Origin: a virus
Reading direction: 5' to 3' (one strand)
Virus record (IMG/VR): IMGVR_UViG_3300025728_000009
Span: 27,286 to 91,285 of that record
DNA length: 64,000 nucleotides
Below are positions 1-64,000 of this stretch, piece after piece. The notes beneath the pieces were generated by a model. The model had not been told where the DNA came from, ran no database searches, and worked only from the letters and a program-made list of their open reading frames with translations. The translations under genes and the position numbers were made by a program. Numbering within the stretch: the first letter of the stretch is position 1; each line of letters starts with the position of its first letter.

Positions 1-9100: not shown

Positions 9101-9361
9101 ATGAATCACGAAGACGTAGATTATCCAGAGTATCACTACCAAGGCATGGGTTGTGGCCTTGAGGATCGTGGAATTACAGATCGTTATGAAGCTATGCAGT
9201 ATGGTTGGGATGAGGCTATTGAGCGGTGTGCTGCTGAGGTTGTTGAGCCTTTATTGGAATTGATTAGGGTCCAAGAGATTAACAATATCGAAGCAAACAC
9301 AGCGATTCGTGCTGAGCGGGATTACTACAAAGCGGCTTTTGAAGAGGTGTTGAATAAATGA
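9101..9361 (+). CDS. hypothetical phage protein
   Basis: ORF; GGAG SD. Confidence 0.75.
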   Translation: MNHEDVDYPEYHYQGMGCGLEDRGITDRYEAMQYGWDEAIERCAAEVVEPLLELIRVQEINNIEANTAIRAERDYYKAAFEEVLNK

Positions 9362-9582
9362 AACCAGACGGAAGCTTGACAGAATTAGAAATGTGGTCAT
9401 ACTGGCGGGATGATAAAGGTCACACTTATGCATTGGAATCTCAGTATGCTGATTTATTGCATGAGGATTTTATTCTTAAGAATTGTATGTTTCAGATTGC
9501 AATGGCTAAGAAGATGATTGATGAGCGTATGCAGCAACTGGCTGAGACTGAAAATAAACTGAATGGTTGGGAGGATTACTAA
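9358..9582 (+). CDS. hypothetical protein
   Basis: ATGA overlap. Confidence 0.65.
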   Translation: MKPDGSLTELEMWSYWRDDKGHTYALESQYADLLHEDFILKNCMFQIAMAKKMIDERMQQLAETENKLNGWEDY

Positions 9583-9583
9583 T

Positions 9584-9805
9584 ATGAACGATGTAGTAGG
9601 CTATGAAGTGGTGCTATTCCAACCAGAACAAGACGGCATTGCAATCTTCCATAGCACATCCTTGGAAGAATGTAAAGATTTTGCAACCAAAGAACGAGAG
9701 CAATTTAACACTTTTGTTGAGAATGGTTTTCCTGTAGAGTCATTGCCAGAGTTTGTGGTAGTGGCTTATTATAGTGATCAGAGTTCTGAGTGTTTGGAGG
9801 ATTGA
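9584..9805 (+). CDS. hypothetical protein
   Basis: start moved to MNDVV behind GGAGG SD. Confidence 0.65.
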   Translation: MNDVVGYEVVLFQPEQDGIAIFHSTSLEECKDFATKEREQFNTFVENGFPVESLPEFVVVAYYSDQSSECLED

Positions 9806-9990
9806 TGATGAGTATCGAAGACGTTACAGAAGACCGTAAAGCAATCCTAGCCTGTGAGCTAGAACAGTACATTAGTCGTTTCCTTGATAAACAATGGACA
9901 GTGAGCGATGCTATTGATATGATCACTGAAGATGACGATGAGAAACGATTCTTGCAATCTGCTGGGTATGACTTTAAGGTGTACTACTAA
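9805..9990 (+). CDS. hypothetical protein
   Basis: start at TGATG overlap; GGAGG SD. Confidence 0.6.
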   Translation: MMSIEDVTEDRKAILACELEQYISRFLDKQWTVSDAIDMITEDDDEKRFLQSAGYDFKVYY

Positions 9991-10253
9991 TGGCTATGTT
10001 CAACATTGCGAAAAACTACAGGCAGCATTCCCCAGAAGAGTTGAGGGATATGGCCTATCGCGGGATTCTTGAGGCTAATGGTCTTGACCTCGGGGACTTC
10101 TTAGAATACATCTTTCAAGACTTCTACACTCAGCAAGATATTGACAAGATAGTAAAAGAAGCTGTAGAAGAAGATCGTGATTCGTATTCACGAGTGGAGA
10201 GTCTTAAACAGAATATTCGTGAGGCTATTGAGATTCTGAAAGATAGTCTGTAG
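9990..10253 (+). CDS. hypothetical protein
   Basis: TAATG overlap. Confidence 0.7.
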   Translation: MAMFNIAKNYRQHSPEELRDMAYRGILEANGLDLGDFLEYIFQDFYTQQDIDKIVKEAVEEDRDSYSRVESLKQNIREAIEILKDSL

Positions 10254-10370
10254 GATTAGAGGTTGTGGCGAAGAATATTGATTAGGAGATTGGTGTGAGT
10301 GGGCGAAACAAGTTCGCTGTCATTCAATCGCCATTGGGCTTTAAGATCAAAAACTAAATTGGAGAGTAGC

Positions 10371-12017
10371 TTGTCCTATTTCAAAAAGCTAAAGGAGCGA
10401 GAAGTGGAAGTTTTTAATAAAGAAACAGTTGATGACGTTAAGAAGTATACGTCTGTAGATGCACCTGAGCGTGGTATTCGTAAAGCTACACTTGAGCGAT
10501 TCGGCGTTAAGGTTGCACTGTCTGAGAAAGATGGTAAGACACCAGAAGCTTTCTACTTCCCTTCATACAATCAGAAAGGGAAAGTTGTAGGCTACACAAA
10601 ACAAGATGTAACTAAAGGAAAGGATGAGAAAGGCCATTGGACGGCTGTTGGCAGCGTTTCTATTGGCAATAAGTTGTTTGGCCAAGAAGTTGCTGAAAAC
10701 ACTAACCGCAAGCGTACCAATCTGATTACGACCGAAGGCCAATGGGACTGTCTTAGTGTATGGCAAGCAGCAGTGGAGAACGTAAAAGGTACGAAGTTTG
10801 AAGGTCTTGAACCACTAGTTGTCTCTATTCCGCTTGGCACTGCTAACGCTGTAGAAGCTTTGCTTCACAACGAGGAATACGTAAAGAGCCATGATTCTTT
10901 GACTATTTTCTTTGATGATGATTACTGCACACCAGCAGAGACAAAGAAAGGGGTTATGAAGGGCCACGAAGCTCGTGAAGCTGTTGCTAGTGCATTAGTA
11001 GGTTCAGGGCTGTCTTTGATGACGGTAGTTCCGGCTGATGGCTTTAAGGATGCTTCTGATTACTTGCAAGCTAATCGTTCTGAAGATTTGGCTAAACTTA
11101 TTCAGTTTGGTAAACGTGCATACTCTGCTGAAAAGATTGTTAAAGCATCTGACATTAGTATTGAGGAATTGCTTGAGCCACGTCCCGAGGGCGTGTACGT
11201 TAACGAGTTTCCAAAGTTGATGGATAAACTGCATGGTTTTCGTATGCGTGAACTTGTACTATTGACAAGTCCTAGTGGTGTGGGCAAATCCACTGTGACA
11301 TCCATTTTTGCTAGTTCTTTTATGGAATCTGGTGAAAAGCTTGGAATGATCTATCTGGAAGAATCAAACAAAGAGACAATGCAACGACTGATTGCAGCTA
11401 AACTGAAAGTAAGTTATCTGAAGTTTAAAGATAAACCTCTTGAGTGTGCAACACTGGAGCAGATCACACAGGCTCGAAATGAAATTGTAGATAATGATTT
11501 GCTTGTTATGTTAGGCCACTTTGGCAGTTTGCCAGTTAGTGAACTGATGAACAAAGTAAAACATATGCACTTGGTTGAAGGTTGTAAATACATTCTTATT
11601 GACCACTTGAGTATGGTTGTATCTGGGAGTCATGTAACAGATGAACGCAAAGAATTGGATATTGTAATGACTGAGTTGGCAGCATTCTGTGCTGCAAATG
11701 ATGTTTGTGTGATTGCAGTATCTCACATTAACCGAAGTGCAGCAGAGCAATTCAAAGCACCGAAAGGTAATGAAGACAAACCGTTTTGGGTTAAGGTGAC
11801 AAAGGAAATGATGCGTGGTAGTGCGGCTCTTGAACAATTGAGCTTTGTTATCATTGGTTTGGAACCACAGATTATGCCAGACCGCTCACGCGGTAATGTT
11901 CGACTAACTGTTCTGAAGAATCGACCTTGGAGTTACTTGGGAGTTGCGGATGAATTTACTATTGATGAAAACACTTGGGCAGTATTGCTTGCTCAGGAAG
12001 TTCCAGATGATTTTTGA
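10371..12017 (+). CDS. T7 gp4-like DNA primase-helicase (TOPRIM + SF4 helicase), no N-terminal Zn finger
   Basis: ITTEGQWD, FFDDD, KDASDY (TOPRIM); SPSGVGKST, LIDHL, VSHINR, MRGSAALEQ (helicase); SD-backed starts TTG 10371 or GTG 10404. Confidence 0.92.
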   Translation: MSYFKKLKEREVEVFNKETVDDVKKYTSVDAPERGIRKATLERFGVKVALSEKDGKTPEAFYFPSYNQKGKVVGYTKQDVTKGKDEKGHWTAVGSVSIGNKLFGQEVAENTNRKRTNLITTEGQWDCLSVWQAAVENVKGTKFEGLEPLVVSIPLGTANAVEALLHNEEYVKSHDSLTIFFDDDYCTPAETKKGVMKGHEAREAVASALVGSGLSLMTVVPADGFKDASDYLQANRSEDLAKLIQFGKRAYSAEKIVKASDISIEELLEPRPEGVYVNEFPKLMDKLHGFRMRELVLLTSPSGVGKSTVTSIFASSFMESGEKLGMIYLEESNKETMQRLIAAKLKVSYLKFKDKPLECATLEQITQARNEIVDNDLLVMLGHFGSLPVSELMNKVKHMHLVEGCKYILIDHLSMVVSGSHVTDERKELDIVMTELAAFCAANDVCVIAVSHINRSAAEQFKAPKGNEDKPFWVKVTKEMMRGSAALEQLSFVIIGLEPQIMPDRSRGNVRLTVLKNRPWSYLGVADEFTIDENTWAVLLAQEVPDDF

Positions 12018-12026
12018 GGATCAAAA

Positions 12027-12668
12027 ATGGCTGAAGATTTAAGCGGAAGAAAATATAATCGTTGGACTATAATTAGCCTTGCAGAGCGGAAAGGAAATCG
12101 GGCATATTGGAATTGTATATGTGATTGTGGGAAAGAAAAAGTAGTCCGTGGGGATCAAATCAAAGATGGTCGCTCACAGTCTTGTGGTTGCCTCAGAGCT
12201 GAACGCTCCTACAGGACACATGGAATGTGGAAGAGTAAGATTTACAGGGTTTGGGGCTCAATGGTTTCAAGAACTACAAATCCAAACGATCCAGCGTGGC
12301 CCTACTACGGTGGAATTGGTTGTGGATTAGACCAAGAGGAATGGAAGCAATTTGAAAATTTCTACAGGGATATGGGAGAAAGCTATAAAGAAGGGTTGAC
12401 TTTAGAACGAGAAGATCCTAAACTTGGTTACTCAAAAGAGAACTGTGTTTGGGAAACATGGAAAGTTCAAAGTTTCAACAAGAAAATGGATAAACGTAAT
12501 AAATCTGGACGTACTGGTGTTGTGCTTATTGAGGCTACTGGTAAATGGAAAGCACGTATAGGTTTTGAAGGTAAAGACATCAATTTAGGTTACTATGCAA
12601 CCTTCGAAGAGGCTTGTGCTGCAAGAGCCGAAGGTGAGCTTAAATATTTTGGAAGAACAAAGGAGTAA
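12027..12668 (+). CDS. free-standing HNH-family homing endonuclease with AP2-like C-terminus
   Basis: WNCICDCG...SCGC; YYGG.G; TLERED...YSKENCVW; SGRTGV...W.A.I...LG.Y.TFEEA..AR. Confidence 0.85.
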   Translation: MAEDLSGRKYNRWTIISLAERKGNRAYWNCICDCGKEKVVRGDQIKDGRSQSCGCLRAERSYRTHGMWKSKIYRVWGSMVSRTTNPNDPAWPYYGGIGCGLDQEEWKQFENFYRDMGESYKEGLTLEREDPKLGYSKENCVWETWKVQSFNKKMDKRNKSGRTGVVLIEATGKWKARIGFEGKDINLGYYATFEEACAARAEGELKYFGRTKE

Positions 12669-12671
12669 AAA

Positions 12672-15110
12672 GTGGATATTACTTGGGACCGGGAAACAAC
12701 AGGTCTTTTGAATCAAGAGGCTATCGATTACACCACCAGCCCATTCAAGCTGAAAGAGACTTTCAAGACTCATTGCACTGTTGTGGAAGAACATCAGACT
12801 GGTAAGATTATTGCCTTCTATGATGGTCCTGAATATACTCTTGATGGTCGCCGTTACGAAGAGGTGATTGAAGGGCAGACTTACATTCTTGAAAATTACC
12901 AACCGATTGAGTTTGAGAAACGATCTATTGCTGAGTTTAAGGATTACGTCCTAAACAACCCACTACATAAAGTGGTGGCTCACAACCAGATCAACTTTGA
13001 CTTAATGGTTGGTAAGATTGAAGAAGATATGGACTTCACCATTGAACAAGATACTTGGTGTGGTAAGCCTGTATTGTTTGAGGATACACTTGTAATCAGT
13101 AAAGCGCTCAACCCAGATCGTCTTGGTGGTCACAGCTTGGATTCCTTGTCTGAGAAGGCTGGACTTCGTAAGTATTCGTTTCGTAAACACATGCATGAGT
13201 CTATTCGATTCAAGCACTTTGCAGCGGACATGCTATTTTATTGCATCATCGACGTGCTGGCTAATACCAAAGTTTACAAGATGTTGGAAGTTGAGAAAGG
13301 TGATTGGGATTGGTCAGACGCTATTAGCCTTGAGAAGGCTGTTGCTGAGATTATCACTCGACAGGAACACCGAGGGTTTGACTTCAAGACAGAACGAGCT
13401 ATTGAACTTGTTCGAGATTTGGATATCAAACTTGAGGCTTTGCGTAGTGAAGTAGAACCTGTGTTGCCGCCTAAGCCTTTGGCAAAGACACGAATGGACT
13501 TCTACACACCTAGTGAAAAGCAGTTCAAGAAGTCGGGCGAACTGAATGAAAACATTAAGAAGTTTGTAGCTAAACACGAAGGAACAATCAGCGAAGATAA
13601 TGTTGCAACAATATTTGGTAAAGAATACTCTCTGCCAATGCCTGCTGTACCATTGTTGACAGAAGTTCCGTCTACTTTGAAAGACACGACTCACATTAAA
13701 GAGTGGTTGGTTTCTAAGTTTGGCTGGAATCCCTCAGCATGGAAAGAGCGGGATTTGACGTGTGATGCAAAGAAGAATCGTCTTACACAAGAAAAGTTTG
13801 AAGCTGCTGTAGATCGGTATGTTGACCAAACATTAGCAAGTCCTTTTTGCAAGTATCGTCTTGAACACCTTAACCTTAATAAGAACAATATTAAGGCAAA
13901 GTTATTGGCAAAAGGTTGTGCTAAAAGCTTCAAAGTTCTAACCAACCCCACACTGACGGTAGGACAGGAGAAAGAGATTTGCCCCGGACTTATTGCGCTA
14001 GAAAGTAGCTTTCCACACGCAAGAAAGCTTGCTGACTTCCTTACTTATAGTCACCGCCGTAATAGCATTCTTGGTGGTGGTTATGATCCAGAAGAGGATG
14101 ATGAGGAGTTTGAAAGCGGGTTTATGCCGAACGTGAGGGAAGATGGACGTATTCCAACACCAGCAGATACTTGCGGGGCTGGGACCAGCAGATTCAAGCA
14201 TCGTTTAGTAGCCAACATTCCTCGTAATTCCTCGCTTTATGGCGAAGAAATGCGTAGTTTGTTTGGTGTTGGTAAAGGATATGTACAACTTGGTTACGAT
14301 TTCGACTCGTTAGAAGCAAAAATAGAAAGCTCGTATGTTTTTCGTTATAAGGGCGGACCTGAGTACGGTATCAGTCTCACAGCAGAGAAGCCGAATGACT
14401 GTCACTCTGTACTAGCACGGAGGATTACTGAGATTATCGGTAAGGAGTTTCCTCGTGGAAGTGCAAAATCTGTTAAATACGGTTGCAGTTACAACGCACA
14501 GGTTGCCCGAGTAGCTAAAATTGTTGGCTGTGATCTTGAAACAGCTCAAATCATCTTTGATGAATTTTGGACTTTGGCTAACCCTCTCAAAGAACTCAAA
14601 GATCGTATGCAACAATATTGGGAAACAACAGGACAGAAGAAGTTCCTTCTTGGGATTGATAAGCGTAAACTTCCAATTCGCTCAAAAGGCAATGTGATCA
14701 ACAGTGCCTTCCAGTCAGCAGGCGTAATTTGTGCAAAACGAGCGATGGTTATTCATGATCGCAAGCTTAAAGCCGAAGGAATGTCTGTAGATTTCTTTAA
14801 GGATGATTGGAAGAACAAGAAATATTGCCAGCAAATGATTGCTTACCACGATGAGGCACAATTAGAGTTGACACGAGAGCTGGTTAAGTTTAAACTCTTT
14901 GACACAGAGAAAGAAGCGAAGGAATTTTCTGAAGAAGGAAAAATCTGGAGCGATGTTGGACATGCAAAAGACGGACGTTTCTTCCGTTCATGGTGTCGAG
15001 CAGGTGAACTTGCAGCAGAATCTGTAAAAGAAGCTGGACAATACTATAAATTGAACGTAGAATTGACAGCAGGCTATGTGATTGGAAGCGGATGGGATAA
15101 TTGTCACTAA
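12672..15110 (+). CDS. polA: family A DNA polymerase with 3'-5' exonuclease domain
   Basis: ExoI DRETTG, ExoII HNQINFD, ExoIII YCIIDV; motif A DFDSLE, motif B RGSAKSVKYGCSY, motif C YHDE. Confidence 0.95.
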   Translation: MDITWDRETTGLLNQEAIDYTTSPFKLKETFKTHCTVVEEHQTGKIIAFYDGPEYTLDGRRYEEVIEGQTYILENYQPIEFEKRSIAEFKDYVLNNPLHKVVAHNQINFDLMVGKIEEDMDFTIEQDTWCGKPVLFEDTLVISKALNPDRLGGHSLDSLSEKAGLRKYSFRKHMHESIRFKHFAADMLFYCIIDVLANTKVYKMLEVEKGDWDWSDAISLEKAVAEIITRQEHRGFDFKTERAIELVRDLDIKLEALRSEVEPVLPPKPLAKTRMDFYTPSEKQFKKSGELNENIKKFVAKHEGTISEDNVATIFGKEYSLPMPAVPLLTEVPSTLKDTTHIKEWLVSKFGWNPSAWKERDLTCDAKKNRLTQEKFEAAVDRYVDQTLASPFCKYRLEHLNLNKNNIKAKLLAKGCAKSFKVLTNPTLTVGQEKEICPGLIALESSFPHARKLADFLTYSHRRNSILGGGYDPEEDDEEFESGFMPNVREDGRIPTPADTCGAGTSRFKHRLVANIPRNSSLYGEEMRSLFGVGKGYVQLGYDFDSLEAKIESSYVFRYKGGPEYGISLTAEKPNDCHSVLARRITEIIGKEFPRGSAKSVKYGCSYNAQVARVAKIVGCDLETAQIIFDEFWTLANPLKELKDRMQQYWETTGQKKFLLGIDKRKLPIRSKGNVINSAFQSAGVICAKRAMVIHDRKLKAEGMSVDFFKDDWKNKKYCQQMIAYHDEAQLELTRELVKFKLFDTEKEAKEFSEEGKIWSDVGHAKDGRFFRSWCRAGELAAESVKEAGQYYKLNVELTAGYVIGSGWDNCH

Positions 15111-15180
15111 ACCAAAATATCGCTTGTAATGTCTGAATAAACGTGTCAGAATAGATGCAATCAAAAATAAATGAGGAGAG

Positions 15181-15648
15181 ATGATGAAAGAGCTTGTAGG
15201 TAAGACAATCAAAGAAATATATGTCAATGAAGATCAATCTCTGTTGAAATTCGTCACGGATCAAGTCGAATTGATTTACGAAACCGAAGGTGACTGTTGT
15301 TCTGAGACATGGTTTGCTGATATCATCTTCAATTGGAAATTCTTCACAACACCAGTTACGGATGTTACCGAACTAGATGTACCTGATTGGCTAGACCGTC
15401 TAATTAATAAAGACGGACGTACTCGACAAGAGTTTGATCAACTGTATGGCTACAATATCAAAGCTAATATCGTTGGCGGTAATGCTTACTACGGTAACAA
15501 TGGCACAAGCTGTGATATCATCTTCCGTAACTCAAGCAACGGTTATTACGGCGGCAGTTGTGACTTGATGAATCAGACTTCTAAATGGGGCCAAGAGAAG
15601 CTTGAGAAAGCTGAGTGGACACAAATCACTGAAGATTGGCAAGCATAA
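15181..15648 (+). CDS. hypothetical phage protein
   Basis: GDCCSETW and RNSSNGYYGG motifs; GAGGAG SD. Confidence 0.8.
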   Translation: MMKELVGKTIKEIYVNEDQSLLKFVTDQVELIYETEGDCCSETWFADIIFNWKFFTTPVTDVTELDVPDWLDRLINKDGRTRQEFDQLYGYNIKANIVGGNAYYGNNGTSCDIIFRNSSNGYYGGSCDLMNQTSKWGQEKLEKAEWTQITEDWQA

Positions 15649-15673
15649 ATTAATTTAAACTGGGAGAAACAAA

Positions 15674-15847
15674 ATGATTACAAAGTTCAACTACACCATT
15701 CAAAATGAAGATCAAATCTTCTGCGACAATATCGACTCACGACATTCTGCACGCAACCGTCTACGGGAAGTTAAGTCTCTCGGATTCAAGACAGCTAAGA
15801 TTGTCCGAGAAGAATTTGTTAAGATCAGTGAGAAGGTGGTTCGGTAA
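15674..15847 (+). CDS. 57-aa hypothetical protein (absent from ORF track)
   Basis: GGGAG SD; MITKFNYTIQNEDQ...EKVVR; next ATG 1 nt after stop. Confidence 0.65.
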   Translation: MITKFNYTIQNEDQIFCDNIDSRHSARNRLREVKSLGFKTAKIVREEFVKISEKVVR

Positions 15848-15848
15848 G

Positions 15849-16031
15849 ATGGGCAGCATCAAGACCAAAGAAACAGAAAGTATTAACGGAATGGTTGTAG
15901 TTATTGAATATGAATTCTCTGACTACAAAGATTACCTTGACTTGCTTGAGCGACGTAGTAATATGCTGAAGGATGCTATTGACTCAGGTATTATGAATGT
16001 TAATGTAAAGAAACGGGAGACGAAACATTGA
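15849..16031 (+). CDS. hypothetical protein
   Basis: true start MGSIKT inside track ORF 15705..16031. Confidence 0.55.
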   Translation: MGSIKTKETESINGMVVVIEYEFSDYKDYLDLLERRSNMLKDAIDSGIMNVNVKKRETKH

Positions 16032-16237
16032 GTAAAAGTAAATCTGTAAGCTTCCCAATCTTCGGAATTCTAGGTCTGATCTTTGTAACACTGAAGTTGG
16101 CTGAGATTGGAACTGTAGCAACATGGAGCTGGCTTTGGGTATTGAGTCCATTTTGGTTGCCACTTGCTGTAGTCCTAGCTATTGCAGCCGTTGTTGGGCT
16201 GATTGCAATTACGATTGCATATTTGGATAAGAAGTAA
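16028..16237 (+). CDS. small membrane protein
   Basis: LIFVTLKL...WSWLWVLSPFWLP, two hydrophobic helices. Confidence 0.8.
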   Translation: MSKSKSVSFPIFGILGLIFVTLKLAEIGTVATWSWLWVLSPFWLPLAVVLAIAAVVGLIAITIAYLDKK

Positions 16238-16335
16238 ATAAAGAATTTGTCGGAAGGCAGATAATGATTCGTAAGAATCAATCCCTCACAATATTGTGAA
16301 CTAAATAATATACACAACTAAATAGAGAAAATTAA

Positions 16336-17037
16336 ATGACTACGCAAGTAAGCACTTCTGTAATTGTAAAGCAACTCCCTAAGTCTGGTACTTTGGAAAC
16401 CTTCAACGTTTATGTATTGAACGCTCCTGTGTTCTATGCTGCTGTACATACTCCGAAATCTAAGTACCAGAGCACAGACAAAGAGTTTAGTCTGACAGCG
16501 TTTGTGGATGAAGCAACTAAGGACAAATTGCTGGATGAAGTGATGTTGAATAAAGGCTTTGCACTTGTAGGCAAGGACAAGACAACTAAGCCACCACGCC
16601 GCATCAAATATCCTTTGTCTAAGGACGTTGAGGAGGGTAAGACCAACTACGATGTTGTAGAAGGTATGTACGGTTTTGGTTTGGCTAAGCCTGAGTTCAG
16701 CAAGAAAGGGAACGCTATGTCTGTAAATGTTATTGACAAAGAAGGTCAAGCGTTCACTCAGGATATTGGTAACGGTTCTGTTTGTACTCTGAAACTGTTC
16801 GGCTATCGTAATCCTGAAGGTCAACTGACTGTTACACTGGATACTGTTCAAGTTGTTGAGCACATTCCATATGAAAGTAAAGGTGGTGACGGTAATGTTG
16901 TGGACGATGTACTTGGTACTTATGCAGTGAAAAAGGTTGAGGCTAAACCTGCTGAAGAGGAAGCTCCAGCACCAAAGCCTAAAGCTGCAAAACAACCTGA
17001 ACCAGGAGAGTTTGACGAAGAACAATTGCCGTTCTGA
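16336..17037 (+). CDS. T7 gp2.5-like single-stranded DNA-binding protein
   Basis: IGNGS.C.L...L..VQV core; acidic tail ending in F (EFDEEQLPF); replication-module context. Confidence 0.75.
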   Translation: MTTQVSTSVIVKQLPKSGTLETFNVYVLNAPVFYAAVHTPKSKYQSTDKEFSLTAFVDEATKDKLLDEVMLNKGFALVGKDKTTKPPRRIKYPLSKDVEEGKTNYDVVEGMYGFGLAKPEFSKKGNAMSVNVIDKEGQAFTQDIGNGSVCTLKLFGYRNPEGQLTVTLDTVQVVEHIPYESKGGDGNVVDDVLGTYAVKKVEAKPAEEEAPAPKPKAAKQPEPGEFDEEQLPF

Positions 17038-17085
17038 TCTAACATTAAGGCTCAAGGATGGGCCACTTATTTAAGGAGAATAAAC

Positions 17086-17319
17086 ATGGGTGAAGGTAAT
17101 CTAAACCTCACACTTGAAGAGATTCAAGCACTACAAAAGATTCTTGGGTTTGTTCTGTATCACACAAGCGAGGAGTTGTATTCAGTAGCTGGTAAACTTG
17201 AGAAGTTGAGTAACCCAGACGAAGTTAACTATGACTCTGTTGTGTTTTATAAGAATGATGATTCAGGTAGTCCAAGTAAAGAATATCAACATCGTAACTT
17301 TTCGATTGCAATTAAATAA
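17086..17319 (+). CDS. hypothetical protein
   Basis: AAGGAG SD. Confidence 0.7.
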   Translation: MGEGNLNLTLEEIQALQKILGFVLYHTSEELYSVAGKLEKLSNPDEVNYDSVVFYKNDDSGSPSKEYQHRNFSIAIK

Positions 17320-17332
17320 TTAGGAGATTCAC

Positions 17333-17581
17333 ATGAAAGAACGTCAATCGCTTTATGATCGTGCATACCAATTGGCTCAAGAAGCAATCACCAACAAAGA
17401 AGATGTAAAAGAGCTTGCTGGTGAATTTACATACGACAAAGAATATAACACGGACGGTTTTGATAAAGCTGAAGTGAAGAATATTGTTAAGGCAGCTCAA
17501 GCAAAAGCTAAGCAAGACAATCTTGCAGAGAAAGTTGAAGAGTTGAATAAACTTCAACAGATTCAGGAAGCTTATAGCTGA
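17333..17581 (+). CDS. GapR/DUF2312- or T4 DsbA-like dsDNA-binding protein
   Basis: helical 82 aa; EDVKEL..E...GFDK..VK.IVK pattern. Confidence 0.5.
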   Translation: MKERQSLYDRAYQLAQEAITNKEDVKELAGEFTYDKEYNTDGFDKAEVKNIVKAAQAKAKQDNLAEKVEELNKLQQIQEAYS

Positions 17582-17594
17582 GTAATTTAATATT

Positions 17595-17617
17595 GAGGGC
17601 GAAAGCCCTCTTTGTTT
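17595..17617 (+). terminator. intrinsic terminator
   Basis: GAGGGC-GAAA-GCCCTC-TTTGTTT. Confidence 0.8.
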
Positions 17618-17631
17618 AAGAGGAGATTAAA

Positions 17632-17943
17632 ATGAATAATCTTTATAGTTTTTACGTTGATTGTGGTCGTATGGGCAGCCTGGATGGTTTGTTTATTGCT
17701 ACACAGGAAGAAGTAGATAAAGCCATCGGTAAAGAGATGTACTTTGGTGAAGTTCTAGGTAAACACTCTGATGTACAAGGAACGCTAGAAGCTCATGAGA
17801 TTAAGCTAGTATCCCGCGATCAGGATAAAGTTGAGTGGCTGCTTGATTTACTTGGTGAAAATGTAAGCGGTTTTAATCCTCTGGACTATATCCAAGATTC
17901 TGATGAGGATGACGAAGAAGAGGAATATGAGGATGACGAGTAA
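17632..17943 (+). CDS. hypothetical phage protein with acidic tail
   Basis: DCGRMGSLDGLF...FGEVLGKHS; GAGGAG SD. Confidence 0.8.
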   Translation: MNNLYSFYVDCGRMGSLDGLFIATQEEVDKAIGKEMYFGEVLGKHSDVQGTLEAHEIKLVSRDQDKVEWLLDLLGENVSGFNPLDYIQDSDEDDEEEEYEDDE

Positions 17944-19015
17944 ACAATACACAGCAATCATTGACGTTGACACTCTCATAATCCATGCTGCATTGGCTGG
18001 ACAAGAAACAAGTGTTCTGGTCACACATAAAGAGACCAATTGGAGTAAAGTCTTTAACAACCAAACGGCCTTCTTTGGGCACTTTAAAAAGAAAGAGGGA
18101 GGATGGCTTGCTGGAGTAAATGTAAATAAGATTGAAAAAGGTCTTGATCCTGTCTCACCGGATGCTTTTGAAATTACACCAATTGTCACAAAGCTTGATG
18201 ATCAGTACACAGAAGATGGAACTGTAATCACAGCAGAGACAGTTGTTAAAGGCAGGTTCAAGAATAAGATTGAAGCTATCACTAATCAAGATTGGTGCAA
18301 AGACTTTAAGATTTGTTTTGGTACTGGTAAGAACTTTCGCTATGATATTGCACAGACTCAACCTTATAAGAATGAACGTCCTGTGAAACCTTTGTTGTAC
18401 GAAGTTGTCAAAGAGTATATGCTTTGGAAGTACAAAGATAAGATGGTCATTGTTGATCAGGTCGAGACAGATGAGATTGTTACACAGGAACTCTGGAAAG
18501 GCTGGATCAAAGCTAAACGAGACTTTAATAAGCTTGATGTTGTCGGTGTGTGGTGTGATAAAGATTTGGCTCAGTTCGCTCAGCTTCACTACAACTTTGA
18601 TAAACCAGAACTTGGCTTAGTAAAGATCGAACCACTAGAAGCAATTAAGAACCTAGCCGTACAACACCTTAAAGGTGATACAATCGACTCTGTACCCGGA
18701 CTCCCAGCATTGCCAGAAGAAATGTATAAAGAGTATTCTCTGCGTAAAACTAAAGGTATTGGGGAGACTACAGCACGAGGCGTACTAGCATCAGCAAACT
18801 CTCCTAAAGAGGTTTTTGAACGTGTTATTGCCGCATACAAAGGGCACTACGGAGAGGAAAAACAACCATTCACATCATTCCGTGGTGAAGAGTCTGAGAG
18901 GGATTGGTTGGATCATTTGAATGAACAGTTTAGACTTCTTAGAATGCGTACTGATGTGACTAAGGATGTTGGGCATGTTAAAGACTTTCTAAAAGCAATG
19001 GAGATTAATGTATGA
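17933..19015 (+). CDS. T7 gp6-like 5'-3' exonuclease / RNase H
   Basis: IDVD, NFRY...PYK.ER, ETDE, DKDL.Q, GDTIDSVPG, GIGETTA; start moved to 17933. Confidence 0.88.
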   Translation: MTSKQYTAIIDVDTLIIHAALAGQETSVLVTHKETNWSKVFNNQTAFFGHFKKKEGGWLAGVNVNKIEKGLDPVSPDAFEITPIVTKLDDQYTEDGTVITAETVVKGRFKNKIEAITNQDWCKDFKICFGTGKNFRYDIAQTQPYKNERPVKPLLYEVVKEYMLWKYKDKMVIVDQVETDEIVTQELWKGWIKAKRDFNKLDVVGVWCDKDLAQFAQLHYNFDKPELGLVKIEPLEAIKNLAVQHLKGDTIDSVPGLPALPEEMYKEYSLRKTKGIGETTARGVLASANSPKEVFERVIAAYKGHYGEEKQPFTSFRGEESERDWLDHLNEQFRLLRMRTDVTKDVGHVKDFLKAMEINV

Positions 19016-19353
19016 ATAAGATTACCGAAGATTACCTGCTGGAATACGTATCAGACGTTGGTGAGTTTGAAAAAGAGCATCGTAAATATTCTTCTTTCTA
19101 CTGCACTGTTACACACCGAATCACCCAAGAAGATGTCGAAGCTTTGGCTGAAGATGACGTAGATGCAAGTGACTTCCTGAACGTATTGATTACACGTAAT
19201 GGTATGTGGAGTGATAGTGACGGTACAGATTGGGATAGTGTTACTTACGAGAAGCTGCAAGAATATCAAGAGCTTGTTCCAGAAGTTGTGATTGCGGAAC
19301 ATTGGGTGACTAAGTATAAGACTTCGGCTTTTAAGCCTGTGTTTGTAGAATGA
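19012..19353 (+). CDS. hypothetical protein
   Basis: ORF; GGAG SD. Confidence 0.75.
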   Translation: MNKITEDYLLEYVSDVGEFEKEHRKYSSFYCTVTHRITQEDVEALAEDDVDASDFLNVLITRNGMWSDSDGTDWDSVTYEKLQEYQELVPEVVIAEHWVTKYKTSAFKPVFVE

Positions 19354-19363
19354 GAGGTCTTGA

Positions 19364-19957
19364 GTGATCCCATCACAAGCTGACATAGACAAACGTAAAA
19401 AGAACTTAGAAAAACTCTTAAAGCAAATTGATAAAGAGACAGGGAAGTCAATTGAGTGTAAGATGCTTACTGTTGTTCGTGGCGCTATCCGTAAATCTTG
19501 GATGTCAAGTCCTACAAAACTCTCTTATCTAGAGCTGGGCATTGAACCAGACATGGACGACACAAACCGTAGGAAGTGGAAATGCCAGTGCGAGATTTGC
19601 AAAGAATGGTTTAAGCTTGCTGATATTCAGATCGACCACATTGATGGGCATAATACTTTCACACAGAAGTCAGATTTTGAAAGTTATTTTGACAGCATCT
19701 TGATGGTAGGGTATGATGGACTCCAGCGGCTTTGTATAGATTGCCATGCTGTGAAGACTTATGCTGACGCTCACAGCCTTACTTTCGAGCAAGCTGAGAA
19801 GGAGAAAGGTGTAATTAAGATTATTAACCTTACAGCAGCAGCACAGAAGAAGTGGCTGAAAGATAAGGGTGTTAAACCGGGATCTAATGAAGAGATTAGA
19901 CGTAATCAAATTCGTAATGTTTTAGAACAGGAGAAAGATAATGATCGATGTAATTAG
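19364..19957 (+). CDS. HNH endonuclease (replication-module type)
   Basis: CEIC...IQIDHI...LQRLCIDCH..KT. Confidence 0.8.
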   Translation: MIPSQADIDKRKKNLEKLLKQIDKETGKSIECKMLTVVRGAIRKSWMSSPTKLSYLELGIEPDMDDTNRRKWKCQCEICKEWFKLADIQIDHIDGHNTFTQKSDFESYFDSILMVGYDGLQRLCIDCHAVKTYADAHSLTFEQAEKEKGVIKIINLTAAAQKKWLKDKGVKPGSNEEIRRNQIRNVLEQEKDNDRCN

Positions 19958-20138
19958 AAAGATTTACTACGGTGATACAGGTTCCGGTGATTTTGCAGAA
20001 GTAACAGTTGACTCAATTGCTAACTATGCTGTCTTACTGGGTAACGAATCTATTACTGGTGATAAACGAACTGTCATTTATAAATCAGACATTGACAATC
20101 TTGTTGAAGCACTTCGTGAACTACAGGGGTATTTGTGA
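19941..20138 (+). CDS. hypothetical protein
   Basis: AGGAG SD; overlap. Confidence 0.65.
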   Translation: MIDVIRKIYYGDTGSGDFAEVTVDSIANYAVLLGNESITGDKRTVIYKSDIDNLVEALRELQGYL

Positions 20139-20353
20139 TGACTGACAAGAAACCTAAAGTTAACACCTTGGCCTACACCGAGCTTTCCATTCAAATTGCA
20201 ACTCTTTCAGCCAAAGTTGATAAGCTGCTTGAGTTGGCTATGAAGCAACAACAGCCTGTGAAGTATTGGGTATGTTCTGAAGATGGATCTCCCGGTAAAT
20301 GGGAAGAAAAGAATCTTTCTGATGATGAACAATTTGGAGAATCTTTTAAATGA
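20135..20353 (+). CDS. hypothetical protein
   Basis: ORF in train. Confidence 0.6.
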   Translation: MMTDKKPKVNTLAYTELSIQIATLSAKVDKLLELAMKQQQPVKYWVCSEDGSPGKWEEKNLSDDEQFGESFK

Positions 20354-20438
20354 ACTATTGGACAGCAACATTAACAGCAGAACTTATTCAGTTTGGTGCA
20401 TTTTTTAATATCTGGTGCTCAATCTTGGGGATTTAGTA

Positions 20439-20660
20439 ATGGGAGAATTAGTTGATCTATTTCCAAACAAACAAGTTACGGATAAACCAGTTCAACACAC
20501 TATATCTAAGTTAGACTTCTGGAAAGGTAGGAATGAGATTATAAGTCGTGACTTTCATTCGTTCAGCGTGTATCAGAAACAAGAGACACTTGATACAGTA
20601 TTAACAATCAATAACCAACTCTATGAATTGGTATTAAAACTTAAAGGGGAATTGGATTGA
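20439..20660 (+). CDS. hypothetical protein
   Basis: start moved to MGELVDLF. Confidence 0.55.
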   Translation: MGELVDLFPNKQVTDKPVQHTISKLDFWKGRNEIISRDFHSFSVYQKQETLDTVLTINNQLYELVLKLKGELD

Positions 20661-21592
20661 TTAGTAAAGAATGGCACAGTGAAGCATTGAGTCTTCGTGA
20701 TAAAGGTTTTAGTGGTCGAGCGATTGCTAATATCATTGGTAAGAGCAAGACTCAAGTTAATGATCTTTTTAAGTTTATGTTTGATAGTCGGCAAGAAGTG
20801 AATCTACATGCTCCTGATATCAAAGGGCCAAAGATTCTATTTATCGACATTGAGACGAAGCCCATCCTTGCCCACGTATGGCGATTGTTTGACCAGAACG
20901 TAGGCTTGAATCAAATCCAAGAAGACTGGGCGATACTCAGCTACTGCGCTAAATGGAAAGGTTCAGAAGATGTAATTTATGAGGATCTTGAAGGTTCACA
21001 AGACTTTGAAGATGACAGTAAACTTCTAGGCAGTCTTTGGAAACTCCTTAATGAAGCAGATATTGTGGTTGGTCAAAACAGTAAACGCTTCGATACAAAA
21101 AAGGTGGCAGCGAGATTGGTTATGAACGGCTATCCAAAGCCAAGCACTTATCGTCAGATTGATACGATGATTATTGCAAAGGCTCAGTTTGGTCTGACCA
21201 GCAACAAACTCCAATATTTAACGGATAAGTTGTGTACTCAGCATAAGAAATTGGATCACGGTAAGTTTGCCGGTCATTTACTTTGGTCTGAGTGCATGAA
21301 GAACAACCCCGCAGCTTGGGCAGAAATGCGTGAATACAATATTGCCGATGTCCTGAGTCTAGAAGAACTCTACGATTTGCTCAGTTCGTGGGACAACACA
21401 CTTCCTAACTTTGATGTGTATGTAGATGAAATTCTAGATATGTCTGTGTGGGAAGAGGATGGTTTCCATTACTCGAACGTAGGTAAATATAAGCGGTATC
21501 GGAATAAAATTACTGGTGTTCAACGGCGTTCTCGTGTTAATCTATTGCCGAAGGAAAAGAGGGACAGCTTGTTGTCTAATATTGCAGGGTAA
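20657..21592 (+). CDS. DnaQ/RNase H-like 3'-5' exonuclease with N-terminal HTH
   Basis: LFIDIET, GQNSKRFD, YNIADV; N-terminal GFSGRAIANIIGKSKTQV. Confidence 0.85.
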   Translation: MISKEWHSEALSLRDKGFSGRAIANIIGKSKTQVNDLFKFMFDSRQEVNLHAPDIKGPKILFIDIETKPILAHVWRLFDQNVGLNQIQEDWAILSYCAKWKGSEDVIYEDLEGSQDFEDDSKLLGSLWKLLNEADIVVGQNSKRFDTKKVAARLVMNGYPKPSTYRQIDTMIIAKAQFGLTSNKLQYLTDKLCTQHKKLDHGKFAGHLLWSECMKNNPAAWAEMREYNIADVLSLEELYDLLSSWDNTLPNFDVYVDEILDMSVWEEDGFHYSNVGKYKRYRNKITGVQRRSRVNLLPKEKRDSLLSNIAG

Positions 21593-21594
21593 AT

Positions 21595-21903
21595 ATGAGC
21601 ATTCACAACCGAGTACACGAAGCACACCGCTACACAGTCTTAGCTCAATTCAAAGAAAATAAATATCTTCCACAAACACCAGAGGGTCTGTTAGAATTCT
21701 TGTTTGATGAGGATAGTGAATACAGGATTTATTACTATGATGATCCATATACAAAGAACACAATTGGTCAACGATTGAATACTATGTGGATGCTTCCTCT
21801 CTGGTTTGTATGTGCCCCTTTCTTGTGGGTGTTTACAGGTGATACGGGGATTAATCAACACAGTAAGCTTGGTAAGTGGATTAGTAAGATGACAGGAGCT
21901 TAA
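21595..21903 (+). CDS. hypothetical membrane protein
   Basis: hydrophobic WMLPLWFVCAPFLWVF segment. Confidence 0.7.
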   Translation: MSIHNRVHEAHRYTVLAQFKENKYLPQTPEGLLEFLFDEDSEYRIYYYDDPYTKNTIGQRLNTMWMLPLWFVCAPFLWVFTGDTGINQHSKLGKWISKMTGA

Positions 21904-22037
21904 TATGGATTTTCGATTGTATGAACGAGTGAATACACTAGAGAAAGAACTTGACGATATGCGTTTGCTCGTTCATACTCTCAAACAAGAACAAAGCAAT
22001 ATGCTTGAACAAATTAAAAGATTGAAGGAGATTAATA

Positions 22038-22613
22038 GTGATGGCAGCGGAAAGTAACGAGTTTCAAATTGGAGATATCATAAAAACTAAAGACTTGGCT
22101 TGGGATCAGTACGCAAAAGAACTCCAGCGATTTGGATTTATGCGTGGTGCTACCTACGAAGTGTCTGGTGTATATAATAAAGGATTGACTATTTCTATTA
22201 AAGGAAGCTGGTCAAGCTATTACGCAAAATACTTTGAGTTGCATTGGGGAACTAAGGCAGAGAATGAATCCTCTATCGCACGCCCTGTACTTGAGGAACG
22301 TAAAGTTGGCAAAGTCCAGATGGACTTGTTCGATTCAGGCTTCCCCAATGCAATCACTGAAGTTGCAAAGGTAATGACATGGGCTGCTGAGAATAAAGGC
22401 TATAAACCTCATGATTGGAAAGGTCTTCCAAACGCCGAAACTGAATTCTCTGCTGCTGCTAGTCGTCATCGGGTAAAGGGTTTTATCCAGAAAGCTGAAG
22501 GTGTTGCAGCTATTGACAGGACGGATGAAGAGAGTAATATTGTCCACTTGGCTCATACTGCATTTAATATTCTTGCTGAACTTGAACTTGTTTTAACTGG
22601 TAAAATCAAATGA
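22038..22613 (+). CDS. protein with DUF5664-like (dATP/dGTP diphosphohydrolase-type) domain
   Basis: K.QMDL...EVAKVMTW...Y..HDWK...AA.RH...DEES...HLAH.AFN. Confidence 0.7.
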   Translation: MMAAESNEFQIGDIIKTKDLAWDQYAKELQRFGFMRGATYEVSGVYNKGLTISIKGSWSSYYAKYFELHWGTKAENESSIARPVLEERKVGKVQMDLFDSGFPNAITEVAKVMTWAAENKGYKPHDWKGLPNAETEFSAAASRHRVKGFIQKAEGVAAIDRTDEESNIVHLAHTAFNILAELELVLTGKIK

Positions 22614-22828
22614 AACAAAGTAGAATAGATTCAGTTAAAGAAGTGGTATGCAATACTGGTGTAGGAATGGTGGGATCATGGCTTATTACAATGGCTTGCC
22701 TGATGTTCTTCACTACACCAGTTGGGATTGCAACATCCACGACTCTAGGATGCACTTGCTGGAGTTTGATGAGAGGTTATGTTGTGAGACGATATTTTGA
22801 TTCAAAGCTAGAAACACAAATTAATTAA
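22610..22828 (+). CDS. small membrane protein
   Basis: QSR.DS..E...N..VG...S..RGY.VRR.F, two hydrophobic helices. Confidence 0.7.
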   Translation: MKQSRIDSVKEVVCNTGVGMVGSWLITMACLMFFTTPVGIATSTTLGCTCWSLMRGYVVRRYFDSKLETQIN

Positions 22829-22837
22829 GGAGAAGTT

Positions 22838-23323
22838 GTGAAAGATTTGCCAAAGCTTTACAAGAACATCGTAGATTGGAACAAGAAGGCAGGTAGCCGA
22901 TATGAACCATTTGATACAGTGGAGTGGTGGAGTAAGATGGAACTTCAATCAAACCTCCTGAAAGAAGAGTCTAGTGAAGTTGGTGAAGCTGTAGAGTATT
23001 GTGATGCTGAAAACCTTCTAGCTGAAGCCTGTGATGTTTTTGTAATCTGGTCTTACCTTGCTAACCAGTTGGAGAAAGCTGGTTATGATGTCCAAGGTGC
23101 AATTGAAGAGATTGGTCGGGTAAATAACACAAAGATTTTCAATACTTATTCTGAAGCTTCTGATACACTAACGTGGTATGAATCTAAAGGCGAGGAAGGC
23201 TATTATATTGAAGAGTCTTACTTGAACAATCTTCCTTACTACACTGTTCGGAACAAGAATGGTAAAGTAGTTAAACCAAAGGACTTTGTTAAGGTAGTTT
23301 TGAAGGGGTATGTACCTAAATGA
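22838..23323 (+). CDS. MazG-like NTP pyrophosphohydrolase
   Basis: EESSE...EACD metal motif; N..K and NGKVVKP tail. Confidence 0.75.
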   Translation: MKDLPKLYKNIVDWNKKAGSRYEPFDTVEWWSKMELQSNLLKEESSEVGEAVEYCDAENLLAEACDVFVIWSYLANQLEKAGYDVQGAIEEIGRVNNTKIFNTYSEASDTLTWYESKGEEGYYIEESYLNNLPYYTVRNKNGKVVKPKDFVKVVLKGYVPK

Positions 23324-23467
23324 ACAAAGAACAAACAATGAATTGGAAGCTTGACGTAACAACAAAAGAATATTATTATCGTCTGGTTGACACAGGACAT
23401 GCGTGGGAGTTCTACCCAGAATTGCCGGGTAGTTGGGAAGAATGTAAAGTAATTTTGGAGGAAGAGA

Positions 23468-24439
23468 ATGAGTGACCAAGTAAGTGCAAAAGTAATTGCT
23501 CACAGTAAAGCCAAGGAGACAGGTAAAGAAGTCATTACATTTGAGCTTGAGTTTCCACGGATTGTTTTGGCTGAGTTCAATACACACAATGCTCTGTCAA
23601 AGAATTCCAGTTCCTCCCGTGCTATTCCTGTACAAACGATGTTGGCACAAGTACGAGATGATCCGGCAATGCCTGTACGCTTCGGAAAGAAGAATAAAGG
23701 CATGCAAGATGCTGGAGAGCATGATGGGTTAGTTGACCTTTGGAATGATTACTTAGATGATTCTGAGGCTTATGGTGCAGAAGATGCTTGGCGAATGGCT
23801 GCCCAAAGTGCAGCAAGTTTTGCAGGTGCATTTGACGAAGCCGGTTATGCTAAACAAATCTGTAATCGTTTGATTGAACCGTTCCAACGAATGAAAGTTG
23901 TAATGACTGCTACAGAGCTAGCAAATTTTCTTTGGTTGCGTGATCATCCAGCAGCAGATCCAACTATCGAAGCTTTGGCACAGAAGATTAAGAAAGCTTA
24001 TATTAACTCTGGAGCGGTTGAACTTGATGTAGGTGACTGGCATGTACCTTATTTTTGTGGGAGTTGGGGTAAGGGTGTTTGGAAGAAAGGGCTTGAAGTA
24101 GAAAGCCTTCAAGACGCTTTGGACATTAGCGCTAGTTGTGCAGCACAAGTTTCTTACAGGAAGTTAGATGATAGTGCAGAAAAGGCTAAGTCTGTTGTTG
24201 ATCGGTTGAACTTGGGTGTTGACATTACTGAGCCAATGCATGTTTCTCCAACGGAACACCAATGTACACCAATTGGTCAGCCAGATTTATATGGTAAAGT
24301 TAATCACCCTTTCAATCCAAACACTTGGCAAGAAGGTGTGACACACGTTAAAAAGAATGGTACACTTTGTTCAGGCAACCTAGAAGGGTTTGTTCAGTAC
24401 CGGAAACTTATTCCCGGTAATTGCTACGGAGAGAAATAA
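23468..24439 (+). CDS. thyX: flavin-dependent thymidylate synthase (ThyX-like)
   Basis: FELEFPR...EFNTH..S.NSSSSRAIP; KQICNRLIEPF; NFLWLRDH. Confidence 0.85.
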   Translation: MSDQVSAKVIAHSKAKETGKEVITFELEFPRIVLAEFNTHNALSKNSSSSRAIPVQTMLAQVRDDPAMPVRFGKKNKGMQDAGEHDGLVDLWNDYLDDSEAYGAEDAWRMAAQSAASFAGAFDEAGYAKQICNRLIEPFQRMKVVMTATELANFLWLRDHPAADPTIEALAQKIKKAYINSGAVELDVGDWHVPYFCGSWGKGVWKKGLEVESLQDALDISASCAAQVSYRKLDDSAEKAKSVVDRLNLGVDITEPMHVSPTEHQCTPIGQPDLYGKVNHPFNPNTWQEGVTHVKKNGTLCSGNLEGFVQYRKLIPGNCYGEK

Positions 24440-24440
24440 A

Positions 24441-24641
24441 ATGAGCTTTGAAAACAATAGTGACTCGCCAATTGAATTCTTTATTTTGGAAGTTGCATCA
24501 CTGATGGCAATTAGGGAGGGTATTGCTCACCGAGAGGCACATGTAAAGATTCTTGAAACATTATCAGAGTGGGTTTTCTTATATGAGTCAGGCTTGACCG
24601 CAAAGCTTTCTTATAATAAATTTCGGAGTAGTAGTGTATGA
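24441..24641 (+). CDS. hypothetical protein
   Basis: start moved to MSFENN behind GGAGAG SD. Confidence 0.55.
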   Translation: MSFENNSDSPIEFFILEVASLMAIREGIAHREAHVKILETLSEWVFLYESGLTAKLSYNKFRSSSV

Positions 24642-24801
24642 AAGAACTTATCATTGATTCAGTAGATGATGGTTGTGAAGGGTTTCTGCGAATCGTTGTA
24701 GATGGGGAAAAGATTCAGTCCGACTGTCCTTATAACTTCTTTGACCAGCTTCTTACGGCACTTGGCTTTAATGCAGTTTATAATAATATTGAGGAAGACG
24801 T

Positions 24802-25173
24802 ATGATTGGTTACAGCCTAAGCTTGTCAGATATGTTGTTGGTAGAAGGTTTCAAAGAGGCTTTTGGGGAAGACAATAAAGAACTAATTAATAAGTATCTT
24901 TATGATAACGGGATGGATTGCACTCTTGGTGTAGATGAGGTAGTATGCCGACATCGTAATCTTCGCGGGCAAGTTGTTAATTGCCTTCGTTGGGAAGCAC
25001 ACGAGCGGGATGATCCAAACTGGATGTCTGGGGATGGTTGCTCTTGGGATAATAAAATTGAGAACAGCAGCCTTGACCTTCGCATTCAACTAAAGAATAT
25101 GGGCAAGATTTTGAATACTGGAGACTTCTGTGATTATGCTGAACGTCATGGTATTCAGTCGGATAGTAAATAA
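24802..25173 (+). CDS. hypothetical protein
   Basis: 123 aa ORF; GAGGA SD. Confidence 0.75.
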   Translation: MIGYSLSLSDMLLVEGFKEAFGEDNKELINKYLYDNGMDCTLGVDEVVCRHRNLRGQVVNCLRWEAHERDDPNWMSGDGCSWDNKIENSSLDLRIQLKNMGKILNTGDFCDYAERHGIQSDSK

Positions 25174-25187
25174 TTAAGGGGAATGTT

Positions 25188-27356
25188 TTGAAAGTAACAA
25201 AACGAACTGGGGTGTCGGAAGTTTTTGAAGTAGAGAAGATTAAGAAAGTTGTTCATTGGGCGTGTGAGGGTTTGGAGGTCAATCCTCTGGCCCTTGAATC
25301 TAAGTTTGATGAGTTCCTTTTTGATGGAATTAGCTCTAAACAACTTCAAGCCAATATTATTGACAATGCTAAGACTCTAGCAACTCCACAAGAACCTGAC
25401 TGGGTATTTGTTGCTGGTCGTCTTGAGACTATGAATCGTTGGGCTGAAACACGGACTTATGAAATCCCGTTCCTTGAGTTCGTGAAAGAACAAGAAGTGC
25501 TTGGTTTCTGGACTCATGAAATGTTCAAACAATATTCTGATGAGGACATTGAAGAGCTTGGTGAGTACATTGTACAAGAGCGTGACCTTGACCATTCAAT
25601 TGCATCTGTTCTGACAGCGAAGAGTAAATATCTTCTACCTAATGAATGTATCCAACACATGTTCATGGGTAACGCAATGATTATTGCTGGGCCTGAAGAA
25701 CAAGATAAAGTTGGTTTTGCTAAGAAAGTATATGATGCATTGAGCGAACGTAAGATCAGCCTTGCAACCCCTTGGCTTAGTAACCTTCGTAACGCTGGTA
25801 ATATTAGTAGCTGCTTCATTATTTCGGTTGATGATAATATCCATTCGATTTATGACAACCTGAAGAATGCGGCTCTGGTAAGTAAGAATGGTGGTGGACT
25901 AGGTGTGGACCTTGCTCGTGTTCGTTGCCGTGGTAGTAAGTTGATGGGGCAAGAGGGTGGAAGTGGTGGTATTATTGGATGGGTAAAACTGTTTAACGAT
26001 ACAGCAGTCAGTGTGAATCAGGGTGGTAAACGAGCTGGCGCTTTCACCGTAGCTGTGCCTATTTGGCACGGGGATGTGGATGTCTACTTGGATGTACAGA
26101 CTGAAGCTGGTGATCAACGCCTTAAAGCCCATGACATCAAAACTCAAGTTGGTATCTATGACTTGTTCATGGAAACAAAGAATGATTCAACTAAAGAGTG
26201 GTATACATTCTGCCCTTATGAAGTAGAAGAGAAACTCGGTATTCAGTTGTTCTCTGTGTTTGGTGAAGAGTTTAATCAAGCTTATAACACTTGTGTACTT
26301 GCAGCAGATCAAGGGAAGCTCAAGACGGTTCGTAAACACAATGCTAAAGAACTGTGGAAGAAAGTGTTGCGTGTTCAGTTTGAAACAGGGATGCCTTATG
26401 TTGCTTTCTTAGATGAGATCAACAAGCATAATCCAAACAAACATATTGGCAACATCCCTTGTGTAAACCTTTGCACTGAATCGTTTAGTGTTGTGATTCC
26501 AGACAAACTTAGCCATACATGCAACTTGGCAAGTTTGGTCGTTGGTCGTATTACTCTGGAGCAACTGGTAGAGTCTGCAGCACTGGCAACACGGATTCTG
26601 GATAATGGTATTGCGCTGACTAAGGCACCAACGAAAGAGAGTGAAGATCATAATAACCTTCTTCGCACAATTGGTGTTGGGATTCAGGGATATGCTGACC
26701 TAATTGCTCGGGAAAATAAGAGCTTTCTAGACGTTGAGTTCGCAAGCTTGGTGGCAGAGTCAATTGAGTACGGATGCGTCTCTGAGAGTGTAAAACTCGC
26801 TAAAGAACGTGGTCCTTATCCGGCTTTTGAAGGTAGCGAGTGGAGTAATGGTAATCGAGTATCTACTTTCATCAGTAATGCAAGTGGTCGTTACGATTGG
26901 GTAGAACAACAGAACCAGATTGATTTGTTTGGTATTCGGAATAGTCAACTAACTAGCCCAGCACCGAACACAAGCACTTCAATTTTCATGGATGCTGCTG
27001 CTAGTATGATGCCTGTGTACAGTGCCTTCTTTTATGAAGATAACCGTGACGGTTTGAATCCAGTTACATCAATGTACTTGAAAGAGAATCCACTTAGCTA
27101 CGCTCGTGATATTACTAAATTCAAACCTTGGGATTTGACGAAAACAGTTGGTGCAATGCAGAAATGGATTGACACAGGAATCTCAGCAGAGTATGTGATG
27201 GATAAAAACCAAACAGGCTTCAGTGCTAAATGGTTGTGGGATACTCATGAAAGTGCTTGGACCAACAAGAATAAAGCTGTATACTACATCCGCACCGTGA
27301 AGCAAGGTGAACGATTAATTAAAGATGCAGTGGACTGTGTAGGCTGCGCTGGGTGA
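25188..27356 (+). CDS. nrdA: class I ribonucleotide reductase alpha subunit with ATP cone
   Basis: VTKRTG..E ATP cone; SSCF, NLCTE, CNLAS, APNTSTS, YYIR, C-terminal CVGC. Confidence 0.96.
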   Translation: MKVTKRTGVSEVFEVEKIKKVVHWACEGLEVNPLALESKFDEFLFDGISSKQLQANIIDNAKTLATPQEPDWVFVAGRLETMNRWAETRTYEIPFLEFVKEQEVLGFWTHEMFKQYSDEDIEELGEYIVQERDLDHSIASVLTAKSKYLLPNECIQHMFMGNAMIIAGPEEQDKVGFAKKVYDALSERKISLATPWLSNLRNAGNISSCFIISVDDNIHSIYDNLKNAALVSKNGGGLGVDLARVRCRGSKLMGQEGGSGGIIGWVKLFNDTAVSVNQGGKRAGAFTVAVPIWHGDVDVYLDVQTEAGDQRLKAHDIKTQVGIYDLFMETKNDSTKEWYTFCPYEVEEKLGIQLFSVFGEEFNQAYNTCVLAADQGKLKTVRKHNAKELWKKVLRVQFETGMPYVAFLDEINKHNPNKHIGNIPCVNLCTESFSVVIPDKLSHTCNLASLVVGRITLEQLVESAALATRILDNGIALTKAPTKESEDHNNLLRTIGVGIQGYADLIARENKSFLDVEFASLVAESIEYGCVSESVKLAKERGPYPAFEGSEWSNGNRVSTFISNASGRYDWVEQQNQIDLFGIRNSQLTSPAPNTSTSIFMDAAASMMPVYSAFFYEDNRDGLNPVTSMYLKENPLSYARDITKFKPWDLTKTVGAMQKWIDTGISAEYVMDKNQTGFSAKWLWDTHESAWTNKNKAVYYIRTVKQGERLIKDAVDCVGCAG

Positions 27357-27370
27357 ATTAAGGAGAAAAG

Positions 27371-28390
27371 ATGAAGTTGAAAGCAACCCCGCTGTTCAAT
27401 GAGAACGGCGGTGATGGATACGAGGACCAAGAGATTATCAATGGTAATCCAACGGGTATTGCAAACCTTAATAATGTACGCTACTCGTGGGTAAATCCTT
27501 TGTACCGCACTATGGTTGGCAACTTCTGGGTTCCGCAGAAAGTGAGTCTGGTTGAGGATCGAATTACTTTATCTGAGTTGGATGAACAAGAAGAGGAAGC
27601 TGTTCGTAAGACACTTTCATTCTTGATCTTTCTTGATTCTTTCCAAGTTAATAACCTACCTAACGTGGCAGAGTTCATTACTTGTCCGGGTGTTAAGAAC
27701 CTTCTTGCGGTACAGGCTTTTCAAGAAGTGATTCACAGTGAAACTTATCAGTATATCTTGGAAGCTCTATATCCAAGCATGAAGCGTGACGAGATTTACA
27801 ACATGTGGCGTACCCATGAACCACTGCGTAAACGTATTAAGTTTATCTCTGACATTGCACAGAAGTTTGTAGATAACAAAGATAAAGATTCATTTATTGA
27901 TGTGGTGATTGCTAACTTTATTCTTGAGGGTTTGTACTTCTATCAGGGGTTTGGTTACTTCCATCAGCTTGCACACCGTAAGAAGTTGGTGCAGACAGAC
28001 AAGGAAATCACATACATCCAAACAGATGAACTGACTCACATGGGTATTTTTATTAATATCTTGAAAGAGTTGGGTGTTGAGCAATACAAGGAACGTATTA
28101 TTGACATGTTCAAGCAAGCTGTTGAACAAGAGATTGAATGGTGTCATGATGTTTATGGGGATAAGATACTTGGTATCTCTAAGAAATCATCTGAGCAATA
28201 TGTGAAGTGGTTGTGTAATGATCGCCTTGGTCGGTTGGGTATTCCAGAGGTTTATGAGGGTGTTGATAATCCTTACAAGCATATTGAGAATGCTTCAAAG
28301 CAAGGTGCTACCCGAGGTAATTTTTTTGAATCCTCTGCAATCACTAGCTATGACACATCTGAATCTGTGGATGGTTGGGATGATTTGTAA
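27371..28390 (+). CDS. nrdB: class Ia ribonucleotide reductase beta subunit
   Basis: NFWVP, LDSFQ, EVIHSETY (radical Tyr), LEGLYFY, DELTH, NFFE. Confidence 0.96.
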   Translation: MKLKATPLFNENGGDGYEDQEIINGNPTGIANLNNVRYSWVNPLYRTMVGNFWVPQKVSLVEDRITLSELDEQEEEAVRKTLSFLIFLDSFQVNNLPNVAEFITCPGVKNLLAVQAFQEVIHSETYQYILEALYPSMKRDEIYNMWRTHEPLRKRIKFISDIAQKFVDNKDKDSFIDVVIANFILEGLYFYQGFGYFHQLAHRKKLVQTDKEITYIQTDELTHMGIFINILKELGVEQYKERIIDMFKQAVEQEIEWCHDVYGDKILGISKKSSEQYVKWLCNDRLGRLGIPEVYEGVDNPYKHIENASKQGATRGNFFESSAITSYDTSESVDGWDDL

Positions 28391-28398
28391 AATAAAAT

Positions 28399-28427
28399 TT
28401 GACATAGCTTTGAAAGAAGCCTAAACT
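28399..28427 (+). promoter_or_regulatory. sigma70 promoter for RNA ligase
   Basis: TTGACA-17nt-TAAACT. Confidence 0.75.
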
Positions 28428-28428
28428 G

Positions 28429-28467
28429 AGGACCAGAGCATCTCTGCCTTGGTCCTTTTCTTTGTTT
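28429..28467 (+). terminator. intrinsic terminator after nrdB
   Basis: AGGACCA...TGGTCCT stem then TTTCTTTGTTT. Confidence 0.7.
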
Positions 28468-28484
28468 AAAATAGGAGAAATATT

Positions 28485-30464
28485 ATGGAATTCAAACGCT
28501 TCAGTTCACTAGAGAATAGCTACCGTCAGAACCTCATTGACAAAGTTCAATATGAAGGTAAAGATGGTGGTCTGTGGATGGCTACCGAAAAGCTACACGG
28601 CTGCTTTCAGGATAAGACCAAAGTAACTCTACCTGATGGCAGTTATAAGACTATTCAAGAAATTGTAGAGTCCAAATACAGTGGTGAGGTTCTGGGTGTA
28701 GATAAAGAAGGCAAGCTTGTCCCAACCAAAGTTGTTAACTGGTATGAAAACGGGAATACAACTGAGTGGCTTAAAGTAACCTTCCAGACTTATGGTGGTA
28801 AGGGCGGTAACAGTCGTGCTGTAAAATGTACACCAAACCATAAGTTCTTTTCTCAAGGACAATATCTACCAATGTCGGAGTTGGTTGTTGGAGACTCTGT
28901 GGAGTACACCTATTCCGGTTGCTCTTTGAGTTTTATTCAAGAGCAAGTTCTCATTGGTAAGATGCTAGGAGATGGTTCTCTGACAAACTCCTCTGTGGCT
29001 TTTGGTCATAAAGAGTTGCACGAGGACTATACTGATTTTACCCTTAAATGTCTTGGTTCCTTGGCAGGTAAACGTCAGGCTGATACAATGTCGGGATATG
29101 GCACAACCATCAGCCGTGGTCGTAGTATCTCTACAGAAGAAATTGATAAGCTGTTTGAATCGTGGAGTAAGTCTGTTGGTCATGTGCCCAAACTCACTTT
29201 GACGCCAATTAGTCTTGCTTTCTGGTACTTGGATGATGGCAGTGTTTGCTTGAATGACAATCAGAAACCTCGTGCAAGCTTTGCTACCTGTGGTTTTACA
29301 AAAGAGTCTTGTCTTAACTTGAAAGCAAGCCTTGCAAATCTGGGTATTACTTCAGAAGTGAATGGCGAAGAGGGGCGTTTGAGGGTTACTTTGTCAGCAG
29401 ACTCAACAGATTTGTTGTTCTCTTATATTTGCAACTTGGTTCCTGAATCTATGCAGTACAAGTTGCCCCCACAGTTTAGAATTCAAGGGTCTGGTGCAGG
29501 TTTTGTGGAACAAGCTACCCACGATTTCACATCTCGTAAATCTTATGCTGTTATTAAAAGTATTGAACAAGTCTGTGAAGATAAACAGCGGTACGATATC
29601 GAGACTGAAACTCACAACTACTTTGCCAACAATCTGCACGTACATAATTGTAACTTTAGCTTCTGGTGTGATGGTAAGGAAGTAAAGTTTGCATCTCGTA
29701 CACAGTTTGTTGATGGGACATTCTTTAATTGTCAAGCCGTTATGAATCAGTATTCCCAAGGCGTACTTGATGGATTCCCATACTTCGCTAAAGAAGGTCA
29801 GATACTGGTAATTTATGGGGAGTTGTTTGGTGGTAACATTCAGAAAGAAGTAGAGTACGGAGAGAAAGACTTTAAAGCTTTCGATGTTGTAATTGACGGA
29901 CAACCCGTTCAAAAACAATCGGCAATTAATATTGCAGACTCTTGTGGTATTGAGTTTGTCCCTGTCATCCATACTGGTACATTAGCCGAGTGTTTAACTC
30001 TGTCAAACACGTTTAAGTCCACATTGACACCAGAGGGTTACAAAGAAGAGAACACGTCTGAAGGCTTGGTAATTGAGCCTGTAGAGCCTAATTGGTTTAA
30101 CAATGGAAGTCGTATCTACTTCAAAAATAAGACAGAAGGGTTTAGTGAGAAGAAACGTAAACCAAAAGAACATATTGTGTTTGAGTTGTCTGATGAAGAA
30201 TCAGAGTTGATGAATGAGCTTCTGACTTACAACACTATTCAACGTGTGTCTAATGTAATCAGCAAGATTGGTCAAGTAACCAATAAAGACTTTGGTAAGA
30301 TTCTTGGCCTCACTACACAAGACTTGCTTGAAGAGTTCACCAAGGAAACTGAACAAGATCCTAAGCAGATTGCTGAAAGTAATTGGAAATCTTTCCTGAA
30401 GCTGCTACAATCAGAAGTAGGTAAAGAGGTTCGTAGTCAATTTGTTGTGGCTTTGGAGGATTGA
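28485..30464 (+). CDS. rnl2: Rnl2-family RNA ligase precursor containing an intein (mature ~310 aa)
   Basis: EKLHG|CNFS motif I split by intein; ASR, YGELFG..IQK.V.Y, FKAFDV, EGLVI, FKNK. Confidence 0.9.
   Translation: MEFKRFSSLENSYRQNLIDKVQYEGKDGGLWMATEKLHGCFQDKTKVTLPDGSYKTIQEIVESKYSGEVLGVDKEGKLVPTKVVNWYENGNTTEWLKVTFQTYGGKGGNSRAVKCTPNHKFFSQGQYLPMSELVVGDSVEYTYSGCSLSFIQEQVLIGKMLGDGSLTNSSVAFGHKELHEDYTDFTLKCLGSLAGKRQADTMSGYGTTISRGRSISTEEIDKLFESWSKSVGHVPKLTLTPISLAFWYLDDGSVCLNDNQKPRASFATCGFTKESCLNLKASLANLGITSEVNGEEGRLRVTLSADSTDLLFSYICNLVPESMQYKLPPQFRIQGSGAGFVEQATHDFTSRKSYAVIKSIEQVCEDKQRYDIETETHNYFANNLHVHNCNFSFWCDGKEVKFASRTQFVDGTFFNCQAVMNQYSQGVLDGFPYFAKEGQILVIYGELFGGNIQKEVEYGEKDFKAFDVVIDGQPVQKQSAINIADSCGIEFVPVIHTGTLAECLTLSNTFKSTLTPEGYKEENTSEGLVIEPVEPNWFNNGSRIYFKNKTEGFSEKKRKPKEHIVFELSDEESELMNELLTYNTIQRVSNVISKIGQVTNKDFGKILGLTTQDLLEEFTKETEQDPKQIAESNWKSFLKLLQSEVGKEVRSQFVVALED
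28602..29648 (+). mobile_element. 349-aa intein with LAGLIDADG endonuclease
   Basis: block A CFQDKTKV, block B CTPNHKF, LIGKMLGDGS and LAFWYLDDGS, block F YDIET..HNYFAN, terminal VHN, +1 Cys. Confidence 0.95.
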
Positions 30465-30643
30465 AAATGAAAGGTTATGAAGACATTGCGGCCACTCTCG
30501 CCCTACTAATTGTTGTACTTGTAGGTGGTTACGTGTATCTAAACAGCGAAGTAATCAAACAACAAAGAGAAGAGTTACGTACAGCACCAAAGAAACATGT
30601 AGAGTCGAAGACTTTCGAGTCGTTGGTAAAAGTCACTGAATAA
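30461..30643 (+). CDS. small membrane-anchored protein
   Basis: one hydrophobic helix; GGAGG SD. Confidence 0.6.
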   Translation: MKMKGYEDIAATLALLIVVLVGGYVYLNSEVIKQQREELRTAPKKHVESKTFESLVKVTE

Positions 30644-30656
30644 CTTTATTCAAGAC

Positions 30657-30690
30657 AAAAGAAAGCCCGAGAGACTCACGTCCTCGGGCT
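30657..30690 (-). terminator. terminator where the two arms converge
   Basis: AGCCCGAG-GAC-GTGA-GTC-T-CTCGGGCT then TTCTTTT on minus. Confidence 0.8.
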
Positions 30691-30745
30691 TAATCATATC
30701 TGAGATAAGCTGTTGGCTCAGCTTTCTGTGCCTAGTGGCTTCTTA

Positions 30746-31102
30746 TTATTGTTCTTTGCCGCTGTATATAACAGCGTTAGAATTATTATTGTTTATAATC
30801 TTTGGATTATTTTTGTATGTTGATTGCATGGTTTTCATCTGCATCTCAAGTATATATACACGTTGATCCGTACTCACTTGATAATCATCTTGCCTTTCAG
30901 AAACCTTATTCAACCTTGTCTCTAGATAATCCACATTATTAGCTACGACTTTCATAACCTCTTGCTGAACCAAAGTGAGCTTCTGAGCATAATTATTAGC
31001 TCCAGCATTCTCACTTGCGTTATTCATCAAGATTGTTATTAGAATTGTAGATAAAAGAAGGTAGGCTATTGTCCCTGCTCGATCCAGTATTTTCCAAAAC
31101 AA
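30746..31102 (-). CDS. membrane-anchored coiled-coil protein (lysis region)
   Basis: N-terminal TM; GGAGG SD. Confidence 0.7.
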   Translation of the reverse strand: MFWKILDRAGTIAYLLLSTILITILMNNASENAGANNYAQKLTLVQQEVMKVVANNVDYLETRLNKVSERQDDYQVSTDQRVYILEMQMKTMQSTYKNNPKIINNNNSNAVIYSGKEQ

Positions 31103-31115
31103 CTAGACCTCCGAC

Positions 31116-31397
31116 TTACTTCCGTGATTTTAAAGTTCCGAAATACAAATCAAGCCTCGCCAAGAGGTCGGATCGCATCCCTTCAATATTAGTAACCAAT
31201 CTTTGCTCTGTATCCTTGAGCTGCTGATTACTTACTTTGTCTGTATAGAGGAATAGCACTCTACTTTCTAACTCTTTGTTTTGTGTTCGGATGTCTTGAA
31301 TAACAAGAATGCCAAGGGCCATCACAACTGAGATAAGACCTAACGCGAGCCTTTCCCACAAAGCAGAAATACGATTGTTCGCGCTATCATTTGACAT
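31116..31397 (-). CDS. single-TM protein (holin/antiholin-like candidate)
   Basis: start moved to MSNDS; one TM plus coiled coil. Confidence 0.6.
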   Translation of the reverse strand: MSNDSANNRISALWERLALGLISVVMALGILVIQDIRTQNKELESRVLFLYTDKVSNQQLKDTEQRLVTNIEGMRSDLLARLDLYFGTLKSRK

Positions 31398-31677
31398 TGT
31401 ATAATCCCATCTGAGCCTTCTTATTCTTGCGGATAGCTTCCATCTGCTTTTCCCACAAACCAATACAACCAACATTCTTGTTTTGTGCAAGAGCTAGATC
31501 AATCAGACTTTCACCAGCAGGCTTAGCTTTGCAAGGGCTGGCCAACAAAGCATCACTTGGAAACACATTCACTATCGGTTGGGTAGACGGCACAGTATCC
31601 CTCCCGAAGCATCCCGATAAGACTAGTAGAGAGCATCCCATCATCAGGCAACACATTAGTTTCTTTAAGGTTTTCAT
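31387..31677 (-). CDS. o-spanin (Rz1-like lipoprotein)
   Basis: lipobox LSGC; Pro/Cys pattern; overlaps i-spanin in another frame. Confidence 0.8.
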   Translation of the reverse strand: MKTLKKLMCCLMMGCSLLVLSGCFGRDTVPSTQPIVNVFPSDALLASPCKAKPAGESLIDLALAQNKNVGCIGLWEKQMEAIRKNKKAQMGLYNVK

Positions 31678-31993
31678 TCTTAATTATCTCTTGTTTTACA
31701 TGAGGCTTTCTTAGCTGCTCAATCTTGTCAGATACTTCGTTAGTTTTAGTTTCTGCTACTTTCTTCTCAGCCTCAACTTCAACCACCGAAGCACTATCTG
31801 TTTCACAAGACAAATGCTTCAAGTTGAGGGACTTTTCATACTCTGCAATCGTTTCCTTGGATTCTTTGAGTGCGTATATAGCCACAGCTTTATCGTTACT
31901 GAGAGAGTAGGAAAGATAGCCAAATCCTAAAGTGCTTATAGATAAGCCAAGGATGATGTAGAACGTTATTGAATTGAATAGGTTGAACATCAT
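31553..31993 (-). CDS. i-spanin (Rz-like)
   Basis: N-terminal TM, coiled coil, C-terminal Cys; overlaps lipoprotein gene. Confidence 0.78.
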   Translation of the reverse strand: MMFNLFNSITFYIILGLSISTLGFGYLSYSLSNDKAVAIYALKESKETIAEYEKSLNLKHLSCETDSASVVEVEAEKKVAETKTNEVSDKIEQLRKPHVKQEIIKNENLKETNVLPDDGMLSTSLIGMLREGYCAVYPTDSECVSK

Positions 31994-32010
31994 CCTTTCC
32001 TTATTATCTA

Positions 32011-33306
32011 TTAGGTTTCCATCAACCCGCTAATCCAAAGATTAGAAAGTGCAAAATCCCACTGAGACATGTCTATTTGCACATGGCCGATATGAACGTG
32101 TAACTTACCTGCCGGTGTTTGGTCGAGCGCGGTAAACCCCCTATCAAAATAAAACCCCATGTCTGTTGGAGTACCTACCGGAATAGAGCCGTCAGACAGT
32201 TTACGGAATTTAACTTGAAATCCTGTACCAGTAGACGCAAGTACCAGCGGCACATAGTCTACAGCAGCATTACCATAAGCCGTTACAACAGGCTGCACAT
32301 TACCATTGATAGTAGGGTGAGTTACTGTTAAAATCCCCGTACCTGTATCATAGGTAGATGTAATAAGAGAGTTGAACGGGGAGTTTGATGTCCCCCACAC
32401 AGACCCAGTGTAGTTAATCCTGCCAGCCATACGACGCAAGAGGAAGAGAGTTGTCAACCCAGAAGAAGGTGTTCTGACATCAAAGGGTATCCTAAGTTCA
32501 GCAGAAGAACTATCTGTGTAAGCTTGAACAATAGCCTTGAGGTTTGTTTGCAGTTGAGGGTGTGTAATAGTAATCAACCCACTTCCTGCCACAGATACAC
32601 TAAAGCGGCTAGCACCAAAGAACCTGGAGTCTGGTGTAATAGTGTTGGTTGCAAGGTCGATTGTAAATGAACAAGGAACACCAGCCCTAACAAATGCTTG
32701 TGTAGCGCCTACAGATCCGCCCACAGTCACACCGCAGGCCGCCGCCCGCTCATCTGGTGCAACAATCAAGGTGCCGATTTTACTACCTAGATAATCCAAC
32801 TCAAGTTCTGTGCCACCAACAACACCTGTAAAATTTACTGGGATGTGGGCGCTGTCACTAATTATCTGCCAGTTGGGGTTGATCGCTGTATCCCGACGCA
32901 CTGTTGCAGCAATGACGTTGTACTTCTTATCATCATTACCTTTTACCTTATCATCTTCTAAGGATGTAACTCGTGTTGCCAAGGAGTTGCTAGAAGGGAT
33001 CTCAGCCCAAGACCCGGAGTACAGCCACCTTTTCCCAGTAGTTGTTTCATTAACCTCCATACCACTTTGAGGGGTAATAAATAGCCAAGATCCACCAATT
33101 CTTACGTAGAACTTATTGTCAGTCGTAAGTACAACAGAGTTCCCCTCACTTGGACTACCCGGAAGGGCTGCTACAAACGAATCAACAGCTCCCTTTCCGA
33201 GAAAAGAGAGGGCTTTGAAGTTAGAGTTGATAGGATCACCCCAGCTAGCCTCACCAGTAGTCCAACCATAGTTAATGCCGAAAAACGGACTTGTAGTAGC
33301 TGGCAT
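32011..33306 (-). CDS. tail fibre / receptor-binding protein
   Basis: N-terminal module shared with 34101..35756; beta-rich body with repeated G..T.THP. Confidence 0.7.
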   Translation of the reverse strand: MPATTSPFFGINYGWTTGEASWGDPINSNFKALSFLGKGAVDSFVAALPGSPSEGNSVVLTTDNKFYVRIGGSWLFITPQSGMEVNETTTGKRWLYSGSWAEIPSSNSLATRVTSLEDDKVKGNDDKKYNVIAATVRRDTAINPNWQIISDSAHIPVNFTGVVGGTELELDYLGSKIGTLIVAPDERAAACGVTVGGSVGATQAFVRAGVPCSFTIDLATNTITPDSRFFGASRFSVSVAGSGLITITHPQLQTNLKAIVQAYTDSSSAELRIPFDVRTPSSGLTTLFLLRRMAGRINYTGSVWGTSNSPFNSLITSTYDTGTGILTVTHPTINGNVQPVVTAYGNAAVDYVPLVLASTGTGFQVKFRKLSDGSIPVGTPTDMGFYFDRGFTALDQTPAGKLHVHIGHVQIDMSQWDFALSNLWISGLMET

Positions 33307-33558
33307 TTAGCCTCCTTGATTCTCTTCTAAATTATCAGTGGTGAATTGTTTAATGAACTTACCCACTGTGCCAAGACTGGCTACAACACCCATTGCGATA
33401 ATAATATAAACGGGACTTAGGGAAACCAGACCCATACCAAAAGCTAAACTTACACCATAAGACAATGCGATAAGAATGTTGGCCACTAGACTTAAGAAAG
33501 AATAAGTACGAAGGTGTTGTTTTGGGTTATCAACTAATTTTGGTTTACTTAATTTCAT
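33307..33558 (-). CDS. putative holin (2 TM; pinholin candidate)
   Basis: 83 aa, two hydrophobic helices, charged tail, overlaps endolysin. Confidence 0.65.
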   Translation of the reverse strand: MKLSKPKLVDNPKQHLRTYSFLSLVANILIALSYGVSLAFGMGLVSLSPVYIIIAMGVVASLGTVGKFIKQFTTDNLEENQGG

Positions 33559-34096
33559 TTACTAAATCCTTTACTTCTTGTGGGACATCACCTATACACC
33601 ATTTCCATTCTTTAGTTGCTCTGTTGATCAAACCATTCATGATAACCTTTTTACCTTCAGAGTTTTTTCCATGAACCCATTTGGTCAATTCATCACAAAC
33701 AAGCTCATGTTTACCGGCATTGAAATATCTAAGCATGGTGCTTGACTGTAAGTTTCCAATACCCTTGTTGAAGGTGAAGTCTAGCAATGCTCCATATTCC
33801 CAATCTGATTTAAACGGAACTTTAGTCACTGAGCGAAGTTGTTTGTCATGTTTGATAAGATCTTCAGCAAATTTCTGAATGCATTGATCGTAAGTGAGGT
33901 TTTGACCAAGTTTAACGTCCGGTCCAGTGTGACCTAGACAATTCGTGGGCACGCCACCGGTATCTAGATAGGTCTTTAATACTGGTTGCCCATTGGGTGC
34001 TTCAGAGGGAGCAGTTAAGAAGGCACCAGCCAAAGCCAAGGAGCTAGCAAGACCAACCCCAAGAAGCTTTTTATACAAATTAGAGTTGGTGCTCAT
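33545..34096 (-). CDS. SAR endolysin, lysozyme (GH24)
   Basis: Gly/Ala-rich N-terminal anchor; E...YLDTGGVPT.C.GHT; ALLDFTFN.G.G...SSTM; GL.NR..E. Confidence 0.9.
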   Translation of the reverse strand: MSTNSNLYKKLLGVGLASSLALAGAFLTAPSEAPNGQPVLKTYLDTGGVPTNCLGHTGPDVKLGQNLTYDQCIQKFAEDLIKHDKQLRSVTKVPFKSDWEYGALLDFTFNKGIGNLQSSTMLRYFNAGKHELVCDELTKWVHGKNSEGKKVIMNGLINRATKEWKWCIGDVPQEVKDLVNEIK

Positions 34097-34100
34097 TATC

Positions 34101-35756
34101 TTAATTCCCTCTTTGTACTGCACATGAAAGTGTACCGGATGACAAGTCTACAGGAGAGCCACTAAGATTGAGCAGTGTCACAGTTACAGTGTCTGTTGCA
34201 GTAACTGCTGCCACCATTACCAGACCACCAATATCTAAACTGAAAGAGGCTGTGGCTTTATCTGTGAGCTTGGCACCACTAACTGTAACTGTAGTCTGAG
34301 CTATTGCACCAGATGCAATGGAAGGTGGATCATAAGTTTTACTACCTGTCAGATAGAGGGCATTGTTACCACCATTTCTGCAACCACGTACAATACTATT
34401 AGTACCTAGGTCTGTAACAACTCCACCAGTATTGCTGCGGTTGAATATCAAATCTGTAGCTGAACAACCTGCTGCACCAACATCAATCAGTACAGTTTTG
34501 TGCCGACCGCCTCTGACTTGGCAGAGTGTAGCTGTTGTACCAAAGATAATCTCGTTGTCAGAGTCACATGAGATAACCTCAATACCACTTCCTAGTGCAT
34601 AAACATCGCCCACACCGTTTGCTTCGAAGTCTGTTCCAAAGAACCGATCACCACTGGCACCTATTGGAGCAAACACACCATACTGTGAACATGCTTCAGA
34701 TGTACCACCAATGAAGATATTCCCCAGAGTGTTGACCAAATGAATCCCTACATCTGGACCTTCAATGATAGGATTAGGGAAGTAACAGTAGGAAGTTTGT
34801 TCATTCACCAAACGCTTGTCTAGCATAACCCCGACTGCTGGCTTAGAGCCCAGATACCAACCTTCTTCGTTAACTGAGACTGCAACATCAATTTCAGTAC
34901 ATACGGCAAACTCAACAAGTACACCGGCTGATGCAGTACCAGCACCACGAACCGAAGCACCGATTTTAGAGTGGTGAACACCGCGAACGTAAACAGCATT
35001 CAGTGCAGTAGATGGACACTCAATGATGAATTTATTTCCCGCACCAAACTTCATGTTATACACAAGATCAGGAGCTGTTGGGCCAGCATCAAGAATTACT
35101 GCATTACCCACGCCGGAATATCGTAAGCGAACTTCGCCGCGAGCCTCAATCATCGAATCTTGAATAGCCCAGTTTGGAGAGACTGTATATTCGTAGATTC
35201 CAGCAGGGAATACGAGAAGTGTTGGAGTTGTTTGAGCAGCAATGTAGTTACGTGCTGCAAGAAAGGCTGCGTCCCAGTCGAGTTGTCCAACCACTTTAAA
35301 ATCAATAATGCTGATTTCTTCACGAAGTCGGTCAAAGACTTTACGCCCCAAGAAACCAATTTTGTTGGCTCCCTTAGCGACATCTGTAGAGTTATTTAGA
35401 TTTGATTCTAAGTTAGCTACGGTTGTGGACAGATCAGTATTGCTGGGGATAAGAAGAAGTGAAGTACCGTTAAACTGGTAATATTGACCAGTGGTTCTCA
35501 AAGTCACCACAAACCATTTAGGTGTTGGACTAGAATACCGCTGGCCACCTACATCAAAATAAAGTCTATTATCTGTAGTGTTAAAATGAGCTGTGCCAGT
35601 TGAATAGGCTGGAAGGGTGGCTGTAATACTGTCAATGTTTTTATCAAACATGTAGGAGAACTTGACAAGGTTTTCATCCATCCCCAAGTTCCAGTTTGAC
35701 TCCCCAAGAGCCCACCCAAATTTCCCCTCTAAGAAGGGCGATGTTTGTTGAGTCAT
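34101..35756 (-). CDS. tailspike / depolymerase-like RBP with pectin-lyase-type beta-helix
   Basis: DRLRE.ISIIDF...DWDAAF.AA...L.FPAG.Y helix-cap motif followed by beta-helix-like repeats. Confidence 0.8.
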   Translation of the reverse strand: MTQQTSPFLEGKFGWALGESNWNLGMDENLVKFSYMFDKNIDSITATLPAYSTGTAHFNTTDNRLYFDVGGQRYSSPTPKWFVVTLRTTGQYYQFNGTSLLLIPSNTDLSTTVANLESNLNNSTDVAKGANKIGFLGRKVFDRLREEISIIDFKVVGQLDWDAAFLAARNYIAAQTTPTLLVFPAGIYEYTVSPNWAIQDSMIEARGEVRLRYSGVGNAVILDAGPTAPDLVYNMKFGAGNKFIIECPSTALNAVYVRGVHHSKIGASVRGAGTASAGVLVEFAVCTEIDVAVSVNEEGWYLGSKPAVGVMLDKRLVNEQTSYCYFPNPIIEGPDVGIHLVNTLGNIFIGGTSEACSQYGVFAPIGASGDRFFGTDFEANGVGDVYALGSGIEVISCDSDNEIIFGTTATLCQVRGGRHKTVLIDVGAAGCSATDLIFNRSNTGGVVTDLGTNSIVRGCRNGGNNALYLTGSKTYDPPSIASGAIAQTTVTVSGAKLTDKATASFSLDIGGLVMVAAVTATDTVTVTLLNLSGSPVDLSSGTLSCAVQRGN

Positions 35757-35765
35757 ATTAAATCC

Positions 35766-36134
35766 TTATTTCTTGTCTGGGGCAGTTGGTCGAGACTCTT
35801 TGTTAGGGAACCCAGTGGTCTCAGGAAGCCCACGAAGAAGCTTCCTATATTCCCGCCATTCAGCCACAGTCCCCTTGGCTTTAGGATCAGAGTCCTGAAC
35901 CTTATTAAGCTCAGAATCGGCCCTAACAAGCTCTGCATCTCTCCAAGATTTTTCCCTACTTTCTAGAACTTCTTTTGTTTCTTGTACCCAATAGAAGCCA
36001 CCATTATCATAGGTCATACCAACTCGGGCGTGAGGTGGGGCACTCTTCATAATAAGAGAGGGGTGGTATCTGCCTTCAGGATCAATATCCGTAAGTTCAA
36101 TAACTTTGTCTGAAAGAATAATAGCCCACATATT
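35766..36134 (-). CDS. tail fibre assembly chaperone
   Basis: WRD.EL...D...WREYR..LR.LP...GFP...RP.AP. Confidence 0.8.
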   Translation of the reverse strand, partial: NMWAIILSDKVIELTDIDPEGRYHPSLIMKSAPPHARVGMTYDNGGFYWVQETKEVLESREKSWRDAELVRADSELNKVQDSDPKAKGTVAEWREYRKLLRGLPETTGFPNKESRPTAPDKK

Positions 36135-37042
36135 TACCACCTAATAATCACAAGACCGTTTTTACCAGCGCCACCAGCAGCACCGCCTGTACCACCACTA
36201 CCACCGCATCCAAAACCGGTTGCGACAAGACCTGTGAGAGTTCCACCTTCTACTGAGGCACCGCCGCCATCACCACCACCTTTACCGCTGATAGTTGTAG
36301 TGGTGAAAGTTGCTCGTTGGAAGCCCGGACCTTTGGTGTCGTTAACATCACCACCAATACCGACACCACCATCACCACGATCTTGTCCAGATGCAGAAGT
36401 GGCCCCAAGACCACCAGTAGCACTACAGAAAGCACCAAAAGAAGAGTTACCACCAGATTGTGCAGGAGTTCCCCCACCAACTGTCGCTCCATTACCACCA
36501 GCACCAACTGTCACTGAAACGGATGTTACTCCAGTAAGATCTTGTAGTTTTGTGGCAATGCCGCCTGCACCACCACCACCACCTGCTGTAGCGTTTGAAC
36601 CACCACCAGCACCGCCTGCAAGTACATACACCTCTGCTTTTTTAAGGCCAAGTTTGAGGATAGAAGGAACAGTCCAACTTGAAACACCTGCTGTAGAAAA
36701 GACAACAAGGCCCGGTTTCAATACATCTGCCCAATATGTTTCGGGAGTATCTGTAGTCGGGTTTTGGTTTGTATTAGTTTGCACTGCTACATAGAGCTTA
36801 CCATTACCACCTGTCACATAAGACTTACCAGCTTGGTATTCAGTTACAGAATCCCAAACAGCAATACCATGTTGCAGAACGTGAGCAATAGCTTGGTCTT
36901 GGCGATTCTGTGACCAGTTTTCCCATTGGTAAGGTGGTACTTCGGCAGTCCACCCTGTTTGAATTTTTACATTACTAGGTGCAACAATAGCACCACCAGA
37001 GGACCAGATATACTGGTAGTCGGGTTTCGATAGCTCAGCCAA
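36134..37042 (-). CDS. glycine-rich tail fibre protein
   Basis: KIQTGW..EVPP.QWENW N-terminus; GGGGGAGG repeats; ends GLVIIRW. Confidence 0.82.
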   Translation of the reverse strand: MAELSKPDYQYIWSSGGAIVAPSNVKIQTGWTAEVPPYQWENWSQNRQDQAIAHVLQHGIAVWDSVTEYQAGKSYVTGGNGKLYVAVQTNTNQNPTTDTPETYWADVLKPGLVVFSTAGVSSWTVPSILKLGLKKAEVYVLAGGAGGGSNATAGGGGGAGGIATKLQDLTGVTSVSVTVGAGGNGATVGGGTPAQSGGNSSFGAFCSATGGLGATSASGQDRGDGGVGIGGDVNDTKGPGFQRATFTTTTISGKGGGDGGGASVEGGTLTGLVATGFGCGGSGGTGGAAGGAGKNGLVIIRW

Positions 37043-37068
37043 AGTGGACTTCCTTAAATTTAAATAGA

Positions 37069-37929
37069 TTAAAGTAGAGATGCATACTTACCACCTCCAA
37101 TAACAACAGCTCCGGGGCCACCATAACTAATACCGTAGGTGAGGCCATATCCACCTTCAACGCTCCCACCAAAGTACAAGTCAAACTCTAAATCCCACCC
37201 ACCGGCAAGGCCCAGTGTTGTTAGATCACCATAACCTTTAGCACCGATAACACCTTGGAATGCGAAAGCATCTCCAGCCACGTATGAGCCGTAATTAACT
37301 CTTACACCAATTGGCTTAGGCACAAATCTAGACGGATAGCCACTTGAATAACTAACGTAGTTGAGAAGTACAGTTTCAAAAGAACTTAACTCTTTACCAA
37401 CAAGGAGGGTGTAAGCTGCATCACCCTCTTCAATGATTTGATTCTGAGGGCTATCGAATACAAATTTGACAAACTCTAATAATTGGTTAGGTGTGGCATT
37501 GGTGCTATTCTTAATGATCTTAGCTTTAATGAAAAGTCTATATTGATCATCATTGAGGAGGGTGTTACCAGCAAGAGGATCGTCTATTCCTCTATAAAAT
37601 CCACCGACAGAACTATCATTCAAATCACCAAAAGATTCTGCATCTGGATAACCAAGGTATGCAAAATAGGTGAGAAGTGCTGTGTCGATGAGTTCCCTTG
37701 GCTGACCAACAATATCACCGAGGATGTCTAACTGAGTACCAGTAGCAGTGTCAAGAGAGCGCTCTTGCATCAGTTGGCGGAAGACTTCTTGAAGTTCTAT
37801 CTTTCCGCCAAGGAGGAGTTGTAAATAAGAGTCGAATATCGGATGGTCTTCAGTGCGAAATTGTTCAGTTACTCGACCTCTGGCAACATCTAAATATTGT
37901 TGAATCTCAAAAAGGTTGACTTCTGACAT
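37069..37929 (-). CDS. baseplate wedge subunit (DUF2612-like)
   Basis: ATG.QLDILG.IVG..R; L.DDQYR..IKAKI.KN; PKPIGV. Confidence 0.82.
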   Translation of the reverse strand: MSEVNLFEIQQYLDVARGRVTEQFRTEDHPIFDSYLQLLLGGKIELQEVFRQLMQERSLDTATGTQLDILGDIVGQPRELIDTALLTYFAYLGYPDAESFGDLNDSSVGGFYRGIDDPLAGNTLLNDDQYRLFIKAKIIKNSTNATPNQLLEFVKFVFDSPQNQIIEEGDAAYTLLVGKELSSFETVLLNYVSYSSGYPSRFVPKPIGVRVNYGSYVAGDAFAFQGVIGAKGYGDLTTLGLAGGWDLEFDLYFGGSVEGGYGLTYGISYGGPGAVVIGGGKYASLL

Positions 37930-37938
37930 ACAACCTCC

Positions 37939-39378
37939 TTAAGTGATGACGATGTTGATAGAACTTAGACTAGCTATATCGCTGAAAATAATTGGAATGT
38001 TAGTTGTTCCAATAGGACTTGGTGAAGTACCAATAGTTAGAGATTCAACTTGATGACCCTGAACCGCGTTGATCGGTGTATACAAACGACTGTAGATAAC
38101 ATCGTCACCAGTACCAAAGTTAGCTTGGAAGTACGCAATGAGATTGCTACGAATCAGGTCATTTCCGTTAGCCGGGAAGTTCACGTCAGTTGTAATATCC
38201 ATATTGATATAAATAACAACAGGGTTAGGACGTGAGAAACTTACAACGTGTGTACCACCTTGAATATCAGTGACGTTTACACTCGTATTACCGTAACTCA
38301 AAATGCCAGTTGGTTTGTTTTCCCAAATAGCATTACCAATGTCTTGACTCAAACCACCAGAAACAATAGGAAGGAAGCTGTGGGCTGGAACACCGTTACC
38401 GTCTACAACGCTTGTATCATTCTCATAGATAGTTACTTCAGTAACATTATCAAGATTGATTAGGGCTGAGTAGATAGCATCATATGTATTGGTTGCACGA
38501 TCAAACTTACCATTACGGAAGCGTAAGCGAAGTTCTTCATCCGTCTCACGATTGGTGCCTGCTGACGCAGCCACGGGATTGATTATACTATCCCAACCAA
38601 GCATTGGTGTAAGAATAGTATCAATGGTGTTTGCAGGTTGTTCAATTGGTCCAGCATTGACAGCAACAACTTCACCAATGGTACGAACTTTGTTAATGCC
38701 GAGATTAACAGAAGTGGTGAAGTTTACAGTGCTGAAGATATCATTTCTATCAATTACTAATGTAGTGCCAACAACAGAACTAGTCAGTGTTGGATGACCA
38801 CCAGCAATAACACTTTGCAGACCAGCAAGAATCTCAGCAATCGTTGCACTACCATCTGATGTAAATGTGATGGTGTTAGAGGTCGTTGTGTCGGCATAAG
38901 TGATGGTATAAGCTGTGCTGTCCGCTAGGACTACTACGGAGACGGTTATGCCGCTAGCGTTGCTCGCAGCTAAGGAAATAGCACCAGTTGTAGTGAATTG
39001 TTCACCAGTTGTAGAGCTACTTACTGTCTGCCCTACAGGGATCAGTGTGTTAGTGTCGCCAGCAATTAGAATAGAAGCAGTTGTAAAGGTTTGTTCTTTA
39101 CGTGTAATACCTGCCAATGCTACAAGGTTATCAAGAGCAATACCTGTTGCAGCGTTTGGATCAAACGCTGCATAAACTTCTTGGGCAGCTTCCCAAAGGT
39201 CAGCTTCACTTGGGGCAGCTAGGGAGATAAGGCGACCGAGTGCAGACGAATCTGATACATCAACTACATCGCCTACGGCAACAAGATCTATGAAAAGTTG
39301 TACAGCCAGAGCCCTATCACTTGCTAAGATATCGGCTAAGCGCTTAATGACAAAACCGGCGTCTGTTAAACCTGCCAT
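37939..39378 (-). CDS. baseplate J-like wedge protein
   Basis: A.GIALD; G.NRETDEELR.R; PAHS; IWENKP.GI. Confidence 0.9.
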   Translation of the reverse strand: MAGLTDAGFVIKRLADILASDRALAVQLFIDLVAVGDVVDVSDSSALGRLISLAAPSEADLWEAAQEVYAAFDPNAATGIALDNLVALAGITRKEQTFTTASILIAGDTNTLIPVGQTVSSSTTGEQFTTTGAISLAASNASGITVSVVVLADSTAYTITYADTTTSNTITFTSDGSATIAEILAGLQSVIAGGHPTLTSSVVGTTLVIDRNDIFSTVNFTTSVNLGINKVRTIGEVVAVNAGPIEQPANTIDTILTPMLGWDSIINPVAASAGTNRETDEELRLRFRNGKFDRATNTYDAIYSALINLDNVTEVTIYENDTSVVDGNGVPAHSFLPIVSGGLSQDIGNAIWENKPTGILSYGNTSVNVTDIQGGTHVVSFSRPNPVVIYINMDITTDVNFPANGNDLIRSNLIAYFQANFGTGDDVIYSRLYTPINAVQGHQVESLTIGTSPSPIGTTNIPIIFSDIASLSSINIVIT

Positions 39379-39388
39379 GTGCGTTCCT

Positions 39389-39763
39389 TTAGTTTAACGG
39401 TTGAATTACGATAGGTGCACTGACCTCACCGGTTACAACGCGAACTTTGAATGTTAGGGAGTACTGACGATTTGCAAAAGAAGAGTCAAAAGATACAATT
39501 TCTTTCACACCTTCTTCTGCTAGAATCTGTTGCTGAAAAATCAAATCAGCCGCTGCTTTAGAAGTTTGCTTGATACCGAGTAGACGTTGCCAGTACGGGA
39601 CACCATAAGTAGTGTCCAAAAACCATTCATTTTGGAAGGTAAGCAGCCTGATTTTTAGTCTTTGAGCAACTGTCTCTGTGAATGGTTGAGTAGTATCTTC
39701 AACCTGCAACGGCCCGTTGTGCCAGATGATGTCCCAGGATGTGGGATCGAGTTTGAAATCCAT
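39389..39763 (-). CDS. baseplate gp25/W-like (sheath initiator)
   Basis: VAQRL.IRL..F..EWFLD...GVPY; start moved to MDFKLD. Confidence 0.8.
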   Translation of the reverse strand: MDFKLDPTSWDIIWHNGPLQVEDTTQPFTETVAQRLKIRLLTFQNEWFLDTTYGVPYWQRLLGIKQTSKAAADLIFQQQILAEEGVKEIVSFDSSFANRQYSLTFKVRVVTGEVSAPIVIQPLN

Positions 39764-39773
39764 TACATACCCC

Positions 39774-40541
39774 TTAAGGATTAGATGGTCCCGGTCCGGG
39801 GATGTGGTCATGCGTGCTGAAGATGATACCGTTGAAAGTTTGGATACCAATACCAGTGTAGTTGCCAGTATGCGCATAGTCACCTTGATGCACGATACTG
39901 CCTATCCAAGTTGTGTTTGGAATATCAACAACCATTGTCTGGGCATTCAAATTAATAGAGCTTGAAGCATTAACAGTAGCATCTGAACAATTAATAACTA
40001 CGGGTTGGTTACTTGTATTAATCTCAATACTACCATCAACTTTAATTCTAACTTCAGCTTCAGCACCGCCAAGGTTTCCAAAAATAACCGTATCTTTGGT
40101 ATCATGGGTGAGTACATGCTTTGCTGGATTATTTACGGCCATTCCCGGAGGTTGAATCCCCGGAAGAAAGATGGCATCACCTTTATCCATTTTAGCGAAG
40201 TTCGCGGGACTTGATGGCCTGCCGTTACCAGCTTTCCAGCCATCCATGTTTCTCATAGAGAATAGAGCAGTGCCTGTATCACCAACTTCAATCGGGAACG
40301 TGAATCCGGCCTTCTTAGACACTTGGAAAGAAACTGGAACACCTCCAATGGTTGGACGTTCCGCTACAGTTCCATCTTGTTGCTTCTGATTAATGGTTGG
40401 TTGAATATCTACCATCTGCCCATTCAATCCATCGCGGACAGCAACCACAATACAAGGCATGATTGTGTACACATTATTCATTTGGCTATCAAAAGCACTC
40501 ATCATTGTGCTTTGAATAGCTGCTACTGCTTCTGCACTCAT
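39774..40541 (-). CDS. baseplate central spike (gp138/gpV-like)
   Basis: VP V.F...FTFPI..GD; C-terminal HxH (THDH). Confidence 0.85.
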   Translation of the reverse strand: MSAEAVAAIQSTMMSAFDSQMNNVYTIMPCIVVAVRDGLNGQMVDIQPTINQKQQDGTVAERPTIGGVPVSFQVSKKAGFTFPIEVGDTGTALFSMRNMDGWKAGNGRPSSPANFAKMDKGDAIFLPGIQPPGMAVNNPAKHVLTHDTKDTVIFGNLGGAEAEVRIKVDGSIEINTSNQPVVINCSDATVNASSSINLNAQTMVVDIPNTTWIGSIVHQGDYAHTGNYTGIGIQTFNGIIFSTHDHIPGPGPSNP

Positions 40542-41437
40542 GATCCAGCTCCTGCCTGAACAACCTTCTCTAAGCTGGTAGCTCTAATCTCGGTGTACCA
40601 AGTAGGAGAACGCCAACCACCTGTGTGGCGAAGAGAGTCAACTTTAAGCCAGCCGGTAATCAAAGTGTCTTCTAGATAAATAATATCTCCAGCACTAATA
40701 TCTGGGTTAAGAAGAATCTTCATTTGAATGCCGGGCTTTTTAACTTTATCTTTGGTTGACCTTTGACGATCACCAGAAACACGATAGGGTGTTTCAATCA
40801 AACCTGTATACTTAGAAATCACATAAGCTTGTTGAAAGTTTTCTGTGTTAGCTCTGTCATTGTCATGGATGTAGACTACATTATCGTCTAACTGCCAATT
40901 GCAGGCATATTTCTCACAAATCTCATTCAACATCTCTTTCGGAGTGCCACTAAGCGGATAACCATATATAAGAGGGTTGTTGAGGTTAGTTCCGTTGAAA
41001 ACCCCACGATCAGCACCAATGGCTCTGATAAGTCTTTCAGCAGCGACTTTAGGAGACTGGCCCTCTGGGACAAACTCAGATAATACTTGTTGATTCAGCT
41101 CAACATAGCCACTACCCAAGGTCAGTTGGGTGACTCTATCCGTACCAGCTTTCCGGGTTGTTACATGAGTGACTTGACCCGAGAATAAACGCTTAGGTCC
41201 ACCAGTATCCAAATACCCAGCTGAAAAGACTGCTGCTGGGTAGTCAGTGTCTAGGAGTTTAATGTGCTCAGTGCTAAGATTGTAGACCTCAATACTTGCA
41301 CTATTCGTTTTCTTCTTGTTGTCCGTACTTTTACTAATGTCAAACGTAACTTGAAGATCGGTGACCTGCAAACCTTCTCCAGTTTGAAAATCCCCAATGA
41401 TAAGTTCGTACTGGCGATTCCTCTGGATTAAGTCCAT
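40538..41437 (-). CDS. baseplate hub protein
   Basis: FDISKS...NSA.I.VYNLS; AGY...LF.G; TGLI.TP; LLNP. Confidence 0.8.
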   Translation of the reverse strand: MDLIQRNRQYELIIGDFQTGEGLQVTDLQVTFDISKSTDNKKKTNSASIEVYNLSTEHIKLLDTDYPAAVFSAGYLDTGGPKRLFSGQVTHVTTRKAGTDRVTQLTLGSGYVELNQQVLSEFVPEGQSPKVAAERLIRAIGADRGVFNGTNLNNPLIYGYPLSGTPKEMLNEICEKYACNWQLDDNVVYIHDNDRANTENFQQAYVISKYTGLIETPYRVSGDRQRSTKDKVKKPGIQMKILLNPDISAGDIIYLEDTLITGWLKVDSLRHTGGWRSPTWYTEIRATSLEKVVQAGAGS

Positions 41438-41772
41438 TAATCTTCCTCGGTATAGATGTAGAAAAGATTGTAGTACTGATCAATCGAGTCAGGATAGGTT
41501 TTGTAAGGTTCACTAATAATATCAGCTTTCTCTTCCATCCAGATAAAACCTGTCAACGGGAAGATTGCATAATCTAAAAAGATTGGGTAATTAGGAACTA
41601 AAGCCTCACCTAAAACAATTGGATGGTTGTCAGCATCATACAAATTAATAAAATACAACTTAGACCGTTCATTGTAGATAAACTCAAAGATATATGAGTC
41701 ACCCTGAAAAGCTATGGTGTAAGTATAGTACGGATCAGGGAACAACGACATAGCAACATATTTATCAGCCAT
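41437..41772 (-). CDS. small baseplate/virion protein
   Basis: position between Dit-like and hub; Y.F.F.YNER. Confidence 0.65.
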   Translation of the reverse strand: MADKYVAMSLFPDPYYTYTIAFQGDSYIFEFIYNERSKLYFINLYDADNHPIVLGEALVPNYPIFLDYAIFPLTGFIWMEEKADIISEPYKTYPDSIDQYYNLFYIYTEED

Positions 41773-42550
41773 TCGCTCGTGCCTGCCTTAATGGATCGGT
41801 ATCTTTGGGAGAGTTACCAGTGCCAACATCTTGTGGTGTACTGTCTTGTTTACCCTTAGATGATTTACTTGCAGATTTCTTTGAAATAGAAGCCTGTACA
41901 TCTTTAGGGATAGTTGTTTTCTTCAGGAAAGCAAAAGTAACTTGTTCAAAAGTGATATCACAGTAAAGGCCATAACCGGTGTTAGGATCTTCCTTGAAAG
42001 TGATCTTAGTCATTACAAGATTATTAATAACTTTACGCAGGAGGGTATTATCATATTCAAACAAACGAACAAGTTGAATACTCGGATCAAACTGACCTGT
42101 CTTATCGTTGAAGATTACACCAGCAGTCAGATCAATAAGAGCTTGTCTAATCTGTTCAAGAAGATCTACACGGGCTGAGTCAACAACTACATCAGGACGG
42201 GAATCAGACAAGAATTGTCCAATGCTATCAGGGATGAACCTCTTCAGAACACTTTGATCTGTGGAGTTAACACTAACAGCATCTGGGGCAGGGCCGCTGT
42301 TGTAGGGAGAATTACTTTCCAAATCTTGAATTAGATAAGTCCCGGTACTAATATCCACACCAGTAATCACAGCACCAATTGTAAACACTGGGTTATCTTT
42401 GATGTAGTGGTCTGTGACGTTCCCCCCGGAGTCTATTGGGTGACGGGTGACACTACCCTTATAATTTTGAGTGTAGCTGGAAACCGCATCAAAATAGATG
42501 AAGCCCCCGTTTTCAACAGAGGAGTCACCCCAAGAGATAGCTAGTGACAT
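41765..42550 (-). CDS. Dit-like / baseplate protein
   Basis: FDAV...VTRHPIDSG.NVTDH. Confidence 0.75.
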   Translation of the reverse strand: MSLAISWGDSSVENGGFIYFDAVSSYTQNYKGSVTRHPIDSGGNVTDHYIKDNPVFTIGAVITGVDISTGTYLIQDLESNSPYNSGPAPDAVSVNSTDQSVLKRFIPDSIGQFLSDSRPDVVVDSARVDLLEQIRQALIDLTAGVIFNDKTGQFDPSIQLVRLFEYDNTLLRKVINNLVMTKITFKEDPNTGYGLYCDITFEQVTFAFLKKTTIPKDVQASISKKSASKSSKGKQDSTPQDVGTGNSPKDTDPLRQARANG

Positions 42551-42559
42551 GGATGCTCC

Positions 42560-44392
42560 TTATTGTTTAACTGGGAATTGTACTTGAGCTTGTTCAAACA
42601 AACCTACAACCAGCCCCCTGAATTCATTAGCCAATGCATCAGCCTGACCCTCAACGTCTAGTTGTGCCATTGTTACAGGATCAATATTTAAACCAACTTG
42701 AAATTGGAAGGTTTGAGCAATATCTTTTAGTTGTTGTTCGTCAGCAACAGACTGAGCACCACGAGCATATTCATTAGACACATAGTCTTTGTATTGATTG
42801 GACTCATCTACACTAAAAGGAGCTGAGACATACGCACTTGCACCGGCAATGCTTCCCGCTAAGCCGTAAGCAAAATTACTGAAAGGCCCAGTGCCACGAT
42901 TTGCAATGTCCATTTGGACAATATCAGCACTTGCGGAAGCATTGTCATTCCACTGTTTAAAGCTAGCAACGGCATTCATGATACCAGCAATTTCTCTGGT
43001 AGTGGCTTCGACGGTCGGTAGAAAATTACCAAATGCATCCGAAGGCTTGATTGCCATGATTTGATCCCAAAGGATCTTAATATCTTGCCAGTCTTTTACA
43101 AGTTGTCCGGTTTTATCTACACCAAGCCAATCACCAATAAGACTATCTTTCCCTTCAAGTGCACGAACAAACGATTGGGGCCAAAGAAGTAAGTCATCCG
43201 CGTATTTAGTGGCCTCATTAAAGCCTTCAGACAACACCCTTACCAAGTCACCGCTTTCACTTAGTCCGCTGTTTAAGGTGCGGAATATGCGGGCAAAACC
43301 CTCTTCTACGCCTGAATTAGAGGCAAGAACTGCCATGTCATTTACAGAGTTTTGATAACGGGCTTGTTCAGCTTGAGATGCTTGAGATGCAGTGCCTAAA
43401 GCACCGCCTTGATTAGCTCTTTGTGATGCAGCAGCACCTGCATATGTCAGAATATCACTTGTGACCTTACCTTTTTTCATGTCAGCCAAGAGCTGTTGAA
43501 TAGCATCAGCGCCAGTTTTATTACCGCCAAGCTTAGCTTGATATGCCTGAGCAAACAGTGCTGTACCACCCGGAAGTGCCTCGGCAATTTGACCGGTAAG
43601 TTCCTCAGACATCAACTTACCTTTACCTGCCACTTGGGACAAAGCACGGAATAAACGATTTTGAGTAGTCTTGTCTAGTTTATTAACTCGGGCAAGTTCA
43701 GCAAAGCCACTAAATACTTTCTGGCTCTCTTTTAATCCAATACCTGAACCAGTAAGACCAGAGATTAGTTTGTTGTAGTCTTGACTTGCGTCGAGGAAGT
43801 TGAAACCTACGCGCTGTCCCTCCGATCTAAGGTATTGAAAAGATTCTTTACCTTGCTCTGGTGTACCTCCCGCTTGTTGAACTACAGCAGAAGATTGCAG
43901 CTGGGCACTAACTACTTCTTGGTTTCTTCGATTTAAAGCACTAAGGCCATATCCACCAAAACCTAATGCAAGAGCAGGGCCGTAGAATCCCGAGATACCT
44001 CGACCAATTAAGCCTCCACCTACAGCAGCACCAGTAACATGAGCTGTCTTACTTCCAGTTGGATTAGTACGCTGATTAACATGCATCGGTTGAGCAGATG
44101 CCCTATTCAACGCACTACCAACTGAGCGATTAAGCGCTGCTTGGTTTACAACAAAATTACTCACTTCGAAGACAAGCTTATTACTTGCCATATCCAAAGC
44201 GTTGCCGAGGGCAAAATTAAGCTTCTTCTGATCTACGTTAAAGTTACCGATGTTAAGAACAATTGGTTTATTAGCAAAAGTACCTAACTTCCTCAGCCTG
44301 TTCTCAACATGGTCTAAAGCTTTGTCTGCCTTAGCGACAGAGCTTTTTTCGACCTCTATTCCAAGACTTGCGAAGTAGCGCTGGATCATCAT
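42560..44392 (-). CDS. tape measure protein
   Basis: RALSQ..GKGKLMSEEL.GQIAE.LPG; Ala/Gly-rich; follows chaperone. Confidence 0.9.
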   Translation of the reverse strand: MMIQRYFASLGIEVEKSSVAKADKALDHVENRLRKLGTFANKPIVLNIGNFNVDQKKLNFALGNALDMASNKLVFEVSNFVVNQAALNRSVGSALNRASAQPMHVNQRTNPTGSKTAHVTGAAVGGGLIGRGISGFYGPALALGFGGYGLSALNRRNQEVVSAQLQSSAVVQQAGGTPEQGKESFQYLRSEGQRVGFNFLDASQDYNKLISGLTGSGIGLKESQKVFSGFAELARVNKLDKTTQNRLFRALSQVAGKGKLMSEELTGQIAEALPGGTALFAQAYQAKLGGNKTGADAIQQLLADMKKGKVTSDILTYAGAAASQRANQGGALGTASQASQAEQARYQNSVNDMAVLASNSGVEEGFARIFRTLNSGLSESGDLVRVLSEGFNEATKYADDLLLWPQSFVRALEGKDSLIGDWLGVDKTGQLVKDWQDIKILWDQIMAIKPSDAFGNFLPTVEATTREIAGIMNAVASFKQWNDNASASADIVQMDIANRGTGPFSNFAYGLAGSIAGASAYVSAPFSVDESNQYKDYVSNEYARGAQSVADEQQLKDIAQTFQFQVGLNIDPVTMAQLDVEGQADALANEFRGLVVGLFEQAQVQFPVKQ

Positions 44393-44409
44393 TGTAAAAT
44401 ACTACTCCG

Positions 44410-44954
44410 TCATTTCTGTTTATTTTTATCTGCGGCTCTATCTCTGGCTTGCTTCGTAAGGGCATCATGCACATCGAGCATTTCCAACATATCGTAGAGC
44501 TGTTTAGTGCTATACTTCCAACCCATCTCTGCTGCTAATTCAAGACCGCCTTTCTCATGCATTGCAATTCTGTATATCTGCCACGACTGAGAGAAACTAT
44601 CGTTGATTTCTTTTTCTAAAGGACTTGGCTTAATCCCCGATACAGTGGTTACTCTTCTGTATCGGGCGCCTGAAAAAGTTCTTCGAAGTTGAAGTCCAGC
44701 ACCTCTTTATAAAGTTTATTGAGGTGGGCATAGCGACGAGAGAACTTTACATCAAAGGATTTCTCAGTCATACCAATCGATGGGCAAATGATTTGTTTCA
44801 TTTGACTAAGATCAGCCTTACCACTATCAATTGCTGCTTGATGCTTCTCCATGAACATCAAGCCCAATGTTGCTGGTAAGGCTGTTACAAGATATTCGGT
44901 ATCATCAATTGTCAGAGTTGTTTGTTCTAGAACTTCAAACTTTGGAGCTGCCAT
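44410..44954 (-). CDS. tail assembly chaperone G-T, -1 frameshift product (~181 aa)
   Basis: CTTTTTC at 44678-44672, 10-bp hairpin downstream, 87-codon -1 frame ending just before tape measure. Confidence 0.75.
44649..44954 (-). CDS. tail assembly chaperone (G)
   Basis: position before tape measure; ends NFEELFQ with slippery site. Confidence 0.8.
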   Translation of the reverse strand: MAAPKFEVLEQTTLTIDDTEYLVTALPATLGLMFMEKHQAAIDSGKADLSQMKQIICPSIGMTEKSFDVKFSRRYAHLNKLYKEVLDFNFEELFQAPDTEE

Positions 44955-44971
44955 TTATTTTATCTCAGAAA

Positions 44972-45469
44972 TTAAAATATGTTGTTGATAAAATTAGTAG
45001 CCTCACTCACCGCACTGTCAAAGAGACTCGTAGACGGACGTGTGTTACCACCAACTTCATATGTATCTGTTGTTTGTGCAAAGATTTCCCAGTTCCTATA
45101 CTCAAAACCACCAGAATAAGTGGTTGTTGGGAAGCCTGTAATGTACGCTTCATTTGTTGAGAATACACTGCCGCCAGAACCATCTTTCAATGTCAGAGCA
45201 ATCCTTGAGGTTCCAGTTTCTTCATCAGCAATAAGGATGGTAGACATCACATCATTACTTGGAGAAAACTGAGCCAAAGAGAACTGAATAGTTGCAGAAG
45301 TATCTCTATTAGGAACCCGTGTGTGTTTACCACGAATACCACGAACAACAGTAAAGGACTTTGCACTTCTGGAGATTGAGATGCTTTGCCAACCGACAAC
45401 TTGATAACCACCAATCGTAAGTTTAACTTCGTTGGGTGAATATGTAGTCACAGTGAATCCATTTGCCAT
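44972..45469 (-). CDS. tail tube-like protein (DUF3277-like paralog)
   Basis: YSP.EV.L.IGG..V.G...L.Q.SPSN..; L.LKD.SG. Confidence 0.75.
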   Translation of the reverse strand: MANGFTVTTYSPNEVKLTIGGYQVVGWQSISISRSAKSFTVVRGIRGKHTRVPNRDTSATIQFSLAQFSPSNDVMSTILIADEETGTSRIALTLKDGSGGSVFSTNEAYITGFPTTTYSGGFEYRNWEIFAQTTDTYEVGGNTRPSTSLFDSAVSEATNFINNIF

Positions 45470-45972
45470 CAGATAATTCCCTCTAGAATTGGTAAAGCAC
45501 CCGTGGCAATGTTAATCAAGTCTTGCAGAATACTTTGTTCATCTGCGTTGCTGCCAATATTGATAACCGCTTGAGAAGAGCGTAATACCCAAACTCGGGT
45601 ATCAACAGAAGCACTTTTAGAAAGAGTTGGAAGTTGTTCAATCCAAGTAGTGGTTGAGAAGAACAAATCACTACCGGAAGAATCTTTGATTAGGAGATTG
45701 AATTTCCCACGCTGACTAATCTCATCAAGCTGCCAAAACTTAGTCAGTACATCATTTGAGAAAGATCCACAATGAAGTGTCAAAGTAATTGTATATGTCT
45801 GGTCACTTTGATAAAGCCTGCCCATCTGCCCATCTGCTGTTTTGATGGATGTAAAAGGCATCATATCTTTATTAATAGATATGAAAGTTCCATCTACAAA
45901 CCCTTCAACAGCTAATATGCCGCCAATAAGGCAGGTTACTTCATCAGGAGCATAGTTGAATATTCCGGCCAT
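45469..45972 (-). CDS. tail tube-like protein (DUF3277-like paralog)
   Basis: YAPDEV...GFVDGTF...ITLTL...S.SN; IKDSSG. Confidence 0.75.
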   Translation of the reverse strand: MAGIFNYAPDEVTCLIGGILAVEGFVDGTFISINKDMMPFTSIKTADGQMGRLYQSDQTYTITLTLHCGSFSNDVLTKFWQLDEISQRGKFNLLIKDSSGSDLFFSTTTWIEQLPTLSKSASVDTRVWVLRSSQAVINIGSNADEQSILQDLINIATGALPILEGII

Positions 45973-46026
45973 AAAAGCTCCTTAATAAAAGGAGGGGACA
46001 AAAGTCCCCGCACAGTTATGGTTAAA

Positions 46027-46557
46027 TCAGACGTTCAGTTTCCAACGGTCTGGAACATCACCACCTGCTGCTTCAACAGCAGCAACTTCTGAATCACTAA
46101 GTGGGATATTACCGCCGATGAACAAGTCACTACCAAACAGGTAAATTGCCCAATCACGAGTACTAGTATCAGAAGCAAACTGGACTGCTGGCGGTGCAAC
46201 AATAATTGCGGTATTGGAACTGGCAACAGTCATACCGCTAGGATCTTTCAGGGTACAATTAAATACCCAATCGTTATTAGTAGTGTTAGCATCCGCAAGT
46301 TGTAGTTGCTGAAGTACTGTATTACTTGGGGAATACTGGTGAAGTGTAATAGTTACGTTCATTCCAGTATTGCGGCGGCGGACCCGACCAAAGGCTGCTT
46401 GCCCAATACCTTGATATGGAATCGAACTCGGCTGCAATCTATCCATACTTACAAAAGTTCCATCAGCGAACCCCGTTACAGTATGGACGAAATCACCTTT
46501 TGAAATTACAATCGTAAAGTCGTCAGGTGAGTAGCTCCCGATAAAATTATCTGCCAT
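46027..46557 (-). CDS. major tail tube protein
   Basis: YSPDD...GFADGTF...TITL.Q.SPSN; first tube-fold gene after sheath; hairpin terminator follows. Confidence 0.78.
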   Translation of the reverse strand: MADNFIGSYSPDDFTIVISKGDFVHTVTGFADGTFVSMDRLQPSSIPYQGIGQAAFGRVRRRNTGMNVTITLHQYSPSNTVLQQLQLADANTTNNDWVFNCTLKDPSGMTVASSNTAIIVAPPAVQFASDTSTRDWAIYLFGSDLFIGGNIPLSDSEVAAVEAAGGDVPDRWKLNV

Positions 46558-46565
46558 AGTTACCT

Positions 46566-47492
46566 CTAAGTTGTTTGGGAATCATCCCTTGTCGTTTTGT
46601 TGGGGCGATCCCCGTATATCTCTTCAGAAACATTATCGTATGCAAGGGCTGCTTCTAACTCTGTTTCAAATCTTTTCTGTAGGTACACGATACCATTACG
46701 GTTAATTCGGGCCATCCACTTATCACGCTCTTTATCATAATAAACGCCCTTATAGATTGATGTACAATCTTGAGGTTTAGATTTATTATGATTACCTATA
46801 TCTCGATTAACCCAACGACAATTATCTTTGCAGTAATTACCATCAAAGTCTATACGGTCAATATCAGCACCTTCAAACCAACCTTCAGACATGTCCAACC
46901 AGAAACCTTCAAAAGTCTCCCAATCTATGGGGTAAGAAATCCCACGTTCTCCATACCTATTCCATCGAGAATTGTTTGGGTTGGTGCATCTGTCCTTAAG
47001 TCCCTGCCAAGAGTAGTAGGCTCCTGTACCAGACATTCCGTGAGTAGTCACCAGACCGGAAACTATCTCTTTTTGCAGGCAACCGCACGATTTGGTATTT
47101 CCAGAAACCAATGCCTGTTGTCTTACGCTGAACTGTGAGGACTCCCCGCAAGAACAGATAACCAGAGTCATGTTCCTTGGTGTCTTGCCATTCTCATAGA
47201 ACATGCCGAGATTTTCCAAAACCTCCAACCTACCGTATACATCCCCAACACTCAAATCATTAGTATTTTTAAGTTTTGTCATTTCCCGCTGGTAACAACC
47301 ACAGGAGAAACTAGGTTTAGTTGGGGAGGTTAGAGCTGCGGCCCTGAGAACAGATATGGTTCCGCAATCACAGGTGCACTCTACGAACTTTGCTTTTGAC
47401 CCGTTGGGAAAAGTTTTGTAGAAAACATCTGAGGTAACTTCCCACCTATTGTACTTGTCACCTATATTAATTTGGATAGCTTTAGTTGACAT
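46566..47492 (-). CDS. free-standing HNH-family homing endonuclease with AP2 domain
   Basis: two C.C.CG...SCGC repeats; YGERGI; IDRID.DGNYCKDNCRW; S.YKGV...W.ARI...F.TE.EAA.AYD. Confidence 0.88.
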   Translation of the reverse strand: MSTKAIQINIGDKYNRWEVTSDVFYKTFPNGSKAKFVECTCDCGTISVLRAAALTSPTKPSFSCGCYQREMTKLKNTNDLSVGDVYGRLEVLENLGMFYENGKTPRNMTLVICSCGESSQFSVRQQALVSGNTKSCGCLQKEIVSGLVTTHGMSGTGAYYSWQGLKDRCTNPNNSRWNRYGERGISYPIDWETFEGFWLDMSEGWFEGADIDRIDFDGNYCKDNCRWVNRDIGNHNKSKPQDCTSIYKGVYYDKERDKWMARINRNGIVYLQKRFETELEAALAYDNVSEEIYGDRPNKTTRDDSQTT

Positions 47493-47524
47493 CTTATTTC
47501 ACCTACTCTATTAGTTGAGTATTA

Positions 47525-47553
47525 AGTTTAACACTCCTAAGCGTAGATGTCAA
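47525..47553 (-). promoter_or_regulatory. sigma70 promoter carried by the endonuclease cassette
   Basis: TTGACA-17nt-TAAACT with TG extension. Confidence 0.75.
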
Positions 47554-47576
47554 CACTCCAAGCTATCCTTTTATAG

Positions 47577-48857
47577 TCAAACTGACAAGAACCCGTTGAT
47601 CAAAATGCGTCTAATACTTCCCGCCAAACGAGCACGGAACACAAATACACCAGCAGTACGTTGAGCACGAAGAGTAGGACTAATGGTGCTTACATCCGGG
47701 GTAGTGACGCTCCATCCGCGATCAATCAAGCCATTAGCTTCCGCTTGCGAGAGTACAGAACGAATTTCATTTTCGATAATGGCCAGCCCCGGATTTGTCA
47801 TCGGAACTTTCAAGCTATTAATCAAGCGAAAATAAACACCTTCTTGTAAGCGCGCATAAAGCCAGTCGATACCCACAATCTCATCAATTGGTGAACCGCC
47901 GAAAGTGTCACCGTCTTGGAAGATATTCACACCAGCAACAGTAGTGTACATGTTGCAATTCTTATTGCGAAGATTAACACGCTGGGTGTCAGTAAGGTTA
48001 CTTACAGTTACACCTACAGCACGCTTGAAGTCCCAATCGTTGCTACCCGGAGTGTATGGAAGTTGAGAACCCATCCAAGCAGCTTCAGGGAATTCTGTAT
48101 CAGCAGTTGGCAGATAAATACCATAAGTGCGGTCAGCAGTTTTAGCATTAAGTTTGTAGGCAATATCAGTGATACCAGTAGTAGGCGCTACAGTATCAGC
48201 AGTCGAGGTGCCATACAGCTTACGACGTGCGTTAATAGCATCACTCAGGGCTTCTACATCAGCAGAAACATGAGTCTCAGATACAATACCATACCAAGTG
48301 TTATTCTCTTGCTCTACAGCTTCAAGGGCTTCAACCCAATCTTCAGTAACAGTGTTGACACCAACAAGGTTAGTGGAAGCTACTACACTCCAAGGACTAC
48401 CAAGCACGGTGGTAGTCAGGATCAGAGTGGTGGTGCCAGTTACGGTAATGCCTACAGGAGAACCGATAGCTGCTTTCAGGCCAGTTACAATAGTAGTAGC
48501 AGTAGCGCCTGCACCAGAGGTAAAGGTAAAAGGAACACCATTCAATGTGACCGAATATAAAGTGTTATCAGCAACAGTTGGGGTGAAGGTTACAGCATCT
48601 ACTTGGCGGCGGCCTACAACAATAGAAGGAGGCACAGCACCAACGGACGATTGACCAAAGAGCTTGGTTGCAATCTTATGAACGTTACTAGTGGACGCAA
48701 AGTCATCACCTACAGCCGTAATGTCGGTATAGGTACGAGTACGTTCAGAGAAATTTGTAAAGGTTGCCAGAACCAACGGAATCTGGAAACTTGCGGTGGC
48801 TACAGCAGTAGACTCGCGGGTAATCGTAATAGAAACGATTTGATCAAGTTCGCTCAC
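47577..48857 (-). CDS. tail sheath protein (DUF3383-like)
   Basis: PGS..W.FK...GV; IDEI.G.DWL; KVP.T..G; AGSIR. Confidence 0.9.
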   Translation of the reverse strand: MSELDQIVSITITRESTAVATASFQIPLVLATFTNFSERTRTYTDITAVGDDFASTSNVHKIATKLFGQSSVGAVPPSIVVGRRQVDAVTFTPTVADNTLYSVTLNGVPFTFTSGAGATATTIVTGLKAAIGSPVGITVTGTTTLILTTTVLGSPWSVVASTNLVGVNTVTEDWVEALEAVEQENNTWYGIVSETHVSADVEALSDAINARRKLYGTSTADTVAPTTGITDIAYKLNAKTADRTYGIYLPTADTEFPEAAWMGSQLPYTPGSNDWDFKRAVGVTVSNLTDTQRVNLRNKNCNMYTTVAGVNIFQDGDTFGGSPIDEIVGIDWLYARLQEGVYFRLINSLKVPMTNPGLAIIENEIRSVLSQAEANGLIDRGWSVTTPDVSTISPTLRAQRTAGVFVFRARLAGSIRRILINGFLSV

Positions 48858-48933
48858 AGGCTCACCTCTTTGTAATTAAAAGACATTCGTTAATCCTTAT
48901 TTTGTTGTTTAACTGCGGCATACGAATGCCTTC

Positions 48934-49530
48934 TTACGGAATTATGATACCTTCAGGAACTGTAAAAACTCCTGTTTGTTCTGAATCTACTATTACAGAC
49001 TCCACCCAATCAACAAGTTGTATCGTCTGAACAATATAATTAAACGTCACATCCATATTGTGATATTCAACCCACTTAGTATCTCTCTTTTGCGGAGCCC
49101 TACGTATTTGACTCTTACGCATTAGCCCCAACTTGTTCTTCTTAAGTTCTTCAAGAGATACTGGATTGTTGTTAATTCTTTGTGTAAAGCTTTGAGCCAT
49201 GTCACCAGACAAACTACCAATAAAACTCATCTGCACTAAGATTTCATAACAGACTTGAACAGGCAGGAAGTAGCCCGTACTCTCACTAAAGTGAAGTCCC
49301 CATTGCTGATCAAAACCAAAGGCTTCTGGTGCAGTTGAGATGCTTGCAAGAGTGGATGTACTGTGATGGCCAATTTGGTTAATGCTGAGAATATTGATTA
49401 CAGCGTAACTTTCTGCTGGTTCAGTACCCCCAGAATTACTGAAGATCACAGGTGCAGTAGGAAACTCACTTAGGGAAGCTAATGCTGCTGTTCGTATTGC
49501 TTTTCTGACATCGCTGTACGTTCCTGCCAT
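48934..49530 (-). CDS. tail terminator / neck protein
   Basis: position directly upstream of sheath; DVTFNY. Confidence 0.65.
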   Translation of the reverse strand: MAGTYSDVRKAIRTAALASLSEFPTAPVIFSNSGGTEPAESYAVINILSINQIGHHSTSTLASISTAPEAFGFDQQWGLHFSESTGYFLPVQVCYEILVQMSFIGSLSGDMAQSFTQRINNNPVSLEELKKNKLGLMRKSQIRRAPQKRDTKWVEYHNMDVTFNYIVQTIQLVDWVESVIVDSEQTGVFTVPEGIIIP

Positions 49531-50033
49531 TAATTAGCTCCTTTCTTTTCTACTTTAGCTGTCACGTTAGCAATCAGCTCGCTGGAGTTAACCAATGGGT
49601 CATCGAAACCTTTAAGCTCAACTGTGAGTGGTGCGTTAGGTGGTGTATCCCAATCAAGCATTACTTTACGAAGTGTGCGTTCAAAGTTATTGGTGGTTTT
49701 CTGCATAGCTGTTAGGACAGATTCACCCTTGAGTACAGCAACCACCATATCCTTGAAATCATCCTTGTTAGCACCAGCTTTGAATGCGCCGGGAAGACCC
49801 ACTGTCATGAAGGGTCGTGGAGGAGTAATTGCACCGGGAACTAGAGAGTTACTTCCATTGATATGACCCTCGTTGTTCCACTGAGCAACCTGAGCCATCT
49901 TTAGGTTATCGTTGTCAGTACCATATTGATTCTCTTCAAACCAGCCTAATTGAACTTCGTGAGATTCTGCTTTAAGGAAATTCTTTTTAAGTTTCTCCCA
50001 GCCAGATTTATCAACCTTAAGTTTAAAGGACAT
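49530..50033 (-). CDS. neck / tail completion protein
   Basis: VA.WN.EG...PPRPF...PPNAP.T...KG.DDPL; start moved to MSFKLK. Confidence 0.8.
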   Translation of the reverse strand: MSFKLKVDKSGWEKLKKNFLKAESHEVQLGWFEENQYGTDNDNLKMAQVAQWNNEGHINGSNSLVPGAITPPRPFMTVGLPGAFKAGANKDDFKDMVVAVLKGESVLTAMQKTTNNFERTLRKVMLDWDTPPNAPLTVELKGFDDPLVNSSELIANVTAKVEKKGAN

Positions 50034-50044
50034 TTGCACATCCT

Positions 50045-50431
50045 TTAGTTTGGGGTGAGGCTTTCGCGAGCAGCCCAACCCTTCCAATGATCAATACACG
50101 AATCCTTAAACCTATAAGTCTTCATGATTTTGAAAGTATATGGAACACCTTCAATGATAGAGTCCCACTGAAATTCATCGGCATCAAACCCAGCCGATCC
50201 CTCAACTTGAGAGCGTAAGTTGTGAGTGTTGCAGTAAACTTTAAGCCACTCTCTGGAACGATCTGATTCTGGGAACTGTAGAAGCTCAAAAGGTTTTACT
50301 GGTTGGACTTTTAGTCCGGCAGTAAATGTCTCTGTAGTTCCTTCTACCCAATCTCCGTCTACAAAGGAGCCAGCACTTCTGCGAGTGATTTCTACATCAG
50401 TAAACTTAATAAGGTTAAATTTTAAAGCCAT
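50045..50431 (-). CDS. head closure protein
   Basis: G.FVDG.WVEG...VQP...L...PE.DR. Confidence 0.72.
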   Translation of the reverse strand: MALKFNLIKFTDVEITRRSAGSFVDGDWVEGTTETFTAGLKVQPVKPFELLQFPESDRSREWLKVYCNTHNLRSQVEGSAGFDADEFQWDSIIEGVPYTFKIMKTYRFKDSCIDHWKGWAARESLTPN

Positions 50432-50443
50432 AACTTAACCTCA

Positions 50444-50902
50444 TCAGATTACAATAAATTCAATGCCGAAAGTGTCTGAACAACCGCAACCTTCGTGACA
50501 TTTATTATCCCAATCACAAGTTTTAATTTGCGTTAGTTTAGGACGGACATTATCTGGATTGCTGTTGTTGGCACATACTTCAGACCACGAAATACCACCA
50601 GCCCATGGCATCATGCCATTAGGAAGGTTAATTATTGGGTTATCAATAACATTCTTAAGAGCTGCGAGATACTGAGTAGACAGGGAATTCCATATTTCCT
50701 CATCACCAACTCTTTCGCGAGTATTGTAGCCAGCAAGTTGAAAGCTAGCACTAATAGCAGCCATCCTAGCAGCCAGTTGTACGTTTCCATTATTCTGATC
50801 AAGGAAGAATTGAATCTCATCGTCCGTAAATAGCATATAAAAGGGTGATGTGGGCGTATCACCGATCAAAAGCCTAACCTGTTCGACAGGCGTCAAAGCC
50901 AT
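50444..50902 (-). CDS. head-tail adaptor protein
   Basis: VRLLIGDT...F.DDEI.FFL; start MALTP behind GGAG SD. Confidence 0.75.
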   Translation of the reverse strand: MALTPVEQVRLLIGDTPTSPFYMLFTDDEIQFFLDQNNGNVQLAARMAAISASFQLAGYNTRERVGDEEIWNSLSTQYLAALKNVIDNPIINLPNGMMPWAGGISWSEVCANNSNPDNVRPKLTQIKTCDWDNKCHEGCGCSDTFGIEFIVI

Positions 50903-51692
50903 AGTATTTCTCCAAATAAATGTTGTACTTTCTAGATAACTTATATTTACAATCTCTGTACAATTCATCTAGAATTTGTTTAGAGTATACTTTGCTGCAA
51001 AGACTGAATACGTGGAGAGTTCCTTTCACGTAGTAGTTAGGTTTGCAGTCGGGGAATAATGATTTACAATACTCCCCAAAAGCCTCCACTACCTCTTGAC
51101 TTCCAACCAAACCAATCTCGTTTGAAGATTTAGAAATAGATCCATCACCCTCAATCATTCCACGCCAAAAATGTCGGTTATATTTGAATACTTCAGGACA
51201 AACTTCTTTAGCTGATTTACGCTGTGACATCCCTAATGCAACTAGTCGTTCTGTCATTAGATCGTGTTTAAAATAGAAAGAGGCTCGATTGTACACAGAA
51301 CCATTCCGTGAATCTGTATGAGTACCAACTGAGATTTTATTTTCAGTTCCTACATAAGCTTTGAGATTCTCCAAAACTTCAATGTCTTTAGAGTTAATCG
51401 CAACTACCATCGCGTTATTTGTATAGCAGCCATCGCTCAAGAGCCATCCATAGAAGTAGGCGCAATCTTCTTCGGTTGTATCTAAGAACGCAGAATCATT
51501 AGCGTGTTGTTCTCTGTAAAACTTAAGTGTCTTTGGTTCTACTTCAAACTTCTTAAAGACTTTCCTAATATCTTGGATACTACATTCTTTCAGTTTTTGT
51601 ATCTGACGAATTGAGTTACCTTGATCGTAAAGTTCGACAATTTCAAGTTCAACTTCTTCAGACAAGCCTTTTGATCGTTCTTTGTATTTCAA
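50874..51692 (-). CDS. free-standing double-motif LAGLIDADG homing endonuclease
   Basis: AYFYGWLLSDGC and RHFWRGMIEGDGSI; N-terminal HTH; L.RK tail. Confidence 0.9.
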   Translation of the reverse strand: MKYKERSKGLSEEVELEIVELYDQGNSIRQIQKLKECSIQDIRKVFKKFEVEPKTLKFYREQHANDSAFLDTTEEDCAYFYGWLLSDGCYTNNAMVVAINSKDIEVLENLKAYVGTENKISVGTHTDSRNGSVYNRASFYFKHDLMTERLVALGMSQRKSAKEVCPEVFKYNRHFWRGMIEGDGSISKSSNEIGLVGSQEVVEAFGEYCKSLFPDCKPNYYVKGTLHVFSLCSKVYSKQILDELYRDCKYKLSRKYNIYLEKYYGFDACRTG

Positions 51693-51748
51693 TTTGGTTC
51701 ACTCCTAAATAAATTCAACTTGTATTCTAGCATCTATTTAAAGGAATG

Positions 51749-51769
51749 AAAAGGGGTTTTGACACCCCT
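51749..51769 (-). terminator. intrinsic terminator after capsid genes
   Basis: AGGGGT-GTCAAA-ACCCCT-TTT. Confidence 0.65.
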
Positions 51770-51775
51770 ATAATT

Positions 51776-52105
51776 TTAGCTTGCAGGCATAATACCAGCA
51801 GTAATCAACTTGGTGAGCAGAGCATTATAGGCTACAGTTACAGCAGCCAAGGTTGCAAAGTCAGGGGATTGTTGAGCAGTAAAAGTAATCTGTTTTACGA
51901 TACCAGCAGCAGCGGTGGTCGCAGCAACAGTACCAATAGCAGTACGTGCAGCAGCAGCATCTGTGGCAGTCAGTACAGCACGGCCAACAGTAGTAGAGTC
52001 AGTAATGTCAGCGGCTTGTACGGAACTACCACCAGCATTAATTTGTGCAGCCAAATCGTTTACAGCTACAATGTAGCCAGCCCCAACAACGGGAGTAATA
52101 GCCAT
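51776..52105 (-). CDS. head fibre / capsid decoration protein
   Basis: DITDST.VGRAVL.A.DAAAAR.AIG; YNALL.KL..AGIM. Confidence 0.7.
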   Translation of the reverse strand: MAITPVVGAGYIVAVNDLAAQINAGGSSVQAADITDSTTVGRAVLTATDAAAARTAIGTVAATTAAAGIVKQITFTAQQSPDFATLAAVTVAYNALLTKLITAGIMPAS

Positions 52106-52162
52106 TTGAATCTCCTAAATAATGAGGGCTATATTTCAAACCCTCTTATTATAAGCTCTTAT

Positions 52163-53251
52163 TTAAGGAGCAATGCTTACACGTACAAGTGCTTGTGGGC
52201 GCAGTACGGCGTTCATGAAGTTCGATTCAGACATGATTTCAATGAAATCGTCTTTTTCGTTCATGTATTCGAACCAGTAAGCCTCAGAAGCAACTTGGTT
52301 CACGGTAGCAAAACGGTTAGCCGGAGCATAGTAGGTTTTGAACAGTGCTTCAGATGCAACCTGTGGGAATACACGGCATTCGCCAGCAGGGATGTAAGGA
52401 ACGGTGGCGCCAGTGTTACGATCAACATAGCTGCCACGGTATTCGATCCAGAGGATACCACCGTAGTAGAAGTTGCGATAACGAGCGTCAAGACCAAACA
52501 CGTTAGCAGTCAGACGACCATTCAGAACAGCAGTACCTTGGGTTTGGCTGAAGTACTTGTAAGTATCAACAACAAACGGGTGGGTAATCAGGGCATTGAA
52601 GAAGCTTGGCGAGCAAACTGCAATCAAACCATCAACTACTGCACCAGACTGAACACCATCTTGTACAGCTGCAACAATTGGCTCAACTTCAACCAGTGGA
52701 TCAGCGGCAAGGTTGGTCAGGTCCATAGTCAGTTCGGTACGGGTAACACCGAACTCGTTGTACCAGTTGATAGTGCTGCCATACGAAGTAGCCAGAGTCC
52801 CACTAGGAGCGTAAACACCACCAGTTACCATCAGTTGAGCACGAGCAGCCTCAAGAGTCAGTGCGTGGTTCATACGCATTTGAATCATTTTACGACTACG
52901 AGTAGACGCCACGGATTCAGTTTGGATACCAGCAAACACGTTATCCCACGAAACAACACCGTCGATGTCGTTAGGAGTGATTGCATCGTCCAGAGGGAAG
53001 TGGGGAATACTTGCAGTCAAGTACGAACGGGTTGGACCACGGGAAGCGTTGTTACGTTCATCCCAGTTACGGTCAGGAATCAGACCTTCGTTCCAAACAG
53101 TGCGAGGAACCAGAACGGTTTTCTGAGACTTGGCTTCGGTGTCGAAAATACCCAATTGGTTAAACAGGCCCCATTGGTTAGGGACAATGTTAACGGTTTC
53201 GGATAGGTCTACTACGCGGTTGAAATCCTGCGGATTATAAGAAAGTGGCAT
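52163..53251 (-). CDS. major capsid protein (lambda gpE-like HK97 fold)
   Basis: IPHFP.DD.I.P.DI; H..TLE; F.TYYAP; ESN...RP..LV; strong codon bias. Confidence 0.92.
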   Translation of the reverse strand: MPLSYNPQDFNRVVDLSETVNIVPNQWGLFNQLGIFDTEAKSQKTVLVPRTVWNEGLIPDRNWDERNNASRGPTRSYLTASIPHFPLDDAITPNDIDGVVSWDNVFAGIQTESVASTRSRKMIQMRMNHALTLEAARAQLMVTGGVYAPSGTLATSYGSTINWYNEFGVTRTELTMDLTNLAADPLVEVEPIVAAVQDGVQSGAVVDGLIAVCSPSFFNALITHPFVVDTYKYFSQTQGTAVLNGRLTANVFGLDARYRNFYYGGILWIEYRGSYVDRNTGATVPYIPAGECRVFPQVASEALFKTYYAPANRFATVNQVASEAYWFEYMNEKDDFIEIMSESNFMNAVLRPQALVRVSIAP

Positions 53252-53265
53252 ATTAGTATTAGTCC

Positions 53266-53700
53266 TTAGATAGTGATTTCAACAATTACGCCCTGTTCTT
53301 TCAACAGGTGACGCAGTGCTTCAAATTGTGGTGCGCTCAGGAACCCCGAGGTAGCGGTTTTAATCAGGTAATCTTTCAGGATCACGTTGTCACGAACATA
53401 ACCAACAGCGTTGTCAGTAGTGTCAGCAGCCAACAGAGTGAAACCTTGTGGTTTTGCTTGGTAACGATCACCGAACAGAACAACAAATTCGTTAGTGGTA
53501 ACGAGTTGGGAAGCGTTGCTCAGAAGAGCATATGCAGTGTCAGTTGCAGCTTTTGCCCGGAAAGCAACCATGCCCATAACAACTGGGGTATCGGAGGCTA
53601 CGTCAACAAACACAACTTCGCGAGCATAACCAACACTAGGATCACGTTCGTGAACTACAAGGTCAGACAGTTGGGTGAAGCCACGGGTTACTAGAGGCAT
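53266..53700 (-). CDS. head decoration protein
   Basis: between protease and MCP; SDLV..E...GYARE. Confidence 0.75.
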   Translation of the reverse strand: MPLVTRGFTQLSDLVVHERDPSVGYAREVVFVDVASDTPVVMGMVAFRAKAATDTAYALLSNASQLVTTNEFVVLFGDRYQAKPQGFTLLAADTTDNAVGYVRDNVILKDYLIKTATSGFLSAPQFEALRHLLKEQGVIVEITI

Positions 53701-55031
53701 TATTTAGCACCTTCTTTTTGAAATTGAGCTTTAAGTTTTTCGGCGGTAAGATCAGCGCCTTGGGGTTTTTCTGGTTTTACTTCAGCGCCTTGACCACCAA
53801 CTTCACCCATCAGGGCAGATTGATCAATAACTTCAGCTTGTGCTTTAAAGCCTGCGACAACTGCTTCAAACGATGCATCATCCAGAATAGACAGAGAAGC
53901 AAGCAGTGCATCTTGTTTAACGGCTGCGAGTGCGGTTTTACGGGTAGAAAGTTTAGCTTCTACTTTTTCAGCTTCTAGTTCAGCAACTTTGGCTTTGAAC
54001 GTAGAGAGTTCAGAACCTTGAGTTACGAGGGTGGCTTGGAGAGTTTCTTTAACAGAGGTAAGCTCTGCAAGTTGCTCTTGGGACGCAGTAAGCTGCGCTT
54101 GCAATTCAGCAAGTTGGGTCATATCTAGAGTTTCCTCTGTTGGCTTATTAAATTTAAAAATGCGATTACTCACAGAACTTCCTTCTTTATTACTTTGGGC
54201 TTCGCCCGACAGGTAAGAGTAAAAATCTTCTTGTGTCATTACCTTATCAGCTAGGCCCAAGGCAATTGCATCTTCCGCAAGGAAGGTGTTTGCTTGAGTA
54301 TTCCTAACTGCTTCTACAGACAAGTTACGATGTTCCGCAACATACTCTGTAAAATCTTTGTAGAGAGCATCTACTTTATATTGCAAGTCATCCAAGAACT
54401 CTTTACGGAAAGAGCCATCTTCAGCAAACGGAATCTTTTCAGTTCCTGCTGAGATAAAGCTACGTTCATAGCCTTTCATTTCAAGGGCTTTGGAATCATT
54501 CATCAATCGAATCAGAACACCAATAGAGCCAATCTCTGAATTCTTATTAGAGATGATTTCATCGGAGATAGCAGTAAGACCATAGGCAGCAGAGGCAGAC
54601 AAACCGTCAACATAGGAGATGATTTTTACACCTTTTTCGTCTGCTTTTTTACGCAGATAATTACCAGTGTCCATCATACCGTAAGCTTCACCACCACCAG
54701 ACTCCACCATAAAGGCTACAGTCTTTACACCTTCTTCAAGGAGGGCCTCAAAGTCTTCCTTAATACTTTCGTAAGATGTGCCACCACAAAATGCTTCCCA
54801 ACCAGTTGACTTGTTAGTCAGTGGGCCAGAGATATGAATTACGCCAAGATTAGATTCTGCATAATGCAGAGTGCTATACATGGAGAATTCACTATCAGCT
54901 TTTGGTGTTACATCAACAGTTCCTTCGCAACGCTTATCTACATAGTTCAGAATAGATTCAAAACTTTTAGAGTCCACTAGGAGAGGAGTGTCGAACAGCT
55001 TCGACCTAAGTCGGGCTAATTCATGGGCCAT
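53700..55031 (-). CDS. S49-family prohead protease with C-terminal scaffold
   Basis: ESGGGE, SASAAY, GSIGV; coiled-coil tail. Confidence 0.9.
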   Translation of the reverse strand: MAHELARLRSKLFDTPLLVDSKSFESILNYVDKRCEGTVDVTPKADSEFSMYSTLHYAESNLGVIHISGPLTNKSTGWEAFCGGTSYESIKEDFEALLEEGVKTVAFMVESGGGEAYGMMDTGNYLRKKADEKGVKIISYVDGLSASAAYGLTAISDEIISNKNSEIGSIGVLIRLMNDSKALEMKGYERSFISAGTEKIPFAEDGSFRKEFLDDLQYKVDALYKDFTEYVAEHRNLSVEAVRNTQANTFLAEDAIALGLADKVMTQEDFYSYLSGEAQSNKEGSSVSNRIFKFNKPTEETLDMTQLAELQAQLTASQEQLAELTSVKETLQATLVTQGSELSTFKAKVAELEAEKVEAKLSTRKTALAAVKQDALLASLSILDDASFEAVVAGFKAQAEVIDQSALMGEVGGQGAEVKPEKPQGADLTAEKLKAQFQKEGAK

Positions 55032-55043
55032 AAATGGACTCCT

Positions 55044-56528
55044 TTATGAGTTTTCAGTGTTCCCAACAGAAGCATCATCGCCTCCGTTTGGACTAGTTGA
55101 AGTTCCTTCACCTGCTGTTGCCATACCTTCACCTGCACCAGAAGAGTAAGTTGTAAGTTGTTCCCTCACATCTTCAATATTTTCAGTGCCGTAGAACGGA
55201 CAAGGCATACCAGCTTGATCAGCAATCCAGTTGATCGTATCAGCGTCTTGCGACATAAGGCCAACAGAAGCAACTCGCTGAATGAACTTGGACAATACAT
55301 CGAGGTCTTGCTGTGCCAGCTTACCGAAGTCGAAATAAGGTGTTACTGTGGTATCCCAACCATTCAGAGCGAACAACTGAGGAATGAGGTCATGGTTAAG
55401 TTGATCCCGAATCTCAATCAGCTTGGCTTCAATTGCCATCTCAGCTACAGATACTTTACTTTCTGCAAGCGAGAACGAGCCAGAACCGTTATTACCAAGG
55501 CTAAGAAAATCAGCAAACAAACATGTCAAGATTTCTTGTGCGTAGCGAGAGATAATCGCACTTGTATCAAAGGCTTTCTGTCCAGTAACAGATACAATCT
55601 CAAACGAAAACTCTTTGTTGCCGTCAGAATTCTGTACCATTGGTAGAATAAAGCCCGACTGCTCAGCTACAGCAGCATTACGCATCATCTTCTTATAATA
55701 CTCGTAAACAGCCTTATCTTCTGGAGAAGCATTAGGATCCATATAACGAGGAGGAAGATAAAGAACTTTGAAGCCTTGCATATCTTGGGATACACCGATT
55801 GCCTCTGATTCCTCAAAAGCTTTCTTGTACTTCCAAGACTCCCAAGCACCTACAAGTGGACTTTGCCCATTTGGGTCATCTTTAACGCTACCGTTACGAA
55901 AGAGTAGGAACTTTTTACGTGGGATTTTAACTTTATCCCCGTAGATACTGTCTACACCGTCGTAAGTGAACTGGTTCAACCCCGTAGGTTTAATAATCTG
56001 TTGCCATACACCAGAAAGGTCACGACCTTCGTTTTCCCACTCCCAGCCTATAATAGAGTCTTGTGCTCGCTGGGGGAGTTTCTTAAGCCCAATCAAACCA
56101 TCGTCATATTTAGATCCGTTGGACTTTTGGCGTCTGCGGTAAACCTTTTCTTGGACATCAAAACCATAACGATTAAAGCTAACAACTTCTTTGATGAATT
56201 GATTCCACGAGTGGTCCATATCATCTTTGCACTGGGAGACAAATGTTGCTTTTGCTTTAAGCTCTTCTTCATAACCTTCAGGAATTTTCACAGTCCAAGG
56301 TACACGAGCAATCATCATTTCAACTAAGTTCAATGCAGGAGCAATTGTACCGTCTTTTGACATCTTCTTGAAAGTGTTGATTGCCCAAGGCCAGCGAAGC
56401 TCGAAAGCGCATTCATCGAATACTTGACCACCCGAAACCTTAAGTGAATTGAAGCCTGTCTCTCCCAACTTCAATCTAATGGGTGTATTTTCACCCGTAC
56501 TAAGGGTTTCTGTATTTTCTTCAGCCAT
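55044..56528 (-). CDS. portal protein (DUF935-like)
   Basis: YGF...EKVY; IP..KF.LF; P.G.SPL; GSFSLAE; LIPQLF.LNG; follows terL. Confidence 0.9.
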   Translation of the reverse strand: MAEENTETLSTGENTPIRLKLGETGFNSLKVSGGQVFDECAFELRWPWAINTFKKMSKDGTIAPALNLVEMMIARVPWTVKIPEGYEEELKAKATFVSQCKDDMDHSWNQFIKEVVSFNRYGFDVQEKVYRRRQKSNGSKYDDGLIGLKKLPQRAQDSIIGWEWENEGRDLSGVWQQIIKPTGLNQFTYDGVDSIYGDKVKIPRKKFLLFRNGSVKDDPNGQSPLVGAWESWKYKKAFEESEAIGVSQDMQGFKVLYLPPRYMDPNASPEDKAVYEYYKKMMRNAAVAEQSGFILPMVQNSDGNKEFSFEIVSVTGQKAFDTSAIISRYAQEILTCLFADFLSLGNNGSGSFSLAESKVSVAEMAIEAKLIEIRDQLNHDLIPQLFALNGWDTTVTPYFDFGKLAQQDLDVLSKFIQRVASVGLMSQDADTINWIADQAGMPCPFYGTENIEDVREQLTTYSSGAGEGMATAGEGTSTSPNGGDDASVGNTENS

Positions 56529-56537
56529 GAAGGCTCC

Positions 56538-58465
56538 TTAGCGATTAAATGGATTTTTAGTTGAGAGGTCAGCAGTAACTAGACCACCAAGGAAGTTTCC
56601 GATATGTATCTTTTGAGCCAACGTAATGAAAGCATCACTAGTTGCGTCAACTTGCATTATCTTAAATAAGATTCGTTAATTCTTATTCAGCCTCTCGGCT
56701 GCTATACATCGCTGTATAGAGGAGACTATCTCTTCAAACAAAATTGTTTGCCCACTGCTTCGCTTCACTTGAAGCTACTCTACTCACTTCCATCTTACAG
56801 ATGTGTTTTCGATAGTCGTTACACGTTCTCATTTCTGAGCTTCGCTCGGTATTGTCTCAAAGAGAGGTTCACCGAATTCAATGGGTTTATAGACGACCAA
56901 TATTTAAAAAATCGTCTTTAATATTTCGACTTCCGTCAAAGCCTTCCAGTTCAAAAAAGTAAGCTTCGTTCCAAGGGCCTTCAACATAGTCTACAAGTCC
57001 GGCTTCAGCAGCAGATGCAAAAGGCTGGAATCTTGTTACTTTAGATTTATTTGAGGGACGCATTCTGGAAGAGAAGCCTTCCTCAATCAATTCTCTAATC
57101 ATCATTTGACCAGCAGCTTTACCAGCTTGACCGGGCTCTTGAGGCAGAATGATTTGAGTGTTTTCAGGATCATCTTTTGCTGTTTGTATAATCCTCTGCA
57201 TCACCTCACCGAAGCGTGCTCGGAATCTAACAGAGTCACAAACTATGTACCTGCCTTGTTTTGTCTTGCCAATCAGTACACCAGCCGTCCAGTCAGGATT
57301 AGGCAGGCTATCTGATGGCAATGAGCCAGCTATATCCCAAGCCCTGCAATATGAAACAATCTGCTGTTCATGTTCTCTAACTGGCGTCACGAACTCACGT
57401 TTAAAGAAGCCGCTGGAAGATTCTCGCACAAACCAGTTACCTTCCAAGAGCCGCTGACGCTCGACTCCACGAAGTCCTTTCAGCCAACTAACATATTTTG
57501 GGTTAACTTCTTGAACAATTTTGTTATCGTAAACGTTGGCACTAATAAAGGTAAAAGACAGAGCATCTTTTTCTTCAATACCGTACTCTTCCCAAAGCTG
57601 TTGTTTTGTATCTCCCCAAACAAAGTCACCATCCATAAAGGAAAAGTAACGAATAATTCCGTCTTTATCTCTATCTGGTGTTCCGTCTGCTTTCAAATAA
57701 GGCTCAACCCACTTTCGTAGCCCATGATCGGCTGATGGGTTGCATGTGATTTTTAGGTGGGGTTTTACTGAAGGACAAGATGGGTTACGCATACGAGACA
57801 TGATATATTGAATCATGTACATCGTAAATTGAGTTCCCTCATCTATATAGAAAAGATTTGCTTCACTACCTTGCCAGTTTACATCGGCTTGGTCGTTCTC
57901 AAAGTGCTTAAGATAAATCTCAGCGCCTGATTTATGAAAAACAAACTTACCATCTTTAGCTCGCCAAGTATATTCATCTGAATTATAAGCTTGGTTAAAA
58001 ATCCTTCGACACTTCGTCAACAACCCACCGGGACCATTTAGTTGGGGAGTTGTTCGACGAGTCATTACGCCAATAAAATTTGGAATGTCTGTATACTTCA
58101 GAAAATCAATTACTCCGATTTCTGACTTACCAGAACCTGCTGCCATTAAGTTATAGAGTTCGTTACACTCTCTTCGCTCTCGCAAAGGATCGGACTATAT
58201 CTTCTACTTTCGTAGCCCCCCGTTTCGATTGCACTTGCAACCTACTCGCCTACATTCATCAGCGTTAGTCTCTACACGTTACTTATAAATAAGTCTTCGC
58301 TCGGTATTGCCCACGTCTTTACGTTTGGGTTTCACCGAATTAGAGGGGTTTTAATTGGAGGCGCTAAAGTTCACCACCAAACAGCGTCACGTCAGCTTCT
58401 GACACACAGTACATATGCTGACGTTTTCCGCAGGGTCCGGGTAGCACCTTTTCAGGTTCACTCAT
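56538..58465 (-). CDS. terL: terminase large subunit, 3 exons: 58465-58373, 58143-56911, 56654-56538 (480 aa spliced)
   Basis: splicing restores Walker A FGG|AAGSGKS and nuclease KDD|QVDATSDAF; Walker B FYIDEG; TCNP; RAWD.A. Confidence 0.93.
56655..56910 (-). mobile_element. group I intron 2 in terL (256 nt, no ORF)
   Basis: exon ends U, intron ends G; P1 AGACGAU/GUCGUCU with U-G; P10 UUG/CAA; P7 GACUA/UAGUC in AAGAGAUAGUC. Confidence 0.92.
58144..58372 (-). mobile_element. group I intron 1 in terL (229 nt, no ORF)
   Basis: exon ends U, intron ends G; P1 UUGGUGGU/GCCUCCAA with U-G; P7 GACUA and AAGAUAUAGUCC. Confidence 0.92.
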
Positions 58466-59160
58466 TCTTTATTCCGTCCGAAATATTTAATCTCAGCGGC
58501 TTCACGAGCTTTAACTGCTTCTTCAAAAGTATCAAACCTTCCAAGACCAATTACTTCGCCCATGTATCCGATTTGAGAAGTCCATTTACCACGTTCTTCA
58601 CTCCAACCAACTCCAGTTCTACCTGATGTATTGTGGGATTTGATTCGTGTGTTATATGACTGGTTACTCTTAGTGTCCCACTTGCAATTCTCTGGAGAAT
58701 AGTCTTCGTTAACTTCAATTCGTTCAAGAGTAAGACCGTTACATGGTCCCATATCTTCGTAGAAGTTAATAAAGCCTTGAGGGGCAGCTTCTAACCAACG
58801 CTCACAAATACCAATTCCTCGACCACCGTAGTAATCAAATCCTGTATCGTTTGGGTTGGTACATCTGTTTAACATTTCTCGGTGTGACCTGTATTCAGGA
58901 CTTTTCACCATCCCATGCTTTGTAATTTTATCTTCAAGGTAGCAACCACAAGATAATGTGTGATTCCTAAGAAGATTACTTTGCTGTACTATAAGAGTAT
59001 TACCGCACTCACAAGCACAGAGCCACAAACCCTTACGTTGGCCAGATGGCTGAACTTTCCAACCATCAAAGTCTAGTACGGTAAGTCTCTCAAACACTTG
59101 ACCAGTCAAATCTTTTCTTGGTCTTTCCAGCAAAGGTCTTACGTTAACTACTTCATTCAT
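58462..59160 (-). CDS. free-standing HNH-family homing endonuclease with AP2-like C-terminus
   Basis: WLCACECG...SCGC; YYGGRGI.IC.RW; TLERI.VN.DYSPENCKW; SGRTGV; stop overlaps terL ATG. Confidence 0.88.
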   Translation of the reverse strand: MNEVVNVRPLLERPRKDLTGQVFERLTVLDFDGWKVQPSGQRKGLWLCACECGNTLIVQQSNLLRNHTLSCGCYLEDKITKHGMVKSPEYRSHREMLNRCTNPNDTGFDYYGGRGIGICERWLEAAPQGFINFYEDMGPCNGLTLERIEVNEDYSPENCKWDTKSNQSYNTRIKSHNTSGRTGVGWSEERGKWTSQIGYMGEVIGLGRFDTFEEAVKAREAAEIKYFGRNKE

Positions 59161-59297
59161 GTTTTAGTCTCTTATTAAACTAAGATAACTGTGTGCCTCA
59201 CGGCAAGACATGAGTATAGGAGCGTTTCACAACGTGTCCTGAATAGGGTGAGGGCGTCATCCCGACGAGCCTCATGTTGCTGCAAGCAGCGAACTCT

Positions 59298-59660
59298 TTA
59301 TTGAGTAACTTTAGAAGCCTCTACAGCTTCAATGTACTCTTTGATCATAAGGCGTTTATCGCGGCCTTTGATGTTACGGCTGGCCAGAATTGGACGGATA
59401 TCCTCGATAGGCATAGCTTCAAGTTGTTCTTTGGTATAAACCTTTTCACTCAAAGCTACCGGGATAGCATTCACACCCGGAGTATTTTCGAGTGTTACAA
59501 TGCCTTCAACTTGAAACACTAGCTCAGCCGCATAAGGCAGTCCCTTCAACCGTGGACATGTACGCTCTTTCAGCGTAGCGCCTTTAGCCCCAAGTTCAAG
59601 TAGTCGCTCTACAAAAGTTACAGGGTTTGTTGCTGTTACATTAATATTTTGAGTTGCCAT
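59298..59660 (-). CDS. hypothetical protein (C-terminal helical, SAP/LEM-like pattern)
   Basis: YTKEQLEAM...IR.I...IKGR.K..MI; GGGAG SD. Confidence 0.75.
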   Translation of the reverse strand: MATQNINVTATNPVTFVERLLELGAKGATLKERTCPRLKGLPYAAELVFQVEGIVTLENTPGVNAIPVALSEKVYTKEQLEAMPIEDIRPILASRNIKGRDKRLMIKEYIEAVEASKVTQ

Positions 59661-59697
59661 TTAATTTCTCCCATGTGTTTCTTTCTTTGATGGGAGA

Positions 59698-59726
59698 ATT
59701 TTAGCAACTTTTATTCTCAAAGTCAA
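59698..59726 (-). promoter_or_regulatory. sigma70 promoter overlapping an SD-occluding hairpin
   Basis: TTGACT-17nt-TAAAAT with TG extension. Confidence 0.75.
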
Positions 59727-59814
59727 GCTTTTACAAAATATATTTGATTTATTTTCAAATTGCCTTATTGAAGCTACTTATATTTCAAAGTAGCTTTGTA
59801 AAACAACTTATTAA

Positions 59815-60159
59815 CTACGCTGTAAACGTCTCACCAATCGCTATAACATGAATTACAGTGCCGTCTGGAACTGTCCTCGCTGTGCTTCCAAGCAATGCCA
59901 AGTTAGCCCAACGTGTACCGTAGCCGGAGGCTGATGTTGTGGTTGGTGCTGTACTCAAACTTGCATCAGCTCTATCGTAAACGTTAGCTGAAGATAGTTG
60001 AGCTGTTGCTTGGACTACAGGAGCACTTACAAAACCTGCCTGAGAGTAATCTACTGTCCAAGCTCCACCGTTAGTGGTGGTTGTTCCAACCCAAATTAAA
60101 GGGGAGCGTAATTGAGCATTACCGCTCCACACAAATGCTGCTGGATGTTCACCTGCCAT
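59815..60159 (-). CDS. small beta-rich virion/fibre-associated protein
   Basis: F..APVV.AT...IAIG; follows fibre gene. Confidence 0.65.
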   Translation of the reverse strand: MAGEHPAAFVWSGNAQLRSPLIWVGTTTTNGGAWTVDYSQAGFVSAPVVQATAQLSSANVYDRADASLSTAPTTTSASGYGTRWANLALLGSTARTVPDGTVIHVIAIGETFTA

Positions 60160-60161
60160 AA

Positions 60162-62039
60162 CTACATGACCTCATATTGAAAGATATAGTAAAAGTCATG
60201 TGCAGCAGAAGATCCTGACACAAACCGCAATGATGTCCTATCTGCCGCCACATCTGCAAGTACTGCTGCTGATTGACCGGCTACTTCTGGACAGACCGCT
60301 GTACCTGCTGCATCTTCTAGACTAAGAAAGTTAGAAGCAATTGGAAGTGACATGCCTAGAATAGTATCTTGGTTGTTACTGGTTGGGTCAATCGATACAC
60401 GCCCGGACACCGTAATCATATTACCAACCCTGTTCCATCTTGCGGGAAACGAGGAAGAAGCTGCAATATTAGCTACGTTAAACAATGTTGGTGTATATGT
60501 ACCAGCAGCTAACGTTGGAACCGTCAGAGTAATATCATTGGCGTTTAAAGTAGCACTGATACCCCCTGTTGCAATAATACTCCTAAACTCAAGATTACCA
60601 ATGCTGTTCTGTTTGTAAACAGCACTACCACTGCCGAGAGAGCTAGCAGACTTTACAGTATAACCTGTGGCTGTAAGATAACTTTGTACGCGACCATCAT
60701 TGTAATAAAGGCTGCCACCTTCAGGAATGTTCGTAGTCGTTAGAGATACGTTTCCAGTGAGGAGGTTAACGCTCTGTACTGGCGCAGCAGCACTGGCTTC
60801 AACAGTAGTTGTATACTGAGGATGGGGATCGACAGCAGCATTGTGCTGAGACATCTTCAAATCAATCGAAGCTTGCTGAGCAGTGGATGTTGGTTTGTTT
60901 GCATCCGACGTATTATCTACGTTACCAAGACTAAGAGATGTCTTAGAGACGACCACATCCCCGAAGGCTCCATTGACCGTGTTTACAACGTCTTCAATGG
61001 CACTTTTACCGAGCTTATTTGGACTGCTCAGCGACTCTAGCTTAGTTTTGATATCAGAGGCAGTGTAAGTATTCTCGGTGATTACATCAACAAAAACACC
61101 CTGCTGAATCATAGCTGTAAAATAAGGGATGTTTGAAGCATTGCCCTTTAAAGAAACTGTGTCAGCATAGATTTCAAATTTGATGAGCATCCCGGTTTCA
61201 AGGTTGAGGGGTGTATCACCAAAAGCAACTACGTTGTCTCCAAGTGTCCAGTTAAATCCACCAAAGCCTTCTTCCCACGCCTGACGACTAGGAAAGTATT
61301 TCAACGCTACGCCATTACTAATAAGGCTGATCTTAGCCCTTACGTTAGTCATAGGTGCGTAGGTGCGGAACTTCAGGGAGTGGCTACGAGCGGTATTTTG
61401 TACTGTGTAGTTAAAGATAAGTGGATTATCTGGGATGTTGGTAGTATCTACACCCTGAGCTGCAAACTCAGCGGCGGCAGTTGTCAAGTAGAAAATATGT
61501 GGTTCTGAAGATGCGGCTGTAGGTGGTGTGTAGAAGTCAACTACGGTGTAAAGATTACCGTTGATATGGTTACTAAGACCAAGGAAACCACTTACTTCGG
61601 AAAGCGTAAGTGCCTCACCAAACGTAATAGAGCCAGATTCTACTGTGAAGCCGGGAGGTGCTAGGATAGCTCCACTCTCAAGCACTCGCATATTAGAACC
61701 AGCGAAGGAACCAGAGATTGTCTTGTAGGGAATTTCACCTACAGGGACATCTATCAACGAGGCAACTTCACCCGGAAGACCTTGAAGAAAAGGAGTGTAG
61801 TCAAACCAAGCACCAGAAAGCCTACCTTGTGCTCTAGTGGTGCTGCCCTCAACTGTCGTATAAGTCAGACGAATGAGATAAAAGCTATTACTATCGTAGA
61901 TAACTAACTTAGATGGATTAGCTGAAAAATAAGTATCTCGTGCAAGTTCTGCTGCTGCTTGGTCAACACCATCAAATGTGTTTTCTGTAGGACCAAGTCT
62001 GTAGCCACCTCGTGTACTAGGAAATTCACTGATAGCCAT
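60162..62039 (-). CDS. fibre-like virion protein
   Basis: LGNVDNTSDANKP.STAQQ, H....DPHPQY, VQSVN..TG.V.L fibre motifs; start MAISEF. Confidence 0.75.
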   Translation of the reverse strand: MAISEFPSTRGGYRLGPTENTFDGVDQAAAELARDTYFSANPSKLVIYDSNSFYLIRLTYTTVEGSTTRAQGRLSGAWFDYTPFLQGLPGEVASLIDVPVGEIPYKTISGSFAGSNMRVLESGAILAPPGFTVESGSITFGEALTLSEVSGFLGLSNHINGNLYTVVDFYTPPTAASSEPHIFYLTTAAAEFAAQGVDTTNIPDNPLIFNYTVQNTARSHSLKFRTYAPMTNVRAKISLISNGVALKYFPSRQAWEEGFGGFNWTLGDNVVAFGDTPLNLETGMLIKFEIYADTVSLKGNASNIPYFTAMIQQGVFVDVITENTYTASDIKTKLESLSSPNKLGKSAIEDVVNTVNGAFGDVVVSKTSLSLGNVDNTSDANKPTSTAQQASIDLKMSQHNAAVDPHPQYTTTVEASAAAPVQSVNLLTGNVSLTTTNIPEGGSLYYNDGRVQSYLTATGYTVKSASSLGSGSAVYKQNSIGNLEFRSIIATGGISATLNANDITLTVPTLAAGTYTPTLFNVANIAASSSFPARWNRVGNMITVSGRVSIDPTSNNQDTILGMSLPIASNFLSLEDAAGTAVCPEVAGQSAAVLADVAADRTSLRFVSGSSAAHDFYYIFQYEVM

Positions 62040-62041
62040 AA

Positions 62042-62311
62042 TTACACGGTATCCTGTGATACGTGGAGACGACCTGTGCCGAAAGCCCAAAGACCTTCAG
62101 AAGCATTCTGGACACTAACAGATTTACCGGGATAAATGAGGAAACCATCACGATCTGATGCCGGAGGAGCTACAGTGGCGATCTGTGCATAAACAGGCGT
62201 AGAGGACTTGTTCTGTAGAATTAGTGGTGTACCAAGGATGATACTGGTAGCTGTATAGATATCTTGATAGACAACACCAAGAAGGTGTACGTCATTTATA
62301 GTTGCCGTCAT
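62042..62311 (-). CDS. hypothetical virion protein
   Basis: GGGGAG SD; G..L.LQNKS. Confidence 0.7.
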   Translation of the reverse strand: MTATINDVHLLGVVYQDIYTATSIILGTPLILQNKSSTPVYAQIATVAPPASDRDGFLIYPGKSVSVQNASEGLWAFGTGRLHVSQDTV

Positions 62312-62597
62312 TGCTTATCTCCCCTAAAGAGATGACCCTTATGGATCTTATTGTTATTGTTACAAAGGGGAATATACACTTCAACTGTGCAAACAGTTGT
62401 ATATTGAATAGTTGACTGATGCCACGCTTGCCTGCATTCAGCCGTGAAGTCCAGAGTGACTTCCTCTCCACAACGAAACATCTAAGATGCTCGTAAATTG
62501 ATGCTTAAGTAGCGATCACACTTTACAACAGGCATCCGCCAGAATGCCGGGGGTGTGGGAACTAGGATTCCCGATACCAGACCGAAGCCTGATTCTT
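62312..62597 (-). ncRNA. structured intergenic RNA or leader
   Basis: about 10 consecutive hairpins incl. a UUCG tetraloop; G-U pairs on minus. Confidence 0.45.
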
Positions 62598-62993
62598 TTA
62601 CTCATCGTCCTCATCTGGTGCTTCATACACCAAGGACAAACGAGGTTTTAATTGAGCTTCAATTTCTTTTGGGGTTTCTTCACCAGCTTCCAAAGAATCC
62701 TTAACCTCAAACTTGAGTTTGTTATAAGAGATTTCTTCAGCGTTAGCTGATTTGGATACTGTCACAATGCTGTTGACCAACCACTTACTAGAACCAAGCT
62801 GCTCTGTATCAATAGATTCACCATTAATACTTTTCTTGATATTCTCAAGAGCTTTATCTTTCATTTCCAGAAGTTGTTCTTCTAGAATGCGAAGTTTGCT
62901 CTTAGTGATACGCTTACTATTTCCACCAGTCGTCTTACGGTTAGATTTACTACCGTTGAAACGTGTTTCTGGACTTGGGTTCTTTCCAGCCAT
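62598..62993 (-). CDS. putative terminase small subunit
   Basis: 131 aa; basic N-terminus, helical core, PRLSL.. acidic tail; head of packaging/structural arm. Confidence 0.5.
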   Translation of the reverse strand: MAGKNPSPETRFNGSKSNRKTTGGNSKRITKSKLRILEEQLLEMKDKALENIKKSINGESIDTEQLGSSKWLVNSIVTVSKSANAEEISYNKLKFEVKDSLEAGEETPKEIEAQLKPRLSLVYEAPDEDDE

Positions 62994-63014
62994 CTGTATT
63001 TACCTATAATTTGT

Positions 63015-63700
63015 GATTTTCTAAAACTAACTCGGCAGGACATAACCTGCAATATTGCTGAGCAAAGAATTAGTTTTAGAAAATCCTCTTGAAACCGATA
63101 GGAGAGGATCGGTCAAAAGGATGAAAGACTTTAGGGAGGAGAGGGAACCTAAGTCTTTAAGATGCTGAAGGAAGAGGAGAGAAAAACTTCAGCGTTTGAA
63201 GACATCAATCTTAAAGGAATTTAGACTTGTATGATGTCGGGTGAAGTAGTTCTGGTATTATGTACCGCCAGAACGGTAACATCATTGTACACACTGGTAC
63301 ACGATATGGTGCCGCATGTGCGGGCTACGGCAGAATTGATAGAATACTCTATTATTTTATGCCCTGTCTTTGCTCCGTGTTCAGCTCCATGCTGACTCTG
63401 CACCGAAGACTCTATGTTCACGTTCAACACTACAAGTCCTTAAAGGAGATTTAACAAATGTCGTCACACTTGAGAGATGGTCTACCATCGTTTTACAACA
63501 AGTGGCTCAGAGGCCGATACAACACAAAGATATGGTTTGTATTTATCAAACAATCTCGTGGAAATGATGCATAAGTTGCAATCACACTTTGTAGATGCTG
63601 CTAGACTTGTATGGCTCTCGTAGTCCACCCTTGTTACTCTAGCATCCCAGTTGAATGGACTGAGCCTACTCGTCAACGTACTACGCCGCGTATGAACGTA
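63015..63700. ncRNA. hairpin-dense non-coding region with repeated CUCUCCU/AGGAGAG loops
   Basis: 16-bp perfect inverted repeat plus many stems; no convincing long ORF. Confidence 0.5.
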
Positions 63701-63709
63701 GTATCCGTA

Positions 63710-63822
63710 TCTGATGTTTAGGAATTGCACCTAACTAGCTAAGCAATACCCTTGGAACATCCACTTTCTACATCCGAGTTGAACGGATCAAGGACAGCCG
63801 CATTCACAACTAAGCACATCAA
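63710..63822 (-). ncRNA. tRNA-like RNA (acceptor stem + T arm, non-canonical body)
   Basis: UUGAUGU/ACAUCAG stem stacked on UUAGG-UGCAAUU-CCUAA; second T-loop hairpin inside. Confidence 0.5.
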
Positions 63823-63873
63823 ATTCTTTTAACAAGTAATCTGAACTGGATTAAACTTCCAATAATTCTCATC

Positions 63874-63926
63874 CCACTGCTTACCACTGCTTACCACTGC
63901 TTACCACTGCTTACCACTGCTTACCA
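63874..63926. repeat. 10-bp tandem repeat (CCACTGCTTA) x5.3
   Basis: perfect direct copies. Confidence 0.97.
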
Positions 63927-64000
63927 ATTAGATCAACTGGCTTAGGACGCAGAGCTTTAAGAATTTCATCGTAACTAGGATTCTTGTATTCCGCCCTATC
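63911..64000 (-). CDS. 3' end of a hypothetical protein entering from the window edge
   Basis: open frame ...DRAEYKNPSYDEILKALRPKPVDLIGKQW stop. Confidence 0.55.
   Translation of the reverse strand, partial: DRAEYKNPSYDEILKALRPKPVDLIGKQW

Follow-up and report, generated by a model that had tools for sequence, protein, structure and literature searches.

Two group I introns that lack open reading frames, and their probable independent origins, in the terL gene of an uncultured phage

The large terminase gene (terL) considered here raises two questions, namely whether the two short sequences that interrupt its catalytic motifs are group I introns, and whether the two arose from one another within this phage or were acquired separately. 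The gene lies on the minus strand at 56538-58465 of the window (the whole 64,000-nucleotide stretch of DNA that was analysed), in the genome of an uncultured phage with a complete length of 91,285 bp. A megablast comparison of 20 kb of the window with phage records gave a match to an intron alone, and we therefore conclude that the phage has no close cultured relative. An earlier note on this DNA had described the two sequences as sister introns.

Exons and junctions of terL

Exon 1 of terL (58373..58465, minus strand) consists of 31 codons (M1-G31) ending in ...LFGG, as judged from the sequence, an N-terminus that is conserved in relatives, and a gap-free alignment with the TerL proteins of the Pseudomonas phages PPSC2 and PAK_P3. 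Its 3′ end, ...TTT GGT GGT, encodes the first glycines of the Walker A motif and is followed by intron 1 (58144..58372, minus strand), a 229-nt, ORF-less group I intron with its terminal G at 58144. Exon 2 (56911..58143, minus strand; 411 codons, A32-D442) begins with GCA GCA GGT TCT GGT AAG TCA and ends with AAA GAC GAT, and it completes Walker A (AAGSGKS) and includes Walker B as well as the greater part of the RNase H-like nuclease domain, as far as KDD; it matches the Pfam families Terminase_6N (E 1e-10) and Terminase_6C (E 4e-17). Intron 2 (56655..56910, minus strand), also an ORF-less group I intron, is 256 nt long with its terminal G at 56655. The gene is completed by exon 3 (56538..56654, minus strand; 38 codons plus the stop codon, Q443-R480), which begins with CAA GTT GAC GCA and encodes QVDATSDAF..., of which QVDATSDA is identical in the uninterrupted TerL of PPSC2 and PAK_P3. 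By tblastn, exon 3 matched the C-termini of 47 Pseudomonas phage TerL proteins. A portal gene (55044..56528, minus strand; Pfam Portal_Mu, E 1e-22) lies directly downstream.

Both introns are in phase 0, and the predicted doubly spliced product is a TerL of 480 amino acids that combines, as in T4-type large terminases, an ATPase having a Walker A motif of the form GxxxxGK[ST] with an RNase H-like nuclease. The spliced protein aligned with the uninterrupted TerL of PPSC2 and PAK_P3 without gaps across either junction: at junction 1 (marked by a slash), LFGG/AAGSGKS of the window corresponds to VFGGAAGAGKS of these phages, and at junction 2, NIKDD/QVDATSDAF corresponds to NIKDDQVDATSDAF. Judged against such uninterrupted homologs, removal of the introns restores FGGAAGSGKS and KDDQVDATSDAF, and exact excision gives a reading frame that matches the intron-less alleles. 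The junctions are also fixed by eight close relatives in which terL is contiguous at both sites.

After the predicted splicing, Walker A would read G31-AAGS-G36-K37-S38, with intron 1 falling after G31. The position of intron 2 was evaluated by comparison with T4 gp17, of which the nuclease triad is D401/E458/D542 (PMC3074133). In the translation of T4 gene 17, D542 is the second D of YHDDLVMSL, and a pattern [HK]DD-x-V is common to T4 (HDDLV) and the window (KDD/QVDA). The DD motif lies 143 residues into Terminase_6C in T4 and in an uninterrupted relative (L009) alike, and D447, D448, and D451 were invariant in an alignment of seven TerL sequences. The second D of KDD (D442) is therefore the probable equivalent of T4 gp17 D542 and the probable third catalytic Asp, an equivalence that rests on the motif and the profile offset and not on structure, and intron 2 would be situated directly 3′ of its codon. 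Searches of solved structures by sequence, using the PAK_P3 TerL and a profile of the seven TerL sequences, gave no usable match, and hhalign of the TerL profile against T4 gp17 gave no meaningful alignment, the profile being too shallow. The proposal that both catalytic centres are interrupted is thus supported by direct reading for Walker A, and by motif and profile offset for the nuclease Asp.

The ORF list, when compared with the exons, contains an ORF of 432 amino acids (56887..58185, minus strand) that starts at a TTG within intron 1 and stops within intron 2, and it is therefore an artefact, as the earlier note had stated. Gene callers would give this ORF as TerL, whereas full-length TerL is predicted to need the excision of both introns.

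Group I character and lineages of the introns

A cmscan search with the Rfam model RF00028 (Intron_gpI), which the earlier note had named as a check, yielded 67.0 bits (E 8e-15) for intron 1 and 65.7 bits (E 2e-14) for intron 2. The gathering score of this model, which combines sequence with the structure of the P3-P9 core, is 50 bits, and neither the window nor the rest of the 91-kb genome gave any group I match other than the two terL introns. The P1 helix of intron 1 is formed by exon GGUGGU and guide GCCUCC, with one internal U-U mismatch, and that of intron 2 by exon GACGAU and guide GUCGUC, with all six positions paired; in both, a U-G wobble is present at the cleavage site (U at position -1). 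Because the Rfam alignment placed P1 in the exon, the P1 of intron 2 was read by eye and from the minimum free energy (MFE) fold, and the P1/P2 proposed by Rfam inside exon 2 were dropped in favour of GACGAU/GUCGUC, which fits the junction defined by homology. A same-site intron in another phage (L017) has a compensatory P1 change, in which exon GAC is replaced by GAT and guide GUCGUC by GUCAUC.

The MFE folds contained both P1 stems as well as P3-P6, P8, and P9, and the fold of intron 2 had a z of -3.9. The GACUA and UAGUC strands of P7, the helix that binds guanosine, are present in both introns, aligned by the Rfam model, and the strings AAUUCGGUGAA, CAAUACCGAGCGAAG, and AACGUGUA are common to both, as is the UAAUG end. 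No sense-strand ORF of at least 33 amino acids was found inside either intron, and thus no intron-encoded homing endonuclease. Taken together, these results bear out all that the earlier note had read directly from the DNA: the two group I introns, 229 nt long at FGG/AAGSGKS and 256 nt long at KDD/QVD (by the Rfam scores and the gap-free alignment), the U-G pairs, terminal G residues, P7 and shared strings, the different guides, and the lack of a nuclease gene within either intron, although an HNH gene abuts terL. At the level of sequence, both are confirmed as genuine ORF-less group I introns, the splicing of which is predicted.

In the MFE structures, the 45-70 nt inserted between P7 and P3′ form two hairpins. 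Two hairpins at this place (P7.1/P7.2) are expected of subgroup IA introns, and the terL introns may thus be described as subgroup IA-like on the basis of these folds. We take them to resemble the subgroup IA2 phage introns of T4 (td, nrdB, and sunY), Twort (orf142), and SPO1 (DNA polymerase), with which they share a compact ribozyme in a conserved gene and the P1 U-G pair, and possibly the P7-P3′ hairpins. In contrast to the window, these examples are in other host genes, and those of T4 td and sunY carry endonuclease ORFs.

The distribution of the introns was evaluated in ten viral-contig relatives with 77-85% identity to the exon 2 protein. In eight of these, terL is uninterrupted at both sites, and the other two have an ORF-less intron at the DD/QVDA site only, whereas two further contigs (L128 and L116) have a Walker A intron only. 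Therefore, relatives carry one intron, the other, or neither, and none carries both. The same-site intron of L128 has 96.5% identity to intron 1, whereas the exons are about 72% identical (DNA); relative to L116, the intron is about 90% identical (DNA), whereas the exon 2 protein of TerL is 49% identical. Similarly, the identity between intron 2 and the same-site intron of another contig (L013) is 84%, with exons of 66-76% identity. Both signs of intron mobility were thus found, namely sporadic presence among close relatives and an intron identity far above that of the exons.

It was found that the motifs shared by the two introns (two main strings) co-occur exactly in more than 117 viral contigs among the matches listed, and they therefore mark a large subfamily of phage introns. 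TerL-like flanks were present at 40 of 117 sampled loci of this subfamily, and 28 of these 40 introns fall into three groups by location, with 15 at Walker A, 6 at Walker B (at DE, residues 123/126), and 7 at DD/QVDA. The Walker A-site introns are ORF-less in all 15 sampled loci and about 210-237 nt in length. The nuclease-site lineage is mixed, with ORF-less members of 232-257 nt and others of 767-847 nt that have ORFs of 178-191 amino acids. These lineages (Walker A, Walker B, and nuclease Asp) occur in phages in which TerL is only 30-50% identical.

For intron 2, one of the closest known comparisons is Pseudomonas phage vB_PsyM_KIL1 (Flaumdravirus; KU130126, locus L001), which has a homologous TerL (DNA identity with the window about 71% over the aligning parts, 22% of the query) and a group I intron at KDD/QVDA in the same clade as intron 2. 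The KIL1 intron differs in being 767 nt long and in containing a 178-aa HNH gene, the product of which matches phrog_2081 (E 3e-57), and KIL1 has its second intron in the middle of the gene and none at Walker A. The lineage of intron 1 is also represented in Rheinheimera phage Barba19A and in Vibrio phages 1.063.O and 1.193.O (L002-L004) by small, ORF-less introns within the Walker A codons that are not annotated and have at most 75% identity to intron 1; the terL of 1.193.O has three introns. The Barba19A intron is two codons further downstream (FFGGGA/GGGKT), with the guide GGUUCC, and scores below the Rfam gathering score.

The relationship between the two window introns was quantified by pairwise local alignment against 128 other introns; among the matches to intron 1, intron 2 had a rank of 114 of 128, and among those to intron 2, intron 1 had a rank of 107 of 128. 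The global identity of the two was 61%. In a tree of 36 terL introns, the Walker A clade (support 98) contained intron 1 and the nuclease-site clade (support 99) contained intron 2, and the AU test rejected the two window introns as a clade, with a lnL difference of 129. When the tree was labelled by insertion site, four changes of site were needed relative to 14.8 in shuffles, and none of 200 shuffles was as low. This tree was obtained by a quick search; it is based on 255 MAFFT columns of RNAs that are short and evolve rapidly, and it is weak in its deep branches. An intron at the Walker A site of L033 was nested within the nuclease-site clade; therefore, switching of site does happen in this intron family.

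The alignment ranks, the same-site relatives, the separate clades, the AU test, and the absence of a relative with both introns all point to two independent invasions. Therefore, terL of the window very probably contains two independently acquired ORF-less group I introns, each belonging to a site-specific lineage that moves horizontally among diverse phages. Intron 1 would come from a lineage situated in the Walker A codons, the mini-introns of which are all ORF-less, and intron 2 from a lineage inserted just after the codon for the probable third catalytic Asp; because some members of the latter still carry an HNH gene, intron 2 would most simply have lost, or never gained, an endonuclease. 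The pre-mRNA would be transcribed through both introns, and each ribozyme would pair its own guide with the 5′ exon, use guanosine, and join the exons, such that the 480-aa TerL, both its Walker A and its nuclease motif intact, would be encoded by doubly spliced mRNA only. Introns and inteins prefer conserved sites (PMC2814812, PMC5050341), and the introns are at catalytic motifs because these are the most conserved DNA of terL and homing elements favour such targets. The insertion sites therefore indicate nothing special about the phage of the window.

The upstream endonuclease gene and other readings

A free-standing HNH gene (58462..59160, minus strand; 232 aa, phrog_374, E 9e-76) with an AP2-like C-terminus (a weak Pfam AP2 match) precedes terL. 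The stop codon of this gene overlaps the terL start (ATGA), and the end of the gene is 93 nt from intron 1. In the window and in 12 of 12 relatives, an endonuclease gene fills this slot, which separates terL from a conserved gene of about 120 amino acids, although the gene in the window differs from that of every relative, and the slot endonucleases of the 13 related genomes belong to at least six PHROG families.

This proximity raises the possibility that the HNH endonuclease cuts intron-less terL at or near Walker A, after which intron 1 is copied in as the break is repaired and, by splitting the target, shields the genome that bears it. Such collaborative homing is established in other systems, with F-CphI and the psbA intron of cyanophage S-PM2 and with mobE and the nrdB intron of T4 (PMC3984707, PMC6083498, PMC2790892), and the window is like these in having an ORF-less intron and a free-standing endonuclease gene beside the interrupted gene. 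The position of the HNH gene favours this possibility, as does the uniform absence of ORFs from the 15 sampled Walker A-site introns, which therefore need a nuclease in trans. Of 16 Walker A-intron loci, about 12 had an endonuclease gene immediately preceding terL, compared to 4 of 9 distant controls, but this sample is too small and its members too interdependent for a claim to be based on it. In addition, the last codon of exon 1 is GGT in intron-bearing alleles, whereas it is GGC or GGG in intron-less relatives.

Against this, all ten of the close relatives carry a slot endonuclease, although none of them has a Walker A intron and eight have no intron at all, and the endonuclease is also present in the 4 of 9 distant controls. 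Furthermore, the near-identical copies of intron 1 in the window, L128, and L116 adjoin different endonuclease families (phrog_374, 655, and 99, respectively), which is not what a specific partnership predicts. Unlike the F-CphI and mobE systems, the neighbouring endonuclease family here varies by phage and occurs without the intron, and a dedicated endonuclease-intron pair is therefore unsupported; the pairing of this HNH gene with intron 1 likewise lacks support, since in the comparison across genomes the endonuclease and the intron do not travel together. The exons flanking intron 1 are about 72% identical beside an intron of 96.5% identity and so were not co-converted, which speaks against intron 1 having simply hitch-hiked on a break close by; for the same reason, a long co-conversion tract from the upstream slot was rejected as the source of intron 1.

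Homing of intron 1 by means of the HNH endonuclease, with shielding of its target, is thus rather unlikely. Equally doubtful is the more general form of this idea, in which the Walker A mini-introns are mobilised in trans by, and act as shields against, whichever endonucleases compete for the hypervariable upstream slot. If this were true, intron 1 would belong to an arms race of several parties around the 5′ end of terL rather than being carried along passively.

It is improbable that the introns are kept because the rate or conditions of splicing gate TerL production late in infection. Some introns of Bastillevirinae phages splice only in vivo, with a timing that varies over the infection (PMC11878797), and the unspliced product of the window terL would be non-functional given both interruptions. 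However, eight of the ten close relatives do without either intron, the distribution of the introns tracks horizontal transfer and not phage phylogeny, and the sequence gives no hint of a sensor.

Least credible is the proposal of the earlier note that the introns are sisters, that is, one minimal ribozyme duplicated within the phage lineage and retargeted by a change of guide: the shared strings, P7, and UAAUG end, the guide shift known in the family (the Barba19A type of intron, 6 nt downstream with GGUUCC), and the nuclease-clade intron at the Walker A site of L033 are in its favour, but it is contradicted by the 61% mutual identity in comparison to 96.5%, about 90%, and 84% with same-site introns of other phages, by the mutual ranks of 114 and 107 of 128, by the occurrence of the motif set in more than 117 viral contigs among the matches listed, by the separate clades and the rejection in the AU test (lnL difference of 129), and by close relatives, which may have either of the introns but not both.

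Known systems and annotation

A terL gene with more than one intron has a precedent among Bacillus phages, in that the terL genes of Bastillevirinae, SIOphi for example, contain two or three group I introns (PMC11878797, NAR 2025). Many of the Bastillevirinae introns lack an internal coding sequence, and splicing has been demonstrated in vitro and in vivo (PMC11878797); for SIOphi TerL, a product that skips exon 2 is also reported. In SIOphi, as in the window, terL is split by multiple group I introns, those of the window being known from sequence. The SIOphi group differs in belonging to the Gram-positive Herelleviridae, in having another TerL family, and in a mean intron length of about 800 nt, and the combination of a Walker A site and a nuclease-Asp site seen in the window is not described in PMC11878797.

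A second likeness is to the TerL inteins of mycobacteriophages, which are concentrated at Walker A and Walker B (PMC5050341) and are likewise selfish, self-splicing elements at TerL catalytic motifs. Inteins, however, act at the protein level, and these are all in the ATPase domain, whereas the elements of the window would act at the RNA level, and one of them is in the nuclease domain.

The main value of this locus concerns annotation, in that gene calling at this place yields a truncated "TerL" of 432 aa, and deposited records contain the same error. In the GenBank record of KIL1, the mid-gene join is the only one annotated and TerL ends at KDD, with the HNH gene of the intron and exon 3 either absent or treated as unrelated; a published description of the KIL1 terL introns was not found in a limited literature search. 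In Barba19A, 1.063.O, and 1.193.O, terL is annotated in unlinked pieces. Phylogenies and predictions of packaging strategy widely rely on terL, and unrecognised introns therefore distort such analyses. Group I introns in terL, including multi-intron terL genes, have been published already, and the present case is an ordinary one that involves no new mechanism; the comparative picture, in which site-specific intron lineages occur across diverse phages, is an illustration of known homing biology.

Insertion Sites and Possible Site Shifts within the Intron Subfamily

Besides the Walker A and DD|QVDA nuclease sites, the intron subfamily was found at a third recurrent site in terL, at the Walker B/catalytic Glu codons corresponding to residues 123/126 of the window TerL (YIDEG). 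The loci concerned are L049, L059, L074, L097, L118, L085, and L027; in the terL gene of L027, a Walker A intron is accompanied by a second, mid-gene intron to which no site class was assigned.

The intron of phage Barba19A (L002, 2470-2712), which scores under the Rfam gathering score, is 75% identical to window intron 1. It is inserted apparently two codons downstream of the intron 1 site (FFGGGA|GGGKT), and its guide differs from that of intron 1 (GGUUCC, paired with GGAGCU). It appears to be a genuine instance of retargeting inside the Walker A lineage. The nuclease-site clade (support 99) includes a Walker A-site intron, that of L033 (IMGVR_UViG_3300023171_000062, near 12433-12478, minus strand). 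This is possibly an ectopic site switch, but the contig stops just upstream and does not show the 5′ exon.

An intron at the DD|QVDA site was also seen in the 97 kb phage contig L038, which contains a full-length match to the GOLLD RNA (7474-7855, minus strand, 209 bits relative to a cut-off of 150) adjoining a tRNA array of about 12 genes.

Split terL Annotations in Deposited Phage Genomes

The Walker A-site introns were missed in the records of Barba19A (2352-2780) and the Vibrio phages 1.063.O (L003, 548-905) and 1.193.O (L004, 2371-4644), and terL is consequently annotated in unlinked fragments or with its start set late. The terL gene of 1.193.O contains three introns and is divided into four exon fragments (gp119-122).

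The GenBank TerL of phage KIL1 (L001, KU130126, 4341-5218) is cut off at KDD, after which we found a 767-nt group I intron containing a 178-aa HNH gene labelled hypothetical, followed by an exon 3 (QVDATSDAF..., starting at 5108) that has no annotation. A second KIL1 gene is interrupted: a group I intron (5982-6297) lies in the next CDS, which is annotated as a hypothetical protein and has ORFs similar to the window portal.

Sequences Flanking the Introns and the Start of terL

The last two codons of exon 1 (window 58373-58378) are GGT GGT in all three intron-bearing alleles (the window, L128, and L116), whereas the last codon is GGC or GGG in the intron-less relatives L009-L016. This fits either co-conversion over a very short tract or a ribozyme requirement for U at position -1.

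Comparison of L116 (IMGVR_UViG_3300048912_000031) with window 55044-58143 showed patchwork similarity along terL-portal: DNA identity rises from about 45% over the ATPase half of terL to about 70% over the nuclease half, reaches 82-100% across about 180 nt beginning directly past the intron 2 insertion site, and stands at about 80% within the portal gene. This identity step coincides with the homing site, although L116 has no intron at DD|QVDA.

Directly upstream of terL (window 58462-59160, and the same position in L009-L018, L116, and L128), the slot that separates terL from a conserved gene of roughly 120 aa is occupied by a homing-endonuclease gene in all 12 relatives as well as in the window. 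These endonucleases belong to at least six PHROG families (374, 681, 953, 655, 2081, and 99). The start of terL is a hot spot for turnover of endonuclease genes.

Follow-up and report, generated by a model that had tools for sequence, protein, structure and literature searches.

A conserved, predicted five-helix RNA with repeated pyrimidine loops between the tRNA region and the structural genes of uncultured phages

The α-r14 sRNAs consist of three hairpins which present an identical anti-Shine-Dalgarno (anti-SD) loop word, CCUCCUCCC, on divergent stems, and their loops redundantly silence target mRNAs at the ribosome-binding sites (PMC10746234). This word is ultraconserved in every hairpin loop of the cuckoo RNAs (PMC10746234, PMC8034643), among which the CcsR RNAs are processed out of mRNA (PMC8034643). 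In the comparisons below, the cuckoo/α-r14 RNAs are represented by Rfam family RF02344 (ar14), with NfeR1 of Sinorhizobium and CcsR1-4 of Rhodobacter as members. Exposed UCCC or CU-rich loops also occur in hairpins 7, 13 and 14 of Staphylococcus aureus RNAIII, in RsaE/RoxS and in Listeria LhrC, where they pair with the SD regions of many mRNAs. The c4 antisense RNA of phages P1 and P7 (RF01695) is released by processing from the leader of the operon under its control and targets a ribosome-binding site through pairing of its loops. In addition, stable small RNAs are released from tRNA clusters by the processing of tRNAs, such as the 3′ETS-leuZ sponge of Escherichia coli and the band C and D RNAs of phage T4. 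To our knowledge, virulent phages have yielded very few regulatory RNAs, and in the literature we found none from a phage that has an array of anti-SD-like loops. In phage PAK_P3, sRNA1 and sRNA2 are abundant late small RNAs in the tRNA region, and sRNA2 contains a T-loop-like 11-mer, no pyrimidine-loop array being reported (PMC4933390).

The DNA analyzed here, termed the window, is a stretch of 64,000 nucleotides comprising the last 64 kb of the 91,285-bp IMG/VR record IMGVR_UViG_3300025728_000009. The final 127 bases of this record repeat its first 127, indicating that the assembly is circular. The record represents an uncultured, soil-type phage of the myovirus type with a G+C content of 41%. 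Its large terminase shares 53% identity with the enzymes of PAK_P1/KPP10-like Pseudomonas phages, relatives of Felix O1, rV5 and Rheinheimera phages appear lower in the list of terminase matches, and PAK_P3 is a distantly related myovirus according to terminase kinship. Upstream of the minus-strand gene for a 131-aa protein and of a minus-strand structural block of ~33 kb lies an 840-bp gap without credible open reading frames (ORFs). Comparative sequence evidence indicates that window positions 63015-63248, minus strand, are a structured non-coding RNA of ~235 nt with five helices, H0 to H4 (Table 1), and this folded RNA accounts for the large "empty" gap in these phage genomes. The element occupies the end of the tRNA region of the phage and heads the block of structural genes. 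We rejected the possibility that this DNA codes for protein, since the stems covary and the loops are conserved.

Table 1 Features of the element and its neighborhood in the window, listed in gene sense.
Feature	Position in window	Strand	Description
Short tRNA-like spacer piece	63251-63312	minus	Directly 5′ of the element; corresponds to 1501-1562 of L029
5′ end	63240-63248	minus	Conserved motif (A)GUUUCACC, CUUCACC in the window; model R1 begins at 63248
H0	63201-63238	minus	Stem of 7-8 bp, loop of ~24 nt; 8/8 pairs compensatory, 98.5% of cells paired
H1	63164-63193	minus	Sense loop UUUUUCUCUCCUCUUC at 63171-63186; 5/6 pairs compensatory
H2	63124-63158	minus	Sense loop UUCCCUCUCCUC at 63136-63147; 10/12 pairs compensatory
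H3	63083-63122	minus	Sense loop CCUCUCCU at 63100-63107; 13/14 pairs compensatory (alignment helices 4 and 5)
H4	63015-63085	minus	Long AU-rich lower stem and two small hairpins around conserved AUAUUGCA
Spacer	62994-63014	minus	Weak ribosome-binding site UAUAGGUAAAU ahead of the next gene
131-aa protein gene	62598-62993	minus	First gene after the element in most, not all, relatives

An initial annotation of this DNA, made from the sequence alone, had described a perfect 16-bp inverted repeat followed by three hairpins with unrelated stems and similar purine-rich loops on the plus strand. Both arms of the repeat can be read directly (GATTTTCTAAAACTAA at 63015-63030 and TTAGTTTTAGAAAATC at 63070-63085), and the three plus-strand loops were confirmed as AGGAGAGG (63100-63107; stem accgat/atcggt), GAGGAGAGGGAA (63136-63147; 11-bp stem) and GAAGAGGAGAGAAAAA (63171-63186; stem gctgaag/cttcagc). 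The inverted repeat is the lower stem of H4, for which 17 pairs were predicted and 13 of them were compensatory in an independent alignment (MAFFT and RNAalifold); the top of H4 is a three-way junction around a AUAUUGCA-like word in the folds of all members. UCUCC is present in the H1 loop, and the base of the H2 stem, AAAGAC/GUCUUU, is conserved in its sequence itself. Two further loops had been counted as members of the array and do not belong there. The GGAA loop near 63216 is the loop of H0, whose UUCC is not conserved in most relatives, and the GGAGA loop at 63445 lies ~200 nt outside the element, whose 5′ end is at 63248. Neither a U-tract nor an intrinsic terminator was found after H4, so that the RNA may stay part of the downstream mRNA. 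The spacer that follows is variable in length and sequence among relatives.

Using the downstream 131-aa protein as the query, ten related viral contigs and two further metagenome contigs were retrieved. The relatives have a common layout although their stem sequences differ: in gene sense, the 5′ word AGUUUCACC is followed by H0, H1-H3 with all-pyrimidine loops, an AU-rich H4, a short spacer and the start codon. Covariance model R1, which was built from two close relatives only, detected exactly one copy per relative and matched the window at 63071-63248 on the minus strand with 61 bits. The family was enlarged by a scan of IMG/VR with a 22-base pattern and R1 to 20 members, 19 of which are distinct. 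All 20 are viral contigs of uncultured phages with one copy per genome, and the 5′ motif is near-invariant among them. In the alignment of the 19 distinct sequences (A6), which was fitted to the model and thereby favors the structure, 97.2% of the stem cells contain standard pairs, and both partners have changed in a compensatory manner in 36 of the 40 stem pairs. In each of five measures, A6 exceeded all 500 shuffles, and pairing fell to 36-46% when the partners were slid by 1-3 columns. Even so, wholesale replacement of a stem by unrelated complementary sequence cannot come from fitting. UCUCC or CCUCC was found in 55 of the 58 H1-H3 loops in single-sequence folds; the loops of all three hairpins are all-pyrimidine with the core UCCUCUCCU and the consensus UCCUCUCCU(U/A), and the number of CU loops ranges from 3 to 5 (L009 and L011). 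Loop conservation together with stem covariation, which the initial annotation had named as a check on its array, is thus present in the relatives. The elements of four contigs, L004-L007 (~3708-3988), are mosaic: L004 and L007 share H2-H3 and differ in H4, whereas H4 is common to L004 and L006 and, in another form, to L005 and L007, and L005 and L006 have a common H3. This mosaic suggests recombination between hairpin modules.

A 461-nt stretch of the region folds better than shuffled sequences on both strands (z = -4.3 for plus and -6.4 for minus), and therefore the folding score cannot assign the strand. In gene sense, the stems of the family contain 50 G-U/U-G pairs versus 5 A-C/C-A cells, and one U-G pair in H4 is conserved in 12 of 17 sequences. 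Since G-U pairs would be mismatches on the other strand, the RNA corresponds to the minus strand of the window; the G-U evidence, originally regarded as split between the strands, favors minus in the family. Moreover, the element begins exactly where a co-oriented tRNA gene ends (…CCA) in L003, L007, L048, L061, L066, L071 and L079, and a tRNA gene is separated from it by a 7-nt gap in L004, which is independent evidence for the gene-sense strand. These sequence data indicate that the transcribed strand is the minus strand.

Both strands of window positions 60000-64000 were searched against Rfam, which returned only a sub-threshold ar14 match, and the same search over 12 related loci returned tRNAs and one group I intron only. 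Three different members were used as blastn queries against 50,697 phage records in search of cultured relatives, and the element itself had no match. The sole match in cultured phages was the 62-nt tRNA-spacer piece, found in Pseudomonas phage Ep020, an Otagovirus from which the element is absent. In bacterial genomes, none of the 80 pattern-matched loci among the matches listed (over 80 for the 22-base pattern) scored with the model. No description of such a phage RNA was found by searching full-text papers. The element is conserved and uncatalogued, without an Rfam family, and the original statement that it is undescribed holds against Rfam 15 and the literature searched.

The closest functional analogue of the phage element is the group of alphaproteobacterial cuckoo/α-r14 sRNAs. 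Two or three hairpins, freely diverging stems and the same pyrimidine, anti-SD-like word in each loop are common to both, and ar14 was the only Rfam family that responded, on the correct strand (minus, 63080-63197). However, with 18.3 bits and E = 2.6, this match falls far short of the gathering score of 58.8. The loop core of the phage element is UCCUCUCCU rather than CCUCCUCCC, and none of the three loops in the window contains the cuckoo 9-mer. Whereas cuckoo RNAs are encoded by chromosomal or plasmid sRNA genes of Alphaproteobacteria, the element is phage-encoded and follows tRNA genes, has H0 and the three-way-junction H4 as extra domains, and has no promoter or terminator of its own that could be detected. 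The design is shared with the cuckoo RNAs, and membership in ar14 fails on score, loop word and host.

Other described RNAs are further away. As judged from general knowledge, the C/U-rich-loop sRNAs of Firmicutes resemble the element in having several exposed pyrimidine loops, but there is no relationship in sequence or architecture, and they are host-encoded, have their own promoters and terminators, and use a C-run motif. The CsrB/RsmY/RsmZ RNAs are likewise hairpin arrays showing one short repeated word, but their GGA lies on the transcribed strand, whereas here the transcribed strand shows the complement; no Csr/Rsm covariance model matched either strand of 60000-64000 at E up to 10. Small RNAs in or next to tRNA clusters share the location of the element, but 3′ETS-leuZ, the T4 band C and D RNAs and the PAK_P3 RNAs are ~100 nt in length compared with ~235 nt here. 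The PAK_P3 pair is the nearest phage precedent; as described in the paper, these RNAs are shorter and different. The c4 RNA, again from general knowledge, is a phage RNA with loops facing ribosome-binding sites, but it uses two specific loops on one downstream target, in contrast to the element, whose loops lack complementarity to the weak ribosome-binding site ahead of the next gene. The Rfam search gave no c4 match.

Judged from its sequence, the RNA probably acts on translation. The loops remain unpaired in every fold, and their sequence complements AGGAGAGGA as well as AGGAGA(G). In this genome, AGGAGA occurs more often than any other hexamer in the 20 nt that precede predicted starts (24 of 152), and GGAGA exceeds GGAGG by ~3:1 in five complete genomes. 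The mean pairing energy of the loops was -9.7 kcal/mol with start regions versus -4.8 kcal/mol with random genomic 25-mers. What counts against an anti-SD role is the loop word CUCUCC, whereas that of the ribosome itself is CCUCC. In four of the five genomes, the loops of each phage paired better with non-structural than with structural start regions (p = 0.04, 0.001, 0.02, 6e-5 and, in the fifth, 0.31), whereas pairing with the 16S tail showed no difference between the two classes. However, loops of permuted order bound start regions nearly as well, the real loops being clearly better in two of the five genomes, and permuted loops reproduced most of the difference between the classes. This difference therefore mostly reflects purine-richness, and the pairing is weak evidence, given that purine-rich SD regions pair with pyrimidine loops of any kind. 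Early-versus-late targeting as a form of specificity was rejected after this permutation control. Thus, of the minus-strand anti-SD proposal made at the outset, the CUCUCCU loops fit the structure and AGGAGA does precede many starts, while the test of preferential pairing lacked specificity; the anti-SD reading is one that we infer from complementarity. The strongest predicted duplex in the genome (-23 kcal/mol) is formed at window positions 4325-4345, minus strand, where 11 nt of the start region CAGGGAGGAGAGAAAGAUUAUG are perfectly complementary to the H1 loop and likewise to the H2 loop. This site precedes a 71-aa ORFan (4109-4324), for which no orthologue was found in five relatives. The genome contains 11-12-nt matches to the element outside its loops just as frequently, and the site is therefore not significant alone.

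By analogy with the three-hairpin α-r14/NfeR1 sRNAs of rhizobia, we tentatively propose, with somewhat less than an even chance of being right, that the element gives rise to a trans-acting, multi-seed anti-SD RNA cut from a tRNA-operon precursor. The RNA would be cut out of this precursor, its 5′ end arising from tRNA 3′ processing and its 3′ end lying in or after the long H4 helix, a plausible substrate of an RNase III-type enzyme. Long perfect helices of this kind are RNase III cut sites in phage polycistronic RNAs. The three redundant loops would then pair in trans with purine-rich ribosome-binding sites (AGGAGA/AGGAGAG) on phage or host mRNAs, and this pairing would block docking of the 30S subunit so that translation is damped or re-timed. 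A broader form of this proposal, which we place on the unlikely side, is that an abundant, tRNA-operon-derived RNA competes for the docking of mRNA to the ribosome: its loops would soak up the strong AGGAGA-type sites of host and early phage messages and shift translation globally to the structural genes with weak SD sequences downstream of it. If true, the virus would encode a switch of translation initiation made of RNA alone.

The element may instead be a cis-acting leader of the long structural operon, which stays on the transcript and controls what lies downstream, an explanation that we consider rather unlikely. The C-rich loops of such a leader could serve to load Rho or to block it, giving attenuation or antitermination; alternatively, the leader could modify RNA polymerase in the manner of HK022 put or protect the 5′ end of the mRNA. 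Indeed, the element is always co-oriented at the head of the ~33-kb structural block, neither a terminator nor a promoter lies between it and the next gene, and the C-rich, G-poor sense strand (C 27% versus G 14%) means that a Rho-binding site fits equally well. However, a strict 9-nt word in three loops exceeds what the loose YC preference of Rho needs. The next gene has a weak GGU/GGUG/GGAA ribosome-binding site with which the conserved 5′ UUUCACC is able to pair in single-sequence folds, but the proposed helix has just 3-5 bp across ~240 nt, and as the 5′ motif never varies, no covariation signal is possible for it. The downstream gene also differs among relatives. A 109-aa protein gene follows the element in L003 and L008, with the 131-aa gene 3 kb further on; a gene for a protein with a tail-fiber N-terminal domain follows it in L071 and L068, and yet another gene in L048. 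With at least four different genes found directly after it, the element appears as an autonomous module rather than the leader of one particular gene. In addition, extra structured inserts of 100-130 nt lie after H4, between the element and the next gene, in L081, L064 and L048, which also argues against a leader.

It is unlikely that the element serves as a protein scaffold or decoy, in which three to five identical pyrimidine loops titrate or recruit a host or phage protein such as Rho, ribosomal protein S1, a KH-domain protein recognizing the 3′ tail of the 16S rRNA, or a phage protein. Multivalent protein sponges are usually built in this way, with identical loops repeated on variable stems, the varying number of CU loops agrees with such a sponge, and other conserved single-stranded words (the AUAUUGCA junction of H4 and the H0 loop) suggest that they are recognized by something other than mRNA. 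Against this, no candidate partner was identified, and the usual neighbor, the 131-aa protein, has no match to an RNA-binding family and its gene is not adjacent in five relatives (L003, L008, L071, L068 and L048). A function at the level of DNA, as a packaging site, replication origin or set of extruded cruciforms in which proteins bind the AGGAGAG words, would suit a large non-coding gap beside the structural and packaging block and the repetition of AGGAGAG, but is very improbable, because the stems are preserved with many G-U wobbles on one strand only, a signature of RNA rather than duplex DNA, and loops of 8-16 nt make poor cruciforms. Scarcely credible is the plus-strand reading of the initial annotation, a sponge of the CsrB/RsmY/RsmZ type that starts at a TATAAT and sequesters a host protein of the RsmA/CsrA family: GGA-containing loops would be exposed on plus and the TATAAT does exist (63005-63010, within a 10/12 promoter match, TTTCCA-16-TATAAT, at 62983-63010), but such matches are not above chance (3 sites versus 3.1 in shuffles), relatives read CATAGGAATA there, the stems would hold 50 A-C mismatch cells versus 5 wobble pairs, the tRNA genes and all flanking genes are oppositely oriented, no terminator was found, Csr/Rsm families gave no match at E up to 10, and with the minus strand established this reading is rejected.

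If the RNA acts on ribosome-binding sites as we propose, it would be an RNA-only viral means to re-time or redirect translation, and the reach of the cuckoo-type design would grow beyond the stress sRNAs of Alphaproteobacteria to include phages. Binding of Rho or another protein would instead make it a new kind of phage decoy. The family merits an Rfam entry under either reading, as the comparative support is unusually clean and the genomic address is fixed.

Several observations concern the surroundings of the element. The 131-aa protein is 78-91% identical across relatives and has no PHROG, Pfam or PDB match, its atlas matches being viral hypothetical proteins only; its AlphaFold model (mean pLDDT 68.5) has a long helical hairpin preceded by a basic, disordered N-terminus. 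In L004-L007, tRNA-Met genes come after the 131-aa gene, and a group I intron (71.5 bits) was found at 7651-7877 of L004 in the structural region. On the tRNA side, ARAGORN called no tRNA in the window. The 62-nt piece at the 5′ side of the element is 92% identical to the unit between tRNA-Gly and tRNA-Val of Ep020, where the copy ends in CCA, and it folds as two small hairpins with no tRNA call. It may be a mini tRNA-like RNA common to unrelated phages, and it hints weakly at a Pseudomonas-like host. Upstream of the tRNA/element array, sigma-70-type promoters were observed at ~3410-3445 of L007, ~3405-3440 of L010 and ~118-150 of L024. These lie 30-300 nt upstream in gene sense and have the form TTGACA-17-CATTAT or TGTATAAT with an extended -10; no equally good gene-sense promoter was seen in the window.

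Upstream of the element, a second conserved non-coding stretch was observed at 63522-63710 of the window on the minus strand, at 686-871 of L008 and at 1488-1615 of L068, the window copy being 94% identical to that of L068 and 82% identical to that of L008. The consensus fold of this stretch contains 38 pairs, 8 of which are compensatory among three sequences only, which makes the stretch a candidate for a further structured RNA of the tRNA region. Finally, five tandem copies of the 10-mer CTTACCACTG (GGTAAGCAGT on minus) are present at 63870-63925, at the stop codon of a 72-aa minus-strand ORF that crosses the circular junction.
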